DNA of 64,000 bases from Gammaproteobacteria bacterium (GTDB taxonomy: Bacteria > Pseudomonadota > Gammaproteobacteria > JAJDYQ01). The stretch spans positions 49,471-113,470 of the forward strand of contig JAPYNQ010000078.1 in NCBI GenBank assembly GCA_028289815.1, given 5' to 3'. Below are positions 1 to 64,000 of the stretch, one piece after another; position 1 is the first letter of the stretch; every line of letters begins with the position of its first letter. The notes under the pieces were generated by a model. The model had not been told where the DNA came from, did not search any database, and saw only the letters and a program-made list of their open reading frames with translations. The position numbers and the translations under genes were made by a program.

Positions 1-715
1 TGGCATCATCGATCTCAATGCCTGCCGTCTTCATTCGTGTCGCGAGCTTAATTGCCACTTCCTTTACGTGCTCATTGAATTCCAAGTAAATGATGCCACT
101 GACATCGCTCGGTATTTCGAGTGCCCCCTTCTTGAGGATCACCATGCGTTCCCGTCCAAGAGATGCCAGCACCATGCCAAGTTCCAGGATGACGTTTTGA
201 CGGGCGCGCGGTTGTCGATCTTCAGCCTTTTTGTCCTTGGGATAACCAAAGTCATCGGGAGTGAGAAGAACAATACCGAAGGCGGCTTCTTCGTAGATTT
301 GCTGTTCGAGTGCCTCAATGAGAGTTTTCGATTCTCCGTCGTTGTTTTGAAGGATATACGGGTCCAGTGCAAGCCGCCGCAGGATGAGTTCAAGCTGTTC
401 AAGTGCTGTCGGGTCGTGGCCGTGGACTACAAATATCTTTGTTTTTTTGTCTTTCGGCGCAGCGGTACTCGGCAGGCTGGGTTCCGTGCCTCCGGATGTA
501 AAGATTGCTTCAAGCTCAGTTTTCGCTTTTTCTTTCCCCTGGCATTGGATCGTGCCTGTGCGGGGCCAGTAGTTGAGTGTGCCTTTTTGTTGAGACTTGA
601 AGGTGTACTTATTAGGGTGCTTGCCCTTATTGTCTTCGATCCAGTTTCCTATGATGCCACTGGCATCAATAAGACGGCGGAGTTCGTCAATCCCTTTGTG
701 ATATTTAATTTTCAT
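1..715 (-). CDS. TIR-like domain protein (COG4271 / PF10137 'CAP12-PycTIR'-type), N-terminal part only; gene runs off the left window edge
   Basis: Reverse-strand translation from ATG at 713-715 gives MKIKYHKGIDELRRLIDASG...KIFVVHGHDPTALEQLELILRRLALDPYIL...AAFGIVLLTPDDFGY...RARQNVILELGMVLASLGRERMVILKK...IPSDVSGIIYLEF. The F-V-H-G-hD / LLTPDD / ARQNV-ELG-LGR motif set is the signature of the bacterial TIR-like nucleotide-binding fold. There is no stop before position 1. The listed + ORF 68..739 is its opposite-strand shadow. Confidence 0.6.
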   Translation of the reverse strand, partial: MKIKYHKGIDELRRLIDASGIIGNWIEDNKGKHPNKYTFKSQQKGTLNYWPRTGTIQCQGKEKAKTELEAIFTSGGTEPSLPSTAAPKDKKTKIFVVHGHDPTALEQLELILRRLALDPYILQNNDGESKTLIEALEQQIYEEAAFGIVLLTPDDFGYPKDKKAEDRQPRARQNVILELGMVLASLGRERMVILKKGALEIPSDVSGIIYLEFNEHVKEVAIKLATRMKTAGIEIDDA

Positions 716-1244
716 TTAGTTCTCCTGTTTTTCCTGTGACGGCGGCGGTGATAAGTGCCGATCTGTATTCTTCCAGCTGTGTAATGCTGTCTTTAACTTT
801 TTCAACGGTCTGGTCAATTTGAGCAGTTTTCTCATCCAAAAACCGTGCAATCTGCTTTTGGATTTTGAGTGGAGGAATAGGTGCCCTCCAATCTTTGATG
901 AAGCTCTCATCAATACGCTTTTGTCCCCCAGATCCATACATTTCCGACTCTCCAAGCTTTCGGAAGTCATCTGCGAGCGAGATATAGAAGAGAAAATGCC
1001 CGTACATACTTGGCCCTGGACGGAGAATATGAAGTTCAGTTGTCCCAAACCCCACTCCACTTGTAAGCCCTTTGGCAAGAGCTCCTTTTCCATTTTCGAA
1101 GCAAGGTGTAATCTTCGCAACACAAACGTCGCCGTCAGCAAAATAAGTGTAGCTGTCGTAGACATCTCCTAGCTCTCGCACATCGTCAAGATTTAGGCCT
1201 CCATATTCACTAACGGCTTCCATGGGAATAAACATTAATTTCAT
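705..1244 (-). CDS. hsdS: Type I restriction-modification specificity subunit HsdS, half-size form (single target-recognition domain plus conserved C-terminal helix)
   Basis: 179 aa. It contains the TRD motif ITPCFENGKGA and the conserved HsdS repeat LPPLKIQKQIARFLDEKTAQIDQTVEKVKDSITQLEEYRSALITAAVTGK. The ATG at 1242-1244 is preceded by an in-frame stop 3 codons upstream. The stop overlaps the start of the TIR-like gene by 11 nt. Confidence 0.65.
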   Translation of the reverse strand: MKLMFIPMEAVSEYGGLNLDDVRELGDVYDSYTYFADGDVCVAKITPCFENGKGALAKGLTSGVGFGTTELHILRPGPSMYGHFLFYISLADDFRKLGESEMYGSGGQKRIDESFIKDWRAPIPPLKIQKQIARFLDEKTAQIDQTVEKVKDSITQLEEYRSALITAAVTGKTGELNEN

Positions 1245-1489
1245 TGACAGCTCTGGCTACAGTGGTCGGTGTACTCATAGAGGTTCCATTGATGCTTATG
1301 CTGGTAGCAATTTGCAAGCGCACATGTCATATTTTTGATGAATGTCACTTGGGTTATCCTCAATGTAAAACTTCTGTATTGGCTGATGAGGTATAGAATA
1401 AAAATCTGATAATCACTTGTATTTTGATGGCAAAAGCTATTGCCTGCAGTGTATATGAGGGTTTTCGGTATAGTTTTTCTGGCTACTTG

Positions 1490-3163
1490 CTAAATCCAGA
1501 TTCCCACAATAGTAAACAGGACGAGTAATACCAGCAGCCTTTCTATCAGATTCCCGGTCAGCCATGCACCGATATTTCGAGTATTTATCGGTATCCAGCT
1601 CAGAATGGTAAATGGTAGGCATGTGATTTCATAGGCGCGTGCTGCGATGTTGCGCACATTGTCGGCAATTTTTGGTACTGCCTTGCGGTAAAGCCATTCG
1701 GAATCCAGATTCACCGAATGTAGCTCCGCCGGCGCATAGCGTCTTTTTTCCATCCAGATAAATGCGAGTGCGGCAAAGCATAGGAGCTGTAGTTGTGCGA
1801 CGACATGCGTGGTGTCGTAGGGCCAGTAATTGACTTCCCACGGCAGCAGTGCATAGAGGTATTGCGGAAAGATGCCAATCAGGATACACAGTACGGCGGC
1901 AATCAACATCGCAACAAGCATGTTCGCCGGTGCTTCCCGGGTGCGTATGCCGGAGTCATGGGAAAAGAAGGCAAAGTATGGTACCTTGATGCCGGCGTGG
2001 TGGAGTACGCCTGCAGAGGCGAACAGTAACGCCAGCCAAACATATTGATGCCCTTCTTCAAGCAATGCTGTCATCACAAAAGATTTGCTGACGAAACCGC
2101 TGAACAGCGGCAGTGCCGAGATCGAGGCTGCGCCGATAATACACAGCACGGCGGTTTTTGGCATGGTTTTGTACAATCCTCCCAAGTCGGAGGCATAGAC
2201 ATGACCGACCCGGTACAGGACAACGCCCATCGACATGAACAGCAGTGATTTATACAGGATATGTGAGAAGGCATGTGCAACCGCTCCGTTCAGTGCCAGT
2301 GCCGTACCGAGGCCAATACCGGTGACCATAAAGCCAAGCTGGTTAATCAGGCTGTAGCTCAATACCCGTCGTAAGTCATTCTCAATCACGGCATAGAAAA
2401 TTGGGAAACAGGTCATAACCGCGCCGATATAAATCAGAACATCCGTGCCGGGAAACCCTCGCGCCAGCGTATAGACGGCAACCTTGGTGGTGAATACGGA
2501 TAAAATGGCGGCGCCTGTCGGCGTGGATTCCGGATAGGCATCGGTCAGCCAGTTATGCAGAAACGGAAAGGCACATTTGATGCCGAATGCCAGCAGGATT
2601 AGCCAGCCCCCTGTGCTTTCGATACCGATAAAGTTGAATTCCAGTGAACCCGTGTCACGGTAGTGAATCAGTGTGCCGGTCAGTAGCAATACGCCGGAAC
2701 AGACCTGAAAGACCAGATAGCGCATGCCCGCTCGGGTGGCGCGAACACTGCGTCTGGCCCAGATCAGGAAAACAGAACTGATGACCAGCAATTCCCAGAA
2801 AATGAACAGCGTTATCAGGTCGCCGGCGAATACTGCTCCCAGCGCACTGCCTGCGTAAATCAGGCCGGCAACATGCTGCATGGTATCTTTCAGGTGTAGC
2901 GTGTAAATCACCAGCACAAGGGCGACGATGTGAAATATGTAACCGAATACCAGACTCAGCCGGTCGCTACGCATCAGGGTGAGATCGAATTCAAGCAGTG
3001 ATATGTTGAGCAAAACCCCGGTGGGTGCATCCAGCCACAGGTGCAGGCCACCGAGCAGCGGTGCCAACAGCATCAGGGTGCTGCGTAGATGACCGCGGGT
3101 TACCAGCGCCAGCAGTGCGGCCAGCAAGAAGGGAATAAACGGTGGCAGTTCACTCATCCACAT
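1490..3163 (-). CDS. Mrp-type antiporter, NuoL/M/N-like proton-pumping subunit (MrpD/MnhD family), copy 3
   Basis: 557 aa polytopic protein carrying the NADH dehydrogenase subunit L/M/N-like antiporter core (e.g. LSYSLINQLGFMVTGIGLGT, HAFSHILYKSLLFMSMG). Confidence 0.8.
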   Translation of the reverse strand: MWMSELPPFIPFLLAALLALVTRGHLRSTLMLLAPLLGGLHLWLDAPTGVLLNISLLEFDLTLMRSDRLSLVFGYIFHIVALVLVIYTLHLKDTMQHVAGLIYAGSALGAVFAGDLITLFIFWELLVISSVFLIWARRSVRATRAGMRYLVFQVCSGVLLLTGTLIHYRDTGSLEFNFIGIESTGGWLILLAFGIKCAFPFLHNWLTDAYPESTPTGAAILSVFTTKVAVYTLARGFPGTDVLIYIGAVMTCFPIFYAVIENDLRRVLSYSLINQLGFMVTGIGLGTALALNGAVAHAFSHILYKSLLFMSMGVVLYRVGHVYASDLGGLYKTMPKTAVLCIIGAASISALPLFSGFVSKSFVMTALLEEGHQYVWLALLFASAGVLHHAGIKVPYFAFFSHDSGIRTREAPANMLVAMLIAAVLCILIGIFPQYLYALLPWEVNYWPYDTTHVVAQLQLLCFAALAFIWMEKRRYAPAELHSVNLDSEWLYRKAVPKIADNVRNIAARAYEITCLPFTILSWIPINTRNIGAWLTGNLIERLLVLLVLFTIVGIWI

Positions 3164-3416
3164 CGTAATAGTCTTCCTTTCTCATCAGCAGCCTGCGCAG
3201 AAGATGTGAAACCACTACCAGTACGACAAAAGCCACAAAGCCATATAGGGCGTAAAAGCCCGGCAGCTTTTCCCAGTTTGTGTAAATATGCCGGTGGATA
3301 ACAAAGTCCACCATGAACAACAGGCCGCATAACGCATAAAAAACCTTGAGCAGTTTTTCCACGTTTACCGGTTTATCGAAAAAATACTTTTTTTCAGTCG
3401 TCGGATTTTTATCCAT
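3150..3416 (-). CDS. Small membrane protein embedded in the Mrp cluster (hypothetical)
   Basis: 88 aa with two predicted TM helices. It sits between two MrpD-like genes, and its start overlaps the downstream gene start region. No family recognised. Confidence 0.4.
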   Translation of the reverse strand: MDKNPTTEKKYFFDKPVNVEKLLKVFYALCGLLFMVDFVIHRHIYTNWEKLPGFYALYGFVAFVVLVVVSHLLRRLLMRKEDYYDVDE

Positions 3417-3424
3417 AGTGTCCT

Positions 3425-4882
3425 CTATCGGGTCGCTTGCTGGGCGAGAGAGTAAAAAGGTTCGGGATTAAAAAACAGATAGATACAGGCCAGTGACGGT
3501 ATCAGCATTCCGATCAGGCAGGTAGTCGGTGCCTCTCTGATCCGCTTGTCGGCTGCGCCGTTTGGGCCGGGAAAAAATGCTCTGGCAGGAATCGCCAGCA
3601 GGTAAATAATATTTAATAATGAACTTATCATCAATACCGCCAGCATGGCCCATTGACCGGCATCCACCGCGCCCAGCGCCAGATACCACTTGCTCCACAT
3701 CCCACCAAAGGGCGGTAAGCCGATAATGCTGGCCGATCCGATTGCAAAGAATATAAATGTCAGTGGCATCTGCCGCCCCAATCCGTTTAATTCAGAAACC
3801 TGTGTCTTATGTGCAGCGACCAGAATCGCGCCGGCGGCAAAAAACAGTGTGATCTTGGCAAACGCATGCATGGCGATATGCAGAGAACCACCCAGCAATC
3901 CCATCTGATTAGCGAGTACGGCTCCTGCAACGATGTAACTCAGCTGGCCGATGGTGGAATAGGCCAGACGTTCTTTCAGGTTATCGCGAGTCATGGCGAT
4001 TAGTGATGCCAGTAAAACAGTCATAGTCGGTAACCAGATAATCCATATACCGGCACCGGTTGACATAATAAAGTCCGGGCCAAAGATATAGATGGTGATT
4101 TTCAGGATACTAAAGACACCTGCCTTGACAACAGCCACGGCATGCAGCAGGGCGCTGACCGGTGTTGGTGCCACCATCGCCGCGGGCAACCATTTATGCA
4201 GTGGCATAATCGCTGCCTTGCCAATACCAAGAATAAACAACAGGTATAAAGGCATGGCCCATGTCGGGGAAATCCGGCCTGCCATAATGCCTTTTGCAGT
4301 AAAGTCCAGCGTACCGGTCTGCGACCAGATAATGATCATCGCCGGTAACATCAAGGCAATGGATGTTCCCATGAGGATGCCTAGGTAGACCCGTCCGCTG
4401 CGACGTGCCTTGATATTTCCCGAATGTACGACAAGCGGATAGGTCGATAAGGTCAGAAGCTCGTAGAACACAAATAGTGTCAGCAGGTTGCCGGCAAAGA
4501 TAATGCCCATAGTGGCTGCAATGGCAATCGCAAAGGTAGTGAAAAAACGGGTCTGATTTTTTTCATTATGGCCACGCATATAGCCAATGGCATAAATACT
4601 TGTCACCAACCACAGTAAGCTGGCAACCACGGCAAACAACATACCCAGTGGTTCAACGGAAAAGACGATAGTCAGACCGGGTATCGGTTCAGCCAGGACC
4701 AGCTCTTCGCTCTCACCGAACTGAAAGCATCGGTAGATCCGGTAAACCACGCCTATCAGAATAGTGGCGGTAATCAGTGTGATCGCTTCCCGTACATTGG
4801 GCCAGTGTCCTGAGCGGCTGATGATAACGGCGCCGATGAGCGGTATCAGCATGGCCCACATAACATAGTCTGCGATGCTCAT
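3425..4882 (-). CDS. Mrp-type antiporter, NuoL/M/N-like subunit (MrpD/MnhD family), copy 2
   Basis: Antiporter-like core motifs (LAYSTIGQLSYIVAGAVLAN, HAFAKITLFFAAGAI). The likely start is MSIADYVMW at 4882, which overlaps the stop of the upstream gene in an ATGA arrangement. Confidence 0.8.
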   Translation of the reverse strand: MSIADYVMWAMLIPLIGAVIISRSGHWPNVREAITLITATILIGVVYRIYRCFQFGESEELVLAEPIPGLTIVFSVEPLGMLFAVVASLLWLVTSIYAIGYMRGHNEKNQTRFFTTFAIAIAATMGIIFAGNLLTLFVFYELLTLSTYPLVVHSGNIKARRSGRVYLGILMGTSIALMLPAMIIIWSQTGTLDFTAKGIMAGRISPTWAMPLYLLFILGIGKAAIMPLHKWLPAAMVAPTPVSALLHAVAVVKAGVFSILKITIYIFGPDFIMSTGAGIWIIWLPTMTVLLASLIAMTRDNLKERLAYSTIGQLSYIVAGAVLANQMGLLGGSLHIAMHAFAKITLFFAAGAILVAAHKTQVSELNGLGRQMPLTFIFFAIGSASIIGLPPFGGMWSKWYLALGAVDAGQWAMLAVLMISSLLNIIYLLAIPARAFFPGPNGAADKRIREAPTTCLIGMLIPSLACIYLFFNPEPFYSLAQQATR

Positions 4883-6369
4883 GGTGTTGCCAGCCCCAGG
4901 CTGTTTACGGCCGCTTTGGCGGCACCAACAGACATTCCAGTATCCAACCCCAGATAAATGCAGGCAGTCGCCAGTATCCATATCGGCACAATTAAAGCCG
5001 GGTTGCGTTCAATATGATCGGTACCATACGGCGCAGCCGGCATGGTTGTCGGTTGAAAATAAAGTGTTTCGACCAGTTTCCAGACATATATGATCGCCAT
5101 TATTGAGCCCAGTACGACAACGCCAACAATCCACCAGGCCTGTTGTTCGACTGCTGCCAGTACCAGATACCACTTGCTGATAAATCCGACAGTTCCGGGT
5201 ACGCCGATCAGACTTAGTCCGGCAATTACGACGGCTGTGAATGTCAGTGGCATATGCCGGCCCACGCCGCTCAGCGCAGCAATGCGCAGACTACCGGTCT
5301 GATATAAAAAAATACCTGCCGCCATAAACAGTGCTGACTTGATTAGTGCGTGATTGAACATGTGAATCATGGTTGCCATCAGCCCGGTTGCTGACAACAG
5401 GCCGATACCCATCATGAAATAACCGACCTGCGACAGGCTGGACCAAGCCAGCAACGGCTTAACGGCAGTCTGACGGATTGCCTGGGTTGCGCCGTGGATG
5501 ACGGCGATGGCACCGAATACGATGAGCAGCTCATTCAGTAGTGTTTTCAGGGAGTACTCCGGGGTGAACACGGTAAATACTGAGCGGGCTATGACATACA
5601 CTGCCACCTTGGTTGCCGTACCGGCAAGAAAGGTCGATACTATGATCGGGGCGTAAGTGTAGGCACGAGGCAACCACTGATGCAGAGGAAACATCGCGGC
5701 TTTCAGCGCCATGCCGACAAAGATAAAGCCAAATGCGGTATGGATGGTTTTCGTGTGTTCCGAGCCGGATAGCCGAATGGCTAGGTCTGCCATATTCAGG
5801 CTGCCGGTTGCGGCATAGGCTAGGCCGATACCAATCAGAAAGAAGATCGCACCGATGGTACCCAGTATCAGGTACTGAAATGAGGCGATCAGTGCCCGGT
5901 GGTTATGTCCCATGCTGATCAGCGCATAAGTGGATAGCGAGGATATTTCCAGAAATACAAACACATTGAATATGTCGCCGGTCAGGCACATACCAAGCAG
6001 ACCCAGAAAACACAATAGATAGGCTGCATAGAAAAGTGCCTGCTTATTTTCGGGAATATCTGCGGCAACGCTATATCGACCATAAATGGTGACCAGCGTG
6101 CCAATCATGCAGATGATAACGGCCATCAGTGCGTTAAGGCCGTCAATTGTATAGGCAATCCCCCATGGTGGCGCCCAGCCACCGAGTTCATAATGAATCA
6201 ACTCGCCGTCAATGACATCGCCTAGGATACTCAGTGATATGGGCAGGCATAGGGTCATGACTGCCATAACCAATGTCCAAGATGAGCGCCCGTTAGGTAA
6301 TAGTGCCGCTACCGGCGCTGCCAGTAACGGTAACGCTACCAGCAGAATGCCAAAATGCTGGCTTACCAT
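4879..6369 (-). CDS. mrpD: Mrp-type antiporter, NuoL/M/N-like subunit (MrpD/MnhD family), copy 1
   Basis: 496 aa with MrpD/NuoN-like motifs (LAWSSLSQVGYFMMGIGL, HMFNHALIKSALFMAAG). Confidence 0.8.
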   Translation of the reverse strand: MVSQHFGILLVALPLLAAPVAALLPNGRSSWTLVMAVMTLCLPISLSILGDVIDGELIHYELGGWAPPWGIAYTIDGLNALMAVIICMIGTLVTIYGRYSVAADIPENKQALFYAAYLLCFLGLLGMCLTGDIFNVFVFLEISSLSTYALISMGHNHRALIASFQYLILGTIGAIFFLIGIGLAYAATGSLNMADLAIRLSGSEHTKTIHTAFGFIFVGMALKAAMFPLHQWLPRAYTYAPIIVSTFLAGTATKVAVYVIARSVFTVFTPEYSLKTLLNELLIVFGAIAVIHGATQAIRQTAVKPLLAWSSLSQVGYFMMGIGLLSATGLMATMIHMFNHALIKSALFMAAGIFLYQTGSLRIAALSGVGRHMPLTFTAVVIAGLSLIGVPGTVGFISKWYLVLAAVEQQAWWIVGVVVLGSIMAIIYVWKLVETLYFQPTTMPAAPYGTDHIERNPALIVPIWILATACIYLGLDTGMSVGAAKAAVNSLGLATP

Positions 6370-6755
6370 TCCTCCACATTCCCGTTTTGATGTCCCTCGC
6401 GCTCCAGCAGTTCATCTTCGTCCACCGTGTTACAGGTTTCCTTGATACGCACGATTAACGCAAATGCCATAGCTGTTGTTGCAACACCTACTACAATGGC
6501 GGTTAGCATGAGAACCTGTGGCAGCGGATTGGAATAGATCGTAAAGGTCTCTGCAGCAATTGGTGCGGTGCCGTCGGTGATCACACCCATGCTGATATAC
6601 ATCAGAAACACGGCGGTTTGCAGAATATTTAGTCCGGCAACTTTTTTAATCAGGTTATTATGGCCGATAATCATATATAGGCCGACCATCGCAATCACAA
6701 TGGCGGCCCAGTAATTGTAATGGGATATCCAGTGAATACTGATGTAATTAATCAT
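6363..6755 (-). CDS. mrpC: Mrp antiporter subunit C (NuoK-like)
   Basis: 130 aa three-TM protein with the NuoK/MrpC-like segment NILQTAVFLMYISMG. It is tightly linked within the cluster. Confidence 0.75.
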   Translation of the reverse strand: MINYISIHWISHYNYWAAIVIAMVGLYMIIGHNNLIKKVAGLNILQTAVFLMYISMGVITDGTAPIAAETFTIYSNPLPQVLMLTAIVVGVATTAMAFALIVRIKETCNTVDEDELLEREGHQNGNVEEW

Positions 6756-7200
6756 CCCGTTTTCCTGTTGTTGTGTTCTGTGTTGCTAGCGGGCGACCGG
6801 CAAAGGCATCAAAGATCAGTAGCATGGTTGCGCTCACGGTAAAGCCGACGCCCAGTTCAACCAGAATAATGCCTGTATGCTGACCATGAATCGGCGTATC
6901 AGCAAGTACGCTGTAGTCCAGAAATTCGCCACCCATAAGCATAGTGACCACACCTGTGCCGGCGTAAAGCAATACGCCCAGACTGGCAAGCAGCTTTAAA
7001 ATCGGTCGAGGGATTACCTCATTGCCGGCTTGCAGGCCGAAGATCAGGCGATACAGAATCAGTGCACTGCTGAAAATCACACCTGCCTGGAATCCGCCTC
7101 CCGGGCTGTAATCGCCATGAAATTGTACATAGAGCGCAAACAGGATAACCAAAGGAATCAGCAGTTTGGCTACAATGCGCAAGATGATATTGTCTTTCAT
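6748..7200 (-). CDS. mrpB: Mrp antiporter subunit B (MnhB domain)
   Basis: 150 aa membrane protein with MnhB-like motifs (HGDYSPGGGFQAGVIFSSALIL). Confidence 0.7.
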   Translation of the reverse strand: MKDNIILRIVAKLLIPLVILFALYVQFHGDYSPGGGFQAGVIFSSALILYRLIFGLQAGNEVIPRPILKLLASLGVLLYAGTGVVTMLMGGEFLDYSVLADTPIHGQHTGIILVELGVGFTVSATMLLIFDAFAGRPLATQNTTTGKRDD

Positions 7201-7209
7201 CAGATATCC

Positions 7210-7761
7210 TTATCCCCGGTACCGGCGGGTTCCGTTACCAAGCAGTAACATCACGCCGATGCCCGCCGTAAAGATCACGACCACTTCCCCCAAGGTATCG
7301 AAACCACGATAACTGGCCAGTACTGCGGTTACCATATTGGGTACGCCGGTCTCGTTGCGGGCTTCCGCAATATAGCGATCAGCGACATGCTGTTGCGCCG
7401 GTGCCTCAATATCGCCTACCGGGGGAATATCATGTATGCCATAAAGCAAAGCGGCACCGGTCAGCAGCACGATGATCAGCGGTCTCCATTGCAATCCGGC
7501 GGCCTTTTTCTCATACCGAATGCGGGTCAGTGTCAATGTTACCAACATCAGTATGGTTGCTACCCCGGAACCGACTGCCGCTTCGGTAAAGGCTACATCC
7601 GGAGCGTCCATGACCATGAACAGACCAGCCATCAGCAGGCTGTACAGCCCCAGTATCATCGCCATGGATAGCAGGTCGCGCAGCCGCAGAATGGTGAATG
7701 CCATAACAGTCAGGAACAGTAGCAGCACCATGTCAATGATAATATCAATCACCGGTATCAT
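7210..7761 (-). CDS. MrpA C-terminal-domain-like / second MnhB-family subunit (DUF4040 plus MnhB-like)
   Basis: 183 aa. The C-terminal segment VTAVLASYRGFDTLGEVVVIFTAGIGVMLLL is typical of the MnhB domain. It lies between mrpG and mrpB, as in Mbh-type gene orders. Confidence 0.6.
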   Translation of the reverse strand: MIPVIDIIIDMVLLLFLTVMAFTILRLRDLLSMAMILGLYSLLMAGLFMVMDAPDVAFTEAAVGSGVATILMLVTLTLTRIRYEKKAAGLQWRPLIIVLLTGAALLYGIHDIPPVGDIEAPAQQHVADRYIAEARNETGVPNMVTAVLASYRGFDTLGEVVVIFTAGIGVMLLLGNGTRRYRG

Positions 7762-8071
7762 CCTCTACTAGCCGGTCTTTGCTCCAGGGTTGGATTTTCT
7801 CCTGCCAGGCAGCGTTGGCCAGTGAAAAACCGGAAGTCGGGCAGGTAAAAAACAGAAAGGCATAAATAAGAAATAATTTAACGCTTTCAAATGACCAGCC
7901 AGCCTGCAGACTCAGGCCGAGCAACACTAGTGCAGCGCATCCGGTATCGGTGATACCGACGGTGTGCAGGCGGGTATAGATATCCGGAAAACGTATCAGG
8001 CCGATTCCTCCGATGATACCCAGCGCACTACCGACAGCGATAAAAAGCCAGCTCAGAATATCAATAATCAT
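7745..8071 (-). CDS. mrpG: Mrp antiporter subunit G
   Basis: 108 aa with the MnhG/PhaG-like N-terminus (LGIIGGIGLIRFPDIYTRLH). Confidence 0.75.
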   Translation of the reverse strand: MIIDILSWLFIAVGSALGIIGGIGLIRFPDIYTRLHTVGITDTGCAALVLLGLSLQAGWSFESVKLFLIYAFLFFTCPTSGFSLANAAWQEKIQPWSKDRLVEDDTGD

Positions 8072-8370
8072 GGTGATTTCCCGTTGCTATCGGAATCATC
8101 CGCACCGGTCGAATAAAATTCCTTACGCTCCGCCATTCGCAGCGCGGCCAGTACTCCCAGCCAGTTCAGCAGAGAATAAAGCAATGCGATATCCAGAACA
8201 TCGGGGCGCCCAGAAAGGAAGGAAAACACCGCGATCAGCAATACGCTTTTGGTGCCGAACATATTGACGGCGAGAATACGGTCGAAAATGGTTGGACCGG
8301 CAATAGTGCGTGCAACTGCCAGCGCCATGCTGATTAATATCGCGATTGCAGCAACCACAAACAGGTTCAT
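8068..8370 (-). CDS. mrpF: Mrp antiporter subunit F
   Basis: 100 aa; MnhF/PhaF-like (ILAVNMFGTKSVLLIAVFSFLSG). Confidence 0.75.
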   Translation of the reverse strand: MNLFVVAAIAILISMALAVARTIAGPTIFDRILAVNMFGTKSVLLIAVFSFLSGRPDVLDIALLYSLLNWLGVLAALRMAERKEFYSTGADDSDSNGKSP

Positions 8371-8858
8371 GGTGTATCCTGCTGCGGCTTGACATTCTCA
8401 GTTTCAGGTACGATAGACGCCAGATAGCCATGTTTAAGCTGCTCCGCTCCGTCCTTGGAAAGCGCATGCACAACAATGGTTTCCTTACTAACCTCAATGC
8501 TGGCAGTGCCGGGTGTCAGGGTAATCGCGTTGGCGTACATGGCCCGGCCCAAGTCAGTTTTATGGACATTGGGAACAGTGATCACCGTTGGGCTGATCGG
8601 ACGAATACCAAGAATCCGCAGAGTAACGTCAGCATTTGCTCTGATTATTTCAATGAGCAGTAAAAACCAGAAGCGGGGCAATAAAAGAGCCAGCTTCAGC
8701 GGGGAAACCGTATAACTCGTCACGCCCATACGCAATGCTATGACCAGCGTCAGCATGACAGAGGCCAGTCCAAAGCCGATCATTAGCGGCTCAAAATGAT
8801 TGGATAGCAGCAACCACAGCATCGCCAGGGCAAGCCCCATGTTGATGGTATGTTTCAT
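8367..8858 (-). CDS. mrpE: Mrp antiporter subunit E
   Basis: MnhE-like. It is the first gene of the cluster in the transcription direction. The start is uncertain; Met at 8858 (MKHTINM...) is chosen. Confidence 0.65.
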   Translation of the reverse strand: MKHTINMGLALAMLWLLLSNHFEPLMIGFGLASVMLTLVIALRMGVTSYTVSPLKLALLLPRFWFLLLIEIIRANADVTLRILGIRPISPTVITVPNVHKTDLGRAMYANAITLTPGTASIEVSKETIVVHALSKDGAEQLKHGYLASIVPETENVKPQQDTP

Positions 8859-8963
8859 TTTGTACCCTCGCCACATCTGATACAGAATCCGGCTACTCTC
8901 TGTGCCGGGCATCATATCATCAATGCGCTGATGTGATGTGCAATGACAGTTGTCGGCAGTAGC

Positions 8964-11087
8964 TTAACTCCGGCGCCAGCGGTGATACCTCTCAGCCCAT
9001 TTCAGCAGGCTTTGTGGCGCATGCGCCTTCTTCCAGTTTCCAGCGGCAAACTTGTTCGCTTCGGAGAGAGTGGGGTAGATATGGATGGTCCCCAGGATTT
9101 TGTTCAGCCCCAGGTTATGCCTCATGGCAAGAATAAATTCGCTGATTAAGTCTCCGGCATGTTCGCCGACAATGGTAGCTCCCAGAATCCTGTCCTTACC
9201 CGGTTTGGTCAGAATCTTGACCATGCCGTGGTCTTCTTCGTCAGCTATTGCCCGGTCCAGATCATCAATGCCGTATATTGTAATTTCATGGGCGATATCT
9301 TGCTGCCGGGCCTCCTGCTCGTTCAAGCCGACACGGGCCACTTCAGGGTCAGTAAAGGTACACCAGGGAATGACGGAATAATCCACCTTAAACTTCTTGA
9401 TACCGAGCAGGGCATTGACCGATGCGTACCAAGCCTGATGCGAGGCTGTATGGGTAAACTGATAGGGTCCGGCGACATCGCCGCATGCATAGATGCTGGG
9501 GTATCGGGTTTGCAGGAATTCATTCGTGTCGATGGTGTGGTGCTCATCTAGGCTGATTTTCAAATTTTCCAGACCATAGCCAGTGGTACGGGCTTTTCGA
9601 CCGACCGCAAATAGCACAGCGTCAAATTTAAAGCACACTTCTTCGTCGTTATGCCGACAGACGAGTGTATTTCTGTCTTTAAAGCGAACCGGCGTATGGC
9701 TGGTGCAGACATGAATACCTTCCTGTGAAAATCTTTCCGCGATGATCGCCGAAATGTCCTCATCCTCTTTCGGCATAAGGCGGGTGCCGCGATGCACATG
9801 GGTTACTTGGCTGGAGAAGCGTGCAAAAGCCTGCGCCAGCTCGCAGCCAATCGGTCCTCCACCGATCACAATTAATCTCTGGGGTAACTCCCGTATACTC
9901 CAGATCGTATCGGATGTAAAAAAATTGATATTCTCGATCCCTGCTATTGGTGGTACGTAAGGTTCGGCGCCAGCAGCGATAATAATGGCCGGTGTATGAA
10001 TGGCCTGTCCATTAACTTCCACCGTCCAGGGAGAAGTGATGGTGGCATCGCCCTCAATACAGTCAACGCCAAGTCCGCTGTAACGTTCAACCGAATCATG
10101 CGGTTCAACTAGGCTGATTTTTTGTTGAACCCGTTCCATGATATCTGCAAAATCAAAAGATACTTTCGTTTCGTTGATGCCGAATTCACGGCAGCGCTTG
10201 GCGTGCGACAGAAACTTCGCCGAGCGGATTAAAGCCTTGGATGGAACGCAGCCGGTATTCAGACAATCCCCGCCCATCTTGTGCTTTTCAACAAGCGTGA
10301 CTCGGGCCTTGATTGCTGCTGCAATATAAGCGCTCACCAAGCCTGCGGAACCGGCACCAATGACGACCAGGTTGGTATCGAATTTACGAGGCTTTTCCCA
10401 GCCGCGATAGACTCGCCGGGCTTTAATGAAATCCAGCAGTTTGCGAGCCAGCAACGGAAAAATCCCCAGCAGAGTAAATGCAAAAATAAGTTCGACCGAC
10501 AGGATGCCGCCCAATGATTCAATTTCTCCCAGCTGCGTACCTGCATATACATACACAACCGTACCGGCAAACATGCCAACCTGACTGACCCAGTAGAAAG
10601 TCCAGATTCTTATAGGCGTCAGTCCCATCAGCAGGTTGATAATAAAGAACGGAAAAGCAGGTACCAGCCGCAGGGCAAACAGATAAAAGGCACCATCCTT
10701 TTCGATGCCTTTATTGATTGCCCGGAGTTTGCCGCCGAACTTTTGCTGCACTGTGTCCCGCAACAGGTAACGGGATACCAGAAAGGCCGCGGTGGCACCG
10801 ATGGTTGATGCAAATGAAATAATGACAACGCCCGAGACTAGGCCGAATATCGCACCGCCGACCAACGTAAGTACCGCTGCTCCAGGCAGTGACAAGCCGG
10901 TAACGGCGACATAGATCAGAAAGAATCCGCTGATCATCGTGGCAGGATTTTCCTGATACCATAAATCAATTTGTTGCTGCTGTGATTTCAGATAAGAGAG
11001 ATTTAGAAACTGATCCAGATCATAAAAAAAGAATAGCGCCACAGCAGAAATCAGCAGGACTATGACGATGACTTTATTCGGTTTCAT
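8964..11087 (-). CDS. Bifunctional TVP38/TMEM64 (DedA)-family membrane domain fused to an FAD-dependent pyridine nucleotide-disulfide oxidoreductase (mercuric reductase/dihydrolipoamide dehydrogenase-like)
   Basis: 707 aa. The N-terminal 230 aa form a DedA/SNARE-associated polytopic domain. The C-terminal region has the dinucleotide fold VVIGAGSAGL, the redox-active disulfide GGDCLNTGCVPSK and a dimerisation domain. Confidence 0.8.
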   Translation of the reverse strand: MKPNKVIVIVLLISAVALFFFYDLDQFLNLSYLKSQQQQIDLWYQENPATMISGFFLIYVAVTGLSLPGAAVLTLVGGAIFGLVSGVVIISFASTIGATAAFLVSRYLLRDTVQQKFGGKLRAINKGIEKDGAFYLFALRLVPAFPFFIINLLMGLTPIRIWTFYWVSQVGMFAGTVVYVYAGTQLGEIESLGGILSVELIFAFTLLGIFPLLARKLLDFIKARRVYRGWEKPRKFDTNLVVIGAGSAGLVSAYIAAAIKARVTLVEKHKMGGDCLNTGCVPSKALIRSAKFLSHAKRCREFGINETKVSFDFADIMERVQQKISLVEPHDSVERYSGLGVDCIEGDATITSPWTVEVNGQAIHTPAIIIAAGAEPYVPPIAGIENINFFTSDTIWSIRELPQRLIVIGGGPIGCELAQAFARFSSQVTHVHRGTRLMPKEDEDISAIIAERFSQEGIHVCTSHTPVRFKDRNTLVCRHNDEEVCFKFDAVLFAVGRKARTTGYGLENLKISLDEHHTIDTNEFLQTRYPSIYACGDVAGPYQFTHTASHQAWYASVNALLGIKKFKVDYSVIPWCTFTDPEVARVGLNEQEARQQDIAHEITIYGIDDLDRAIADEEDHGMVKILTKPGKDRILGATIVGEHAGDLISEFILAMRHNLGLNKILGTIHIYPTLSEANKFAAGNWKKAHAPQSLLKWAERYHRWRRS

Positions 11088-11138
11088 GGGACACCTGTTA
11101 TTGATGGGGCTATCGTTTTGCGATGCGGTCTGCTGATT

Positions 11139-13124
11139 CTACCATGTTCCACGTAACAATTTTTCTTCGGCAATTTCGAGTTCCTCCGTGCCACCTTCCA
11201 GCAGCAGTGCGTCGCCAGCCCTGAGTACCATATCCGGGTCGGGACTATCGCCGCGAATATTACCCCGCCTGACGGATAGAACACTGACGCCCATTTCGGA
11301 AATATGCAGGTCCTCAATGGTCTGGCCAATGGTTTGGCTGTTGGCAGCCAGTACCACGGTATGCCGACGATAGTGGTCAGAAGGCATGTCCTCCACGCTT
11401 TCTGTCTGGATGCCGTGAAAATAGCCACGCAGATTGTAATAATGATCCGCCCGCGTTTTTTCAATCAGATACAGTATGTCTTTGGTTGGTACTTTGAGGA
11501 CCTCGAGCAGAAGAGTCGCCAGCATCATGCTTGACTCCAGTTTTTCCGGTACAACCTTGTGGGCACCGGCTTGTTCCAGATCCTCAAGGTATAAATCGTT
11601 TTCAGTACGTACAATAACCGGAAGCTCCGGATTGCGGCCATGCGCGGTTTTAATGATTTTACTCGCGCTATGGCTATCAGTTGAGGTGATAATCATCGCC
11701 TTGGCACGCTTTACCCCGGCTGCACGCAACATGTGAATATGTGTGGCATCACCATAATAGACTCGTTCACCGGCTTCATAGGCTTCACGTACGATTATCG
11801 GGTCCAGATCCAGCCCCACATATTCAATATTCTGCTGCCGCAAAAAAGACGCCAGATTCTGACCGATACGACCATATCCGACGATAATAACGTGATTGCG
11901 CAGCTCTCTGGAGGCATGAAAGATATTTTTGGCGCGTGTCTGATGTTGCTTCAGATAGCTCTTTGTATAAAGTTTTCTGGCGATATTGCCATTTTCCCGA
12001 ATCAGTAACGGAGCAATAATCATACTGGCGATAATGGCTGCGAGAATGGCTTGGCTGTCCTGTACGGACAGCAACTCCCGGTTTAACGCCAAGGCGAGCA
12101 ATGCAAAGCCGAACTCCCCACCCTGGGCAAGAATCAGAGCAGTGCGCACCGCCACGGCATTTTCATAACCCATTGCCCGACTGATAACTACCACCAGCAG
12201 GCCTTTGCCAACAACCAGCACTAACAATAACAGCAATGCCTGCAGCCAGATAGCAGGGATCATGGATATGTCCAGTTGAATGCCGATGGTAATGAAAAAA
12301 AGTCCCATAAATACATCTCGGAACGGACGAATATCAATCTCAATCTGATGCCGATACTCAGATTCTCCCAGCATGATACCGGCAAGCAACGCACCCATAG
12401 CGGCGGACAGGCCCATAATATGGGTCAGGGCGCCGGCCATCAGAGCAATAAACAACACAGTCAAGGTGAATAATTCGGCTGAACGGGCAGCAGCCACCAT
12501 ATGGAAAATCGGCCGCAAAACCCAGCGCCCTAATGCGATCATGAAGATAAGGGCGGTAGTCGCCTTCACTAGTGCCAGCGACAGCTCAACGCCCATATTA
12601 CTGTTAGACTCACCGGCCATAATTGGAATAATGGCCAGAAATGGTACTACCGCCAGATCCTGGAACAGCAATGTTCCTAGTGCCAGTCGACCATGACGTG
12701 ACTGCATCTCCAGCTGCTCGGTGAGCTGCTTGGCAGCAATCGCTGTCGAAGACAAGGCGATAGCGCCGCCAACCACGACAGAACCTGCCCAGCTGATGCC
12801 CATGATATGAGCAACCACGATGCCGACGACCGTAGTTAATACAACCTGAGCACTACCAAGGCCGAACACTGCTTTTTTCATGGAAAAAAGCTGTGCCAGT
12901 GAAAACTCCAAGCCGATTGAAAACAGCAGAAAGGCCACACCGATTTCAGCCAGTAGATGAATCGAATGCTCATTTTCCACCATACCCAGCGCATGTGGGC
13001 CGACGCCAATGCCGACAAACAGATAGGCAAGAATAGGCGGCAGGCTGAATTTTCTCAGCACTATCACCAGTACAATCGACATGGCCAGCAAGGCCAGCAC
13101 AATATACAGAATATATTCGGGCAC
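11139..13124 (-). CDS. CPA2-family monovalent cation:proton antiporter (KefB/KefC/YbaL-like) with TrkA-N/TrkA-C regulatory domains
   Basis: 661 aa. It has an N-terminal Na+/H+ exchanger membrane domain, followed by the Rossmann segment VIIVGYGRIGQNLA and a C-terminal TrkA-C domain. Confidence 0.8.
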   Translation of the reverse strand: MPEYILYIVLALLAMSIVLVIVLRKFSLPPILAYLFVGIGVGPHALGMVENEHSIHLLAEIGVAFLLFSIGLEFSLAQLFSMKKAVFGLGSAQVVLTTVVGIVVAHIMGISWAGSVVVGGAIALSSTAIAAKQLTEQLEMQSRHGRLALGTLLFQDLAVVPFLAIIPIMAGESNSNMGVELSLALVKATTALIFMIALGRWVLRPIFHMVAAARSAELFTLTVLFIALMAGALTHIMGLSAAMGALLAGIMLGESEYRHQIEIDIRPFRDVFMGLFFITIGIQLDISMIPAIWLQALLLLLVLVVGKGLLVVVISRAMGYENAVAVRTALILAQGGEFGFALLALALNRELLSVQDSQAILAAIIASMIIAPLLIRENGNIARKLYTKSYLKQHQTRAKNIFHASRELRNHVIIVGYGRIGQNLASFLRQQNIEYVGLDLDPIIVREAYEAGERVYYGDATHIHMLRAAGVKRAKAMIITSTDSHSASKIIKTAHGRNPELPVIVRTENDLYLEDLEQAGAHKVVPEKLESSMMLATLLLEVLKVPTKDILYLIEKTRADHYYNLRGYFHGIQTESVEDMPSDHYRRHTVVLAANSQTIGQTIEDLHISEMGVSVLSVRRGNIRGDSPDPDMVLRAGDALLLEGGTEELEIAEEKLLRGTW

Positions 13125-13328
13125 GGTTTCTCCCGGTTAGCAGGCAGTAGCCTGCCAATAAAACAGCGTGATATTAGTGCCTCATCTCCCGGGCACCTGT
13201 CTATTGTGCCCCAAAAGACATCTGTTTGTGCATCAGTCGGATAGGAAAAGCACGTAAAGAGCGCGTCGGTGGACAGATTTGCCGAACCCACTTGGTCTTA
13301 GTGTCGGCGAGTGAGCTTATTGAATCTG

Positions 13329-13560
13329 TTAAATGTGTAAGCTCGCCACGTTAGTTGGTGGAATTCCCAAAGCCTGAATGAGAGTGTGGTATCGCAGGCC
13401 GGTATGTTGATGGCGATGGTAGTGGCGCAACAACAGAGCTAGCATAAGCCTGTTTATGTATAATAATGTGGCTTGGATAAAGTATTCCACCTTGTCGTTG
13501 GTGCGCGGGGCATAGAGACGGGTTTTGATATGACGCAGTTTCAAACGTTGGTATAATCAT
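13329..13560 (-). pseudogene. Relic of an IS481-family transposase (C-terminal about 75 codons only)
   Basis: The translation QRLKLRHIKTRLYAPRTNDKVEYFIQATLL...LRHYHRHQHTGL...PP matches the conserved IS481 integrase C-terminus (HIRTRPYRPQTNGKAERFIQTLL...WLHHYNHHRPHSGLG..PP). The upstream DDE region is absent; a DUF3465 gene lies there instead. Confidence 0.55.
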
Positions 13561-13789
13561 CGGAGGCGCTTTGAGTGGTAGCAGGGGTCGTTGGCTGGTC
13601 ATCACGGGAAAGAGGGTGATACCTGAGGTTTGGAAGTAGTGCCGGGTAGTGCATGCTTGTGGTGCAGGTGCTGTGTGTATTTTCGTTGGGTTGGATGCAC
13701 AGGCGAAGCTGGGCCAAGAGGGGTCGTTTATGGCGACATGCACATTAAGGTATTAACCGGATTTACTTTTTACGCAGCTTACGCAGCAA

Positions 13790-14236
13790 CTACTTATAAG
13801 TGATGCCATTATGAATTAACCAGCCGTCTTTATGGCGGCCTTTTGGATCATGATGCGTCCAGTGCAAAACTCCACCCTTCGTATTCCATTCATATTCACC
13901 GTAAAATTTGACCATATCACCTGTACGTAGTGAATTGATGCGAGGAGACAAATCTATATTGTGTGCAACAAGCAGGGTTTGTCCTGTCGATAATTTCAAG
14001 ATAAATCTTTGGTGGCGGCTACCTTTCAAGTCATCTGGTAGAATTTTTATAACTCTTCCGGAACCACTAACTTGCAGATTACTCTGCCTGTTTCTATACG
14101 CCCCTTGTAGTATTTCATCGCTTGAGGAGTATTCGGCAGCAAACGATGACTGAAAGACTTGGTTCGTATTGGAGTTTTTATGAAGATATTCATAAACTCC
14201 AAAGCATACCAAGGATATAAAAATTAATTTTTTCAT
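13790..14236 (-). CDS. DUF3465 family protein, predicted secreted
   Basis: 148 aa. It has an N-terminal signal peptide, and motifs HQRFILKL..GQTLLVAHNIDLSPR...GDMVKFYGEYEWNTKGGVLHWTHHDPKGRHKDGW that I recognise as the DUF3465 signature. Confidence 0.6.
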   Translation of the reverse strand: MKKLIFISLVCFGVYEYLHKNSNTNQVFQSSFAAEYSSSDEILQGAYRNRQSNLQVSGSGRVIKILPDDLKGSRHQRFILKLSTGQTLLVAHNIDLSPRINSLRTGDMVKFYGEYEWNTKGGVLHWTHHDPKGRHKDGWLIHNGITYK

Positions 14237-14291
14237 CCTTATCCTCGTGGTTATCGACAGGCTAATAATTTAGTCATGTAACATCGTCTAC

Positions 14292-15866
14292 TTATTCTCT
14301 TTGTTCCCCCGAGTCTATATCGTCGAACAGGCGGTCAAATTCAGCTTGGGTCATATCATTTTCTGCTGATGGTTCGCTTGATATGGAGTCCGTTTCAAGG
14401 TCTATGTCGTCAAACCAGTCGTTCGTGTCCGTAGTCTTCATGTCGTCATCAGCATGACCGGAGCCGGTCGGTTCTTCCGAGGGCATCATTACCGTGTCCT
14501 CCATATCATGGGCCATGCCGGATGCTGCTTGGCTGCCCGGTGCTTGCACAACGGTTGCATCTGAATGCTCCATGTCCGGTTCAATGAACTCGAATACAAA
14601 GTCGCCGAATGCCAGCATATCGCCATGTTTCAGTGACTTTTCTTCTCCCAACTGAACATCGTTCAGTCGGGTGCCGTTGCCGCTGCCCTGGTCCATCACC
14701 CGAAAACCGTGATTGCGGTACTCAATAACGGCATGATGACGGCTGATGCTTGTTTCAGGTATGACGATATGGGTAACGTCGGTTGTTTGCTTGCCCTCAA
14801 TACGACCAATTTGGGTGATCGGGGTGGTGATGAGATGCTCTTTGGTGCCTGTAATGCCGGAGATATCAATGAGCTTAGCATGGGGCATCCCGGTGCTTCC
14901 TGCAGCGGTGACCGTTGGGGCCGTACCGGAACGAACACGCAGCAACAAGGCCACGAGCAGTAATGCGACAATGCCATAGAGGAGATATAGTGTCTTTGTG
15001 TCTGTTTCGGCGGCCTGCTCGGGAATTTGTACGATAATCGGCTTTGGCGGCGGTGGGCTGGGTTCGGCGGGCGCAGGTGGGGGTGGTACTGGTCTGGTGG
15101 CTTCCGCAGCGGCTTGACGCGCTGCTGCAATGGCATCTTGTATGCGATCAAAAACCGGTGATATCTTATCGGCTGTGAATGCGCGGTAGTATTCTGCGTC
15201 GGTTTGCTGGGCCAACGACTGTATAAGCTGGAAATCCGCGCCGTCGGTAAACGCAATACCAAAAATTCTGATGTCGTTACTTTTGGCATCGGCGGCCAAT
15301 TCCTTTCGCATCCAATCCAGTTTGCTGGCATCTTTTTGTTTGTCGCCGGTGTCCACAATACCGTCTGTTAAAAAGACGATGAAGCGTTCGGTATCTTCGC
15401 GAGCATACAGCTTCAATTCATAGATAGCGCGCTCCAGCCCATCCGGACTATTGGTGTGTAGCCCTCTGTAGTCTATCTGATCAAGGCTGGCCAGCATCTC
15501 GGTACGGCTTGCGTCGGATAACTCCGTCAGCGGAAAGGATAGCCTGACCTTTTGGTCAAAAATGACGATGCCGAGGCGAGTATTGAAATCCAGCTGGCTG
15601 ATAAATTTCCTGACCGCCTTGGTCATCAGGAGCTCCGGGTCGTTAGTCTTCATACTGCCGGAGTTATCCAGTAACAGCATAATGTCACTGGCGATGCCGC
15701 TGTGATCAATTGACTGATCAAGCGGAGTATTCGCAGCAGTTTCTGTCGGAACTGGTTCAAGGTGATCGACTAGGCTGTCAGGCTGTTGGGCGAGCACCGG
15801 ATAGAGTGTCGAAACAGCTGTTGCCAGTAGCAATGAGACTGTGGTTACGCGAAGACTATTGAGCAT
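14292..15866 (-). CDS. Membrane-anchored signalling protein: signal peptide - periplasmic vWA domain - Pro-rich linker - TM helix - cytoplasmic FHA domain - acidic tail
   Basis: The vWA domain has a MIDAS (LLLDNSGSM ... FLTDG). The linker is PVPPPPAPAEPSPPPPKP. The TM helix is LYLLYGIVALLLVALLL. The FHA core is IGRIEG...SRHHAVIEY...FRVMDQGSGNGTRLN. The C-terminus is D/E-rich. Confidence 0.75.
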   Translation of the reverse strand: MLNSLRVTTVSLLLATAVSTLYPVLAQQPDSLVDHLEPVPTETAANTPLDQSIDHSGIASDIMLLLDNSGSMKTNDPELLMTKAVRKFISQLDFNTRLGIVIFDQKVRLSFPLTELSDASRTEMLASLDQIDYRGLHTNSPDGLERAIYELKLYAREDTERFIVFLTDGIVDTGDKQKDASKLDWMRKELAADAKSNDIRIFGIAFTDGADFQLIQSLAQQTDAEYYRAFTADKISPVFDRIQDAIAAARQAAAEATRPVPPPPAPAEPSPPPPKPIIVQIPEQAAETDTKTLYLLYGIVALLLVALLLRVRSGTAPTVTAAGSTGMPHAKLIDISGITGTKEHLITTPITQIGRIEGKQTTDVTHIVIPETSISRHHAVIEYRNHGFRVMDQGSGNGTRLNDVQLGEEKSLKHGDMLAFGDFVFEFIEPDMEHSDATVVQAPGSQAASGMAHDMEDTVMMPSEEPTGSGHADDDMKTTDTNDWFDDIDLETDSISSEPSAENDMTQAEFDRLFDDIDSGEQRE

Positions 15867-15947
15867 TTGCTATTAGATTCCAACCGGTTTGCAGTATCGT
15901 TAGTAATGATGTCTGCTGATTTCTCAATTTTTCATCTCCTTGGCTAT

Positions 15948-16084
15948 TTAGTCCAGCAATAATTTAAAGCTGGCCGCGCCCATTGTTATCAGCCAAGCGG
16001 AGATTCCTACAATGATTGTAATTTCATACCATTTGATGTTTTTACTCAATGGCGTGATGTCATCTTGGGTTTTTACGGTTTCCA
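15948..16084 (-). CDS. Possible small membrane protein (45 aa), hypothetical
   Basis: The ORF is METVKTQDDITPLSKNIKWYEITIIVGISAWLITMGAASFKLLLD, with one predicted TM helix. It is on the same strand as the vWA-FHA gene, 81 nt upstream of it. The RBS is weak, and the ORF is below the size cutoff of the supplied track. Confidence 0.2.
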
Positions 16085-16209
16085 TGAAGGTTTTTCTAAT
16101 CCGTTTCCAGTTTAATTTTTTCCATTTTTTTCTCTGCTGCTGATGTTAGGTATATCCCTGAATTATATGACTTCTGCAAAAATATTCCGGGTGATCGCCT
16201 CCACAAAAA

Positions 16210-16285
16210 TGGTGCCGGTGAGAGGATTCGAACCTCTGACCTCCGCATTACGAATGCGCTGCTCTACCAGCTGAGCTACACCGGC
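16210..16285 (-). tRNA. tRNA-Thr (anticodon CGT)
   Basis: The reverse complement GCCGGTGTAGCTCAGCTGGTAGAGCAGCGCATTCGTAATGCGGAGGTCAGAGGTTCGAATCCTCTCACCGGCACCA folds as a cloverleaf and is near-identical in arms to E. coli thrW. CCA is encoded. Confidence 0.9.
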
Positions 16286-16308
16286 AATCGGGTTGCGCTG
16301 GTTATTAG

Positions 16309-17427
16309 TCATCCCGCATTGTTCCTGACCAATGACCCGGTTTGTTCCCAAGCGTAGTCGGCAGGTGCCAGTATAGGCGGACGCCCCAGTATCATATCGC
16401 TACAGAGCCTGGCAGATGCCAGACCCGTAACTATACCATTTCGGTAGTGGCCTGTATTGTAGAACAGGTTCCTGCAGTCAGGATGCTGACCAATGAACGG
16501 TGTTTGCCTGTCGTTACCCGGCCTGAGCCCTGCCCAGTGATTAATTAGTGGAGCAGATTTCAGTACCGGGAAGAGTGATATGGCCTTTTTTCTGAGGGTT
16601 GTCGCGACTTCTTCGCTGGTTGTTTTATTAAAACCACAGTGCTCTAGGCTGCTTCCCGCAAGCACCTTGCCGTTTTTGCGGGGAATGATGTAGTGGTCCT
16701 TGTATAGGGTGATTGTTCTGATGGTGTCAGGGCGGGTTTGGAATTGAATCATCTGTCCCTTGACGGGTCGTACGGCCATATGGGGCAATCCATATTGTTC
16801 TAGGCTACCGCTCCATGCGCCGGCGGTAATCAGTATACAACCCGCAGCATGATCACCGCCTGATGTTCTGACTGCTTTTACGATCCGATCATTGGTTCGT
16901 ACACCGATCAGGGCGGTATCTTCCAGAATCTTAATCTGCAGTTGCCTAGCTTTGGCTGCCAGCGCCTGTAAGAGGCGCGGGCTTCTGATCTGTCCGATTT
17001 TCGGGGCCCATAACGCCTTGATATGTTGATCTGAAAGGCCGGGTTCGAGCCATTTTAATTTCTCGCCGGATACATATTCAGCTTTCACAAGGAACCTTTT
17101 AGACCAGCGTTCAACCACATCCACATCCGGTTCTGCATCAAGTATCAGGTGTCCGCATGTAAGCCATTCCGGGTCAATATTCGTGTCCGTGTGAAGGGTA
17201 GTTAGAAATTCAGGGTAATGGCGCAGGCTCCATGTGACCAAGGCATTGACGGGATCTGGACATCGCCAAGGGTAGATAGGCAAGAGGATCCCGCCGCCGG
17301 CCCAGGATGACTCCCGACCAAGCCGGTTTTTTTCTATGATGCAGACCTTCTGGCCAGAATCTGCCAGCTCAATGGCAGACAGCAGACCGGAGATTCCAGC
17401 ACCCACAATAATAACGTCATAACTCAT
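16309..17427 (-). CDS. thiO: FAD-dependent glycine oxidase ThiO-like oxidoreductase
   Basis: It starts [15 protein letters not shown] (a dinucleotide-binding motif) and has the DAO-family C-terminus NTGHYRNGIV. The ATG overlaps the ispH stop in an ATGA arrangement. Confidence 0.65.
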   Translation of the reverse strand: MSYDVIIVGAGISGLLSAIELADSGQKVCIIEKNRLGRESSWAGGGILLPIYPWRCPDPVNALVTWSLRHYPEFLTTLHTDTNIDPEWLTCGHLILDAEPDVDVVERWSKRFLVKAEYVSGEKLKWLEPGLSDQHIKALWAPKIGQIRSPRLLQALAAKARQLQIKILEDTALIGVRTNDRIVKAVRTSGGDHAAGCILITAGAWSGSLEQYGLPHMAVRPVKGQMIQFQTRPDTIRTITLYKDHYIIPRKNGKVLAGSSLEHCGFNKTTSEEVATTLRKKAISLFPVLKSAPLINHWAGLRPGNDRQTPFIGQHPDCRNLFYNTGHYRNGIVTGLASARLCSDMILGRPPILAPADYAWEQTGSLVRNNAG

Positions 17428-18377
17428 CAACTGAGAGTGGTGTTCAGGTTCCTTAATTCTGGCGGCAGATTGAATACGACGTTTTCCCTTATTCCACCTG
17501 ATTCCTCCGTTAGTGAGTAACCTAGTGTCCCTAGTTTGTTGATAACCTGTCGGACGAGTATTTCGGGAGCCGAGGCACCTGCAGTGACGCCGATGGTGGT
17601 TTTGCCTTGTAACCACCCGGGTTCCAGCCGGTCTGCTCCATCTATGAGATAGGCTGATATGTTTTTCTTTTCAGCGATTTCGCGCAGACGATTGGAGTTG
17701 GAACTGTTGTGAGAACCGACAACAATAATGATATCGCATTCATTGGCGAGGTTGTTGACGGCGTTCTGGCGATTTTGTGTGGCGTAACAGATGTCATCTT
17801 TTTTTGGCCCCTTTATTTGCGGAAATTTGTTTTGCAGGGCAGCTACAATAGCTCGGGTATCATCAAGTGAAAGGGTTGTCTGAGTAACATAATGAAGATC
17901 ATCGGGATTTTTAACCTTTAACTGACTCGCTTCTTCCACTTGGCCAACCAGATAGATGCCGCCATCGGGATTATTGTATTGGCCGAGCGTCCCTTCCACT
18001 TCAGGGTGCCCGGTGTGACCGATAAGAATAACTTCCTGGCCGGCATTGGAATGCCGGACTACCTCCATATGTACCTTGGTCACCAGCGGGCAGGTCGCAT
18101 CAAATACCCTGAGATTACGTTTTTTAGCGTTGGCCCGCACTTGTTGCGAAACTCCGTGTGCGCTGAAAATTGCCGTGGCTCCCCGTGGGATTTCGTGGAT
18201 TTCTTCAACGAAAATCGCCCCTTTGTCGCGTAACTGGTTAACAACATACTTATTATGTACGACTTCATGACGGACATAGATCGGCGAACCAAAGGACTCA
18301 AGGGCGCGCTCGACAATTTCGATTGCGCGATCTACGCCAGCGCAAAAACCACGGGGATTAGCAAGTATGACTTTCAT
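17427..18377 (-). CDS. ispH: 4-hydroxy-3-methylbut-2-enyl diphosphate reductase
   Basis: [23 protein letters not shown]... HEVVHN ... are canonical IspH/LytB motifs. The start is taken at the internal Met. Confidence 0.9.
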
Positions 18378-18600
18378 AGTAAAGCCGCAGAGTGAGTAAT
18401 GTTTCAAGGAAGCTCTGAATTAATCAAGGACTTTCCTCGGTACAGCGTAATATTTGTATCCGGCATGGGACTGTCCCGATAATGCAGCTGTATCCTTGGT
18501 TGCTCAGCCGGAAAAAATGGTCGTACCCGAGCAGCTTTTGGTAACCAACTGCTATAATTGACCATCTTCATTATAGCCTGACAATTTTAGGAGACACCCT

Positions 18601-19182
18601 GTGAAATTACAACGCATTATGAATATCGCCCTGCTTACTGCCAGCCTTATGGTATTCGGTAAGAATGCTGTTGCTGCCGAATATGAAATTGACATTGAAG
18701 GTATGCACGCAGCCATCCAGTTCCGTATCTACCACTTGGGCTACAGTGTGCTGACTGGTCGCTTCAACGACTTCGGTGGTTTCTTCACTTGGGATAGGAA
18801 CAATCCGGCGGTCTCATCCGTTGATGTGACCATCAACACGGCCAGTATTGATTCAAATCACGCTGAACGAGATAAGCATCTGCGGGAGCCTGACTTTCTG
18901 AACGTGGAGAAATATCCGCAAGCCACCTTTAAAAGTACGAAGTATAATGGCGATGCTGGAGGTGGTACGCTGGAAGGCATTCTGACCTTGCACGGGGTCA
19001 GTAAACCCATTGTCCTTGATATAAAGTTCATCGGCGAAGGCGCAGATCCTTGGGGCGGTTATCGCGCCGGTTTTGAAGGAAATGTGACTATACGACGCTC
19101 CGATTTCGGCATGATGTATAACCTCGGTCCCAAATCGGATGAGATGGAGCTGGATTTATACATTGAGGGAATCAGGAAATAG
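18601..19182 (+). CDS. yceI: YceI-family periplasmic polyisoprenoid-binding protein
   Basis: It has a signal peptide and the YceI-like core (HAAIQFRIYHLGYSVLTGRF, DSNHAERDKHLR). Confidence 0.85.
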   Translation: MKLQRIMNIALLTASLMVFGKNAVAAEYEIDIEGMHAAIQFRIYHLGYSVLTGRFNDFGGFFTWDRNNPAVSSVDVTINTASIDSNHAERDKHLREPDFLNVEKYPQATFKSTKYNGDAGGGTLEGILTLHGVSKPIVLDIKFIGEGADPWGGYRAGFEGNVTIRRSDFGMMYNLGPKSDEMELDLYIEGIRK

Positions 19183-19201
19183 GGTACAGCAAGCCCGATT
19201 C

Positions 19202-19759
19202 ATGTTGTTCAGAAATACCCCGTCTCTATTTGGCTTATTCAGCAAGTTGTTGCACTGGCTGATAGCCGGTCTGATTGTCTGCCTTATCTGGTTGGGCTGG
19301 TACATGGTAGATCTGGGCTACTATGACAAGTGGTACAAGGATGCACTGCACTATCACAAATCACTGGGCATGCTGGTTTTGGTCCTGGCTATGGTCAAGA
19401 TTGGCTGGCAATGCTATACACCAAAGCCAAGACCGCTGGCCGGTTTACATGCTTGGGAGAAGGCAGGAGCAACGGGCATGCACTACTTGCTATGGGGAAT
19501 GATGTTGCTGATACCTACTACTGGTTATCTCATCTCCACATCTGCGGGCCAGCCCATCCAACTATTTAACTGGTTTGCTATACCTGCCATTGTGGATGTG
19601 GATGAGAAGCTCAGAGATCTCGCCATTAATATTCACTATTATCTGGCATACGCTACGCTGTTTCTGGTTGCCGGTCATGCCGGTGCCGCCCTAAAGCATC
19701 ATTTCATCAACAAGGACGACACACTCAGACGCATGCTGTGGACAAACAAGGAAGTGTAA
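19202..19759 (+). CDS. Cytochrome b561 family protein (YceJ/CybB-like)
   Basis: It is a four-TM protein with conserved His ligands (LHW, HKSLG, HYYLAY, AGH). It is paired with yceI, as is typical. Confidence 0.8.
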   Translation: MLFRNTPSLFGLFSKLLHWLIAGLIVCLIWLGWYMVDLGYYDKWYKDALHYHKSLGMLVLVLAMVKIGWQCYTPKPRPLAGLHAWEKAGATGMHYLLWGMMLLIPTTGYLISTSAGQPIQLFNWFAIPAIVDVDEKLRDLAINIHYYLAYATLFLVAGHAGAALKHHFINKDDTLRRMLWTNKEV

Positions 19760-20179
19760 GATGCAGAGAGGCATGGTTAGAATCTTTGGTTCAAGTATTT
19801 TTCCGGTCCAGAAATAAACCTGAAAGAGGGTAGGTCGCAGTCCATTCCGGTAATTTCTCAGATGGTGGGATTTTAAGCTCCCTTGAAAGGCTGAAACATC
19901 TTGTTCCGGGCCACATGGTCAGTTTTACTGCCGACAGTTCTTAGGAGGAACCGGGTCCCGAGAACGCCGTTTATCACTATCAAGCTCCGGTGGCCTTAAG
20001 ATTACTGCATTGAGGCTGATTGTCCTATAGAAGTACAGTTATCCGCTCCGGTCCCAAGCTCCATTAGACAGCTTTTACACATTCTATTATGATATACAAA
20101 CACATGGTTTCCGCGTCTTCATTCAAATTATTAAGAATATTCCGACGCATTCAGATTTCGTCGAACATTAAGGTAGCAT

Positions 20180-21364
20180 ATGTCTAAAGTACTTTCGAAT
20201 CGTGTTCAAAAGGTCAGGCCTTCGCCGACTCTGGCGATTACCGCCCAAGCTGCGGAGTTACGTGCCCAAGGGAACGATGTCATAAGCTTGGGTGCCGGCG
20301 AACCGGATTTCGATACGCCGGATCATATTAAATCAGCGGCCATTGAAGCGATAGAAGCCGGATTTACCAAATATACCCCCGTTGACGGTACGACAGAATT
20401 GAAATCCGCGATTATTGACAAGTTCAGGCGCGACAATGGACTCGCATTTGCTGCTGACCAGATTCTGGTTTCGTGTGGGGCTAAACACAGTTTTTACAAT
20501 CTGTGCCAAGCAATTATCAATCCCGGTGATGAGGTCATTATTCCCGCCCCTTATTGGGTCTCCTACCCGGATATGACATTACTGGCAGATGGTGTTCCCG
20601 TTATTGTAGAGGCGAGCATGGAGCAACGCTTCAAAATCACACCGGAACAGCTAGATTCGGCTATCACGGACAAAACCCGGCTTTTTGTTATTAACAGCCC
20701 ATCCAATCCCACAGGAGTCTCCTATACCCGCAGGGAACTGAAGGCGTTGGGTGAGGTAATACTCCGCTATCCGCAGGTGCTCATCGTAACAGACGATATA
20801 TATGAGCACATTATCTGGAGTAAGGAACCTTTCTGCAATATCGCCATGGCTTGTCCCGATTTGCTTGACCGTACTATAGTGATTAATGGCGTATCTAAGG
20901 TATATGCCATGACAGGCTGGCGTATCGGTTATACAGGCGCCCCGGCTGAAGTTATCAGAGCAATGAAAAAGATACAGTCGCAGAGTACATCCAACCCGAC
21001 TTCAATTTCTCAGGTGGCATCCGTGGCAGCCCTGAGCAGCAGCCAATCATGTGTCACCAGTATGGTTACTGAATTTAAGAAGCGTCATGATTACGTCGTT
21101 GATGCCCTTAATGGTATCCCGGGAATATCCTGCTTGGCTGGTGATGGTACTTTTTATATTTTTCCTGATGCCAGCGAGATAATAGCGAGTAAGTCCGATC
21201 TCAAAAGCGACATTGAGTTGGCTTCTTTCCTGATTAATGAGGGCGGCGTTGCGGTTGTTCCAGGTAGTGCTTTTGGTTGCCCGGGTAACTTTCGTATATC
21301 TTTTGCAACCGGCATGGAAAATCTGGAATCCGCAGTTGGAAGAATATTGTCTGTATTGGTCTGA
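20180..21364 (+). CDS. aspC: Pyridoxal-phosphate-dependent aspartate/aromatic aminotransferase (class I)
   Basis: The motifs NPTG...SK.YAMTGWRIGY (Lys-PLP) and GAGEPDF, and a length of 394 aa, fit subgroup Ib AspAT. Confidence 0.85.
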   Translation: MSKVLSNRVQKVRPSPTLAITAQAAELRAQGNDVISLGAGEPDFDTPDHIKSAAIEAIEAGFTKYTPVDGTTELKSAIIDKFRRDNGLAFAADQILVSCGAKHSFYNLCQAIINPGDEVIIPAPYWVSYPDMTLLADGVPVIVEASMEQRFKITPEQLDSAITDKTRLFVINSPSNPTGVSYTRRELKALGEVILRYPQVLIVTDDIYEHIIWSKEPFCNIAMACPDLLDRTIVINGVSKVYAMTGWRIGYTGAPAEVIRAMKKIQSQSTSNPTSISQVASVAALSSSQSCVTSMVTEFKKRHDYVVDALNGIPGISCLAGDGTFYIFPDASEIIASKSDLKSDIELASFLINEGGVAVVPGSAFGCPGNFRISFATGMENLESAVGRILSVLV

Positions 21365-21433
21365 ATTCATGGAAAATGTCTTCCGGGTATTGCGAAGCTG
21401 ATGAAGCTTCAGTAGGATGTGCCTTCTTGCTGA

Positions 21434-21509
21434 TCCCCTGTAGCTCAGTTGGTAGAGCAAATGACTGTTAATCATTGGGTCGCTGGTTCGAGCCCGGCCG
21501 GGGGAGCCA
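21434..21509 (+). tRNA. tRNA-Asn (anticodon GTT)
   Basis: TCCCCTGTAGCTCAGTTGGTAGAGCAAATGACTGTTAATCATTGGGTCGCTGGTTCGAGCCCGGCCGGGGGAGCCA gives a 76-nt cloverleaf. Confidence 0.9.
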
Positions 21510-21977
21510 TTTTTATTCTACATCGGAGCGGGTTAAGCCTAGGAAACCACGAGTATTCACGCAGCACGCCAAGTGTTGGAAGTATAAGATGAAGCCCAAG
21601 GGCGACTTAGGTAGAGTGGGCGCAGGTAGGCCGCATGAGTGCGCATTTTGGCGAAGGCATCTCGCCAGCACTTGAGTATCGCGTTGTATATATTGTTTCC
21701 AAAGCCATAAAACTAAATGGCTACGTGGAACGTGCCAGTGACAGCCAACGGCAACAGCCGATACAAGCGTTATCCGCCTCTACCGGAAGGCTGTTGAAGG
21801 CGGAGGTGATCAGTCAGGAGCCGGCATAATACCAACGCTGATATAACCACCATTGACCATTGCTGTGAGATTGGTTATCAGATGTCTATGGGCTACTATC
21901 AGCATTTTATGCAGACTGCCTGATTTTGTTTCATGGGTATCAAGCCAGAACATGGCCTGTTTCATCCATGCCCGCAC

Positions 21978-22847
21978 CTATAAACTGTTTAGATACTTTC
22001 TGAATTCGTCAGCCAACTCCGGATGTTTCATTGCGTATCCAACTGTTGCCTTTAAAAGGCCAAGTTTCGATCCACAATCGTATCGGATCCCATCAAAGCG
22101 GAAGGCATGAACTTGTTGTTGTTGTGCCAAGACTGCTATGGCATCGGTTAACTGAATTTCGTCACCGGCACCCCGTCCGGTCTTTTCGAGAATAGGGAAT
22201 ATTTTGGGCTGCAGGATATATCGACCAATAACAGCCAGATTGGATGGTGCTGTTGTTCGAGGCGGTTTCTCGACAATGTGTCGCACACGCATAGGATTGC
22301 TTTCGGTGTTATCAACGCTGACCACGCCATAGGCCGTTATATTGTCCGCGGATATTTCATCCACTGCGATAGTGCTGCCGCCAGTCTGGCGTTGTACATC
22401 AACTATTTGTTGCAGACAGCCTGTCTTATGGTCAACCATGTCATCCGGCAACAGTACCGCAAAGGGTTCATCACCGACAATCGGTCTAGCACATAATATC
22501 GCATGACCTAGGCCTAAAGGGTGAGATTGCCGTATGAAGCTACAGTTTACAGACGATGGAATAATATTACGGGCAATGTCCAAGAGCGTGGTTTTTTGTT
22601 TTGCCTGCAATTCAATTTCCAGATCCACTGCCGTATCGAAATGATCTTCAATAGATTTTTTGGTTCGTCCTGTCACGAAAACCATATCGGTACAGCCTGC
22701 CTCTACAGCCTCTTCTACTGCATATTGGATCAGTGGTTTATCCACTATGGGCAGCATCTCCTTTGCAATAGCCTTGGTTGCCGGCAGGAAACGAGTGCCA
22801 AGCCCGCCTACAGGGAAAACGGCTTTTTTAATGGTCGGCTGTGCCAT
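21978..22847 (-). CDS. galU: UTP--glucose-1-phosphate uridylyltransferase
   Basis: AVFPVGGLGTRFLPATKAIAKEMLPIVDKPLIQY is the GalU N-terminal signature. Confidence 0.9.
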   Translation of the reverse strand: MAQPTIKKAVFPVGGLGTRFLPATKAIAKEMLPIVDKPLIQYAVEEAVEAGCTDMVFVTGRTKKSIEDHFDTAVDLEIELQAKQKTTLLDIARNIIPSSVNCSFIRQSHPLGLGHAILCARPIVGDEPFAVLLPDDMVDHKTGCLQQIVDVQRQTGGSTIAVDEISADNITAYGVVSVDNTESNPMRVRHIVEKPPRTTAPSNLAVIGRYILQPKIFPILEKTGRGAGDEIQLTDAIAVLAQQQQVHAFRFDGIRYDCGSKLGLLKATVGYAMKHPELADEFRKYLNSL

Positions 22848-23046
22848 GATTTTGTGTCCGATGGATATTCTGAGATATGCCCGCTGATTATCTCAAAAAT
22901 TCTGCTTCGCTCATATCGTCAGCAGGCTTTATCAAGAATACAAACCCAAGTGTCAAAACATAAGTTTTTTAGTAATAGTTAACCAAGCGAGCATCTAGAA
23001 TATCAGCTGAAGAGATATACGTCCGGTACAATTTTCGGATACTGCT

Positions 23047-24096
23047 TCAATATGTTTCCTCTATAGCCAGATGCCTTGCAAATTTGGTTTCTATCAAAAA
23101 AATAATTACCATATAGGCGATTAGCAGGAGTAAAGAAACGATTAGCTGGACAAAAACCTCGGCATCAAAGATAAGTATTGCGCATAAAGAGACAGTAAGC
23201 ATGGTGGCATATCCTACAAGCAAGATCTTTGTACGCCTCAAGCCTGACCTTATCAGAATTTGATAATAGTGGTTATTATGTGGCTGCCAGAATTTCTCTC
23301 TACGATATATGCGCTTAATCAACGTTAGCGATGCGTCAATCATAAAAGGCGAAAAAATAATAACCGACAGCCAGATAGGAATAACACTCTCATTGTGGGC
23401 ATATAGCGATAGCACAGCGACCGAAAAGCCAAGTAGATATGATCCGACATCTCCCATGAATACCTTCGCGGGCGGCAGATTGTAGCAGAGAAATCCTGCG
23501 GTGGATACAACTAGGCTCAAACTTATAAACAATAGTAAACTGTCGCCTTTGATATACGACAGCACGGCATATGTGCTAAAACCAATAACAGACATGCCAC
23601 CAGCGAATCCATCCATGCCATCCATGAAGTTGTACAAATTGATTGTCCAGATAATATATATAGCAGTAGTCACAATTGATAGCCAGCCTGCAATCACCCA
23701 ATGTCCACCTGGAAGTGATATTGCAGAGAGTATTATACCTTTTGATATAATATATCCGGCTATTGCTGTCTGAACAGCTAACCTTATAGAAACCGATAAG
23801 TCAGAGATATCATCTGCAAAAGCAACTATCGCCAGTATGGTAGCTGACAGGCCATACCACATTAAAAATGATGTCTGACCATATACGAAATAATGAGATA
23901 AAACGCCGGATAGCAGCGCCACATAAATTGCCAGTCCACCAGTTCGAGGAGTGGGTTCCGTATGCAAGGAATAGCTTTTGGGTTCATCTAGAATCCGTAG
24001 CTTTGACTGGCTGTGCGATAAGTAGCACGTTATAGCCAAAGAACTCATAAACATCATGAGTAGTATCGCAGGCATAAATAGCTGATCAAATAGCAT
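23047..24096 (-). CDS. Glycosyltransferase family 4, undecaprenyl-phosphate sugar-1-phosphate transferase (WecA/WbpL/MraY family)
   Basis: It is a polytopic protein with NLYNFMDGMDG and VFMGDVGS motifs. Confidence 0.8.
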   Translation of the reverse strand: MLFDQLFMPAILLMMFMSSLAITCYLSHSQSKLRILDEPKSYSLHTEPTPRTGGLAIYVALLSGVLSHYFVYGQTSFLMWYGLSATILAIVAFADDISDLSVSIRLAVQTAIAGYIISKGIILSAISLPGGHWVIAGWLSIVTTAIYIIWTINLYNFMDGMDGFAGGMSVIGFSTYAVLSYIKGDSLLLFISLSLVVSTAGFLCYNLPPAKVFMGDVGSYLLGFSVAVLSLYAHNESVIPIWLSVIIFSPFMIDASLTLIKRIYRREKFWQPHNNHYYQILIRSGLRRTKILLVGYATMLTVSLCAILIFDAEVFVQLIVSLLLLIAYMVIIFLIETKFARHLAIEETY

Positions 24097-25031
24097 GATT
24101 AATAAGCCTTCCGGCCCTGTTTTTGATATCGTATTGCTGGACTGGTAATAGGCTCAACAAAGTAGTGGAGCTTAGCAGATTCATGGAGTGATATTGAACC
24201 CGATTGCCATCTACCTTGATTGGTAAATCCAAAGCCATAACACAGTCTGTTTTTTCTTGCCGACACCTACCAAGGTAGTGTTTGGTTAAGCCCGTCGTAT
24301 TTGTGATAATCGTACTATTCATTTATGTTCTGTACTTGCCTTGAAAGTTCATTATGTCCATGAAGCTACTGCCCGTTGTTCGGCTTGGAGTTCAAATTCC
24401 GTGAAAACCTGACCAAATTGTTTTCGCTGGGTGTCCGGCTGTGTCAGAACGCGCCCATCAGTCTTTCCAGAGTATCCTCAGTCCCTGAGAAAGATTTTAC
24501 CATCCGCTGCGGAACCTCGTAAATCAGTTATATGGGTCCATCATTTATAAAGGCAAGGTTAAGTCTTTCCATAACCTCTGATTTATGGTTTCTTTAAACT
24601 TGCTGCTGAGTAGTTCAATATGATCATTTTTATTTTGTTGCCTACCTTCGCTGGTAATGTCCGGGTACTCCTAAAGGAACAGAACTCGTGATTCTAATCA
24701 AGAACCATTATATTGATTCCGCCTGACATCTCTTCGATCACAAGGCGGTATTTATAAATTTTAGGGTTTATGTCTTCTTTACTTGCTGTCATATTTTATT
24801 ACTGTACTGATTCTGATCTTGTCTTTATGTTCCAAAATTAAAGCTGTGCGACGCAAACGAGGTGCAGAGTAGCTTGCGTCCGGACAAGTGACTTGTTAGA
24901 TCTTTATAGTCAATATACTCATCACCCTGATACTGCTTATCGGGATATGACAGTCGATTTGTATTGATTGTTACGCCCTTATCAAGATTATGTATAAAAA
25001 ATAAACTCATATTGTATGAATGAATTTGGCA

Positions 25032-26390
<1,359 letters not shown>

Positions 26391-26448
26391 TTACCTGCGG
26401 CAGATATCCTCCTTACTGATATTTTTCGTGGGAAAAACCAGAGCTTTC

Positions 26449-27621
26449 CTAGAGGGAGACGACTTCCCAACTGTCGCCTTGTTTGACCAAGCGGCGATCA
26501 CATCTGCTTATTTTATCCTGATTGGTAAGGCTCTGTATAACCCGCTCACCTTTTTCACGGAGATTGGTGATCACATTCTGCAGCTGGGGGTCGCTATCCC
26601 ACGGTGCCAGAATCGCCGGGCGATAAGGCATCGTATTCCGACCTGACAGTTGAACCCATTGCTTCAGATCGGCACTAAAGCCTGTCGCAGGGCGCAAAAC
26701 TCCAAAATCCTGGCCGATATTATCGTATCGCCCTCCTTGGGCAATCGCTTTGCCATGGCCGATTGAATAGGCGGCAAAAACAACTCCGGTGTGGTAGCGA
26801 TAACCGCGCAGTTCTGCCAAATCAAAATGCAGATTGAGCCCCGGAATACGTTCCAGCAGTAAATTCGCTACCGATTGTAGCACCTGTAATGACTGTTGAA
26901 CCTGTGTGCCGGAACCTTGCAGTTTTATAGCGGCTTGTTCCAGATTCGCTATTCCGCCATTAAGGTCGCATAATGTGGCTAACTGTAACTTAGCACTGTC
27001 ACCGGTCCGGCAACCTTCCAAAAATTGCTGTAGCTCCGGTACCGATTTGCGTTGCAGGATGTCGAATAAAAACGCCTCCTGAGATTTACTCAGATCGGCA
27101 TCGCGTATCAGTCCACGAAACACGCCAACATGGCCAATATCCAGCAGTATATCACCAACTCCAGCAGTTTTTAGAGACTCCATCATCAGCGTAATCACCT
27201 CAGTGTCACTCTCGGGTCCATGATGGCCATACAGCTCGACACCTATTTGCAGAGGGCTGCGGGAACCACCTGGCTCAATCGGGCGAGTTCGCAAGACGGT
27301 CCCCATGTAGCACAGCCGTGTTGGTTCATTACGTCTCAGTGTCACCGACTCAATCCGCGCCACCTGAGGAGTCATATCGGCACGGACACCCATGGTGCGA
27401 CCGGTTAACTGGTCAGTGAGTTTGAATGTCTGAATATCCAGATCCGAACCTGTACTGGTTAGCAATGACTCCAGATATTCAATGAAAGGGGGTATCACCA
27501 GCTCATAACCCCAGCCTCGGTATAAATCAAGTAACTGACGGCGCAGGTCTTCCAAGCGGCTGGCGGCTTCCGGCAGCACCTCTTCCATACCCTCGGGTAA
27601 TAGCCAGCGATTTTCGCTCAT
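26449..27621 (-). CDS. hisZ: ATP phosphoribosyltransferase regulatory subunit (HisRS paralog)
   Basis: It has a class-II aaRS-like core (GVRADMTPQVARI). Its position between hflC and purA matches the conserved beta/gamma-proteobacterial arrangement. Confidence 0.85.
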   Translation of the reverse strand: MSENRWLLPEGMEEVLPEAASRLEDLRRQLLDLYRGWGYELVIPPFIEYLESLLTSTGSDLDIQTFKLTDQLTGRTMGVRADMTPQVARIESVTLRRNEPTRLCYMGTVLRTRPIEPGGSRSPLQIGVELYGHHGPESDTEVITLMMESLKTAGVGDILLDIGHVGVFRGLIRDADLSKSQEAFLFDILQRKSVPELQQFLEGCRTGDSAKLQLATLCDLNGGIANLEQAAIKLQGSGTQVQQSLQVLQSVANLLLERIPGLNLHFDLAELRGYRYHTGVVFAAYSIGHGKAIAQGGRYDNIGQDFGVLRPATGFSADLKQWVQLSGRNTMPYRPAILAPWDSDPQLQNVITNLREKGERVIQSLTNQDKISRCDRRLVKQGDSWEVVSL

Positions 27622-27625
27622 TTGC

Positions 27626-27823
27626 TCAGCCTCTTACCCAATAGAGAGCTGCTAGGCCGACTCCTATCCAGACCATGCCTAGGATACGAATGCTTTTTTC
27701 TTCCATCTCACTAACCACTTTCAGCATTCTGCGGAATGGGCCCGGATTAATAAATGGCATAATGCCCTCAATAATCAACATGAGCGCAACCGCAGCCCAC
27801 AGGTCATCCCAGGCAATATCCAT
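27626..27823 (-). CDS. DUF2065 family small membrane protein
   Basis: 65 aa with two TM helices. It lies between hflC and hisZ, as in many proteobacteria. Confidence 0.6.
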   Translation of the reverse strand: MDIAWDDLWAAVALMLIIEGIMPFINPGPFRRMLKVVSEMEEKSIRILGMVWIGVGLAALYWVRG

Positions 27824-27838
27824 CGAAATGTCAACTGC

Positions 27839-28726
27839 TTATTGGGTAACGGCCGGCAGTCCTACAGGGCTGTTGAAGTAACGGAAAAATTCACTATCCG
27901 GTTCCAGCACCATAACATCCCCATATCCCTGAAATGTCTTACGGTAGGCCTCAAGGCTACGATAAAGTCTGAAGAATCCTTCGTTTTTTCCATAGGCCTT
28001 AGCATACGTTTCTGCTGCAGTCGCATCGCCCTCACCGCGTATTTCTTGTGCCTTGCGATAAGCCGAAGCCAATATCTCGGTGCGTTGACGGTCCGCGTCC
28101 GCACGAATCTGCTCCGCAACTTCCGCGCCCTGTGAGCGCAGATCATTAGCAACCCGCTTACGCTCGGAGCGCATCCGGTCAAAGACAGAATCACTGACTT
28201 CATCCGGCAAATCAATTTTCTTGATTCGGACATCCACCACCTTTGCCCCCAGCTCAGAAGCAGCCTGATTAGCCTGATCACGCAAAATATTCATCACTTC
28301 TCTGCGTTCGCCGGAGACTACTTCTTTTATTGTTCGAAGGCCGAACTCATCACGCAGTCCAGCATTCACCTTTTGTGCCAGAAGTCGCTGGGCCGCAAAC
28401 TCGTCACCACCGGTCGTTGTAAAGTATTTTTCCTCATCTTCAATTCTCCACATGATGAAGGAGTCAACAATGAGAAATTTCTTTTCTTTGGTGATAAAAC
28501 GTTCGGGTTCTGCATCTAGGGCTAATGTTCGCTTATCAAACTTCTTAACCTCTTCGATGAACGGGATCTTGAAATACAATCCGGGCTCATAGTCCGAACG
28601 TTGCACCTTTTTGAATTGCAGGAGTACAGCCTTCTCCATCATATTTACCGTGTAGAACACCTGCGGGGCAAGCGCTGTCAACAAAATAATGACTATAGTA
28701 AACAACTGAATTTTGATTGTGCTCAT
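27839..28726 (-). CDS. hflC: Protease modulator HflC (SPFH/band-7)
   Basis: It has an SPFH domain. It overlaps hflK by 4 nt. Confidence 0.9.
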   Translation of the reverse strand: MSTIKIQLFTIVIILLTALAPQVFYTVNMMEKAVLLQFKKVQRSDYEPGLYFKIPFIEEVKKFDKRTLALDAEPERFITKEKKFLIVDSFIMWRIEDEEKYFTTTGGDEFAAQRLLAQKVNAGLRDEFGLRTIKEVVSGERREVMNILRDQANQAASELGAKVVDVRIKKIDLPDEVSDSVFDRMRSERKRVANDLRSQGAEVAEQIRADADRQRTEILASAYRKAQEIRGEGDATAAETYAKAYGKNEGFFRLYRSLEAYRKTFQGYGDVMVLEPDSEFFRYFNSPVGLPAVTQ

Positions 28727-29934
28727 CGACGTATCTCCGGACGTGAGTCGGAGCGAAAAGGCGTTGTCTCGCTATGTATAGGTGGTGCTTGGATGCGAGT
28801 GGTCGGTTGAGGCGCGGCCGCCGCTCCTGCGGCCTGTGTGGCAATTTTATCCAATGGCAGGTACATAAGGTTGTTGCCACTCTCAACATCAATCATGATT
28901 TTACGGTTGTTGGCTAACACATTTTCCACCGTTTCAAGATATAGTCGTTCTCTGGTAACTTTGGGTGCCTTTTCATATTCTCCGAGCAGCTGTTTAAAGC
29001 GGCTGGCATTACCTTCGGCTTCGTCAATGACTTGGGCCCTGTGTGCTTCGGCATCTGCAATATCTCTGGCATATCTACCGCGTGCCTTTGGAATGATGTC
29101 ATTACGGTAGGCTTCAGCTTCATTCTTTGCCCGTTCTTGATCCTCTCGAGCCTTGATAGCATCATCAAATGCGGCCTTTACTGCTTCAGGTGGTTTCGCA
29201 TCTTCAAGTTTGAGTTCACTTATGACCAAGCCAGTATTGTACTCGTCCAAAATCTGTTGCATGAGCTGGCGAGTCTGTGTTGCAATTGAGATGCGTCCCT
29301 CGGTCAGAACATAATCCATGCTGGACTTGCCTACCACATCCCTGACAGAACTCTCCATGATGGAGCGTAGGACGCTATCCGGACTCCGGTTTGGCCAGCG
29401 GATTTCAAATAAGAATTTCTCTGGTTTCTGGATTTGATACTGAATAAAAAATTTAACTTCAACCAGATTCTCGTCTTTTGTCAGCATTCTGGCATCATCG
29501 GTAAAGTTATATATCTTTTTCACGTCGATTTTATAAACCTTCTCAATAGGACGCGGAAGACGAAAATTCAAGCCGGGCTGGATAGTATCCACGTACTTGC
29601 CGAAGCGGAGCACAACACCACGTTCTGCCTGTTGAACGGTGTGGGTCATGTCATATGCTAACCAGATAATGACTAGAACGATAACGACAATTACATAGGG
29701 ACCGATTCCGCCGGACCTGCCTGATGATTTACCTCCGGAACCATTACCACGACCGCTCCTCTTTCCGCCAAACAATCCACCGAATTTTTCACGCATTTTT
29801 TTGACAACTTCATCAAGGTCAGGAGGACCATCCTTGTTATTGATTCCCCATGGATCATTCTTTTTATCTTTATTATCGGCATTCCAAGGGTCATTCTTAT
29901 TATCTTTACCTTGACTGGGCTCATTCCAAGTCAT
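28723..29934 (-). CDS. hflK: Protease modulator HflK (SPFH/band-7)
   Basis: MTWNEPSQG... is a Gly-rich N-terminus like E. coli HflK, followed by an SPFH domain. The start is chosen at the internal Met (29934). Confidence 0.9.
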   Translation of the reverse strand: MTWNEPSQGKDNKNDPWNADNKDKKNDPWGINNKDGPPDLDEVVKKMREKFGGLFGGKRSGRGNGSGGKSSGRSGGIGPYVIVVIVLVIIWLAYDMTHTVQQAERGVVLRFGKYVDTIQPGLNFRLPRPIEKVYKIDVKKIYNFTDDARMLTKDENLVEVKFFIQYQIQKPEKFLFEIRWPNRSPDSVLRSIMESSVRDVVGKSSMDYVLTEGRISIATQTRQLMQQILDEYNTGLVISELKLEDAKPPEAVKAAFDDAIKAREDQERAKNEAEAYRNDIIPKARGRYARDIADAEAHRAQVIDEAEGNASRFKQLLGEYEKAPKVTRERLYLETVENVLANNRKIMIDVESGNNLMYLPLDKIATQAAGAAAAPQPTTRIQAPPIHSETTPFRSDSRPEIRR

Positions 29935-30117
29935 CTTTAGCCTTTTGAGATGAATCAGCCCGACCAAGAGTCTGCTTCTGGAGGGATGCATATTGATCAT
30001 GGAGAAAACGCCTGATTTAGTTAAAGGTAGGCATTGTAGGCAGTGTAATCACAGGTCGCAACTTTACTGTATTTATGACATAGACTGAATTTTTTATGCC
30101 GGTTGATAAATGTTTTT

Positions 30118-31455
30118 TCAAGCCATGGTGACGGCCTGTAATCTGTCCATCAGGCCGATTGACTCAAGATCGCGGTCATGTATGCTGATCTCCAGAACCA
30201 TCTGCCCTTGCTCATCGTATGCCTCACTTTGCACGACATTACGCTGATACAGCTCTGCGCGGAGCGCAGATTCTTCAGGTCCCAGCTTTATCCATCCGTG
30301 GTTTTTTTGATTACGGAAAATTTCGGTGAGCGCTTCAAGCAGGTATTCAAGACCATCTGAGTGATAGGCTGATAACCAGATTCTGACAGGCCGGCCTTGT
30401 TTATTACGGTCGATACCGGGGTTACGACTGATCAAATCGGCTTTGTTATAGACCATTAAAACAGGCTGGTCGGCATCCTTGGAAGGTTTGCCCGCGTTGA
30501 CCTCCGTAAGGACTGTCTGCACCTGCATAATACAATCATCACGGTCCTCTCTGGATGCATCAACCACGTGTAACAAAAGATCTGCATCGCGGGTTTCTGT
30601 CAATGTTGAGCGAAATGCAGTCACAAGCTCATGGGGCAAATCCCGGATAAAGCCAACGGTATCCGCCAGAATAATATGCGAACCTCCTTTTAAGTCAACT
30701 CGCCTCAGAGTAGGATCAAGTGTGGCGAATAACTGATCAGCCGCATACACTTTGCCTGATGTCATCTGGTTAAACAGGGTCGATTTGCCGGCATTTGTAT
30801 AACCCACCAAAGCTACGACCGGTGTTTTTGCTTGCTGCCGGGAACTGCGCCCCTGTTCTCGTTGAAGTCTGACCTTTTCTAGGCGTGATATCAGTTTTTT
30901 GATACGCACACTAATCAACCGGTGGTCTGTTTCTAACTGGGCTTCACCAGGACCTCGAAGCCCTATCCCGCCCTTTTGCCTCTCTAGGTGAGTCCAGCCC
31001 CTTACCAGACGGGTGGATAAATGATGTAGTTGAGCCAGCTCTACTTGCAGCTTGCCCTCAAAGCTTCGTGCACGCTTGGCAAAAATACCAAGAATCAAAC
31101 CGGTACGACCCAGCACACGACATTTTAATAGCTTTTCCAGGTTTCTTTCCTGTACTGGAGAAAGCGTATGATTGAATATGACGAGCCCAGCATGAGAAGA
31201 CCGCACTTCAAGTGCAATCTCCTCTGCCTTGCCTTTGCCTGTGAAGTACTTTGGATCGGGCGCGTAACGGGAAGAAACGACTACGCCAGCAATTCTGGCA
31301 CCTGCCGACTCGCATAATTCCCGGAATTCCCGCTGAATATCCTTAAAACGGACGACCCTACCGTAGTTTGAAGAAAACCCAGCCTTCTGGAAGCGGATAT
31401 GCACCAGCAGGGCAAGTTCACCATCCCCGATGTGACTAGGCAAGACCGCCTCCAT
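30118..31455 (-). CDS. hflX: GTPase HflX
   Basis: EGKLQVELAQLHHLSTRLVRGWTHLERQKGGIGLRGPGE..VGYTNAGKSTLFN is near-identical to E. coli HflX motifs. Confidence 0.9.
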   Translation of the reverse strand: MEAVLPSHIGDGELALLVHIRFQKAGFSSNYGRVVRFKDIQREFRELCESAGARIAGVVVSSRYAPDPKYFTGKGKAEEIALEVRSSHAGLVIFNHTLSPVQERNLEKLLKCRVLGRTGLILGIFAKRARSFEGKLQVELAQLHHLSTRLVRGWTHLERQKGGIGLRGPGEAQLETDHRLISVRIKKLISRLEKVRLQREQGRSSRQQAKTPVVALVGYTNAGKSTLFNQMTSGKVYAADQLFATLDPTLRRVDLKGGSHIILADTVGFIRDLPHELVTAFRSTLTETRDADLLLHVVDASREDRDDCIMQVQTVLTEVNAGKPSKDADQPVLMVYNKADLISRNPGIDRNKQGRPVRIWLSAYHSDGLEYLLEALTEIFRNQKNHGWIKLGPEESALRAELYQRNVVQSEAYDEQGQMVLEISIHDRDLESIGLMDRLQAVTMA

Positions 31456-31466
31456 AAAGCATAGTT

Positions 31467-31715
31467 CTAGAAGTTACCTGAACCTCCCTCGTCAAAGTCG
31501 GTTTGAATACGAATGCTTCGTGCAGGTACAACAGTAGAAATTGCGTGCTTGTAGATCATTTGATTTACATTATTTTTCAAAAGAAGAACAAACTGATCAA
31601 AAGACTCAATCTGTCCCTGAAGTTTAATTCCGTTCATCAAAAAAATTGATACAGGTATTTTTTCTTTCCGAAGGGTGTTCAGAAAGGGCTCTTGTAATGA
31701 ATGGCCTTTAGGCAT
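31467..31715 (-). CDS. hfq: RNA chaperone Hfq
   Basis: It shows the Sm motif [31 protein letters not shown]. Confidence 0.95.
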
Positions 31716-31784
31716 GTGGTAATCTCCGATTAATTATCGTTATCTTGAAGAAGCTATCTCTCATAACTGTCCGGTATCCGGAAC

Positions 31785-32726
31785 TCAAACAAAAATTTTA
31801 CGTATGAAGCATACAGGACTAGCGGAGCCTTGTACATTACTCAGATCAAACCAATTTATGTCCAAAGCGGACCGCAACCAAGTAAGCTGCCGCTTGGCCA
31901 GCTGCCTAGAGGCATGAATGCCTTTAAGCCGGGCCTCTTCTTTGTCGAATTCGCCATCCAGATACTGCCAGATTTGTCGGTAGCCAACACATCTCATAGA
32001 CGGCTTTTCCAGATTAAGGTCTCCTCGCTCCCTCAATCTTTCTACTTCTTCAATAAAACCCTGCTGTAACATATCATTGAAACGCTTTTCAATACGGTGA
32101 TGCAATACCGACCGGTCCCCAGGAGATATCGCTATTTTAATAAAGTCATATGGCAGCCCTACGGATTGATATGCTTTGATCCAATTGGACATGGAGTTAC
32201 CAGTGAGCCGGTAAACTTCCAATGCACGCTGTATCCGTTGCGAGTCATTCGGATGAATTCGGGATGCTGAATCCGGATCAATACATCTCAGCTGGCCGTG
32301 CATTTGTGCCCAGCTCTTTTTCTGAGCCTCACGACATAATCTCTGACGGATTGCTTCGTTGGCTTTTGGTAGATCGGATAATCCATCTGTGAGCGCACGG
32401 TAATATAGCATGGTGCCCCCAACCAGCAAGGGCACTTTACCTCGGGAAAGTATATCCTTGATTAATACTGTGGCGGCGGCAGAAAATTCGGCAACTGAAT
32501 AGAATTCCACAGGGTCACGTATATCAATGAGATGATGGGCGGCACGTCTCAGGATTTCAGCACTAGGTTTGGCTGTACCAATATCCATTTGTCGGTACAC
32601 GAGAGCGGAATCCATGCTGATAATTTCCATATTGAATTTTTCGACCAACTCAATAGCCAGCTCTGTTTTGCCGGCGGCCGTCGGTCCCATCAGCAGAACA
32701 ACTTTTGGCCTAGTTTCCGCGATCAA
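31785..32726 (-). CDS. miaA: tRNA dimethylallyltransferase
   Basis: It has the P-loop [10 protein letters not shown] and the conserved [16 protein letters not shown] motif. The start is ambiguous; a TTG at 32726 is chosen, 11 codons before the P-loop, which overlaps the mutL stop by 17 nt. The long ATG-initiated ORF starting at 32828 would lie inside mutL. Confidence 0.8.
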
Positions 32727-34509
32727 ATAGCTTATCCAGATCGGTAAGTGCAATCCGGACCCAGGTTGGTCGTCCGTGGCAGCACTGCCCGGACCGTTCT
32801 GTTGCTTCCATATCACGTAACAACGCATTCATCTCCGTGAGAGTTAGTTGGCGATTGGCTCTGACAGAGTTGCGACAAGCCATGGTCGAAAGTAATCTAT
32901 TTATTAGTTCGCTGGTTCGATTGGATGAGCTTGCTGCATGCAAATCTTCTATAACGGCATAAATCAGTTCGGTTAGGTTTTGAGAGTGCAGTAAAACTGG
33001 AATTTCACGCAATAGAAGGCTCTCTTCGCCGCTGATATCAAGCGCTATACCAAGCGACAGTATGATATCCTGGTGCTCCTCAACCAGTGCCGTATCTTTC
33101 GGTGAAACAGAAATACGTTTCGGCACCAGTAATGGTTGTACACGGACATCCTCCTGTTCGAATTGTAATTTAAGACGTTCATAGGTAATGCGCTCATGCG
33201 CTGCATGCATATCCACAATGATCAAACTGTCCTGATTTTGTGCCAGAATATAGATACCGAGGAGCTGAGCCAGTGCATATCCAAGTGGAGGGGTATTCTC
33301 ATCATTGGCTGAGTTGAGTGGGGCAGTAATTTTGGGGTCGGCCTCAGATTGGTCTGTTGTAGTTGATTGACCGTATAGATTATTATAAGAATTGATCGCT
33401 TCCCGAATATTCAGGCTCGCTTGAGTCTTCGGTGATAAATACAAATCAGTTCTACCGGGGGTTTTCGCTGAATTCAACAATGCTTCCGGTTTTACAGAAT
33501 TCTGTTTTCCTGCACGTGTATCGGATAAGGATTTATGTAGACAACGAAAAATAAAATCATGTACGGTACGTCCGTCTCTGAAACGTACTTCATGCTTCGC
33601 CGGATGCGCATTCACATCAACTCGTGAAGGTTCAAGCTTCAGATATAAAACATAGGCAGGAGACCGACCATGAAACAACACATCCGAAAAAGCCTGACGT
33701 ACCGCATGCGTGATGAGCTTATCTTTTACTATGCGCCCGTTCACATAAAAATATTGCTGGTCAGCCTGTGATCTGGAATAGGTTGGCTGGGCAACCCAGC
33801 CTTGCAATGTAAGACCAGATCCTGTGTGTTCCAGATGAATCGCATTTGATGAAAAATCATGCCCTAGAATTTGGGTGATTCTGAATTTTAGATCTTCGGA
33901 ATCATTTGCAATCTTAAAGTCAAATATGGTTTTACCATTATGTGTGAATGAAAACGCTGAAGTCTGATGGCTCAGTGCGAGACGGCGGAACACTTGATCA
34001 ATATGTGAAAACTCGGTTTTTGGGGTGCGCAAAAACTTGCGTCTGGCAGGTACATTATAAAATATGTTATGCGCATCCACCTTGGTTCCGGATGACAGAT
34101 TTGATGGCATAAACTCAGGATGGCTGGATAAACAATCCGACATCTTCCAGGCATGTTCATCATTTTTGTGTTTTGAAGTTAGCTCAAAACGGGAAACCGC
34201 AGCAATACTGGCGAGTGCCTCTCCTCTAAATCCCAAAGAGTGAATTGCGCTGAGGTCATCTAGTTCTGATATTTTACTGGTCGCATGACTGGCGACAGCC
34301 AGACTAAGCTCCGATTTGGGGATACCATGACCATCGTCACGTACCTGTATAAGACGGATTCCCCCCTCTGATATGCTGACATCAACTCGGTTAGCGCCTG
34401 CATCCAAGCTATTTTCCATCAGCTCCTTAACAACGGAAGCGGGGCGCTCAATTACCTCACCCGCAGCAATCTGGTTTATGAGATCAGGAGATAACTGGCG
34501 GATAGGCAT
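32710..34509 (-). CDS. mutL: DNA mismatch repair protein MutL
   Basis: It has the GHKL ATPase N-terminus ([30 protein letters not shown]) and a C-terminal dimerisation domain. Confidence 0.9.
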
Positions 34510-34698
34510 ATTGTCAGATCAGATAGCCAAGTAGAAAACACTTTTGCACTGCTTTGGAGAATACGGTTTTTATTTTACAGCCTGTCAATAGCAGCACCAC
34601 AGTTTTTACGGTAGTCGCCAAGATCAGAAGAGTCTGTAAAAGTAGCTTCATTACTTCTCTGGTTAAGTGATTTTCAAATCAAAATATTGATTACTAGG

Positions 34699-36591
34699 CT
34701 ACAAATTATCTTCGTGTACAACAACAGTTGCAGTTTCACGCATAGCGGTTACGACGCTTTGTGCCTCGCTTGCCGCATAACGTTGACTTAGTTCCTGGAC
34801 TAAAAGCTCATTTGCTGTTTCGGGCAACATAATTCCGTTTAACGAAACCACCCCATATTTACCATCAGACAGAGGTATGGCAGCTATCGAGACAATGTTT
34901 CCGGTGGGGGCCGGCATTTTAAATACTTCCGATAGCATTCCCGCGGGCAGAGACAGGTCGTCACGTCCAGTTGGTCCGGGAGACTCCAACGCTAAATCGT
35001 GTTGTTTGGCAAGCTCTTCAAAAGAGTTGCCATTACGTACCTTTTCGGTCAACTCATGGGCGAGTTCGTGGACTTTCGTATCAATGGCGGCAGCCTTCGC
35101 ACTGGATATTGCCTGTTCCTTGACATCATTAAACGGCAGTACCGTCGCTTCCCGGTAGTCCGTCACACGTATAATGACAGCATCATTCCTGTCAACTTCA
35201 ATTGGTTCGCTGTTGCCTCCAGCACGCAATCGTTCACTAAACGCTTCACGTAGTACATCAGGGCTACTTTCAATGCCGAGGCCCTTGTTCTCCCGACTAA
35301 CCCAGTCTGTCGTCTGTAATGGAATCCCTAAAGCCTCTGATACTGGGAGCAGTGAATCCTGGCTTTCGTAGCTGAGTTCGGCCATATGCTCAGACACGTC
35401 ATAGAAAAGCTCGATAGCCTCCTGTTCTGCATAGCTTTGCGTAAGTTCCTGCCTGACTTCATCAAAAGATTTCTCTTCTCTTTCAATGATTTCATCGAGG
35501 CGGATAAAGTGATACCCAAAGCTGGTACGTACCGGGTCACTGATCTCGCCGGGTTTGCTCATAGTAAACAGAGCCGTTTCAAACGGCTTTACCATCATTC
35601 CAAGAGCGACTTGACCAAGATCACCGCCTGCAGACGCGGAACTCGGGTCATCTGAATACTGGTGTGCAAGTTCCTCAAAATCCTCGCCGGCACTCAGCTT
35701 ATCTTTCACGATATTGAATTTTTCAAGGATATTGGCGGAACTCTCAAGCGACTCACCTTCAGGTAGAGCAATGAGTATATGGCTGGCCTTACGTTGCTCA
35801 TCAACAATATAACGATCAGAGTTCTCCTCATAGTGTCTGCGCAGATTATTATCTGTAAGCTCCGCTCGATCAGTGAGCTGAGAAGCAGATACTCGAAGAT
35901 ATTCAAGCTTAACCTGATCTGGTCTTTGGAACTCATCTTTATGAAAGTCATAGTAAGCCCGAGCACTGTCTTCACTGATAGTAATGTCATCGGGAAAGAA
36001 GTCTCTGTTGATTACAATGTAACTGATGTCACGCTTATGGACTGACAGATCATTGAGGCGTTTTGCCTCCGTGCGTGTGGTGAAGTTGCTCGCCCTTATC
36101 ATTCTCGGGAGAATCGTCAAAATACGCTCTTGACGCAAGAACTGCTCATATCGAGCAGGGGTAAACCCTTGTTGTCCGATGCGGGACCGATATTCATTGA
36201 AATCAAATTGTCCGGCTTTCTGAAAGCTTGGGTCGGATTGAATGGTCAGTGCCAGTTCGTCATCACTCACATGAATGTTATGATCTTCAGCAAGCCTTCG
36301 CAGCAGTGCTTCTTCAATTAAAATATTTACAGTTTGGTGCTGCAGTTGAGGGTCAAATATGCGAGGATTGTAGTCTGCTCCCAGTTGTTGTTGTACGTCT
36401 TGCCGGCGCAGCTGATAGCGTCTTTGATATTCTCTCTGTTCAATGGAAATATCGCCTACTTCTGCGACTATGATGGTTCGTTCTGGTGTCCCGAAATCTG
36501 TAATCCCTATTATTGCAAAAGGAACACCTATCAGAATTACGATGCCCCAAGCAACCCAACCAACCAGCCTGTCTCGTATAGATTGCAGCAT
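34699..36591 (-). CDS. ppiD: Periplasmic chaperone / peptidyl-prolyl isomerase PpiD
   Basis: It has an N-terminal TM anchor, a SurA-like chaperone region and a parvulin-type PPIase segment (GGDLGQV...FGYHFIRL). It sits downstream of hupB, as in E. coli. Confidence 0.8.
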   Translation of the reverse strand: MLQSIRDRLVGWVAWGIVILIGVPFAIIGITDFGTPERTIIVAEVGDISIEQREYQRRYQLRRQDVQQQLGADYNPRIFDPQLQHQTVNILIEEALLRRLAEDHNIHVSDDELALTIQSDPSFQKAGQFDFNEYRSRIGQQGFTPARYEQFLRQERILTILPRMIRASNFTTRTEAKRLNDLSVHKRDISYIVINRDFFPDDITISEDSARAYYDFHKDEFQRPDQVKLEYLRVSASQLTDRAELTDNNLRRHYEENSDRYIVDEQRKASHILIALPEGESLESSANILEKFNIVKDKLSAGEDFEELAHQYSDDPSSASAGGDLGQVALGMMVKPFETALFTMSKPGEISDPVRTSFGYHFIRLDEIIEREEKSFDEVRQELTQSYAEQEAIELFYDVSEHMAELSYESQDSLLPVSEALGIPLQTTDWVSRENKGLGIESSPDVLREAFSERLRAGGNSEPIEVDRNDAVIIRVTDYREATVLPFNDVKEQAISSAKAAAIDTKVHELAHELTEKVRNGNSFEELAKQHDLALESPGPTGRDDLSLPAGMLSEVFKMPAPTGNIVSIAAIPLSDGKYGVVSLNGIMLPETANELLVQELSQRYAASEAQSVVTAMRETATVVVHEDNL

Positions 36592-36669
36592 AAGAATTTC
36601 TCTATGAGAGGTTATCGTAATAATAATTCAGATATAAAAAATACTAGGCAACTATCAATGTTTTTCACA

Positions 36670-36746
36670 TGGCGGAGCGGACGGGACTCGAACCCGCGAC
36701 CCCCGGCGTGACAGGCCGGTATTCTAACCAACTGAACTACCGCTCC
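36670..36746 (-). tRNA. tRNA-Asp (anticodon GTC)
   Basis: The reverse complement GGAGCGGTAGTTCAGTTGGTTAGAATACCGGCCTGTCACGCCGGGGGTCGCGGGTTCGAGTCCCGTCCGCTCCGCCA is near-identical to E. coli tRNA-Asp. Confidence 0.9.
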
Positions 36747-36934
36747 GGATATCGACTTCAAGTGAAACTCTGATCAAGTCAGAGTTCCCTGCAATACTAA
36801 GGATATCGCCAAGATCAATGGCTTGGAATCGAATGAGGATTCGCCATTGACCTTGACGAGAAAACAAAAATTACATTTTTGTTTTTTGCACTCTGACAGA
36901 CCCGAAATGGAACTGTCCAGATCTTCCTTAGTAC

Positions 36935-37010
36935 TGGTGGGCGCTGCAGGGATCGAACCTGCGACCCTCGCCTTGTAAGGGCGATGCTCTCCCAGCTGAG
37001 CTAAGCGCCC
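36935..37010 (-). tRNA. tRNA-Val (anticodon TAC)
   Basis: The reverse complement GGGCGCTTAGCTCAGCTGGGAGAGCATCGCCCTTACAAGGCGAGGGTCGCAGGTTCGATCCCTGCAGCGCCCACCA. Confidence 0.9.
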
Positions 37011-37063
37011 GCTTGGAAGCCATTACTCATTGATAAACGACATGACTTCCATAAAAGAAGAAG

Positions 37064-37336
37064 TTAGTTTACGGCATCTTTCAGGGTTTTACCAGCCTTA
37101 AATACCGGGACCTTCGAGGCCTTGATTTCTATTTCGGCTCCCGTTCGCGGATTACGTCCCATACGTGCGGCTCGTTCTCTGATCAAAAACGTACCAAAAC
37201 CTACCAACGTAATCGGATGACCGCCCTTCAGTTCATTTGTTACCGTATCTATAACGGCATCAAGAGCACGTCCAGCATCAGCTTTGGATAGATTAGCAGC
37301 TTTTGCAACCGCATCAATCATTTCTGTTTTATTCAT
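37064..37336 (-). CDS. hupB: DNA-binding protein HU-beta
   Basis: [37 protein letters not shown]...GFGTF is the HU signature. Confidence 0.9.
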
Positions 37337-37476
37337 ATCATTCCTCAAGTTTTTTAGTGAGTATTAAATGTGCTCCTCAGAGGGATCTCATCTTCCTTGC
37401 CTGAGAATATGCTCTAAGAAAGCCTAACTATGCACGCCCCCCGTGATTGTACAGAAATTCAAACGAAAAGAAGCTG

Positions 37477-39915
37477 CTAATGTGCGGTAACTTGCCCACG
37501 TTTCGGAGATTTCTTGCTTTTCGCTTTACTAATCGGGGGTTCTGTCTTATCCGCGGGTACGGGCAAATGTTCAAGTGCCGTCTCCAGCACTTGATCTATC
37601 CATTTGACGGGCCTGATATCAAGACCGTCTTTAATATTGTCCGCAATATCCGCCAGATCTTTCTGATTCTCATCAGGGATCAGAACAATTTTAACTCCGC
37701 CACGAGATGCCGCCAGTAATTTTTCCTTCAGGCCGCCAATAGGCAGTACCTCGCCTCGTAGAGTGATCTCGCCTGTCATGGCAACATCAGCTCGAGCTGG
37801 TATATTGGTTAAAGCCGAAACTATAGCGGTGCACATCCCAATACCGGCACTCGGTCCATCTTTTGGCGTAGCTCCCTCAGGTACATGGATGTGAACATCA
37901 TGTTCTTGGTAAAAGTCATTTTTTATGCCGAGACTGTCGCACCGCGACCTGACAACCGTCATCGCCGCTTGTATGGACTCCTGCATAATATCACCGAGCT
38001 GACCGGTATTGGCAAACTTTCCTTTTCCTGATACAATGGCAGCCTCTATATGTAATAGCTCACCGCCAACTTCTGTCCATGCTAGGCCAGTGACCTGCCC
38101 AACTCGATTGGAGTTTTTAGCCTCGCCGTAGCGAAACTTCTTCACGCCCAAGTATTTTTCAAGCATGTCGGGAGTAACTGCAAGCCGTTCATGCAGAGGT
38201 TCAGTAATCAGTTCCTTAACGACTTTGCGGCAGATCTTGCTAAATTCACGCTCCAGATTGCGCACGCCGGCTTCTCGTGTGTAGTAACGAATGGTATCGA
38301 GCACAGATTCCTTAGTTATTTTTAGTTCGTCTTCCTCAAGGCCATTCGCTTTAAGCTGTTTTGGTATGAGGTAACGCTCGGCAATATGCTGCTTCTCATC
38401 CTCGGTATAACCTGCGAGGCGAATAACTTCCATACGGTCCAGTAACGGTCCCGGGATATGCAGTGTATTGGAAGTTGCAATAAACATCGTATCCGATAAA
38501 TCAGTGTCCACTTCCAGATAATGATCATTGAATGCGTTATTTTGCTCCGGGTCCAGTACCTCCAGCAAGGCAGAAGAGGGATCGCCACGAAAATCAATGG
38601 ACATCTTATCAATCTCATCAAGCATGAAAAGAGGGTTTCTCGTCTTAACCTTGGACAGATTCTGCACAATTTTTCCAGGCATAGAACCGATATATGTCCT
38701 TCGATGGCCACGAATCTCAGCTTCGTCACGCACGCCGCCAAGAGACATGCGGACAAACTTGCGGTTTGTTGCTCTGGCAATGGATTTGCCTAAAGAGGTC
38801 TTACCAACCCCCGGAGGGCCTACCAAGCAGAGTATTGGCCCTTTCAGTTTCTTAACACGTTGCTGTACGGCCAAGTACTCAATAATACGGTCTTTCACTT
38901 TTTCCAGAGCATAGTGGTCGGTGTCAAGAGTCTCCATTGCTTCCTTGAGATCATTGCTGACTTTGGTTTTCTTGCGCCATGGAAAACTGACCAGCTGATC
39001 AATATAGTTGCGAACGACGGTTGCCTCCGCAGACATTGGTGACATCATCTTTAACTTATTCAATTCGGATACTGCTTTTTCTTCAGCCTCTTTGCTCATC
39101 CGGGCTGTTTTAATTTTTTGTGCCAGCTCCTCAATCTCACTGGGTGCATCCTCTATTTCACCCAGTTCTTTCTGAATCGCCTTCATTTGCTCATTCAGAT
39201 AGTATTCACGTTGGCTTTTTTCCATCTGCTGTTTCACGCGACCACGTATGCGTTTTTCCACTTGCAGCATATCAATTTCATCTTCAATCATTAACAGCAG
39301 ATGTTCCAAGCGTACTTGTACTTCAAAGATTTCAAGTATCCGCTGCTTTTCTTCAAGTTTGAGAGGCATATGTGCGGCAATGGTGTCGGCGAGCCTCCCA
39401 GGTTCTTCAATACCTGATAATGAAGTTAATATGTCAGGCGGAATTTTTTTGTTGAGTTTCGCATACCGACCAAACAATTCGACAATTGAACGCGTTAAAA
39501 CTTCTTCCTCGCGCACATCTTCAAAATCTTCCTGATCCTCTATCTGGATCTGTACTGAGAAGAGATCGCTGGTTGTAACATATTCAACGATATTGACACG
39601 TTGCCCGCCTTCAACCAGCACCTTAACTGTACCATCAGGTAGTTTTAACAGTTGCAATATCGTAGCGAGCGTACCGATACGGTACATATCCTCAATGGAG
39701 GGCTGGTCAACATCTGCGTTTTTTTGCGCTACCAGAAGAATTTGCTTGTTACCAGCCATTGCTATATCAAGGGACCGAATAGATTTTTCACGACCGACAA
39801 AAAGTGGGATGACCATGTGCGGATACACGACCACATCGCGAAGAGGTAACACTGGGATACCTTGCTTAATATTTTCGTTGGTTTTCAGCTGGTTAGATCT
39901 ATCTTTTTTTACCAT
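37477..39915 (-). CDS. lon: ATP-dependent Lon protease
   Basis: The N-terminus [31 protein letters not shown], the AAA+ Walker [10 protein letters not shown] and the proteolytic serine motif DGPSAG are all present. Confidence 0.95.
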
Positions 39916-40129
39916 TAAGTATTATCTCTTTTATTTAGAGTTGAAAGATAGCTATAACTATAAAATTTGATGACAATAATGATCCCGCGAAATACATTGA
40001 AAGTCACGAGATTCATGTTTTAATCCATGCGTTATACTGCTTCGCTGCTATGTTTCTCAATATCTTTCCCCGTAACACATTGTGCTTCAATTACACGAAC
40101 TGGCTTAACTGGTTCAAATAGTACATTAG

Positions 40130-41413
40130 CTATTGATGCTGTGAAGAAACGAGCTGCTTGGATTCCTCCACACGTTCATACATGATATAAGGCGGGGAAT
40201 CCCCCTTAACCACAGTCTCATCTACAATGACTTTACTGACATTTTCCAGAGTTGGCAGGTCGTACATAGTGTCTAAAAGGACCTTTTCAAGGATGGTTCT
40301 CAAACCACGTGCGCCGGTCTTCCGTTCCATAGCTTTTTTTGCGACAGCACGCAGGGAATCTTCCCTGAGGTCAAGCTCAACATTTTCCATCTCGAATAGT
40401 TTACCATACTGTTTGGTGATAGCGTTTTTGGGTTCGGTCAGAATTTTGACCAGCGCGTCTTCATTAAGCTCCTGTAAGGTCGCGATAACCGGCAAACGTC
40501 CTATAAATTCCGGTATCAGCCCGTAACCAATAAGGTCTTCGGGTTCGACGGACTCTATTATCTCACCAAAATTACGTTTTTCGTCTCTGGTCTTCACTTC
40601 GGCTGAAAAACCTATCCCGGTTTTGTCAGTTCGGTTGCGGATAACTTTATCAAGGCCGGCGAATGCGCCGCCACAAATAAACAGAATGTCGGTGGTATTA
40701 ACCTGCAGAAACTCCTGCTGAGGATGCTTTCGCCCTCCTTGTGGTGGGATAGATGCTATGGTGCCTTCAATTAGCTTTAACAGTGCCTGCTGAACGCCTT
40801 CACCAGATACATCACGAGTAATGGATGGGTTCTCGGATTTACGGGATATTTTGTCAATCTCATCAATATAGACTATTCCTGTTTGGGCCTTATCCACGTC
40901 ATAGTCGCACTTCTGCAGTAGCTTTTGGATAATATTTTCAACATCTTCACCTACATATCCGGCCTCCGTCAATGTAGTTGCATCAGCTATGGTGAAAGGT
41001 ACATCCAGCATCTTGGCTAAACTTTCAGCGAGCAGAGTTTTACCAGATCCGGTAGGTCCGATAAGGAGGATGTTGCTTTTACTGAGCTCAATGTTGTCTT
41101 GCTTGTCAGCGTCTTTGACTTCGAGTCGCTTATAGTGATTATAAACAGCAACGGAAAGAACTCGCTTGGCGCATTCTTGACCGATCACATAGTCATCAAG
41201 ACTGGCTTTGATTTCATGAGGCCGTGGAAGCCGCCCGCCCTCAATGGGTTTATTTTCCATCTCCTCACGAATAATATCGTTGCAAAGCTCCACGCATTCA
41301 TCGCAGATAAAGACAGATGGCCCGGCAATCAGCTTACGAACCTCATGTTGGCTTTTGCCGCAAAATGAACAGTAGAGAGGCTTGTCGTCGTTCTTAAATT
41401 TACCTTTACTCAT
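40130..41413 (-). CDS. clpX: ATP-dependent Clp protease ATP-binding subunit ClpX
   Basis: It has the zinc-ribbon N-terminus [11 protein letters not shown]...CDEC and the Walker A GPTGSGKT. Confidence 0.95.
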
Positions 41414-41582
41414 GCGAACCCGTCATACACCTGAAAACAGCTACTAAATGTTAAAAAGCTCGGTAATCTAATCCGAACACCACAAAATTGCACTCCAGCT
41501 AGTATTGCCCAGTAATAGCTGAGACCCTATCATAAAATTCGGTACGGAGGCAAAGGAGATTTAGGCCTGTTTCCAGCTTTCT

Positions 41583-42209
41583 CTAGCGGGCCAGCATAAC
41601 CTGGTCTACAAGACCATAATCCTTCGCTTCCTCAGCGCTCATAAAGTTGTCACGATCAGTGTCATGTTGAATCTTTTCCAAATTCTGACCGGTATGGTTT
41701 GCCAGAACCCTATTCAATCGCTCTCGAATCAGTAGAATTTCCTTGGCATGAATATCAAAATCCGAGGCCTGTCCTTGGAAGCCGCCCAGAGGTTGGTGGA
41801 TCATAACTCGCGAATGTGGCAAAGAGTACCGTTTACCTGCTGCGCCACCGGCCAGCAATACAGCTCCCATACTGGCTGCTTGGCCAATACACATGGTGCT
41901 GACATCAGGTGTTATAAACTGCATTGTATCGTAAATTGCCAAACCAGACGAAACTGCGCCACCGGGAGAATTGATATAAAAGTGAATATCCTTATCTGGG
42001 TTTTCCGCCTCCAGAAACAGTAGCTGAGCCACAATCAGGTTGGCTGAATAATCCTCAATCGATCCAACCATGAAGATCACTCGCTCCTTTAACAGGCGAG
42101 AGTATATATCGTATGAACGCTCTCCTCTGGAGGTCTGTTCAACCACTATCGGAACGAGATTCAGGTTTTGAGTACCTTGTGCGCCCTGTTTATCTAACCA
42201 GTCTTTCAT
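41583..42209 (-). CDS. clpP: ATP-dependent Clp protease proteolytic subunit ClpP
   Basis: [28 protein letters not shown]... [10 protein letters not shown] (catalytic Ser) is near-identical to E. coli ClpP. The start is at the internal Met. Confidence 0.9.
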
Positions 42210-42250
42210 ATTGATGCCTTTGATCGTGCTATTCTTACAAAGAAGCAAAT

Positions 42251-43555
42251 TTATGCTTTTTGCCCGATAACGTCGTAAAAATCTTTTGCGATTTCCGAAA
42301 CATCAACCTGCTCAAGCAAAACATCGACAAGCTGATCTTCCATAATCCGTGCCTCCAGTTTTTGCCTTAAATCCGGGTTATCACGGTAGGCCTGTTCCAC
42401 GGCGTCGGAATTTTCATAAGTCGCGGCAATAGTCCTAGCCTCTGCTGCAAATTTTTCCAGATCTGGCTTGATCCCATTGGTCTGTATGAGCTTTGCAACC
42501 AGCAAACCGAGCCGGACATGGCGGCGCGCCTGATCTTTAAGAATGGACGAGGGCAGGCCCAAGTTGGCATCGCCTTTGGTCCGTCGTTTAATATCTTTCC
42601 GGGTAGTTTGGCGCAATTCTTCAATCTCCTCATCAACCAGTGCGTTTGGAATCTCAATCTGGTTATTTTCCAAGATCCCCTCCATGATCTGTGTTTTGAC
42701 CTTGAAATGAACAGCCTGACTGAGCTCACGCTGCATATTTTTCGCTACTTCCTTCCTGAGCTGCTTCATCCCTCCTTCATCAATCCCATATGCTTTGGCG
42801 AACTCATCATTAAGCTCCGGTAGCTCTGGTTCACTTACGGAATGAACATTCACGACAAATCGTGCGGTTTTACCCGCAACGACTGGCCCGGGATAATCCT
42901 CAGGAAAAGTGACATCGAACACCTTTTCCTCTCCGGCTTTCACACCGACAAGATTATCTTCGAACTCACTTGACATTGAACCGGTACCCAGCACTAGAGA
43001 CATATTTTCAGCTGAACTGCCATCAAATTTCTCATTATTTATCCTGCCTTCAAATGCGATTACCAAGCGATCATCCTTGCGGCTTTCACGGTCCACTTCA
43101 TTCCAGTCAGCCTGCTGCTGGCGCAGTGTCCGAATCATATGATCAATATTTTCCTCGGAGATGGTAGTGACCGGTTTTTCCACCTTGATTTTGTCCAATC
43201 CCTGAATCTCAACTTCGGGGTAAACCTCGAAAGTCACAGTGTATTCTAGGACATTGTCATCCTTCAAATCCCGTGACTGTAGCGCAGGCCGGCTGGCGGG
43301 CCTGATATTCTCTTGCGATAAGGCCTCTATACAGGTGGACTGGATAATATCCTGCACGATCTCGGCCTCGACCTGGACGAGGTACTGTTTTTTAATCATC
43401 CTGAGGGGTGCCTTACCCGGACGAAAGCCCTGCAAGTGCGTGGTTTTAGCAATTGAATGCAATTTTTTATTGACCTTCGATTCAATGCCATTATTGGGAA
43501 CCCTGACTGTCATGCGACGCTCCAGCCCCTGTATTACCTCAACCGTTATTTCCAT
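42251..43555 (-). CDS. tig: Trigger factor
   Basis: [20 protein letters not shown]...GFRPGKAP is the trigger factor N-domain. The start is chosen at 43555 because the longer ORF would overlap tRNA-Leu. Confidence 0.9.
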
Positions 43556-43588
43556 TCGAGTCCTTGCTCTGTCTCTCTTTGCAATTTT

Positions 43589-43683
<95 letters not shown>

Positions 43684-43785
43684 CCGTAGGATAAAAAAGG
43701 GCTATCGGTATAACCCTGTTACTTTCCCGGTGCATCGGCTATAACCGATATCCAAAAGCCTGATTAAATTCAGAGTCTCACATAT

Positions 43786-43862
43786 TGGGGTGAGTGAAGG
43801 GACTCGAACCCTCGACATCCGGAGCCACAATCCAGTGCTCTACCAGCTGAGCTACACCCACC
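43786..43862 (-). tRNA. tRNA-His (anticodon GTG)
   Basis: The reverse complement GGTGGGTGTAGCTCAGCTGGTAGAGCACTGGATTGTGGCTCCGGATGTCGAGGGTTCGAGTCCCTTCACTCACCCCA carries the extra 5' G-1 that is characteristic of tRNA-His. Confidence 0.85.
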
Positions 43863-43905
43863 ATCTTGATCGCTTTATCAATGCAGACCACTTACTCATT
43901 TATTT

Positions 43906-43982
<77 letters not shown>

Positions 43983-44106
43983 AAAATTTGTTCCATACAA
44001 TGAGAGAACCCCCGGCCTCGCAACAAAGTTTAGGGTGCTTTCAGGTACTGAACGCCGTAGGGCAAACCAAGGACACTCTGGTTATTTGGAGTCTCCATAA
44101 GTAATC

Positions 44107-44183
44107 TGGTCGGGGCAGAGGGATTTGAACCCTCGACCCTCTGCTCCCAAAGCAGATGCGCTACCAAGCTGCGCCATGCCCCG
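44107..44183 (-). tRNA. tRNA-Pro (anticodon TGG)
   Basis: The reverse complement CGGGGCATGGCGCAGCTTGGTAGCGCATCTGCTTTGGGAGCAGAGGGTCGAGGGTTCAAATCCCTCTGCCCCGACCA. Confidence 0.85.
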
Positions 44184-44295
44184 ATTCTCTGATGAATCGA
44201 TCAGAATTCATCCGAGGAGCAGGATAATACGGACATAGTGTATCAGGGTCAATGCGAAAAAGCCGGCTACCGTGAGGCTGATCGCTATCGGACAT

Positions 44296-45093
44296 TTAAT
44301 CATCAGTCGCAAAAAAATCACTTAGATGGCGGATATAACTCTCTGCGTCATGGATATCGTTATGCTTTGCCCGTGGAATTGTGATTTTTGTGCCCCACGG
44401 AGAGGGTATTGCCCGGGCTAAATTTTCGGCATGAACGGGAGGAATTGTCCGATCCCGTTCAGCTATCAGAATAAGCGTTGGGTTACGGATTTTCGACGCT
44501 ATTGACAGGCTGTCGTAATGATCACGCAGCATTATGGTTATGGGATATACCGGGTATTGTCTTTCAGCGACTTTGAGGATGCTGTCATAGGGTGTGATGA
44601 GTGCCAGACGATCAATTTTTCTTTCAACAGCCAGATACAGAGCAACACCTGTTCCCAAGCTGCGACCAATCGCCGATATGGATAAATGTTGCTTTTTGAC
44701 ATAGTCGTAAACATTTAGTGCATCTTTGAATATACCGGACTGAGAAGGCTTGCCCGTGCTGCCGCCGTAGCCGCGGTAATTAACCGCGTAAACTGTGTGA
44801 TTGGGCACGATCACGTTGATCGAATCCAGCGATGGCTCAAGGTCTTCGGAGTTGCCTCCGAAATAAATAATGGCCTGTTCGTGTCCCGGATTGGCCTTCC
44901 AGATTTTTAGCGAAACGTCATCGGATCGTAGGCGAAGGCTTTCAAAGCGGCTGTCAGTCCTTTCAGCTGTTGGATAATATAACAGGCTGTCTTGGGCCAG
45001 ATACAGCACCACACCGAATCCGGCATAGGCCGCAAGTGCTATGGCAAGACCAGAGAGCATGATTCTTTTGGGAATTATATACTTGCTACTCAA
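44296..45093 (-). CDS. Alpha/beta hydrolase fold protein (membrane-anchored, serine hydrolase)
   Basis: It has an N-terminal TM helix and the nucleophile elbow GRSLGTG within an alpha/beta-hydrolase length and pattern. Confidence 0.7.
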   Translation of the reverse strand: MSSKYIIPKRIMLSGLAIALAAYAGFGVVLYLAQDSLLYYPTAERTDSRFESLRLRSDDVSLKIWKANPGHEQAIIYFGGNSEDLEPSLDSINVIVPNHTVYAVNYRGYGGSTGKPSQSGIFKDALNVYDYVKKQHLSISAIGRSLGTGVALYLAVERKIDRLALITPYDSILKVAERQYPVYPITIMLRDHYDSLSIASKIRNPTLILIAERDRTIPPVHAENLARAIPSPWGTKITIPRAKHNDIHDAESYIRHLSDFFATDD

Positions 45094-46403
45094 ATATCAA
45101 TTTGACGCTTCACAGGCCGAATAACCTCGCCACCTCCACGTCTAGCAGCCCTATTCCCGAGAACCGACCAGCCATAATGACTGGATTTTCTACTTAAATC
45201 TTCTACGTGTGTAGAGATCAGCATCATTTTAGCAGCTATATGTAGTTTGTCAAACATCTTCGGTATTAAGTATGTAATTCCCATTTTTTAATCTATCTCG
45301 AATAATCACATCAGCCGATCATTTCCGGGCACCATGAAGGATCTGAAAACAGCCGCAGAGGAACCTCAACAGGCATTTTCGACAGACAGATTTTCTGCTG
45401 CATAAAACTTTTCCGTCTTGATTGTCGATGTGTCTGGTTAACGGACGGTCTACCGGCCAAGTAGAAAAGGGATGATGCAAATCATTCATCTGAACAGCTT
45501 ATCAAGCCATGCCACAAATTTCCCGCAAAGCTGCTTGTTACAGCTAAGACCTCTCGAACTGATGGCAGGTCTAAGTAAGCCCCGGTTTTTTTGAGTGGCC
45601 AGCCAGGCAAATTTTGGCCTTTGTTACTTTAATTGAACGGAAATCTTCGACCATCAGCCATAATATCGTTGATATACTCTCAGGCTTGGGCCAAGCCGGG
45701 TCCCGGGGAGCGATCATCTGCCAGATAAAATCCTCCGGCCTTCTGGATGACTGGTTGTCTGGCATCAGCCAGATTCTAACTCTGAAGGTCCCGCCAGTAG
45801 CAATCGTGCCATCTTTAGAGGGATTTGCTGGTGCTTTGGTTCCAATCTGCCTGTATCGTCGCTATCTGACTTCAGTGTTCTGTTCGGCAGCGGTGGCCAG
45901 TTCCTGATCTGAGTACTCAATCGCCTGTATTGATCCGTTCCGACGTTCAAGACGAATGAGCATGCTCTGGTACTGTTTCTTATCCTTGCAGGCGAGGGCA
46001 AAGCCTCATGTACAATCCCAGTCGTACGTGGTAGCCAGTATCTGGACATTATTGTCGCGAGTAACGAATGGTGAATACCATTTTCAGTCTCGTCAATTGC
46101 CATACCAAAAAGCCGGATTGCGGCGTTATCTAGGGTTCCTGAGCGGAACCGGTTTTTCGTGGGAGGAAAGTTTGACATCCACGCGACGGTCTCTTCGACC
46201 ACGGGGATTTCCCACCATTGCCACTCGCTCGACAGATCTGTTTGAACCTGCCAGTGTCAGGTCCAGAATTTTGATTATCCGGTCAACGCAACTTTATCCC
46301 AGTATGTCGCCAAATCATTGTTACCCAACAGGCCGTGGCCCAGAGTTTCACATCGCATTTCCAAGGCGGAAGACTGTTCACGAAACCGCTGTAGATAGCG
46401 AAG

Positions 46404-46895
46404 CTCATGGCCCAAAAAATAAGTTATCCGGGTTGTCCGATGGATCAATCAGATACAGGATGAAGTGCTCTTTTTCTACAAAAAAGGTTTTGATTCCCAG
46501 TATCTTGCCTTCTTCTGGGGCAACAGAAAATCGTTCCATTAGCCGTGCAGTAAATTCTTTATCGGGTTCTGCTACCTTAATCGTGATTTAGGTGGATTTG
46601 CTATCTTTGCATCCGGCTTCCATGAAGATGTCTTTCTTAATTTCTCTCTCGAAAAAAACAGACCGGATAGATCTACACCAATGAATTTATCACTGTCCTC
46701 GTCTGTGCCAGTGGCATACTTTTCGTGTTTTTGCCCTAAATCCCATAATACGGAATAGTGCCCTCGGGCGGCGTAGATATGGCAAGTCTCCAAAATCATC
46801 GTCTTGCCTACGCTATTTTTACTGGCCAGCAGGTCAACCTGACTCAGGCGTAAAAATATGAAGCGACTTAATTTCACGAAAGCCATTGATAGCAA
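46404..46895 (-). pseudogene. Frameshifted remnant of a P-loop ATPase gene (degenerate Walker A)
   Basis: One minus-strand frame (46572..46895) reads MLSMAFVKLSRFIFLRLSQVDLLASKNSVGKTMILE.... Its pattern, [VI]KL..F..L..V.L....N.VGKT.ILE, resembles the N-terminus of AAA_15/21-type (OLD/Abi-like) ATPases. Translation continues in another frame (46404..46587: ITIKVAEPDKEFTARLMERFSVAPEEGKILGIKTFFVEKEHFILYLIDPSDNPDNLFFGP*). Confidence 0.35.
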
Positions 46896-47070
46896 GATTC
46901 AGCAGGTGCGGGTGTTGGTATTTTTTGTCTTGGACATCGTCGATAAACGATAGAAATTTCAGTTTGTGCAAACAATAAAAAATCAGTCAACGGATTGAAT
47001 AAAGTTCCTCGTGCCTTTACTCTTGAATATCATATAGTACTAAATGAATTGAGCGAGGTGAACCACTTCT

Positions 47071-47991
47071 TCATACCGTCGTTTCCAGTAGCAGAAGTTC
47101 CATGAGTGCCTTTTGTGAATGCAGCCGGTTTTCTGCTTCATCCCAGACCACGCTTTGTGGGCCATCAATCACGTCTGCGGTTACTTCTTCACCACGATGT
47201 GACGGCAGGCAATGCATGAAAAGCGCGTCTTTATCTGCGGCTTTCATTATGTCAGCATCAATCTGATAAGGCTTAAATACACTGGCGCGATTATTTTGTT
47301 CGCTTTCCTGTCCCATGCTGGCCCATACGTCTGTTACCAGCAGCTGGACCCCGCTGGTAGCCTCCATAAGATCTCTGGTAACCCCGGCATTTTTACCTGC
47401 TGACTGCAGAATAGTGGTATCCGGATCATAATTTTCCGGGCAGGCGATGTTTAGCCTGAAATCCAATAGCCGGGCGGCATGTATCCATGAATGACACATA
47501 TTGTTGCCATCTCCGACATAGGCGACCGTAATTCCGCGTATGTCGCCCCGATGTTCAAGCCAAGTTTGCAAGTCCGCCAAGAGTTGGCAGGGATGTTCCC
47601 GATCAGTCAGGCCGTTAATTACCGGGACCGAAGAATACTTGGCAAGTCGGGTGATTTTTTCATGCTCAAATGTTCTTGCCATAATGATATCTACCATGCT
47701 GGAAAGTACGCGGGCAGTATCTTCTATGGGTTCGCCACGCCCCAGTTGTGTATCGCGGGGCGACAGGAAGATTGCGCTGCCACCGAGTTGAGTTATACCG
47801 GCTTCAAAAGAGACCCGGGTACGGGTGGATGATTTTTCAAACAACATGGCGAGTATGCGATTTTTCAGGGTTTGCTGGGCCTGATGATTTTGCTGTAGTT
47901 GTTTAAGCCTGATTGCACGGTTTAGCAGGCCTGTGAGTTCATCGGCAGATAAGTCTGGCAATGATAGAAAATGACGAGGCCGGTCCATCAT
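47071..47991 (-). CDS. argF: Ornithine carbamoyltransferase
   Basis: It has the carbamoyl-phosphate binding motif STRTR and the HCLP motif, at 306 aa. Confidence 0.9.
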
Positions 47992-49178
47992 GTGCCGTCT
48001 CTGTTTTCAGACAGGAAAGCCCTGATTAATTCGCTGACTGTGTCAACGATGGTATCAGCCATCTGCCGGTCAATAATCAGAGGTGGTAACAGGCGCACAC
48101 GGTTGCCGCCGGTTACGTTGATTAACAGCTTTTTGTCCAGTGCCCTGCCGACAAGCTCAGTGCAATTCATGCTTAGCTCAATACCCAGCATTAGCCCCTT
48201 GCCGCGGATATCAATAACGCCTTCGACACCAGCCAGATATCGCTTGAATCCATCCAGCATGTGCTGGCCTAGAGTGCCGGCATGATTCGGCAGATCATCG
48301 GCGGAAACCGTATCAAGGACTGCCAGTGCCGCAGAACACGCCAGTGGATTACCGCCAAAGGTGGAACCGTGGGTGCCGGGGGTCAGGGTCTGCGCCGCAG
48401 CCCCTCGTGCAATACATGCACTGATCGGCACACCATTGCCCAATGCCTTTGCCAGTGTCAGCACGTCAGGCACAATGTCATTATGCTGATAGGCAAACCA
48501 TTTGCCCGTGCGACCGATACCGGTTTGGATTTCATCCAGCATTAACAGCCATTCCTGTTCATCACAAACGGTACGTAATTCGTTTAGGTAATTGTCTGCG
48601 GGTACATTGATGCCTGCCTCTCCCTGGATTGGTTCGACCAGAATAGCGACTGTATCAGGTCTGTTGGCGGCGATGTATTCAATGGCACCAATATCGTTGT
48701 AGGGTACGCGCATAAAGCCCTGTACCAGCGGTTCAAAGCCGGCCTGTGCTTTACGATTGCCCGTTGCGCTTAATGTTGCCATGGTGCGCCCATGAAAACT
48801 GTTTTCCATGACAATAACAGCCGGATTATCAATGCCCCTGTTATGCCCATACAGGCGGGCCAGCTTGATGGCGGTTTCATTGGCTTCTGCCCCGGAATTA
48901 CTGAAAAATACACTATCCATGCCGCTCAATGCCACCAGCCTGTCGGCAAGTTGCTGCTGAGTGTCTATCCCGTATAGATTAGAGGTATGAAGTAACTTGC
49001 CGGCTTGATCAGCAATTGCCTGCTGAACGGTAGGATGAGCGTGTCCCAAGCCGCATACTGCAATGCCACCCAAGGCATCCAGATACGGCTGGTCATCAGT
49101 ATCGAACAATATCGCACCCCTGCCACGGGAAAAGGCAACAGGTAAGCGCCGATAGGTTGACATGAGTGTGCTGGACAT
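47988..49178 (-). CDS. argD: Acetylornithine aminotransferase (class III PLP aminotransferase)
   Basis: The motifs [19 protein letters not shown] (PLP-Lys region) and [12 protein letters not shown] are present. It overlaps argF by 4 nt. Confidence 0.9.
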
Positions 49179-49292
49179 TGAAAAAACGGGCTAAAAATAA
49201 AAAGGCAGCATCAACGAGACGCTGCCTGATAGAAATCAAAGACGGTATTGTGCTGAAAAGTTACACAATGACAAGGCTTGAAAATAAAAAAA

Positions 49293-49315
49293 CCCGGTCA
49301 CCTGACCGGGTTTTT
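49293..49315. terminator. Rho-independent terminator-like hairpin, bidirectional
   Basis: CCCGGTCAcctgACCGGG is an 8-bp stem. It is followed by TTTTT on the plus strand and preceded by AAAAAAA (the T-run on the minus strand). It lies between the PuuD-like gene and argD. Confidence 0.6.
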
Positions 49316-49334
49316 CAGAGACTTGGCCGGCTAC

Positions 49335-49934
49335 CTAAAATGGCAGGCCGTGCCCGTGCGCCGTCATACCCAACAGCATCGGAATAGATAGCATGGTGTT
49401 GACGCGAGAGGCGGTACCGGCAATTGCCTTGGCTTTGGCCTTTTCTTCGTCAGATGCCTCAACAATGCCGAGCACTTTCTTCTGGTTAGGCCAGATCAAC
49501 CCCCAAACGTTGAACAGCATGATAGTACCCATCCATGCACCCATACCGATAATGGCTAACCCGTCAGAAAATGTGAAAGCCGCGACAAAACCGGAACCCT
49601 CGGCGGGATGCAGAAATTCCAGCGCTGCTGCGCCGGTCAGCCACGTAACCAATGCTGCCCAGCGAAACCAGAGCAGGGCGCGCGGTGCGACATATTTGCC
49701 GATAGCCGCCGGTCCTGGACCATCAGAGTCGGCCAAGCCGGCGGCCATGGCCTGTACCTGCACAAAGTTGAAGTAGTACAGCAGACCGATCCAGATAATA
49801 CCAACAAAAACATGAATCCAGACTACGATTTCCCAAAGATTGATGCCCTTACCGCCGCCGAGCATGAAAGTAAAAATAATTGCCAGTATCAAGCCAGATA
49901 CCAACGTTCCCGTTACTGTTTTCAAAGGATTCAT
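49335..49934 (-). CDS. Polytopic membrane protein resembling the N-terminal membrane domain of urate hydroxylase PuuD (Urate_ox_N-like)
   Basis: It is a five-TM protein (IHVFVGIIWIGLLYYFNFVQ). The start is chosen at MNPLK (49934), preceded by GGAGA. Confidence 0.5.
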   Translation of the reverse strand: MNPLKTVTGTLVSGLILAIIFTFMLGGGKGINLWEIVVWIHVFVGIIWIGLLYYFNFVQVQAMAAGLADSDGPGPAAIGKYVAPRALLWFRWAALVTWLTGAAALEFLHPAEGSGFVAAFTFSDGLAIIGMGAWMGTIMLFNVWGLIWPNQKKVLGIVEASDEEKAKAKAIAGTASRVNTMLSIPMLLGMTAHGHGLPF

Positions 49935-50128
49935 AAGTTTCTCCATAGTTGTGAGCAAAGCTCTGTTTAAGTATTTTAGGTTGTTTAAAGTCTGGCTGCC
50001 TCTAGCAGAGGCGTAGCATAGGCCCAAGTCTGGGAGAAATCAAGGTCATGTACGAGTTCACCGCAAGCTGTGCTTTTGATTATGGCTGCTATTACACTGT
50101 ACGGGGGGCGTAATTCCAGTCCTTTATA

Positions 50129-50380
50129 GTGCCGAATGTTGTTATATGGACCCAACCAAATCGGTCAGTTTTTCGTTGAACCGTTCCAGGCCGATGAACA
50201 GCAAGCCCTCACGGAAACCCGCGAACTGCTGCCGGATAATCCGGTTAAAGAGATCACCGATCATATGTAGTATGTATCTTGGAGGGTTTCGAGACAGGTT
50301 CGCAGGAAGACGAACCGGTTATTTTGAATCAGGCAGCTGAACTCGCTGGCCGATTGTTGCAGTACAACAACATTCGGCAC
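50129..50380. repeat. 15-bp perfect inverted repeat pair (GTGCCGAATGTTGTT / AACAACATTCGGCAC) flanking about 220 bp that contains a 45-aa ORF
   Basis: The arms are at 50129-50143 and 50366-50380 and are exact reverse complements. The enclosed ORF (about 50134..50271, +) is MLLYGPNQIGQFFVEPFQADEQQALTETRELLPDNPVKEITDHM. Confidence 0.5.
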
Positions 50381-50551
50381 CATATAAGGACTGGTACTAC
50401 AGACCCCGATACGGTACATTATCGGCGATAGAAAAGTGCGATATGGAGCGTACTCGTACAGCCCAAGGGTTTTTTTATTGTTATTGATGTGGGAAATTCC
50501 GGTTTAGCTGGAGTTTCCTTTATGTGACGATTTATACCAAGGAGAAATCAG

Positions 50552-51019
50552 ATGAAATCAGTACATATACCACTGTCGCTACTGCGGATTCTAGGTGTTT
50601 GCGCGTTACTCGTTTTACCGGTCCCATCCGGGGCCGATGAAGCCGAGAATCAGATCAAATATAGGCAGGCAGTGATGAAGGCTATCGGCGGTCATATGGG
50701 CGCTTCTTCCTTGATCGTTCGTGGCAAGGTCTCGCATAGAGATCAATTGAAGGTGCATGCCAACGGGTTGCTGTCGCTTTCGCGGGATATTGCCGGGTTG
50801 TTTCCTGAGGGTTCTGATTTCGGCGAGACTGAGGCTAGGGAGATCATCTGGGAGAAATGGGATGATTTCAGGAAGGCTGCCGATGAGTCAAAAGCCGGTA
50901 TTGAGAATTTTGTCAGGGTCGTCGAAACTGGCGGTGATAGTGATCTGGCAGCCGCCTTTAGGAGGGTCGGTAAGGGCTGCAGGGGTTGTCACGAAGATTT
51001 CCGTCAGAAGGACGAATAG
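50552..51019 (+). CDS. Cytochrome c' (class II c-type cytochrome)
   Basis: It has a signal peptide, a four-helix-bundle length, and a single C-terminal haem site CRGCHE. Confidence 0.8.
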   Translation: MKSVHIPLSLLRILGVCALLVLPVPSGADEAENQIKYRQAVMKAIGGHMGASSLIVRGKVSHRDQLKVHANGLLSLSRDIAGLFPEGSDFGETEAREIIWEKWDDFRKAADESKAGIENFVRVVETGGDSDLAAAFRRVGKGCRGCHEDFRQKDE

Positions 51020-51028
51020 TCTTCCGAT

Positions 51029-51871
51029 ATGTGCCGATGGATTCCTATCCTGCTGCTGTTGCTGGCGGCTGGGCCGCTGCGGGCAGATGATGTCCTGATT
51101 AGAAAAGGCGAGTATCTGGTGCGCGCTGCCGGTTGTGTTTCCTGTCATACCGATCACGAGAACGATGGGCCTTTTCTGGCTGGTGGTCGGGCATTGGTGA
51201 CGCCCTTCGGCACGTTTTATTCGCCGAATATCACGTCGCACCCGCAACATGGTATCGGTCGGTGGTCAGACGACGATTTTTTGCGGGCACTGCGTGATGG
51301 TGTTGCGCCTGACGGTAGTCACTATTATCCGGTGTTTCCCTATACCTCTTACACTCAGCTGAAGGATGACGATATCAGGTTAATGGCCGCCTATCTGCGT
51401 ACGGTAAGGCCTGCTGTTACCGATGTTCGTGAACATGAACTGCCTTGGTACCTGTTTCGTCGGATGATGGCTGTTTGGAAATGGCTGTTCTTCGAGCCGA
51501 CTGAATTTGCTGAAATGCCTACCGGAAGTGCGGAACATAACCGTGGTGCCTATCTGGTCGTGATCGGTCATTGTTCGGAGTGTCATACGCCACGCAATCG
51601 CTTCGGTGCACTTGATGTAACACGCTATCTGGTCGGTGCGAGAAGTGGTATCGGAGACGAGTTGGTACCGAATATCACGCCGGACCGCAGCGCCGGTATC
51701 GGTAAGTGGTCGAAGGATGATCTGACCTATTTTCTGGCAACCGGTGCATTGCCGGACGGTGACTATGTAGGCAGCTCGATGGCCGAAGTGATTGATGATA
51801 GCACCAGTCATCTTAACAGCGCGGATCTACAAGCCATGGCGGTTTACCTGAAGAGTCTGCCGGCTATGTGA
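51029..51871 (+). CDS. Dihaem c-type cytochrome
   Basis: It has a signal peptide and two CXXCH motifs (CVSCH, CSECH), about 140 aa apart. Confidence 0.8.
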   Translation: MCRWIPILLLLLAAGPLRADDVLIRKGEYLVRAAGCVSCHTDHENDGPFLAGGRALVTPFGTFYSPNITSHPQHGIGRWSDDDFLRALRDGVAPDGSHYYPVFPYTSYTQLKDDDIRLMAAYLRTVRPAVTDVREHELPWYLFRRMMAVWKWLFFEPTEFAEMPTGSAEHNRGAYLVVIGHCSECHTPRNRFGALDVTRYLVGARSGIGDELVPNITPDRSAGIGKWSKDDLTYFLATGALPDGDYVGSSMAEVIDDSTSHLNSADLQAMAVYLKSLPAM

Positions 51872-52037
51872 TTCCAGATCATTCTGAAAATTCAGATCAG
51901 CCAGGTATTTGATTGTGTCGCTAAAAATCGACACAAATTACGCAGTGGTCGGAAAATTAATGATGGTAACGGGGTAAAACTTTTTCCGATGCTTTGCGCG
52001 TGACCACATATCTCTTTAGACTTCGTATATCCAACGA

Positions 52038-53423
52038 ATGGAAGTAAAAGTTATGCAATCCGAACACACCAACTATCAACCTTGGGAGAGATATTTCGAC
52101 AATATCGTTACTCCGCTGGAGGAGTTTGTTCGCGGCGAAACGACCTCAGGGGTAATTTTAATGGCCTGCACCATTGTTGCTATGGTTATAGCCAACACCG
52201 TGCTTGCGCATCATTATGAGTATATTCTGCATACCGAAATTGCTTTTGTGTTCGGGCAGTGGGAGCTGCGTCATACTATTCATCATTGGATTAACGATGG
52301 CCTGATGGCACTGTTTTTCATGGTTGTCGGTCTGGAGATCAAAAGGGAGGTCATTGTTGGTCAGCTATCCGATCTCAGGGCCGCATTCCTGCCGATCATT
52401 GCTGCTGTCGGCGGCATGCTGGTGCCGGCTTTATTGTTTTATGGTCTTAACGCTGGCGGTAGCGGTGTTGATGGTTGGGGTGTTCCGGTGGCAACGGATA
52501 TTGCCTTTGCCGTTGGTGTCATGGCGCTGCTTGGGACGCGTGTACCGAAAACCGTAGTGACTTTTTTGCTTGCCGTTGCAATTGTTGATGATATTGGTGC
52601 CGTCATGATCATTGCGCTGTTTTACACCGAACAGGTTTATTTTAGCTGGTTGCTTACGGCGGGTATCGTGTTTGCCGCTCTGGTGATTCTTAATCGGGTC
52701 GGTATCCGCAGACCGCTGCCTTATTTTATCTTGGGAACTGTCATGTGGTTTGCCATGTTGGAGTCCGGGGTGCATGCCACACTTGCCGGTGTTCTGGTTG
52801 CCTTGACTATCCCGGTAAAGCCCAAGTTTAATACTGGGACATTTACCCGTCATGTCGGGGAAACGCTTGACAATATGAAAAGCAATATCACTGACTTTGA
52901 AAAGAGCAGTTACGATAAACAGCATAGCATAGTCCATGATAGGCAAACTCGTGCACTGTTGCAGTCACTTGAGAGTGGTGTACAGGCCGTGGAGTCGCCG
53001 CTTCAGCGGCTGGAACACGCTATGCATCTGCCGGTTGCGTTGTTGGTTATTCCATTGTTTGCTTTGGCTAATGCCGGTATTCCGATTGAGTGGGGTGCTT
53101 TGGGGCAGACAGTAACCCACCCGGTTGCGCTCGGTGTCATGGCTGGTCTGATATTCGGTAAGCTGATCGGGATTGCCGGTATTCCTTGGCTGACTATCAA
53201 GCTGGGTTTGGGTTCGTTGCCGGAAGGTATGAATCTCAGGCATCTTGTCGGTGTGGCTTTTATCGCAGGTATTGGTTTTACCATGTCGATTTTTATTGCC
53301 GAACTAAGTTTTGCGGGACAATCAGAAGAGCTGCTTATGGCTAAAACAGGTGTCCTGTTTGCCTCCATTATTGCGGGAAGCGCAGGCTATCTATGGCTGC
53401 GATTCATGACTCGACCGGCATGA
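52038..53423 (+). CDS. nhaA: Na+/H+ antiporter NhaA (with an extended internal loop)
   Basis: It matches NhaA along its length (WINDGLMALFFMVVGLEIKRE, ATDIAFAVGVMALLG, VDDIGAVMIIALFYT, GVHATLAGVLVAL, LPLFALANAGI). An insertion of about 55 aa is present relative to E. coli NhaA, between the IPVKPK and LQRLEH segments. Confidence 0.85.
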   Translation: MEVKVMQSEHTNYQPWERYFDNIVTPLEEFVRGETTSGVILMACTIVAMVIANTVLAHHYEYILHTEIAFVFGQWELRHTIHHWINDGLMALFFMVVGLEIKREVIVGQLSDLRAAFLPIIAAVGGMLVPALLFYGLNAGGSGVDGWGVPVATDIAFAVGVMALLGTRVPKTVVTFLLAVAIVDDIGAVMIIALFYTEQVYFSWLLTAGIVFAALVILNRVGIRRPLPYFILGTVMWFAMLESGVHATLAGVLVALTIPVKPKFNTGTFTRHVGETLDNMKSNITDFEKSSYDKQHSIVHDRQTRALLQSLESGVQAVESPLQRLEHAMHLPVALLVIPLFALANAGIPIEWGALGQTVTHPVALGVMAGLIFGKLIGIAGIPWLTIKLGLGSLPEGMNLRHLVGVAFIAGIGFTMSIFIAELSFAGQSEELLMAKTGVLFASIIAGSAGYLWLRFMTRPA

Positions 53424-53439
53424 GCAGGTTGTCGATTAG

Positions 53440-54501
53440 TTATACCCCGGACAGGGTTTCTAATACCCGATGCAAGGCCTGTCCTTCATCGGCCTGTTGC
53501 AACTCGTCGGTGTAGTCTGTGCGCATTTCATATAGTCTCCGGGCCGATTTCAACAGAGTTTTCGCATTCAGCTTTTCTTCTTGCAGGACCATACTGTAAC
53601 CGAGCCTCTCAAATGAGGCAGCATTGAGTATCTGATCTCCGCGGCTGGCCTTTCTGGACAGTGGAATAAGCAGATGTGGTTTGCGCAGTGCCAGCAGCTC
53701 GAACAGCATGGTTGCGCCTGCACGGGAAATGACCAGCATTGTTATGGCGAAAATGTGCTTCAGCTGATCGCCGACATAATCGTACTGGCGGTAGCCTTCA
53801 TAGGTCAGCAGGATATCCTGTTTATTGCCGGCACCGCAGATATGAACGATATTAAAGTCTTCCAGTAGTGCTGGTAGTGCCTGCCGCACGGCATGGTTAA
53901 TGGCTTGTGAGCCGAGGCTGCCTCCGATCACTAGAAGGACAGGTTTGTCCTGTGTGAAACCAAGTATTTCGCGCCCTTTGTCGGGGTCGCCTTGCAGCAG
54001 TTCTTCGCGCACGGGTATGCCTGTGTAAATGGCTTTTTTTGTGGGCAGATAGTCTGCTGTTTCTCTAAAGCTGTAGCATATTCTACGTGCGAAGGGCATT
54101 GAGAGTTTGTTCGCCAGACCAGGAGTCAGGTCAGATTCGTGGATGATTATCGGTACGCGGAACAGCCATGCGGCCCACACTACCGGTGTTGCGACAAAGC
54201 CACCCTTGCTGAATAACATATCCGGTCGGCGCCTGATCACCAAAAACAGCGCTTGGATAAATCCCAGCATGATACGAAATACATCGGCAAGGTTCTGCAG
54301 GCTGAAATAACGGCGGACTTTGCCAGCTGCAATAATGTGAAACGGCACTTCCATCGGTATGATTAAGCGATGTTCTATGCCTTTTGATGTACCGACATAC
54401 TCCACTCGATGTCCCTCTGCCAGCAGACGTGGGATGAGTGCGATATTCGGCGTGACATGGCCAGCGGTTCCTCCGCCTGTCAGCAGGATGAATTTACTCA
54501 T
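53440..54501 (-). CDS. MurG-like glycosyltransferase family 28 (UDP-GlcNAc transferase fold), outside a dcw cluster
   Basis: It has the N-terminal G-loop ILLTGGGTAGHVTPNIAL and a C-terminal GT-B domain, at 353 aa. No ftsW/murC neighbours are present. Confidence 0.75.
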   Translation of the reverse strand: MSKFILLTGGGTAGHVTPNIALIPRLLAEGHRVEYVGTSKGIEHRLIIPMEVPFHIIAAGKVRRYFSLQNLADVFRIMLGFIQALFLVIRRRPDMLFSKGGFVATPVVWAAWLFRVPIIIHESDLTPGLANKLSMPFARRICYSFRETADYLPTKKAIYTGIPVREELLQGDPDKGREILGFTQDKPVLLVIGGSLGSQAINHAVRQALPALLEDFNIVHICGAGNKQDILLTYEGYRQYDYVGDQLKHIFAITMLVISRAGATMLFELLALRKPHLLIPLSRKASRGDQILNAASFERLGYSMVLQEEKLNAKTLLKSARRLYEMRTDYTDELQQADEGQALHRVLETLSGV

Positions 54502-54662
54502 GGGTAACTCGCATTATTATTATGACGCTATCATGCAGTAGTGGCACTGGCAGCGCAATATGGCATCCGGCTGTGCCGTAGCCCTGACAGATGGTAAATA
54601 TTATTGTTGCGCTCCTTGATAGTAATGTTGCCAACAGGGCGCGGTTCTTATCCGTATAATGT

Positions 54663-55826
54663 ATGTGTATGAATCCCACTGACCGTCAGTTATCGGTTTT
54701 TTTTCTTTTGGTCGCAGTCATACTATCAAGTGTCTTTATCGCCAGATGGCTGCATCAGCCAGAAAGGTTATTCATCATCTCCGAACCGGGCAGCCAAAAT
54801 GTCGGTGGTGGAGCCTTTTTTCATGAGCAGTTCATCAGCTTTGGTAAAACTCCTGAGACTCATGCCTCTTCCATCGCCCGGCGAGCGGATGGCAAATTAA
54901 TCGCTGTCTGGTTTGCCGGCAGTGAGGAGGGTGCCGAGGATGTCGTCATCGCTGGCACGGTCATTGATCCGGTAAGCCGTACCATTAGTCCGTCACGTAT
55001 CCTGGCAACTGTTTCCGGTACCGGAACCGCCACTTGGCGATATATTCGAAAACTGGGTAATCCGGTCATACACAGTTTGCCCGATGGTCGTCTCATGATG
55101 GTCTATGTCAGCGTATCGTTTGGAGGATGGGCTGCCAGCAGCCTTAATATCCGTTTTTCCGATGATTTAGGGCAGACTTGGTCACCGCCCCGAAGGCTTG
55201 TTACGACACCATCGCTGAATATCAGTACCCTTGTTAGAGGAGTGCCGATTGATTTTGATAATGGTGATGTCGGTTTGCCCGTTTATCACGAATTTTTGGG
55301 AAAATTTGCAGAACTGCTCATCCTTGACCGCAACGGGATAGTTCGAGACAAGCATCGAATTTCCTGGGGACGGGAAACCATTCAACCTGCCATTGCTCCT
55401 CTGAGCGCGAGGCACGCGGTAACTATGTTACGCGACAGCAGCGAGGTCGATAGGCGTGTTAAAGCCAGTCGTAGCAATAATGCGGGACAGACCTGGTCGG
55501 TGCCATCGTCACTCTCTTTGCCCAATCCTAATTCAGCGGTTGCGTTGCATCGCATTGATGGACATCGGTTGGTGGCGATTTTCAATGATCATAGGGAAGA
55601 GCGCCATGATCTGTCCATGGCATACTCACCGGATGCCGGCAGGTCATGGAGGGTTTTTCATCGGCTTGAATATGAGCCGATTGCGAAAGAGAGGGTAGAG
55701 AGTACATTTTCCTACCCCAGTCTGATACGTGATCAACGGGGAGATTTTCATCTGACCTATACTTGGAAAAAACGGAGGATTAAGCATGTTCATTTCAATC
55801 TGGTGTGGCTGGAGCAGAAAATATGA
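54663..55826 (+). CDS. Membrane-anchored BNR/Asp-box (sialidase-fold) protein, candidate KdoH2-like Kdo hydrolase catalytic subunit
   Basis: It has an N-terminal TM helix and three Asp-box motifs (SDDLGQTWSPP, SNNAGQTWSVP, SPDAGRSWRV). Its TGA overlaps the ATG of the next gene (ATGA). Confidence 0.65.
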   Translation: MCMNPTDRQLSVFFLLVAVILSSVFIARWLHQPERLFIISEPGSQNVGGGAFFHEQFISFGKTPETHASSIARRADGKLIAVWFAGSEEGAEDVVIAGTVIDPVSRTISPSRILATVSGTGTATWRYIRKLGNPVIHSLPDGRLMMVYVSVSFGGWAASSLNIRFSDDLGQTWSPPRRLVTTPSLNISTLVRGVPIDFDNGDVGLPVYHEFLGKFAELLILDRNGIVRDKHRISWGRETIQPAIAPLSARHAVTMLRDSSEVDRRVKASRSNNAGQTWSVPSSLSLPNPNSAVALHRIDGHRLVAIFNDHREERHDLSMAYSPDAGRSWRVFHRLEYEPIAKERVESTFSYPSLIRDQRGDFHLTYTWKKRRIKHVHFNLVWLEQKI

Positions 55827-56428
55827 ATGCTTTAAATCACTACGCCGGTTTATTCGGTTGCCTGCTGCTGCTGATCGCTTTGCCGCTGGTGCATGTTCGC
55901 TGTCCACGATTTGATCGTAGGGTGGTTAGTATAACTATCTTTGCAATGCTGAGTTTTGCCGTGCTGCCCATTAATAGCCTTCCGGTTATTGCTTACGTGC
56001 GCGGAGTCACTGCCGACTTAAGCATCACCAGTGTGTTTCTGTTATCAATTTTTATTGCCGGGGCCTACACTGGCAATCGTTATTTTGCCCTGCCTGAAAA
56101 ACATCGGTTGCACAGGATACTGATGCTTGCCGGTTTGATACTATACCCTATGGCGCTCGGATTATCGCCGTGGGATAGCTATGGTATGGGATACGGCGGT
56201 GTGGGCTTTGCCCTGATATTGCCAGTACTGTTCGTCGGCTTAATCATCAGAAGAAGCTGGATGGTGTTGTTGGTGCTATCATGCTCAATTTTGGCGTACC
56301 TCGCCGGATTGCTTGAATCAACTAACCTATGGGATTATCTGATAGATATCTGGCTTTTCCTGTATGTTTCTGTTTCTGCAATATGGCGGTTACTCAGTAG
56401 GTTGTGTCGGAACAGATCCATGATTTAG
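55823..56428 (+). CDS. Polytopic inner-membrane protein, translationally coupled to the BNR protein (candidate KdoH1-like partner)
   Basis: 202 aa with about 5-6 TM helices and no recognisable catalytic motif. The ATGA overlap with the upstream gene suggests it is co-expressed in stoichiometric amounts. Confidence 0.5.
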   Translation: MNALNHYAGLFGCLLLLIALPLVHVRCPRFDRRVVSITIFAMLSFAVLPINSLPVIAYVRGVTADLSITSVFLLSIFIAGAYTGNRYFALPEKHRLHRILMLAGLILYPMALGLSPWDSYGMGYGGVGFALILPVLFVGLIIRRSWMVLLVLSCSILAYLAGLLESTNLWDYLIDIWLFLYVSVSAIWRLLSRLCRNRSMI

Positions 56429-56457
56429 CAGGCCGTTGGTTGCCGGGTGGGGATCAG

Positions 56458-56775
56458 TCACCCTTCGACAATGTGCCCGCAGTTCCAGCATTGTCCGTAA
56501 ACGCCGTCAATCTGTTCCCGGCACTGAGGGCACTTCCATGTTTTAAGGTTGCCGTCGCTGGTGGACAGTGCATGGCGTAATATGTCGTTGGCCCGTTCAT
56601 AGTCGCGCTCATTCACCCAGAGCTGTGGCAGAGAGTCTTCGTAGGGTATTTCTCCAAAAGCAGATGCCGAGTAGGTATTCCTGACCTGCGCTTTAATACC
56701 CTCCAGTTCCAGCAGAATGTGCAGATGATTGATCTCTATGGCATTTTCCCCTGTGTATAGCTTTTTTAAGGACAT
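56458..56775 (-). CDS. DUF2007-like small protein with C-terminal zinc ribbon
   Basis: 105 aa. The N-terminal region resembles DUF2007 (a putative signal-transducing, P-II-like fold). The C-terminus has CPQC...CWNC. Confidence 0.5.
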   Translation of the reverse strand: MSLKKLYTGENAIEINHLHILLELEGIKAQVRNTYSASAFGEIPYEDSLPQLWVNERDYERANDILRHALSTSDGNLKTWKCPQCREQIDGVYGQCWNCGHIVEG

Positions 56776-57060
56776 TCTGCACTCTGCTTCGTTTTAATCG
56801 GAACCTTCTTGGATTTTAGCCGGTTTGAGGGATTTTGCCATACCGACAGATTCGCCTGACTGACAGCGGTACGGTTGTTGTCGGGAGCGTTTTTTCTCCT
56901 GTTCTCGAAGTCCCCCGCGGTTACGGTGAGTCATCGCAAGCAATGGTGTAAAATCAGCGTTTTATGATGAACCTGTTTTTCCGCTATCGGTCAATAGAAG
57001 TTCCTTGGCCGGTGGCTGAGATTTGTCCAGACAAGTGAGAGACAAGGCAGAGCGAAAAAT

Positions 57061-58065
57061 ATGCACGATAATACGAACACACTGACATCTTCATATCCGG
57101 AAACAGAGCAACAGCTACGAATACAATCTCTGCAATCCCATGTTGAACAGCAGATTGTGGGTCAGGACCGGCTGGTAAGTCGCTTATTAATCGCACTGCT
57201 GGCCGACGGTCATCTGTTGGTGGAGGGTGCTCCCGGACTGGCCAAGACTCGCGCCGTCAAGGCTTTGAGTGAGGGGATAGAATGCGAGTTTCACCGTGTG
57301 CAGTTTACTCCCGACCTGCTGCCTGCTGATCTGACCGGTACAGATATCTACCGTCCGCAGGATGCCAGCTTCGTTTTCCAACAGGGGCCTTTGTTTAATA
57401 ATCTAATTTTGGCCGACGAAGTTAATCGGGCACCCGCCAAGGTGCAGTCAGCATTATTGGAAGCCATGGCCGAGCGCCAGATTACGGTCGGTAATACCTC
57501 CTATCCTTTGCCCGAATTGTTTATGGTTATGGCGACCCAAAATCCTATTGAGCAGGAGGGCACCTACCCATTACCGGAGGCCCAGTTGGATCGTTTTTTG
57601 TTGCATGTTTTCATTGATTATCCTGAACCACAGTATGAAAAGGAAATCTTGGAGCTCGCACGGCAGGATGTTAGGCAGAGAGGAGAGGCCGCACACGACG
57701 ATCAGCTTAGTCAAGCGGACTTGTTTACTGCCCGGAGCCAAATTATGGATATCCATATGGCCACTAATGTCGAGGAGTACTTACTACAATTGGTATTGGC
57801 TTCCCGCGCTCCTGGTCAATACAGCGAGCAGCTTGCGCAATGGGTGGAGTATGGTGCTAGTCCGCGTGCCTCAATTGCCCTAGACCGCTGCTCTAGGGCG
57901 CATGCCTGGCTGTCAGGCCGCGACTACGTTACCCCTGAAGATGTCCAATCAATGGTTTTTGATGTTATGCGTCATCGCCTGATTCTGAATTATGAGGCCG
58001 AAGCCGAAGGTGTTACTACCGACCGTTTTATTGCTGAATTAATCGCACAGGTTGCTGTTCCTTAG
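57061..58065 (+). CDS. MoxR-family AAA+ ATPase
   Basis: The motifs GHLLVEGAPGLAKT (Walker A), LLADEVNRAPAKVQSALLEAMAE and YPLPEAQLDRF are canonical MoxR/RavA-class motifs. Confidence 0.9.
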   Translation: MHDNTNTLTSSYPETEQQLRIQSLQSHVEQQIVGQDRLVSRLLIALLADGHLLVEGAPGLAKTRAVKALSEGIECEFHRVQFTPDLLPADLTGTDIYRPQDASFVFQQGPLFNNLILADEVNRAPAKVQSALLEAMAERQITVGNTSYPLPELFMVMATQNPIEQEGTYPLPEAQLDRFLLHVFIDYPEPQYEKEILELARQDVRQRGEAAHDDQLSQADLFTARSQIMDIHMATNVEEYLLQLVLASRAPGQYSEQLAQWVEYGASPRASIALDRCSRAHAWLSGRDYVTPEDVQSMVFDVMRHRLILNYEAEAEGVTTDRFIAELIAQVAVP

Positions 58066-58231
58066 CTCTGGTTGGCTGTCGAAGTTCGATTCACGCGGTG
58101 CGACATGGTGTCAAAAGTGTCTTCAAGAGGTTTATTTGCTTTGAGTAAACCACGCATTTTGGGCTATTTTCACCTATCCTCACGCTTGTCCGAGCGAGTT
58201 CCGGGATCCCGCTAGAGTTCTGTTCCGGTTT

Positions 58232-59161
58232 ATGTTTTCCGCCGACTACAATCCCGGTTGCGCAACACTGGCCGAACTCATCGCCATGAGTCGGCCTGCG
58301 CAGTTCCTGCAGCTCCGGTCAATACACATTGGTTCGCGGCTGACCGGCAATTATCTTTCCCGGATAAAAGGCAGGGGAATGGAATTCAATGAATCCCGTG
58401 TCTACCAGCCCGGAGACGATGTGCGCAATATTGATTGGCGGGTCACTGCGCGTACCGGGGTGGCGTATACCAAGATGTTTCGTGAGGAGCGTGAACGCCC
58501 TGTTTTTATCAGTGTGGATGGTCGTAGTGCCATGCGCTTTGCTACACAAGGCAGATTCAAATCAGTTATTGCTGCGGAGCTGGCCGCCCTGCTTGCATGG
58601 ACAGCTACCCAGCAGGGTGATCGTGTCGGTGGCGAGATATTTAGCGATACTGAGAATAGAGAATTTCGCCCTCGTCGCGGCAAGGAAAACGTTCTGCACA
58701 TGCTGCAGGCCTTTTCCCAGAACCCGAATCTGACGCCTATGGTTCCCGGCTCCCTGCAACCGGCGTTCGGCCGCCTGCATCGCCTTGTTCATCCTGGAAG
58801 CCTGGTGTGTGTCATCAGTGATTTCCACGGGCTTGATGAGGGTGCGCAAAAAGAAATGGTCAATGTTTCCCGTCATTCTGAAGTATTGCTGTTACATGTC
58901 TATGACTGCCTGGAGGCAAGTCTTCCACAGGCTGGTCGATACCGGTTAAGCTTGGGTAGCAGGAGCTTTGATATCAATACGGCCGATAGAGCCTATCGCT
59001 CTGCTTACCATCGGCAGTTTAGGCGGCGTGTAGATACCCTGCAGCGCATGTGTCGCAAAGGTCGCATGAAAAAAATTACTTGTCGCACCGATGAATCCCC
59101 GGTGGCCATACTCAGGGATGCCGTCGGCAAACAACATCGGTATTTTCGCAAGGCAGGCTGA
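58232..59161 (+). CDS. DUF58 domain protein (vWA-like partner of MoxR)
   Basis: GNYLSRIKGRGMEFNESRVYQPGDDVRNIDWRVTAR is the DUF58 signature. Confidence 0.85.
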   Translation: MFSADYNPGCATLAELIAMSRPAQFLQLRSIHIGSRLTGNYLSRIKGRGMEFNESRVYQPGDDVRNIDWRVTARTGVAYTKMFREERERPVFISVDGRSAMRFATQGRFKSVIAAELAALLAWTATQQGDRVGGEIFSDTENREFRPRRGKENVLHMLQAFSQNPNLTPMVPGSLQPAFGRLHRLVHPGSLVCVISDFHGLDEGAQKEMVNVSRHSEVLLLHVYDCLEASLPQAGRYRLSLGSRSFDINTADRAYRSAYHRQFRRRVDTLQRMCRKGRMKKITCRTDESPVAILRDAVGKQHRYFRKAG

Positions 59162-59163
59162 AA

Positions 59164-59646
59164 ATGGAACCTGTCCACGAGCTGCGTGATATACACCTGC
59201 CAGAGCCCATTGGCTGGTGGCCACCAGCGCTTGGCTGGTGGATAAGCGCGGGACTGCTGATCCTCGCTATCGGCCTGATACTGTTCTGGTTTGTCCGGCG
59301 ACATCGTCGGCTGTCAATACAGCGTCTGGCGCTTGCGGAGCTGGAGCGTATAGAGCATCATTATCGGGAGCACGCAGATAATGCCTGCTTTACAGAAGCC
59401 ATCTCGGCCTTGTTAAGGAGAGTCGCTATATCGGTGATGCCGCGCCACGTGGCAGCCGGTCTCACCGGACAAGAGTGGCTTATGCATCTTGATGAGCTCG
59501 CCGGAGAGCCATATTTTAATAATGATCTGGGCCAACGGCTTATTCATGCCGCTTACCGACCTGATCCGGATATTGATGTAGATGCGCTGCTGGAGGTCAG
59601 CAGGTGCTGGATTTTGCTGGTCAGCAGACGGGGTCGTCATGCTTGA
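59164..59646 (+). CDS. DUF4381 domain membrane protein
   Basis: It has an N-terminal TM (PPALGWWISAGLLILAIGLILFW) followed by a helical region. It sits between the DUF58 gene and batA, as is typical. Confidence 0.7.
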   Translation: MEPVHELRDIHLPEPIGWWPPALGWWISAGLLILAIGLILFWFVRRHRRLSIQRLALAELERIEHHYREHADNACFTEAISALLRRVAISVMPRHVAAGLTGQEWLMHLDELAGEPYFNNDLGQRLIHAAYRPDPDIDVDALLEVSRCWILLVSRRGRHA

Positions 59647-60595
59647 ATTTGAGTGGCCCTGGGTGTTTGTCCTGCTACCTTTACCTTGGTTAATCAGGCG
59701 TTTTACCCGTCCGGTCAACAGCGCACAGGCTGCTTTGCAGGTACCCTTTATAGATGATTTTGCCGGTCCCGGTCGGCTTGATGTGGAGCATGCTGCATTG
59801 CCGCGAACAAGGCTGATCGGCGGCATATTGATATGGCTTGCCCTGCTGACGGCGGCTGCCAGCCCCCGGTGGGTGGGCGAGCCCATTGAGCTCCCGATTA
59901 AAGGCCGGGATATCATGCTGGCGGTTGATCTGTCGGGCAGCATGGAAAGGCGTGATTTCACTCTGGAGGGTAAACGAGTAAATCGGCTGATGGCAACCAA
60001 GGTGGTGGCTGCAAATTTTATTCAGCAGAGAGTTGGTGACCGGATTGGTTTGATACTATTCGGTTCGCGTGCTTACCTGCAGACCCCGCTGACCTTTGAC
60101 CGTCAGACGGTTATCACGTTGCTGCGTGAGGCGGTGACCCGAATAGCAGGCAATGATACGGCTATTGGTGATGCCATCGGTCAGGCAGTCAAGCATCTGG
60201 GAGACAAGCAGGGCGATCGCATACTGATCCTGCTCAGTGACGGCGAAAATACAGCCGGTAAAATTGACCCGATCAAAGCGGCGGATATAGCGGCACAGGA
60301 CGGGCTTAAAATTTATACTATTGGTATTGGTGCCGGTGGCAGGCGCTTCGGTGTCGATGAGAAGACACTGACACAGATTGCACAGCAGACCGGTGGGCGA
60401 TACTTCTATGCTGGCAATACGCAGGAACTTAAGCAAATCTACGCTATTATAGACAGGCTGGAACCTGTGGAAAGCGATAACAGGACCTATCGACCGGTTA
60501 AGGCATTATTCTACTGGCCACTGGCATTGTCGCTGATACTGAGTCTGATACTGATGGTGGTTCCTCCATGGACCGGAGTTACGCATGAATATTGA
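59639..60595 (+). CDS. batA: vWA domain protein BatA (aerotolerance-type)
   Basis: Two N-terminal TM helices are followed by a vWA MIDAS (MLAVDLSGSM ... LLSDGENT) and a C-terminal TM. The start overlaps the stop of the DUF4381 gene. Confidence 0.85.
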   Translation: MLEFEWPWVFVLLPLPWLIRRFTRPVNSAQAALQVPFIDDFAGPGRLDVEHAALPRTRLIGGILIWLALLTAAASPRWVGEPIELPIKGRDIMLAVDLSGSMERRDFTLEGKRVNRLMATKVVAANFIQQRVGDRIGLILFGSRAYLQTPLTFDRQTVITLLREAVTRIAGNDTAIGDAIGQAVKHLGDKQGDRILILLSDGENTAGKIDPIKAADIAAQDGLKIYTIGIGAGGRRFGVDEKTLTQIAQQTGGRYFYAGNTQELKQIYAIIDRLEPVESDNRTYRPVKALFYWPLALSLILSLILMVVPPWTGVTHEY

Positions 60596-62393
60596 ACTGT
60601 TTCACTTCCTGAGGCCCTATTGGTTGTTGGCGATCATTCCGTTTTTGATTGCCCTTGTGGCGGCACTGCACCGTCATGATCGGCATAGTAACTGGCGCCG
60701 TGTTGTTGCCCCTGAATTGCTGCCTCTGCTGCTGCAGGGCAATCGACAGGCGCGCAAAATCGGAGTGTTGGTCGCCATATCCATAGCCGGCATCCTATCG
60801 ATTGTGGCGCTTGCCGGACCAACATGGGAACGTATTCCACAGCCTGTTTTTCGTGATGATGATGCACTGGTGATAGTTTTGGATCTGTCACGTTCAATGG
60901 ACGCCCAAGATATAAAACCCTCACGCCTGCAACGCGCACGCTACAAAATTACCGATATACTCAAGTCCCGTCTTGAGGGACAGGCGGCCTTAATTGTCTA
61001 TGCCGCTGATGCCTTTACCGTTATTCCCCTGACGGATGATGACGACACGATTATCTCCCAGTTACCTGCCCTTACCACAGATTTGGTACCTGTACAGGGT
61101 AGTCGCACCGACAGGGCATTGGATCTGGCCTCTCAGTTGCTCAGACAGGCCAGCCAAACCAGAGGGCGGATTCTGTTGATTACCGACGAGGTTGAGTCTG
61201 AAATTGGTCTGGATGCGGCTGGCCGGCTGATTGCGGATGGTTATCAGCTTTTTATACTTGGAGTAGGCACGGCAGACGGCGCGTTAATACCGGCTGCCGG
61301 AGGGTCGCTGAAGGATAGCCAGGGTAATATCGTGATGGCGCAACTTGATGTCGATAATCTAAGGCGAATTGCCCATGAGGGTGGTGGTCGATATGCCAGC
61401 GTTACCGGCAACGATGAAGATATACGAAGACTGGCGCTGGATCGAAGTCTGCAGATCAATGATATATTCGAAGAGGATGACGATCTTACGTCAGATATCT
61501 GGAAAGAGGCAGGTCCGTGGCTGCTACTGCCGGTTTTGCCGCTTGTTGCATCGGCTTTTCGGCGAGGTATCTTGGTTGTGAGCATTATCTTTTTACTGCC
61601 GATTGCCCCGCCTGCCGGAGCTCTGGGAACGGCGGACTTCTGGCGCAATTTGTGGCAGACACCCGACCAGCAGGGCCAGATCCTGCTTGATAGTGGCCAG
61701 ATTACTGAGGCCGCCGACCGATTTGAGCATCCTTTGTGGAAAGGCAGTGCCCATTATTCGGCAGGCAACTACCAGCGAGCGCTGAAACATTTTCAGTCCG
61801 TTGAAGGTGCTAGGGCCCGATATAATGAAGGTAATGCCTTGGTCAGGCTTGGACGCTACGAAGAGGCGATAAAGTCCTATGAACGCGCCATTCGGCAATC
61901 ACCCGGTCATAAGGATGCCGCCCATAACAAAAGACTGGCGCTAAAGCTGCTTGAAGAGCGTAAGCAGCAGCCCACGCCGGAGCAACAACAGGGCGAACCG
62001 CAATCAGAGGAAAATGCCCAGCAACAGCAGGGCACCTCCGGTGAGCAGGCAAATAGCCAGCACCCGACAGAACAGGGCGAGCGGGACCCATTGGCGCAAG
62101 AGCAGGGCGATGAAACGCAGCAGTCCTCTGGGCAAAACGCCTCCGAAGACCCGCAGTCACAACAGCAGGAGTCAGCCGAGCAGCAAGATGGGCAACAGAT
62201 GCCTTCGCCCGAACAGGCATCCCGGGATGATGACAGCTTTGAGCATTTTGACAGCTTGGCCAAGGAGCAGGAACTAGCTAGGGAGCTATGGTTAAAGCGC
62301 ATTCCTCAGGATTCCACGGGGCTGTTGAAACGCAAGTTTCAGTATCAATATCGGCAAAGGGCACGTACAGATGGTGGAAATAAACCGTGGTGA
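60585..62393 (+). CDS. batB: vWA domain protein BatB fused to a TPR (BatC-like) module and a Q/E-rich acidic tail
   Basis: It has a vWA MIDAS (VIVLDLSRSM ... LITDEVES), a TM helix, TPR repeats (YSAGNYQRALKHFQ... YNEGNALVRLGRYEEAIKSYERAI) and a low-complexity Q/E-rich tail. Confidence 0.85.
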   Translation: MNIELFHFLRPYWLLAIIPFLIALVAALHRHDRHSNWRRVVAPELLPLLLQGNRQARKIGVLVAISIAGILSIVALAGPTWERIPQPVFRDDDALVIVLDLSRSMDAQDIKPSRLQRARYKITDILKSRLEGQAALIVYAADAFTVIPLTDDDDTIISQLPALTTDLVPVQGSRTDRALDLASQLLRQASQTRGRILLITDEVESEIGLDAAGRLIADGYQLFILGVGTADGALIPAAGGSLKDSQGNIVMAQLDVDNLRRIAHEGGGRYASVTGNDEDIRRLALDRSLQINDIFEEDDDLTSDIWKEAGPWLLLPVLPLVASAFRRGILVVSIIFLLPIAPPAGALGTADFWRNLWQTPDQQGQILLDSGQITEAADRFEHPLWKGSAHYSAGNYQRALKHFQSVEGARARYNEGNALVRLGRYEEAIKSYERAIRQSPGHKDAAHNKRLALKLLEERKQQPTPEQQQGEPQSEENAQQQQGTSGEQANSQHPTEQGERDPLAQEQGDETQQSSGQNASEDPQSQQQESAEQQDGQQMPSPEQASRDDDSFEHFDSLAKEQELARELWLKRIPQDSTGLLKRKFQYQYRQRARTDGGNKPW

Positions 62394-64000
62394 GATGGTT
62401 CATATTATTCGGCTTGCTGCTGGCCGCATTTTCTGCGTATTGTGCCACCATTACGGTTACTGCAGATCGTAACCCGGTGTCTGTCGGCGAACCGTTCAAT
62501 CTCATATTCAGGGTAGAAGGTCCGCAGAATGGCGAACCTGATTTTGCACCCCTGAATAAGCATTTCAACCTCTTGGGCACCGGTCAGTCCATTGTCTCCA
62601 GCACGGTTAACGGTAAAATTAATAGAGCCAAGACCTATACCCTGACGTTAACTGCGTTGAAACAGGGAAAGATTGTGGTGCCGGCAATCCGCTTCGGAAC
62701 GGATAAAAGCAAGCCTGTTACTGTAAATGTGCGGTCTTCTGGGCAGAGCCGGCAGACTGGTAAAGACCAGTCGTTTTTTATACGTGCCGAAACTGATATA
62801 GCCAACCCCTATGTACAACAGCAGATCATCCTGAAGGTAAAAATATATCGTCAGGCACGCTGGTCGAGAGCCAATCTGACGCCGATTAAGTCCGAAGGCG
62901 TGGAAATCATATCTCAACGTATTGGCACTGAAAAAACCTATAATGAAAAATATCAGGGTAAAAATTATATGGTGACTGAATTACGTTTTGTTGTGTTTCC
63001 TCAGCAAAGCGGCGATCTCACCGTGCTACCTTTTCGCCTGTCAGCCAGAGTGGCAGATAAAAGCAGAGTCGTCCATAGCCAACCGGTTAAGTTAACCATA
63101 AGGCCGATACCTGCATCCTTTTCCGGCAGTCATTGGGTGGTTGCCCGTGATATCCGGTTACAGGAAGCCTGGTCGTCGGAGCTGGCCGAGCTAAAGGCCG
63201 GTGAGCCCGTCACGCGCACGCTGGCCATCATCGGAGATGGGGTCGGTGTGGACCAGTTGCCCTCTATCAAGCTGGAGGATATCCCGGGTATAAAAATTTA
63301 CCCGAATCAACCTGAAAATCAGGAACAGGCAGATCAAAAAGGCCTGCTCAGTACGCGCACATCAAAATTTGCCCTGATTCCGTCAGGTGGCGGCATACAC
63401 GAACTACCGGTAATTGAGATTCCTTGGTGGAACAGCACAAAAGATAAAATGGAGATCGCGGCGATTCCGACAGTAAGGCTGAGCGTTACCGATACGTTGG
63501 CAGCACCTTCACAGCCTAGGGCCAGTAATTTGGTCGGAGTAGGGCTGGATACAGCACAAAAGATCCCTGGGCAGCAGATATCGGAATCGCCGTATCTGTC
63601 TGACGATACCGACCGTTGGTTATTGTTCAGCAGCCTGGGGCTGTTGCTGCTTTGGTTGATTACCTTGGTGGCTTGGTGGCGGAACTACAAAGCCTTGGTC
63701 GGACAAGGTCCGCAGAATACCATGCCCTATGTACCGAGAAAACCTGAAAAGGCACTGCGTAACCTGCGTCGGGCGTGTGAAGCCGGTAATCCCGAAGATG
63801 TTTACATGGCGCTACTGGACTGGGCAAAGGCAATCTGGCCGGATTATCCGCCACGCAGTCTGGAGGCTATCGCACAGCGAGTCCCCTCGCCGCTGTCTGA
63901 CGAGATTCGGTTTTTATCGCAGCATCTCTATAGTGAGCGGCAGGCCGATTGGGATGGCAGCACCATTGCAGAAGAGGCCGCACGGTTTGATATTGCAGGA
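62387..64000 (+). CDS. batD: BatD-like oxygen-tolerance protein (partial; runs off the right window edge)
   Basis: It has a GTG start overlapping the batB stop, and a signal peptide. A long beta-rich ectodomain is followed by a TM helix (LLFSSLGLLLLWLITLVAWW) and a cytoplasmic tail. The frame is open to position 64000. Confidence 0.75.
   Translation, partial: MVRWFILFGLLLAAFSAYCATITVTADRNPVSVGEPFNLIFRVEGPQNGEPDFAPLNKHFNLLGTGQSIVSSTVNGKINRAKTYTLTLTALKQGKIVVPAIRFGTDKSKPVTVNVRSSGQSRQTGKDQSFFIRAETDIANPYVQQQIILKVKIYRQARWSRANLTPIKSEGVEIISQRIGTEKTYNEKYQGKNYMVTELRFVVFPQQSGDLTVLPFRLSARVADKSRVVHSQPVKLTIRPIPASFSGSHWVVARDIRLQEAWSSELAELKAGEPVTRTLAIIGDGVGVDQLPSIKLEDIPGIKIYPNQPENQEQADQKGLLSTRTSKFALIPSGGGIHELPVIEIPWWNSTKDKMEIAAIPTVRLSVTDTLAAPSQPRASNLVGVGLDTAQKIPGQQISESPYLSDDTDRWLLFSSLGLLLLWLITLVAWWRNYKALVGQGPQNTMPYVPRKPEKALRNLRRACEAGNPEDVYMALLDWAKAIWPDYPPRSLEAIAQRVPSPLSDEIRFLSQHLYSERQADWDGSTIAEEAARFDIAG

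Follow-up and report, generated by a model that had tools for sequence, protein, structure and literature searches.

At the left edge of the window (the whole stretch of DNA analyzed here, 64,000 nucleotides), an open reading frame (ORF) resembling HsdS, the specificity subunit of type I restriction-modification (R-M) systems, overlaps the start of a gene for a TIR-like protein that runs past the edge. Do these two genes form a new defense system, in which a half-size DNA-recognition subunit partners with or regulates a TIR effector, or are they what remains of something larger? The preliminary description of this DNA allowed for both. We conclude that positions 1 to 1244 are probably the upstream margin of a type I R-M locus that has decayed but retained an embedded TIR defense candidate. 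The features concerned are as follows.

1 to 715, minus strand: gene for the TIR-like protein, PADLOC family PDC-S35; first 238 of 245 codons
705 to 726, minus strand: translational-coupling junction, read from the sequence
705 to 1244, minus strand: hsdS', 179 aa, what 5' truncation has left of a type I R-M specificity gene, with one target recognition domain (TRD)
1228 to 1244, no strand: approximate deletion breakpoint, where homology to hsdS genes ends
1245 to 1489, no strand: spacer between the mrp operon and hsdS', 245 bp, AT-rich (39% GC), non-coding
1490 to 3163, minus strand: last gene of the Mrp/Mnh antiporter operon (Proton_antipo_M, 557 aa), given as context

A 5'-truncated specificity gene

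The ORF at 705 to 1244 is HsdS-like, as first proposed, with matches to PF01420 (E = 2e-7) and to the PADLOC profile Specificity_I (E = 3e-47), where aa 3 to 172 fall on profile positions 38 to 208 of 571. Its description as a half-size HsdS does not hold. A half-size HsdS has a complete single TRD with its N-terminal segment and is encoded downstream of hsdM, whereas this ORF is a 5'-truncated fragment without the TRD N-terminus. In alignment, its closest TRD homologs (60 to 75% identical) carry approximately 45 extra N-terminal residues (...WxRRRLRF..NPKKS...ELVS|FIPMDAV). By tblastn, homology to hsdS starts at window position ~1232, and by blastn to three related loci (L092, L093, and L094) it starts at nucleotides 12 to 18 of the ORF, or window positions ~1228 to 1234; sequence further upstream is unlike hsdS, and three-frame translation there gives in-frame stops. 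Because hsdS homology ends at ~1228 to 1244, the ATG at 1242 to 1244 is a fortuitous start, and no Shine-Dalgarno sequence precedes it. What is left is a TRD lacking its first ~45 residues, followed by the distal conserved helix (...EYRSALITAAVTGKTGELNEN), which falls short of the specificity gene of a type I R-M system, with at least one complete TRD plus conserved regions. Since the deletion took hsdM and the start of the hsdS TRD (~45 codons), the 179-codon ORF is, on the evidence of its sequence, a dead remnant of hsdS rather than a functional half-size HsdS.

Natural half-size HsdS proteins (229 to 242 aa) do adjoin the TIR gene in four related loci (L003, L011, L095, and L096), and like the window ORF they comprise one TRD and the conserved C-terminal helix. 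Together with the overlap of the two genes, which would permit co-expression, they lend some support to the idea that the 179-aa protein is a working half-size specificity subunit that partners or regulates the TIR protein in a two-gene system independent of R-M. Against this, the natural half-size genes are 50 to 60 codons longer and always follow hsdM, while the window ORF, some 45 to 60 residues shorter, has neither the TRD N-terminus nor an upstream hsdM nor a ribosome-binding site, and starts exactly where hsdS homology starts. Decayed loci excepted, an hsdS-TIR pair lacking hsdM and hsdR occurs in none of ~90 loci. We therefore consider a two-gene system very unlikely. A silent cassette of a phase-variable hsdS shufflon was also considered and rejected: the window holds a single HsdS match, no recombinase was called in L001, the contig sequence of this locus, and a search for inverted repeats gave none that were significant.

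At the other end of the remnant, the hsdS stop codon (TAA, 705 to 707) lies beyond the TIR start codon (ATG, 713 to 715), giving the 11-nt overlap noted at the outset, and the TIR start is preceded by an AGGAGA Shine-Dalgarno sequence (721 to 726) encoded by the hsdS G-E-L codons, so that the TIR ATG sits inside hsdS codons. The same junction, ..GGAGA(A/G)(C/T)T(A/G)A ATG GC.., is common to six related loci (L003, L004, L012, L015, L095, and L096), and in a seventh (L006) the overlap is again 11 nt, though the motif is weaker (GGGGGA). Co-expression, as read from the overlap in the preliminary description, is the right reading, with a junction conserved in relatives. The hsdS' remnant may persist because its 3' end holds the ribosome-binding site of the TIR gene.

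The spacer and the mrp junction

As previously reported, the 245 bp upstream of hsdS' are non-coding, with no notable ORF between 1245 and 1489, and the Mrp cluster begins at 1490 with a gene co-oriented with hsdS' and the TIR gene. Neither hsdM nor 5' hsdS remnants were detected in the spacer by tblastn (E value of up to 100), three-frame translation, or blastn against ~90 related loci. Its minus strand showed no terminator-like hairpin and no match to a sigma-70-like promoter, and an Rfam search of the spacer gave no RNA. Flanking direct or inverted repeats that might explain a deletion or insertion were limited to short chance matches.

As the sequence derives from metagenome assemblies, the mrp/hsdS' junction could be a chimeric join and the truncation no biological event at all. 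Independent assemblies agree on this junction, which is present both in a 105-kb JGI contig seen in two samples and in a Logan assembly (SRR10406107); over 14,553 bp the two differ at no position. A third contig carries the ORF as well, and the protein database separately lists a 120-kb contig encoding the 179-aa ORF. An assembly artifact is hardly conceivable in the face of these records.

An intact hsdR beyond the window edge

Reading the contig past position 1 retrieved the C-terminus of the TIR-like protein, whose gene has its last seven codons and stop outside the window and ends 23 nt beyond position 1. Leftward across the edge, the gene order is hsdS'-TIR (245 aa)-M78-DUF4411-hsdR (1030 aa), after which housekeeping genes begin. 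The hsdR gene (L001 13568 to 16660) starts 2324 nt past position 1 and is intact; its product has the HSDR_N, ResIII, SWI2_SNF2, and T1R_D3 domains of a type I R-M HsdR and can be aligned end to end with its relatives (76 to 80% identity). In contrast, hsdM gave no match in the 64-kb window (tblastn with three HsdM proteins and a profile HMM of 21 HsdM proteins) or in the 10 kb to its left (tblastn), and the operon thus lacks the N6-adenine methyltransferase gene of a functional type I R-M system. The earlier statement that no HsdM or HsdR partner was in reach is therefore right for hsdM, and for hsdR it is true inside the window only.

Between the TIR gene and hsdR, likewise outside the window, lies an M78-peptidase/DUF4411 pair (L001 11895 to 13552), which also occupies the hsdS-hsdR slot in L007 and L074. 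HTH-DUF955 (M78) proteins and PIN-like DUF4411 proteins occur together in toxin-antitoxin-like modules of three components (Matelska et al. 2017, PMC5499597); the pair 3' of the TIR gene has exactly the same architecture, here nested between hsdS and hsdR. With hsdR and these two embedded genes beyond the window, and with hsdM and the 5' end of hsdS gone, the edge of a decayed R-M or defense islet was the better of the two initial readings. A full-length hsdR is unexpected in a long-dead locus. It may be explained by a recent deletion or by a compatible hsdMS elsewhere in the genome. The locus as a whole sits in the mrp-ssrS interval.

The TIR-like protein belongs to PDC-S35

The TIR-like signature recognized earlier in this gene corresponds to PF10137 at aa 93 to 214 (E = 4e-33; 114.4 bits against a gathering cutoff of 24.7), and the protein matches PADLOC profile PDLC05003 (PDC-S35) over its full length (E = 1e-91; positions 3 to 237 of 245). 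The catalytic-type glutamate of the motif singled out in the preliminary description is retained: E178, the Glu of NVILELG, is invariant in 51 homologs and aligns with the Glu of NVVFEFG in the solved Cap12/TIR-STING proteins 9lmq and 7un8. The predicted structure has a TIR fold at moderate confidence (pLDDT 66), with 9lmq, 9lmr, 7un8, and 8jsj as its best matches among solved structures. What had been described as a 60-residue N-terminal segment is in fact a conserved domain of ~75 residues with a TBP-like fold, followed by a linker. In every protein of sufficient length with a Pfam match, this N-domain is joined to PF10137; Pfam gave nothing for three representatives that were shorter or unmatched (P0249, P0255, and P0325).

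Comparison with known TIR effectors places the protein close to, and outside, two established systems. Cap12/TIR-STING of CBASS and PycTIR of Pycsar share its TIR subfamily (PF10137) and the catalytic-type motif NV(I/V)xE(L/F)G. PDC-S35, however, has no STING or cNMP-binding sensor, and the TBP-like N-domain of ~75 aa stands in the sensor position. Pfam found only PF10137 on the protein, with no STING or SAVED domain, and the NCBIfam Cap12 score of 39.5 is far below the cutoff of 450, so that it is not a CBASS member; the match to PADLOC PycTIR is weak (E = 4e-12, over the TIR part) and does not place it in Pycsar. Among the called genes within 10 kb, Pfam families revealed no CD-NTase or cyclase gene. 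RnlA/LsoA toxins and RNase HIII also have an N-terminal domain with this TBP-like fold, at only 12 to 15% identity and with no family match at the sequence level. Since the fold is a common one, a nucleic-acid-binding role is only a lead; it offers a concrete hypothesis for the target of the sensor.

Payne et al. (bioRxiv 10.1101/2024.01.29.577857) drew the PDC candidate set from genes lying within BREX, DISARM, or type I R-M loci. The window protein is the same as the catalogued PDC-S35 apart from a four-residue insertion (PNKY) in the N-domain, and it has the same nesting between hsdS and hsdR; the difference lies in the host locus, which here lacks hsdM and the 5' end of hsdS. The locus belongs to a lineage that carries a single-gene TIR-like defense candidate (PF10137; PDC-S35) nested between hsdS and hsdR. 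The layout is already catalogued and the locus is an ordinary member of a catalogued candidate family, and it is therefore not a new two-gene system. A literature search returned no published functional test of PDC-S35, and a survey of TIR proteins in E. coli (PMC11350192) makes no link to type I R-M.

Relatives define an hsdM-hsdS-TIR-hsdR cassette

The adjacency of hsdS and TIR genes, which the preliminary description suggested looking for, does recur in other genomes, only not as a free-standing pair. Where hsdS adjoins the TIR gene on a contig that is long enough, hsdM is always found upstream, and hsdR is found downstream except in L020; the context is therefore the whole hsdM-hsdS-TIR-hsdR cassette. 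Twelve loci show this order (L003, L004, L006, L010, L013, L015, L019, L025, L029, L031, L095, and L096), with HsdR proteins 39 to 80% identical to that of the window contig. A further locus, L014, has the TIR gene preceded by just the 3' end of hsdS, and the 375 nt of contig beyond the gene contain no hsdR; by its sequence it looks like a second decayed locus. Among 30 non-redundant loci with usable flanks on both sides, 18 are embedded in R-M and 12 (~40%) are not, with neighbors such as guaA, pheS, recQ, and dnaKJ. The proposal of an undescribed TRD-TIR pairing is therefore not supported: an intact hsdR lies beyond the TIR gene, an outcome that the preliminary description had itself named as refuting; the family is already listed as PDC-S35; adjacent hsdS and TIR genes belong to a whole cassette; and ~40% of the family's loci are found away from R-M.

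Intact relatives thus have an operon of hsdM-hsdS-TIR-hsdR, in which the last hsdS codons contain the start codon and Shine-Dalgarno sequence of the TIR gene. In this genome, a deletion removed hsdM together with some 45 codons from the start of the hsdS TRD, bringing the rest against the 3' flank of the mrp operon and leaving intact the TIR gene, the HTH-M78 peptidase/DUF4411 (PIN-like) toxin-antitoxin-like pair, and hsdR. Without HsdM and HsdS, HsdR would not restrict DNA. The TIR protein would be an autonomous abortive-infection effector, its TBP-like N-domain sensing an infection cue, possibly nucleic acid, and its TIR domain hydrolyzing NAD+ via the invariant Glu178, with a putative anti-phage effect. 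Having lost the hsdM promoter, the TIR gene is probably transcribed by read-through from mrp or from within the AT-rich spacer.

Passenger or guard of the R-M complex

An alternative hypothesis is that in intact cassettes the TIR protein is not a passenger and serves as a functional accessory of the R-M system. The HsdM2S1(R2) complex would keep it latent or be monitored by it, and it would be triggered once restriction is blocked by phage anti-restriction proteins (such as Ocr, ArdA, or Stp-like peptides); the TIR gene in this genome would be the leftover of such a guard arrangement. The precedent is PrrC, an anticodon nuclease encoded in the EcoprrI type I R-M locus, where its gene separates hsdS from hsdR. 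Like PrrC, PDC-S35 is a (predicted) abortive-infection effector encoded at that position in a type I R-M operon; the chemistry differs, with PrrC a tRNA nuclease and PDC-S35 a predicted NADase. In Gammaproteobacteria, Alphaproteobacteria, Betaproteobacteria, and Acidobacteriota alike, the TIR gene has a fixed position and is translationally coupled to hsdS, which is consistent with a guard. So is the divergence of TIR proteins, which tracks that of HsdR and HsdM (Spearman rho of ~0.87 over 21 embedded loci, whose points are phylogenetically non-independent), and so is the persistence of the association across HsdR clades only 37 to 41% identical.

PrrC is functionally tied to the R-M complex, however. 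Payne et al. (bioRxiv 10.1101/2024.01.29.577857) cite it as a gene that is hardly ever found outside type I R-M loci, whereas homologs of PDC-S35 are found away from R-M as well: in the 12 non-embedded loci, the vicinity holds neither hsd genes nor any hsdS remnant, and the solo homologs there retain the whole N-domain. Were the TIR protein dependent on the R-M complex for its restraint or activation, it should be toxic or useless without hsdM and hsdS, yet the gene is intact without them here and apparently also in L014. Moreover, the same slot holds a wide variety of unrelated genes in sister cassettes (DUF3800, GmrSD, FRG, DarT, and M78-DUF4411). For the TIR protein of intact cassettes, a guard role is accordingly an unlikely explanation, and it is similarly improbable that PDC-S35 proteins are long-term co-evolving guard subunits of one R-M lineage, with the window showing a guard that has outlived its enzyme. 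If they were, the conserved overlap with hsdS would set the stoichiometry of the TIR protein, the TBP-like N-domain would bind to the HsdS/HsdM core or recognize a nucleic-acid cue, and phage DNA mimics that inhibit restriction would release NAD+ depletion.

Under the preferred reading, a decayed R-M locus with an embedded TIR candidate, the locus itself is of little import, being one more degraded R-M island with a TIR family that is already a PADLOC candidate. Because the coupling junction is conserved, the cassette is widespread across phyla, and TIR divergence tracks that of the hsd genes, the hsdM-hsdS-TIR-hsdR cassette would make a clean, clonable test of passenger versus guard. The locus also carries a caution for genome scans, in that truncation at a window edge can make a decayed operon look like a new gene pair. 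The nearest named relatives are Chromatiaceae (Thiocapsa, Thiocystis, and Lamprocystis), which makes a purple sulfur bacterium no more than a guess for the host; a plasmid collection searched for annotated close relatives gave only matches below 45% identity.

Degraded type I R-M island beside the mrp operon

The locus is a degraded type I restriction-modification (R-M) island in which embedded defence genes have been retained. As claimed in the preliminary description, two overlapping minus-strand ORFs are present at 1-1244, and profile searches bore out their identities: the first matched PF01420 (E = 2e-7) and PADLOC Specificity_I (E = 3e-47), and the second matched PF10137 (CAP12/Pycsar-type TIR) at aa 93-214 (E = 4e-33). 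The region upstream of hsdS was also correctly described as non-coding and followed by Mrp genes.

Features of the locus (window positions, unless given for L001, a retrieved metagenome stretch that carries the same locus and the DNA left of the window)
705..1244, minus: HsdS-like ORF, 179 aa, stop TAA 705-707
ATG 713-715 to past the window edge, minus: TIR-like ORF (PF10137), ending 23 nt past the edge, 245 codons in all
721-726, minus: Shine-Dalgarno AGGAGA, within the hsdS G-E-L codons
1245-1489: non-coding spacer, 245 bp
1490: beginning of Mrp antiporter gene
Left of window, after the TIR gene and before the Peptidase_M78 gene: spacer, 627 bp
L001 11895-13552 (+), left of window: Peptidase_M78 protein (384 aa, HTH-like N-terminus) and DUF4411 (PIN-like) protein (168 aa)
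Starting 2324 nt beyond window position 1: intact hsdR, 1030 aa (HSDR_N, ResIII, SWI2_SNF2, T1R_D3 domains)
L001 16749-16934 (+), ~5.5 kb left of window position 1: 6S/SsrS RNA gene (RF00013, 73 bits)

Two independent assemblies, a 105-kb JGI metagenome contig and a Logan assembly, encode an identical HsdS-like protein. Because these assemblies are identical over 14,553 bp, an assembly artefact at the junction between mrp and the hsdS ORF was ruled out. The 6S RNA gene and, directly after it, 5-formyl-THF cyclo-ligase form the classic ssrS-ygfA pair; this pair lies beyond hsdR, and the hsd island is therefore located between the mrp operon and ssrS. No hsdM was detected in the 64-kb window or L001 by tblastn with HsdM proteins of relatives, nor in the window by a profile HMM built from 21 HsdM sequences, and the sole HsdS profile match in the window was the 179-aa ORF. 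The earlier statement that neither HsdM nor HsdR is in reach thus stands for hsdM and fails for hsdR. With hsdM missing, hsdS truncated, and the HsdR, M78-DUF4411 and TIR genes remaining, the reading as the edge of a decayed R-M/defence islet is upheld. The alternative, an undescribed pairing of a target-recognition (TRD) subunit with a TIR effector lacking R-M partners, is not supported, given the hsdR beyond the edge, the truncated hsdS and the assignment of the TIR protein to the catalogued family PDC-S35; this appearance was due to the window edge and locus decay. PF10137 is the only Pfam domain on the TIR protein, which carries neither a STING nor a cNMP-binding sensor domain.

The hsdS remnant

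Homologs of the TRD are numerous (55-75% identity) and serve as TRD1, TRD2 or the sole TRD in short HsdS proteins. Complete homologs carry ~45 extra residues ahead of the ORF start (...G(E/D)LPxxWxRRRLRFDxxLNPKKSSLDMEPDELVS / FIPMDAV...), where the 179-aa ORF aligns as MKLM / FIPMEAV. Homology to hsdS sets in at window ~1232 by tblastn and at ORF nt 12-18 by blastn against L092-L094, three sister cassettes, and the 245-bp spacer matched none of the related loci. The C-terminal sequence (EYRSALITAAVTGKTGELNEN) belongs to the distal type, like the hsdS 3' end in cassettes L003 and L011. A few database entries of 161-181 aa have similar start points; of those checked, L093 is a contig-end call and L094 the 3' part of an hsdS split in two. 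The closest cassettes (L003, L011, L095, L096) encode natural half-size HsdS proteins of 229-242 aa, so the ancestral hsdS here may have been half-size; compared with these, the 179-aa ORF is 45-60 residues short and has no preceding hsdM. The label of half-size HsdS is therefore withdrawn: with ~45 N-terminal TRD residues missing, stops interrupting the upstream frame and no Shine-Dalgarno ahead of ATG 1242-1244, the ORF is, judged from its alignments, a truncated remnant.

Intact cassettes in relatives

Neighbourhoods were compared across 9 loci from species-representative genomes, 80 metagenome loci and 2 look-ups of the closest homologs. The order hsdM-hsdS-TIR-hsdR was found in L003, L004, L006, L010, L013, L015, L019, L025, L029, L031, L095 and L096, with HsdM proteins of 580-733 aa (HsdM_N + N6_Mtase); hosts include Pseudomonadales, Halioglobus, Rhodobacteraceae, Mesorhizobium, Thiocapsa, Nitrosomonas and Vicinamibacterales. 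The junction ..GGAGA(A/G)(C/T)T(A/G)A-ATG-GC.. with its 11-nt overlap recurs in L003, L004, L012, L015, L095 and L096; in L006 the overlap is unchanged and the motif is a weaker GGGGGA, and distant members have an 8-nt overlap (L051, L057, L086) or other close spacings. After removal of near-duplicates and with at least 1.2 kb required on each side (n = 30 loci), the TIR gene was embedded in hsd genes in 18/30 and elsewhere in 12/30; at 55% identity or more to the TIR protein here, 14/19 members were embedded. Non-embedded copies have a complete N-domain, no hsdS remnant nearby, and as neighbours guaA, pheS, recQ, dnaK-dnaJ or defence-like SIR2, Schlafen/AlbA_2 and DUF6602 genes. Across 21 embedded loci, identity in the TIR protein rises and falls with that in HsdR and HsdM (Spearman rho ~0.87, the points being phylogenetically non-independent). 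A PrrC-like guard role of the TIR protein in intact cassettes is the question of interest raised by this locus, and we consider such a role improbable.

A candidate sensor-effector

In PADLOC-DB, PDC-S35 gave a full-length match to the TIR protein (E = 1e-91), covering profile positions 3-237 of 245, and by this match the TIR gene is a new member of that catalogued family. As the name was found in no paper text in a literature search, we regard PDC-S35 as a candidate family only. Across an alignment of 51 homologs, Glu178 (NVILELG) is invariant and the N-domain is conserved, including W25, F39, G45 and W50; a 4-residue insertion in that domain (PNKY, aa 33-36; window 1-715, minus) is missing from all 50 aligned homologs. 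Profile alignment matches Glu178 to the NVVFEFG Glu of solved Cap12/TIR-STING proteins, which we take to be the catalytic Glu of SfSTING. The predicted full structure (pLDDT 66) resembles TIR domains of TIR-STING, SPARTA and MyD88. Likeness to PycTIR and Cap12 is confined to the TIR domain (39.5 bits on NCBIfam Cap12, cut-off 450), and no CD-NTase or cyclase was found among the neighbouring genes. PDCs are 145 'phage defence candidates' from genes nested in BREX, DISARM and type I R-M, then entered in PADLOC (Payne et al., bioRxiv 10.1101/2024.01.29.577857).

Among 1.84 billion representatives searched with phmmer, the N-domain was seen solely on short fragments or joined to PF10137. We infer a single-chain sensor-effector: recognition of an infection cue, perhaps a nucleic acid, would fall to the N-domain and depletion of NAD+ to the TIR domain. 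Searches of the minus strand gave no sigma-70-like site in window 1-1700 and no terminator-like hairpin in the 245-bp spacer; the TIR gene probably depends for its expression on read-through from the mrp operon, which has the same orientation, or on the AT-rich spacer.

Slot cargo and decay in sister cassettes

Other genes in the hsdS-hsdR slot of sister cassettes comprise DUF3800, GmrSD, FRG, DarT, unknown ORFs and the M78-DUF4411 pair, and in this R-M lineage the slot is a cargo hot spot. Between hsdS/TIR and hsdR, L034, L048, L051, L064/L068, L086 and L092-L094 carry GmrSD, FRG-domain, DarT and DUF3800 genes plus several Pfam-negative ORFs (121-777 aa). The HTH-M78 (DUF955) and DUF4411 PIN-like pair, here between the TIR gene and hsdR, is found in that position also in a Thiocapsa MAG (L007 712-2417) and a metagenome contig (L074 1715-3423); a three-component toxin-antitoxin-like module is predicted for HTH-DUF955 with DUF4411 (PMC5499597). 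Inside the 627-bp spacer, a 117-nt stretch (L001 11324-11435) is 81% identical to L093 1359-1474, the DUF3800 gene 3' end and spacer ahead of hsdR in another cassette, which suggests a mosaic history of the slot.

Sister hsd cassettes decay often. Transposase genes (DDE_3 and DDE_Tnp_1) lie between hsdM and hsdS at L094 6068-7126 and L096 5773-7113, and the hsdS of L094 is split into 291-aa and 169-aa ORFs. At L014 (290-1088), where the TIR gene is 77% identical to ours, the hsdS sequence ahead of it is down to ~45-80 nt from the 3' end, and the 375 nt of contig after it showed no hsdR; this looks like a second decayed locus. In a Vicinamibacterales MAG (L011 8203-10550), a 599-aa ORF without a Pfam match begins with the TIR N-domain (aa 1-73), and the TIR domain is separate, downstream, reflecting either a gene insertion or an alternative architecture.
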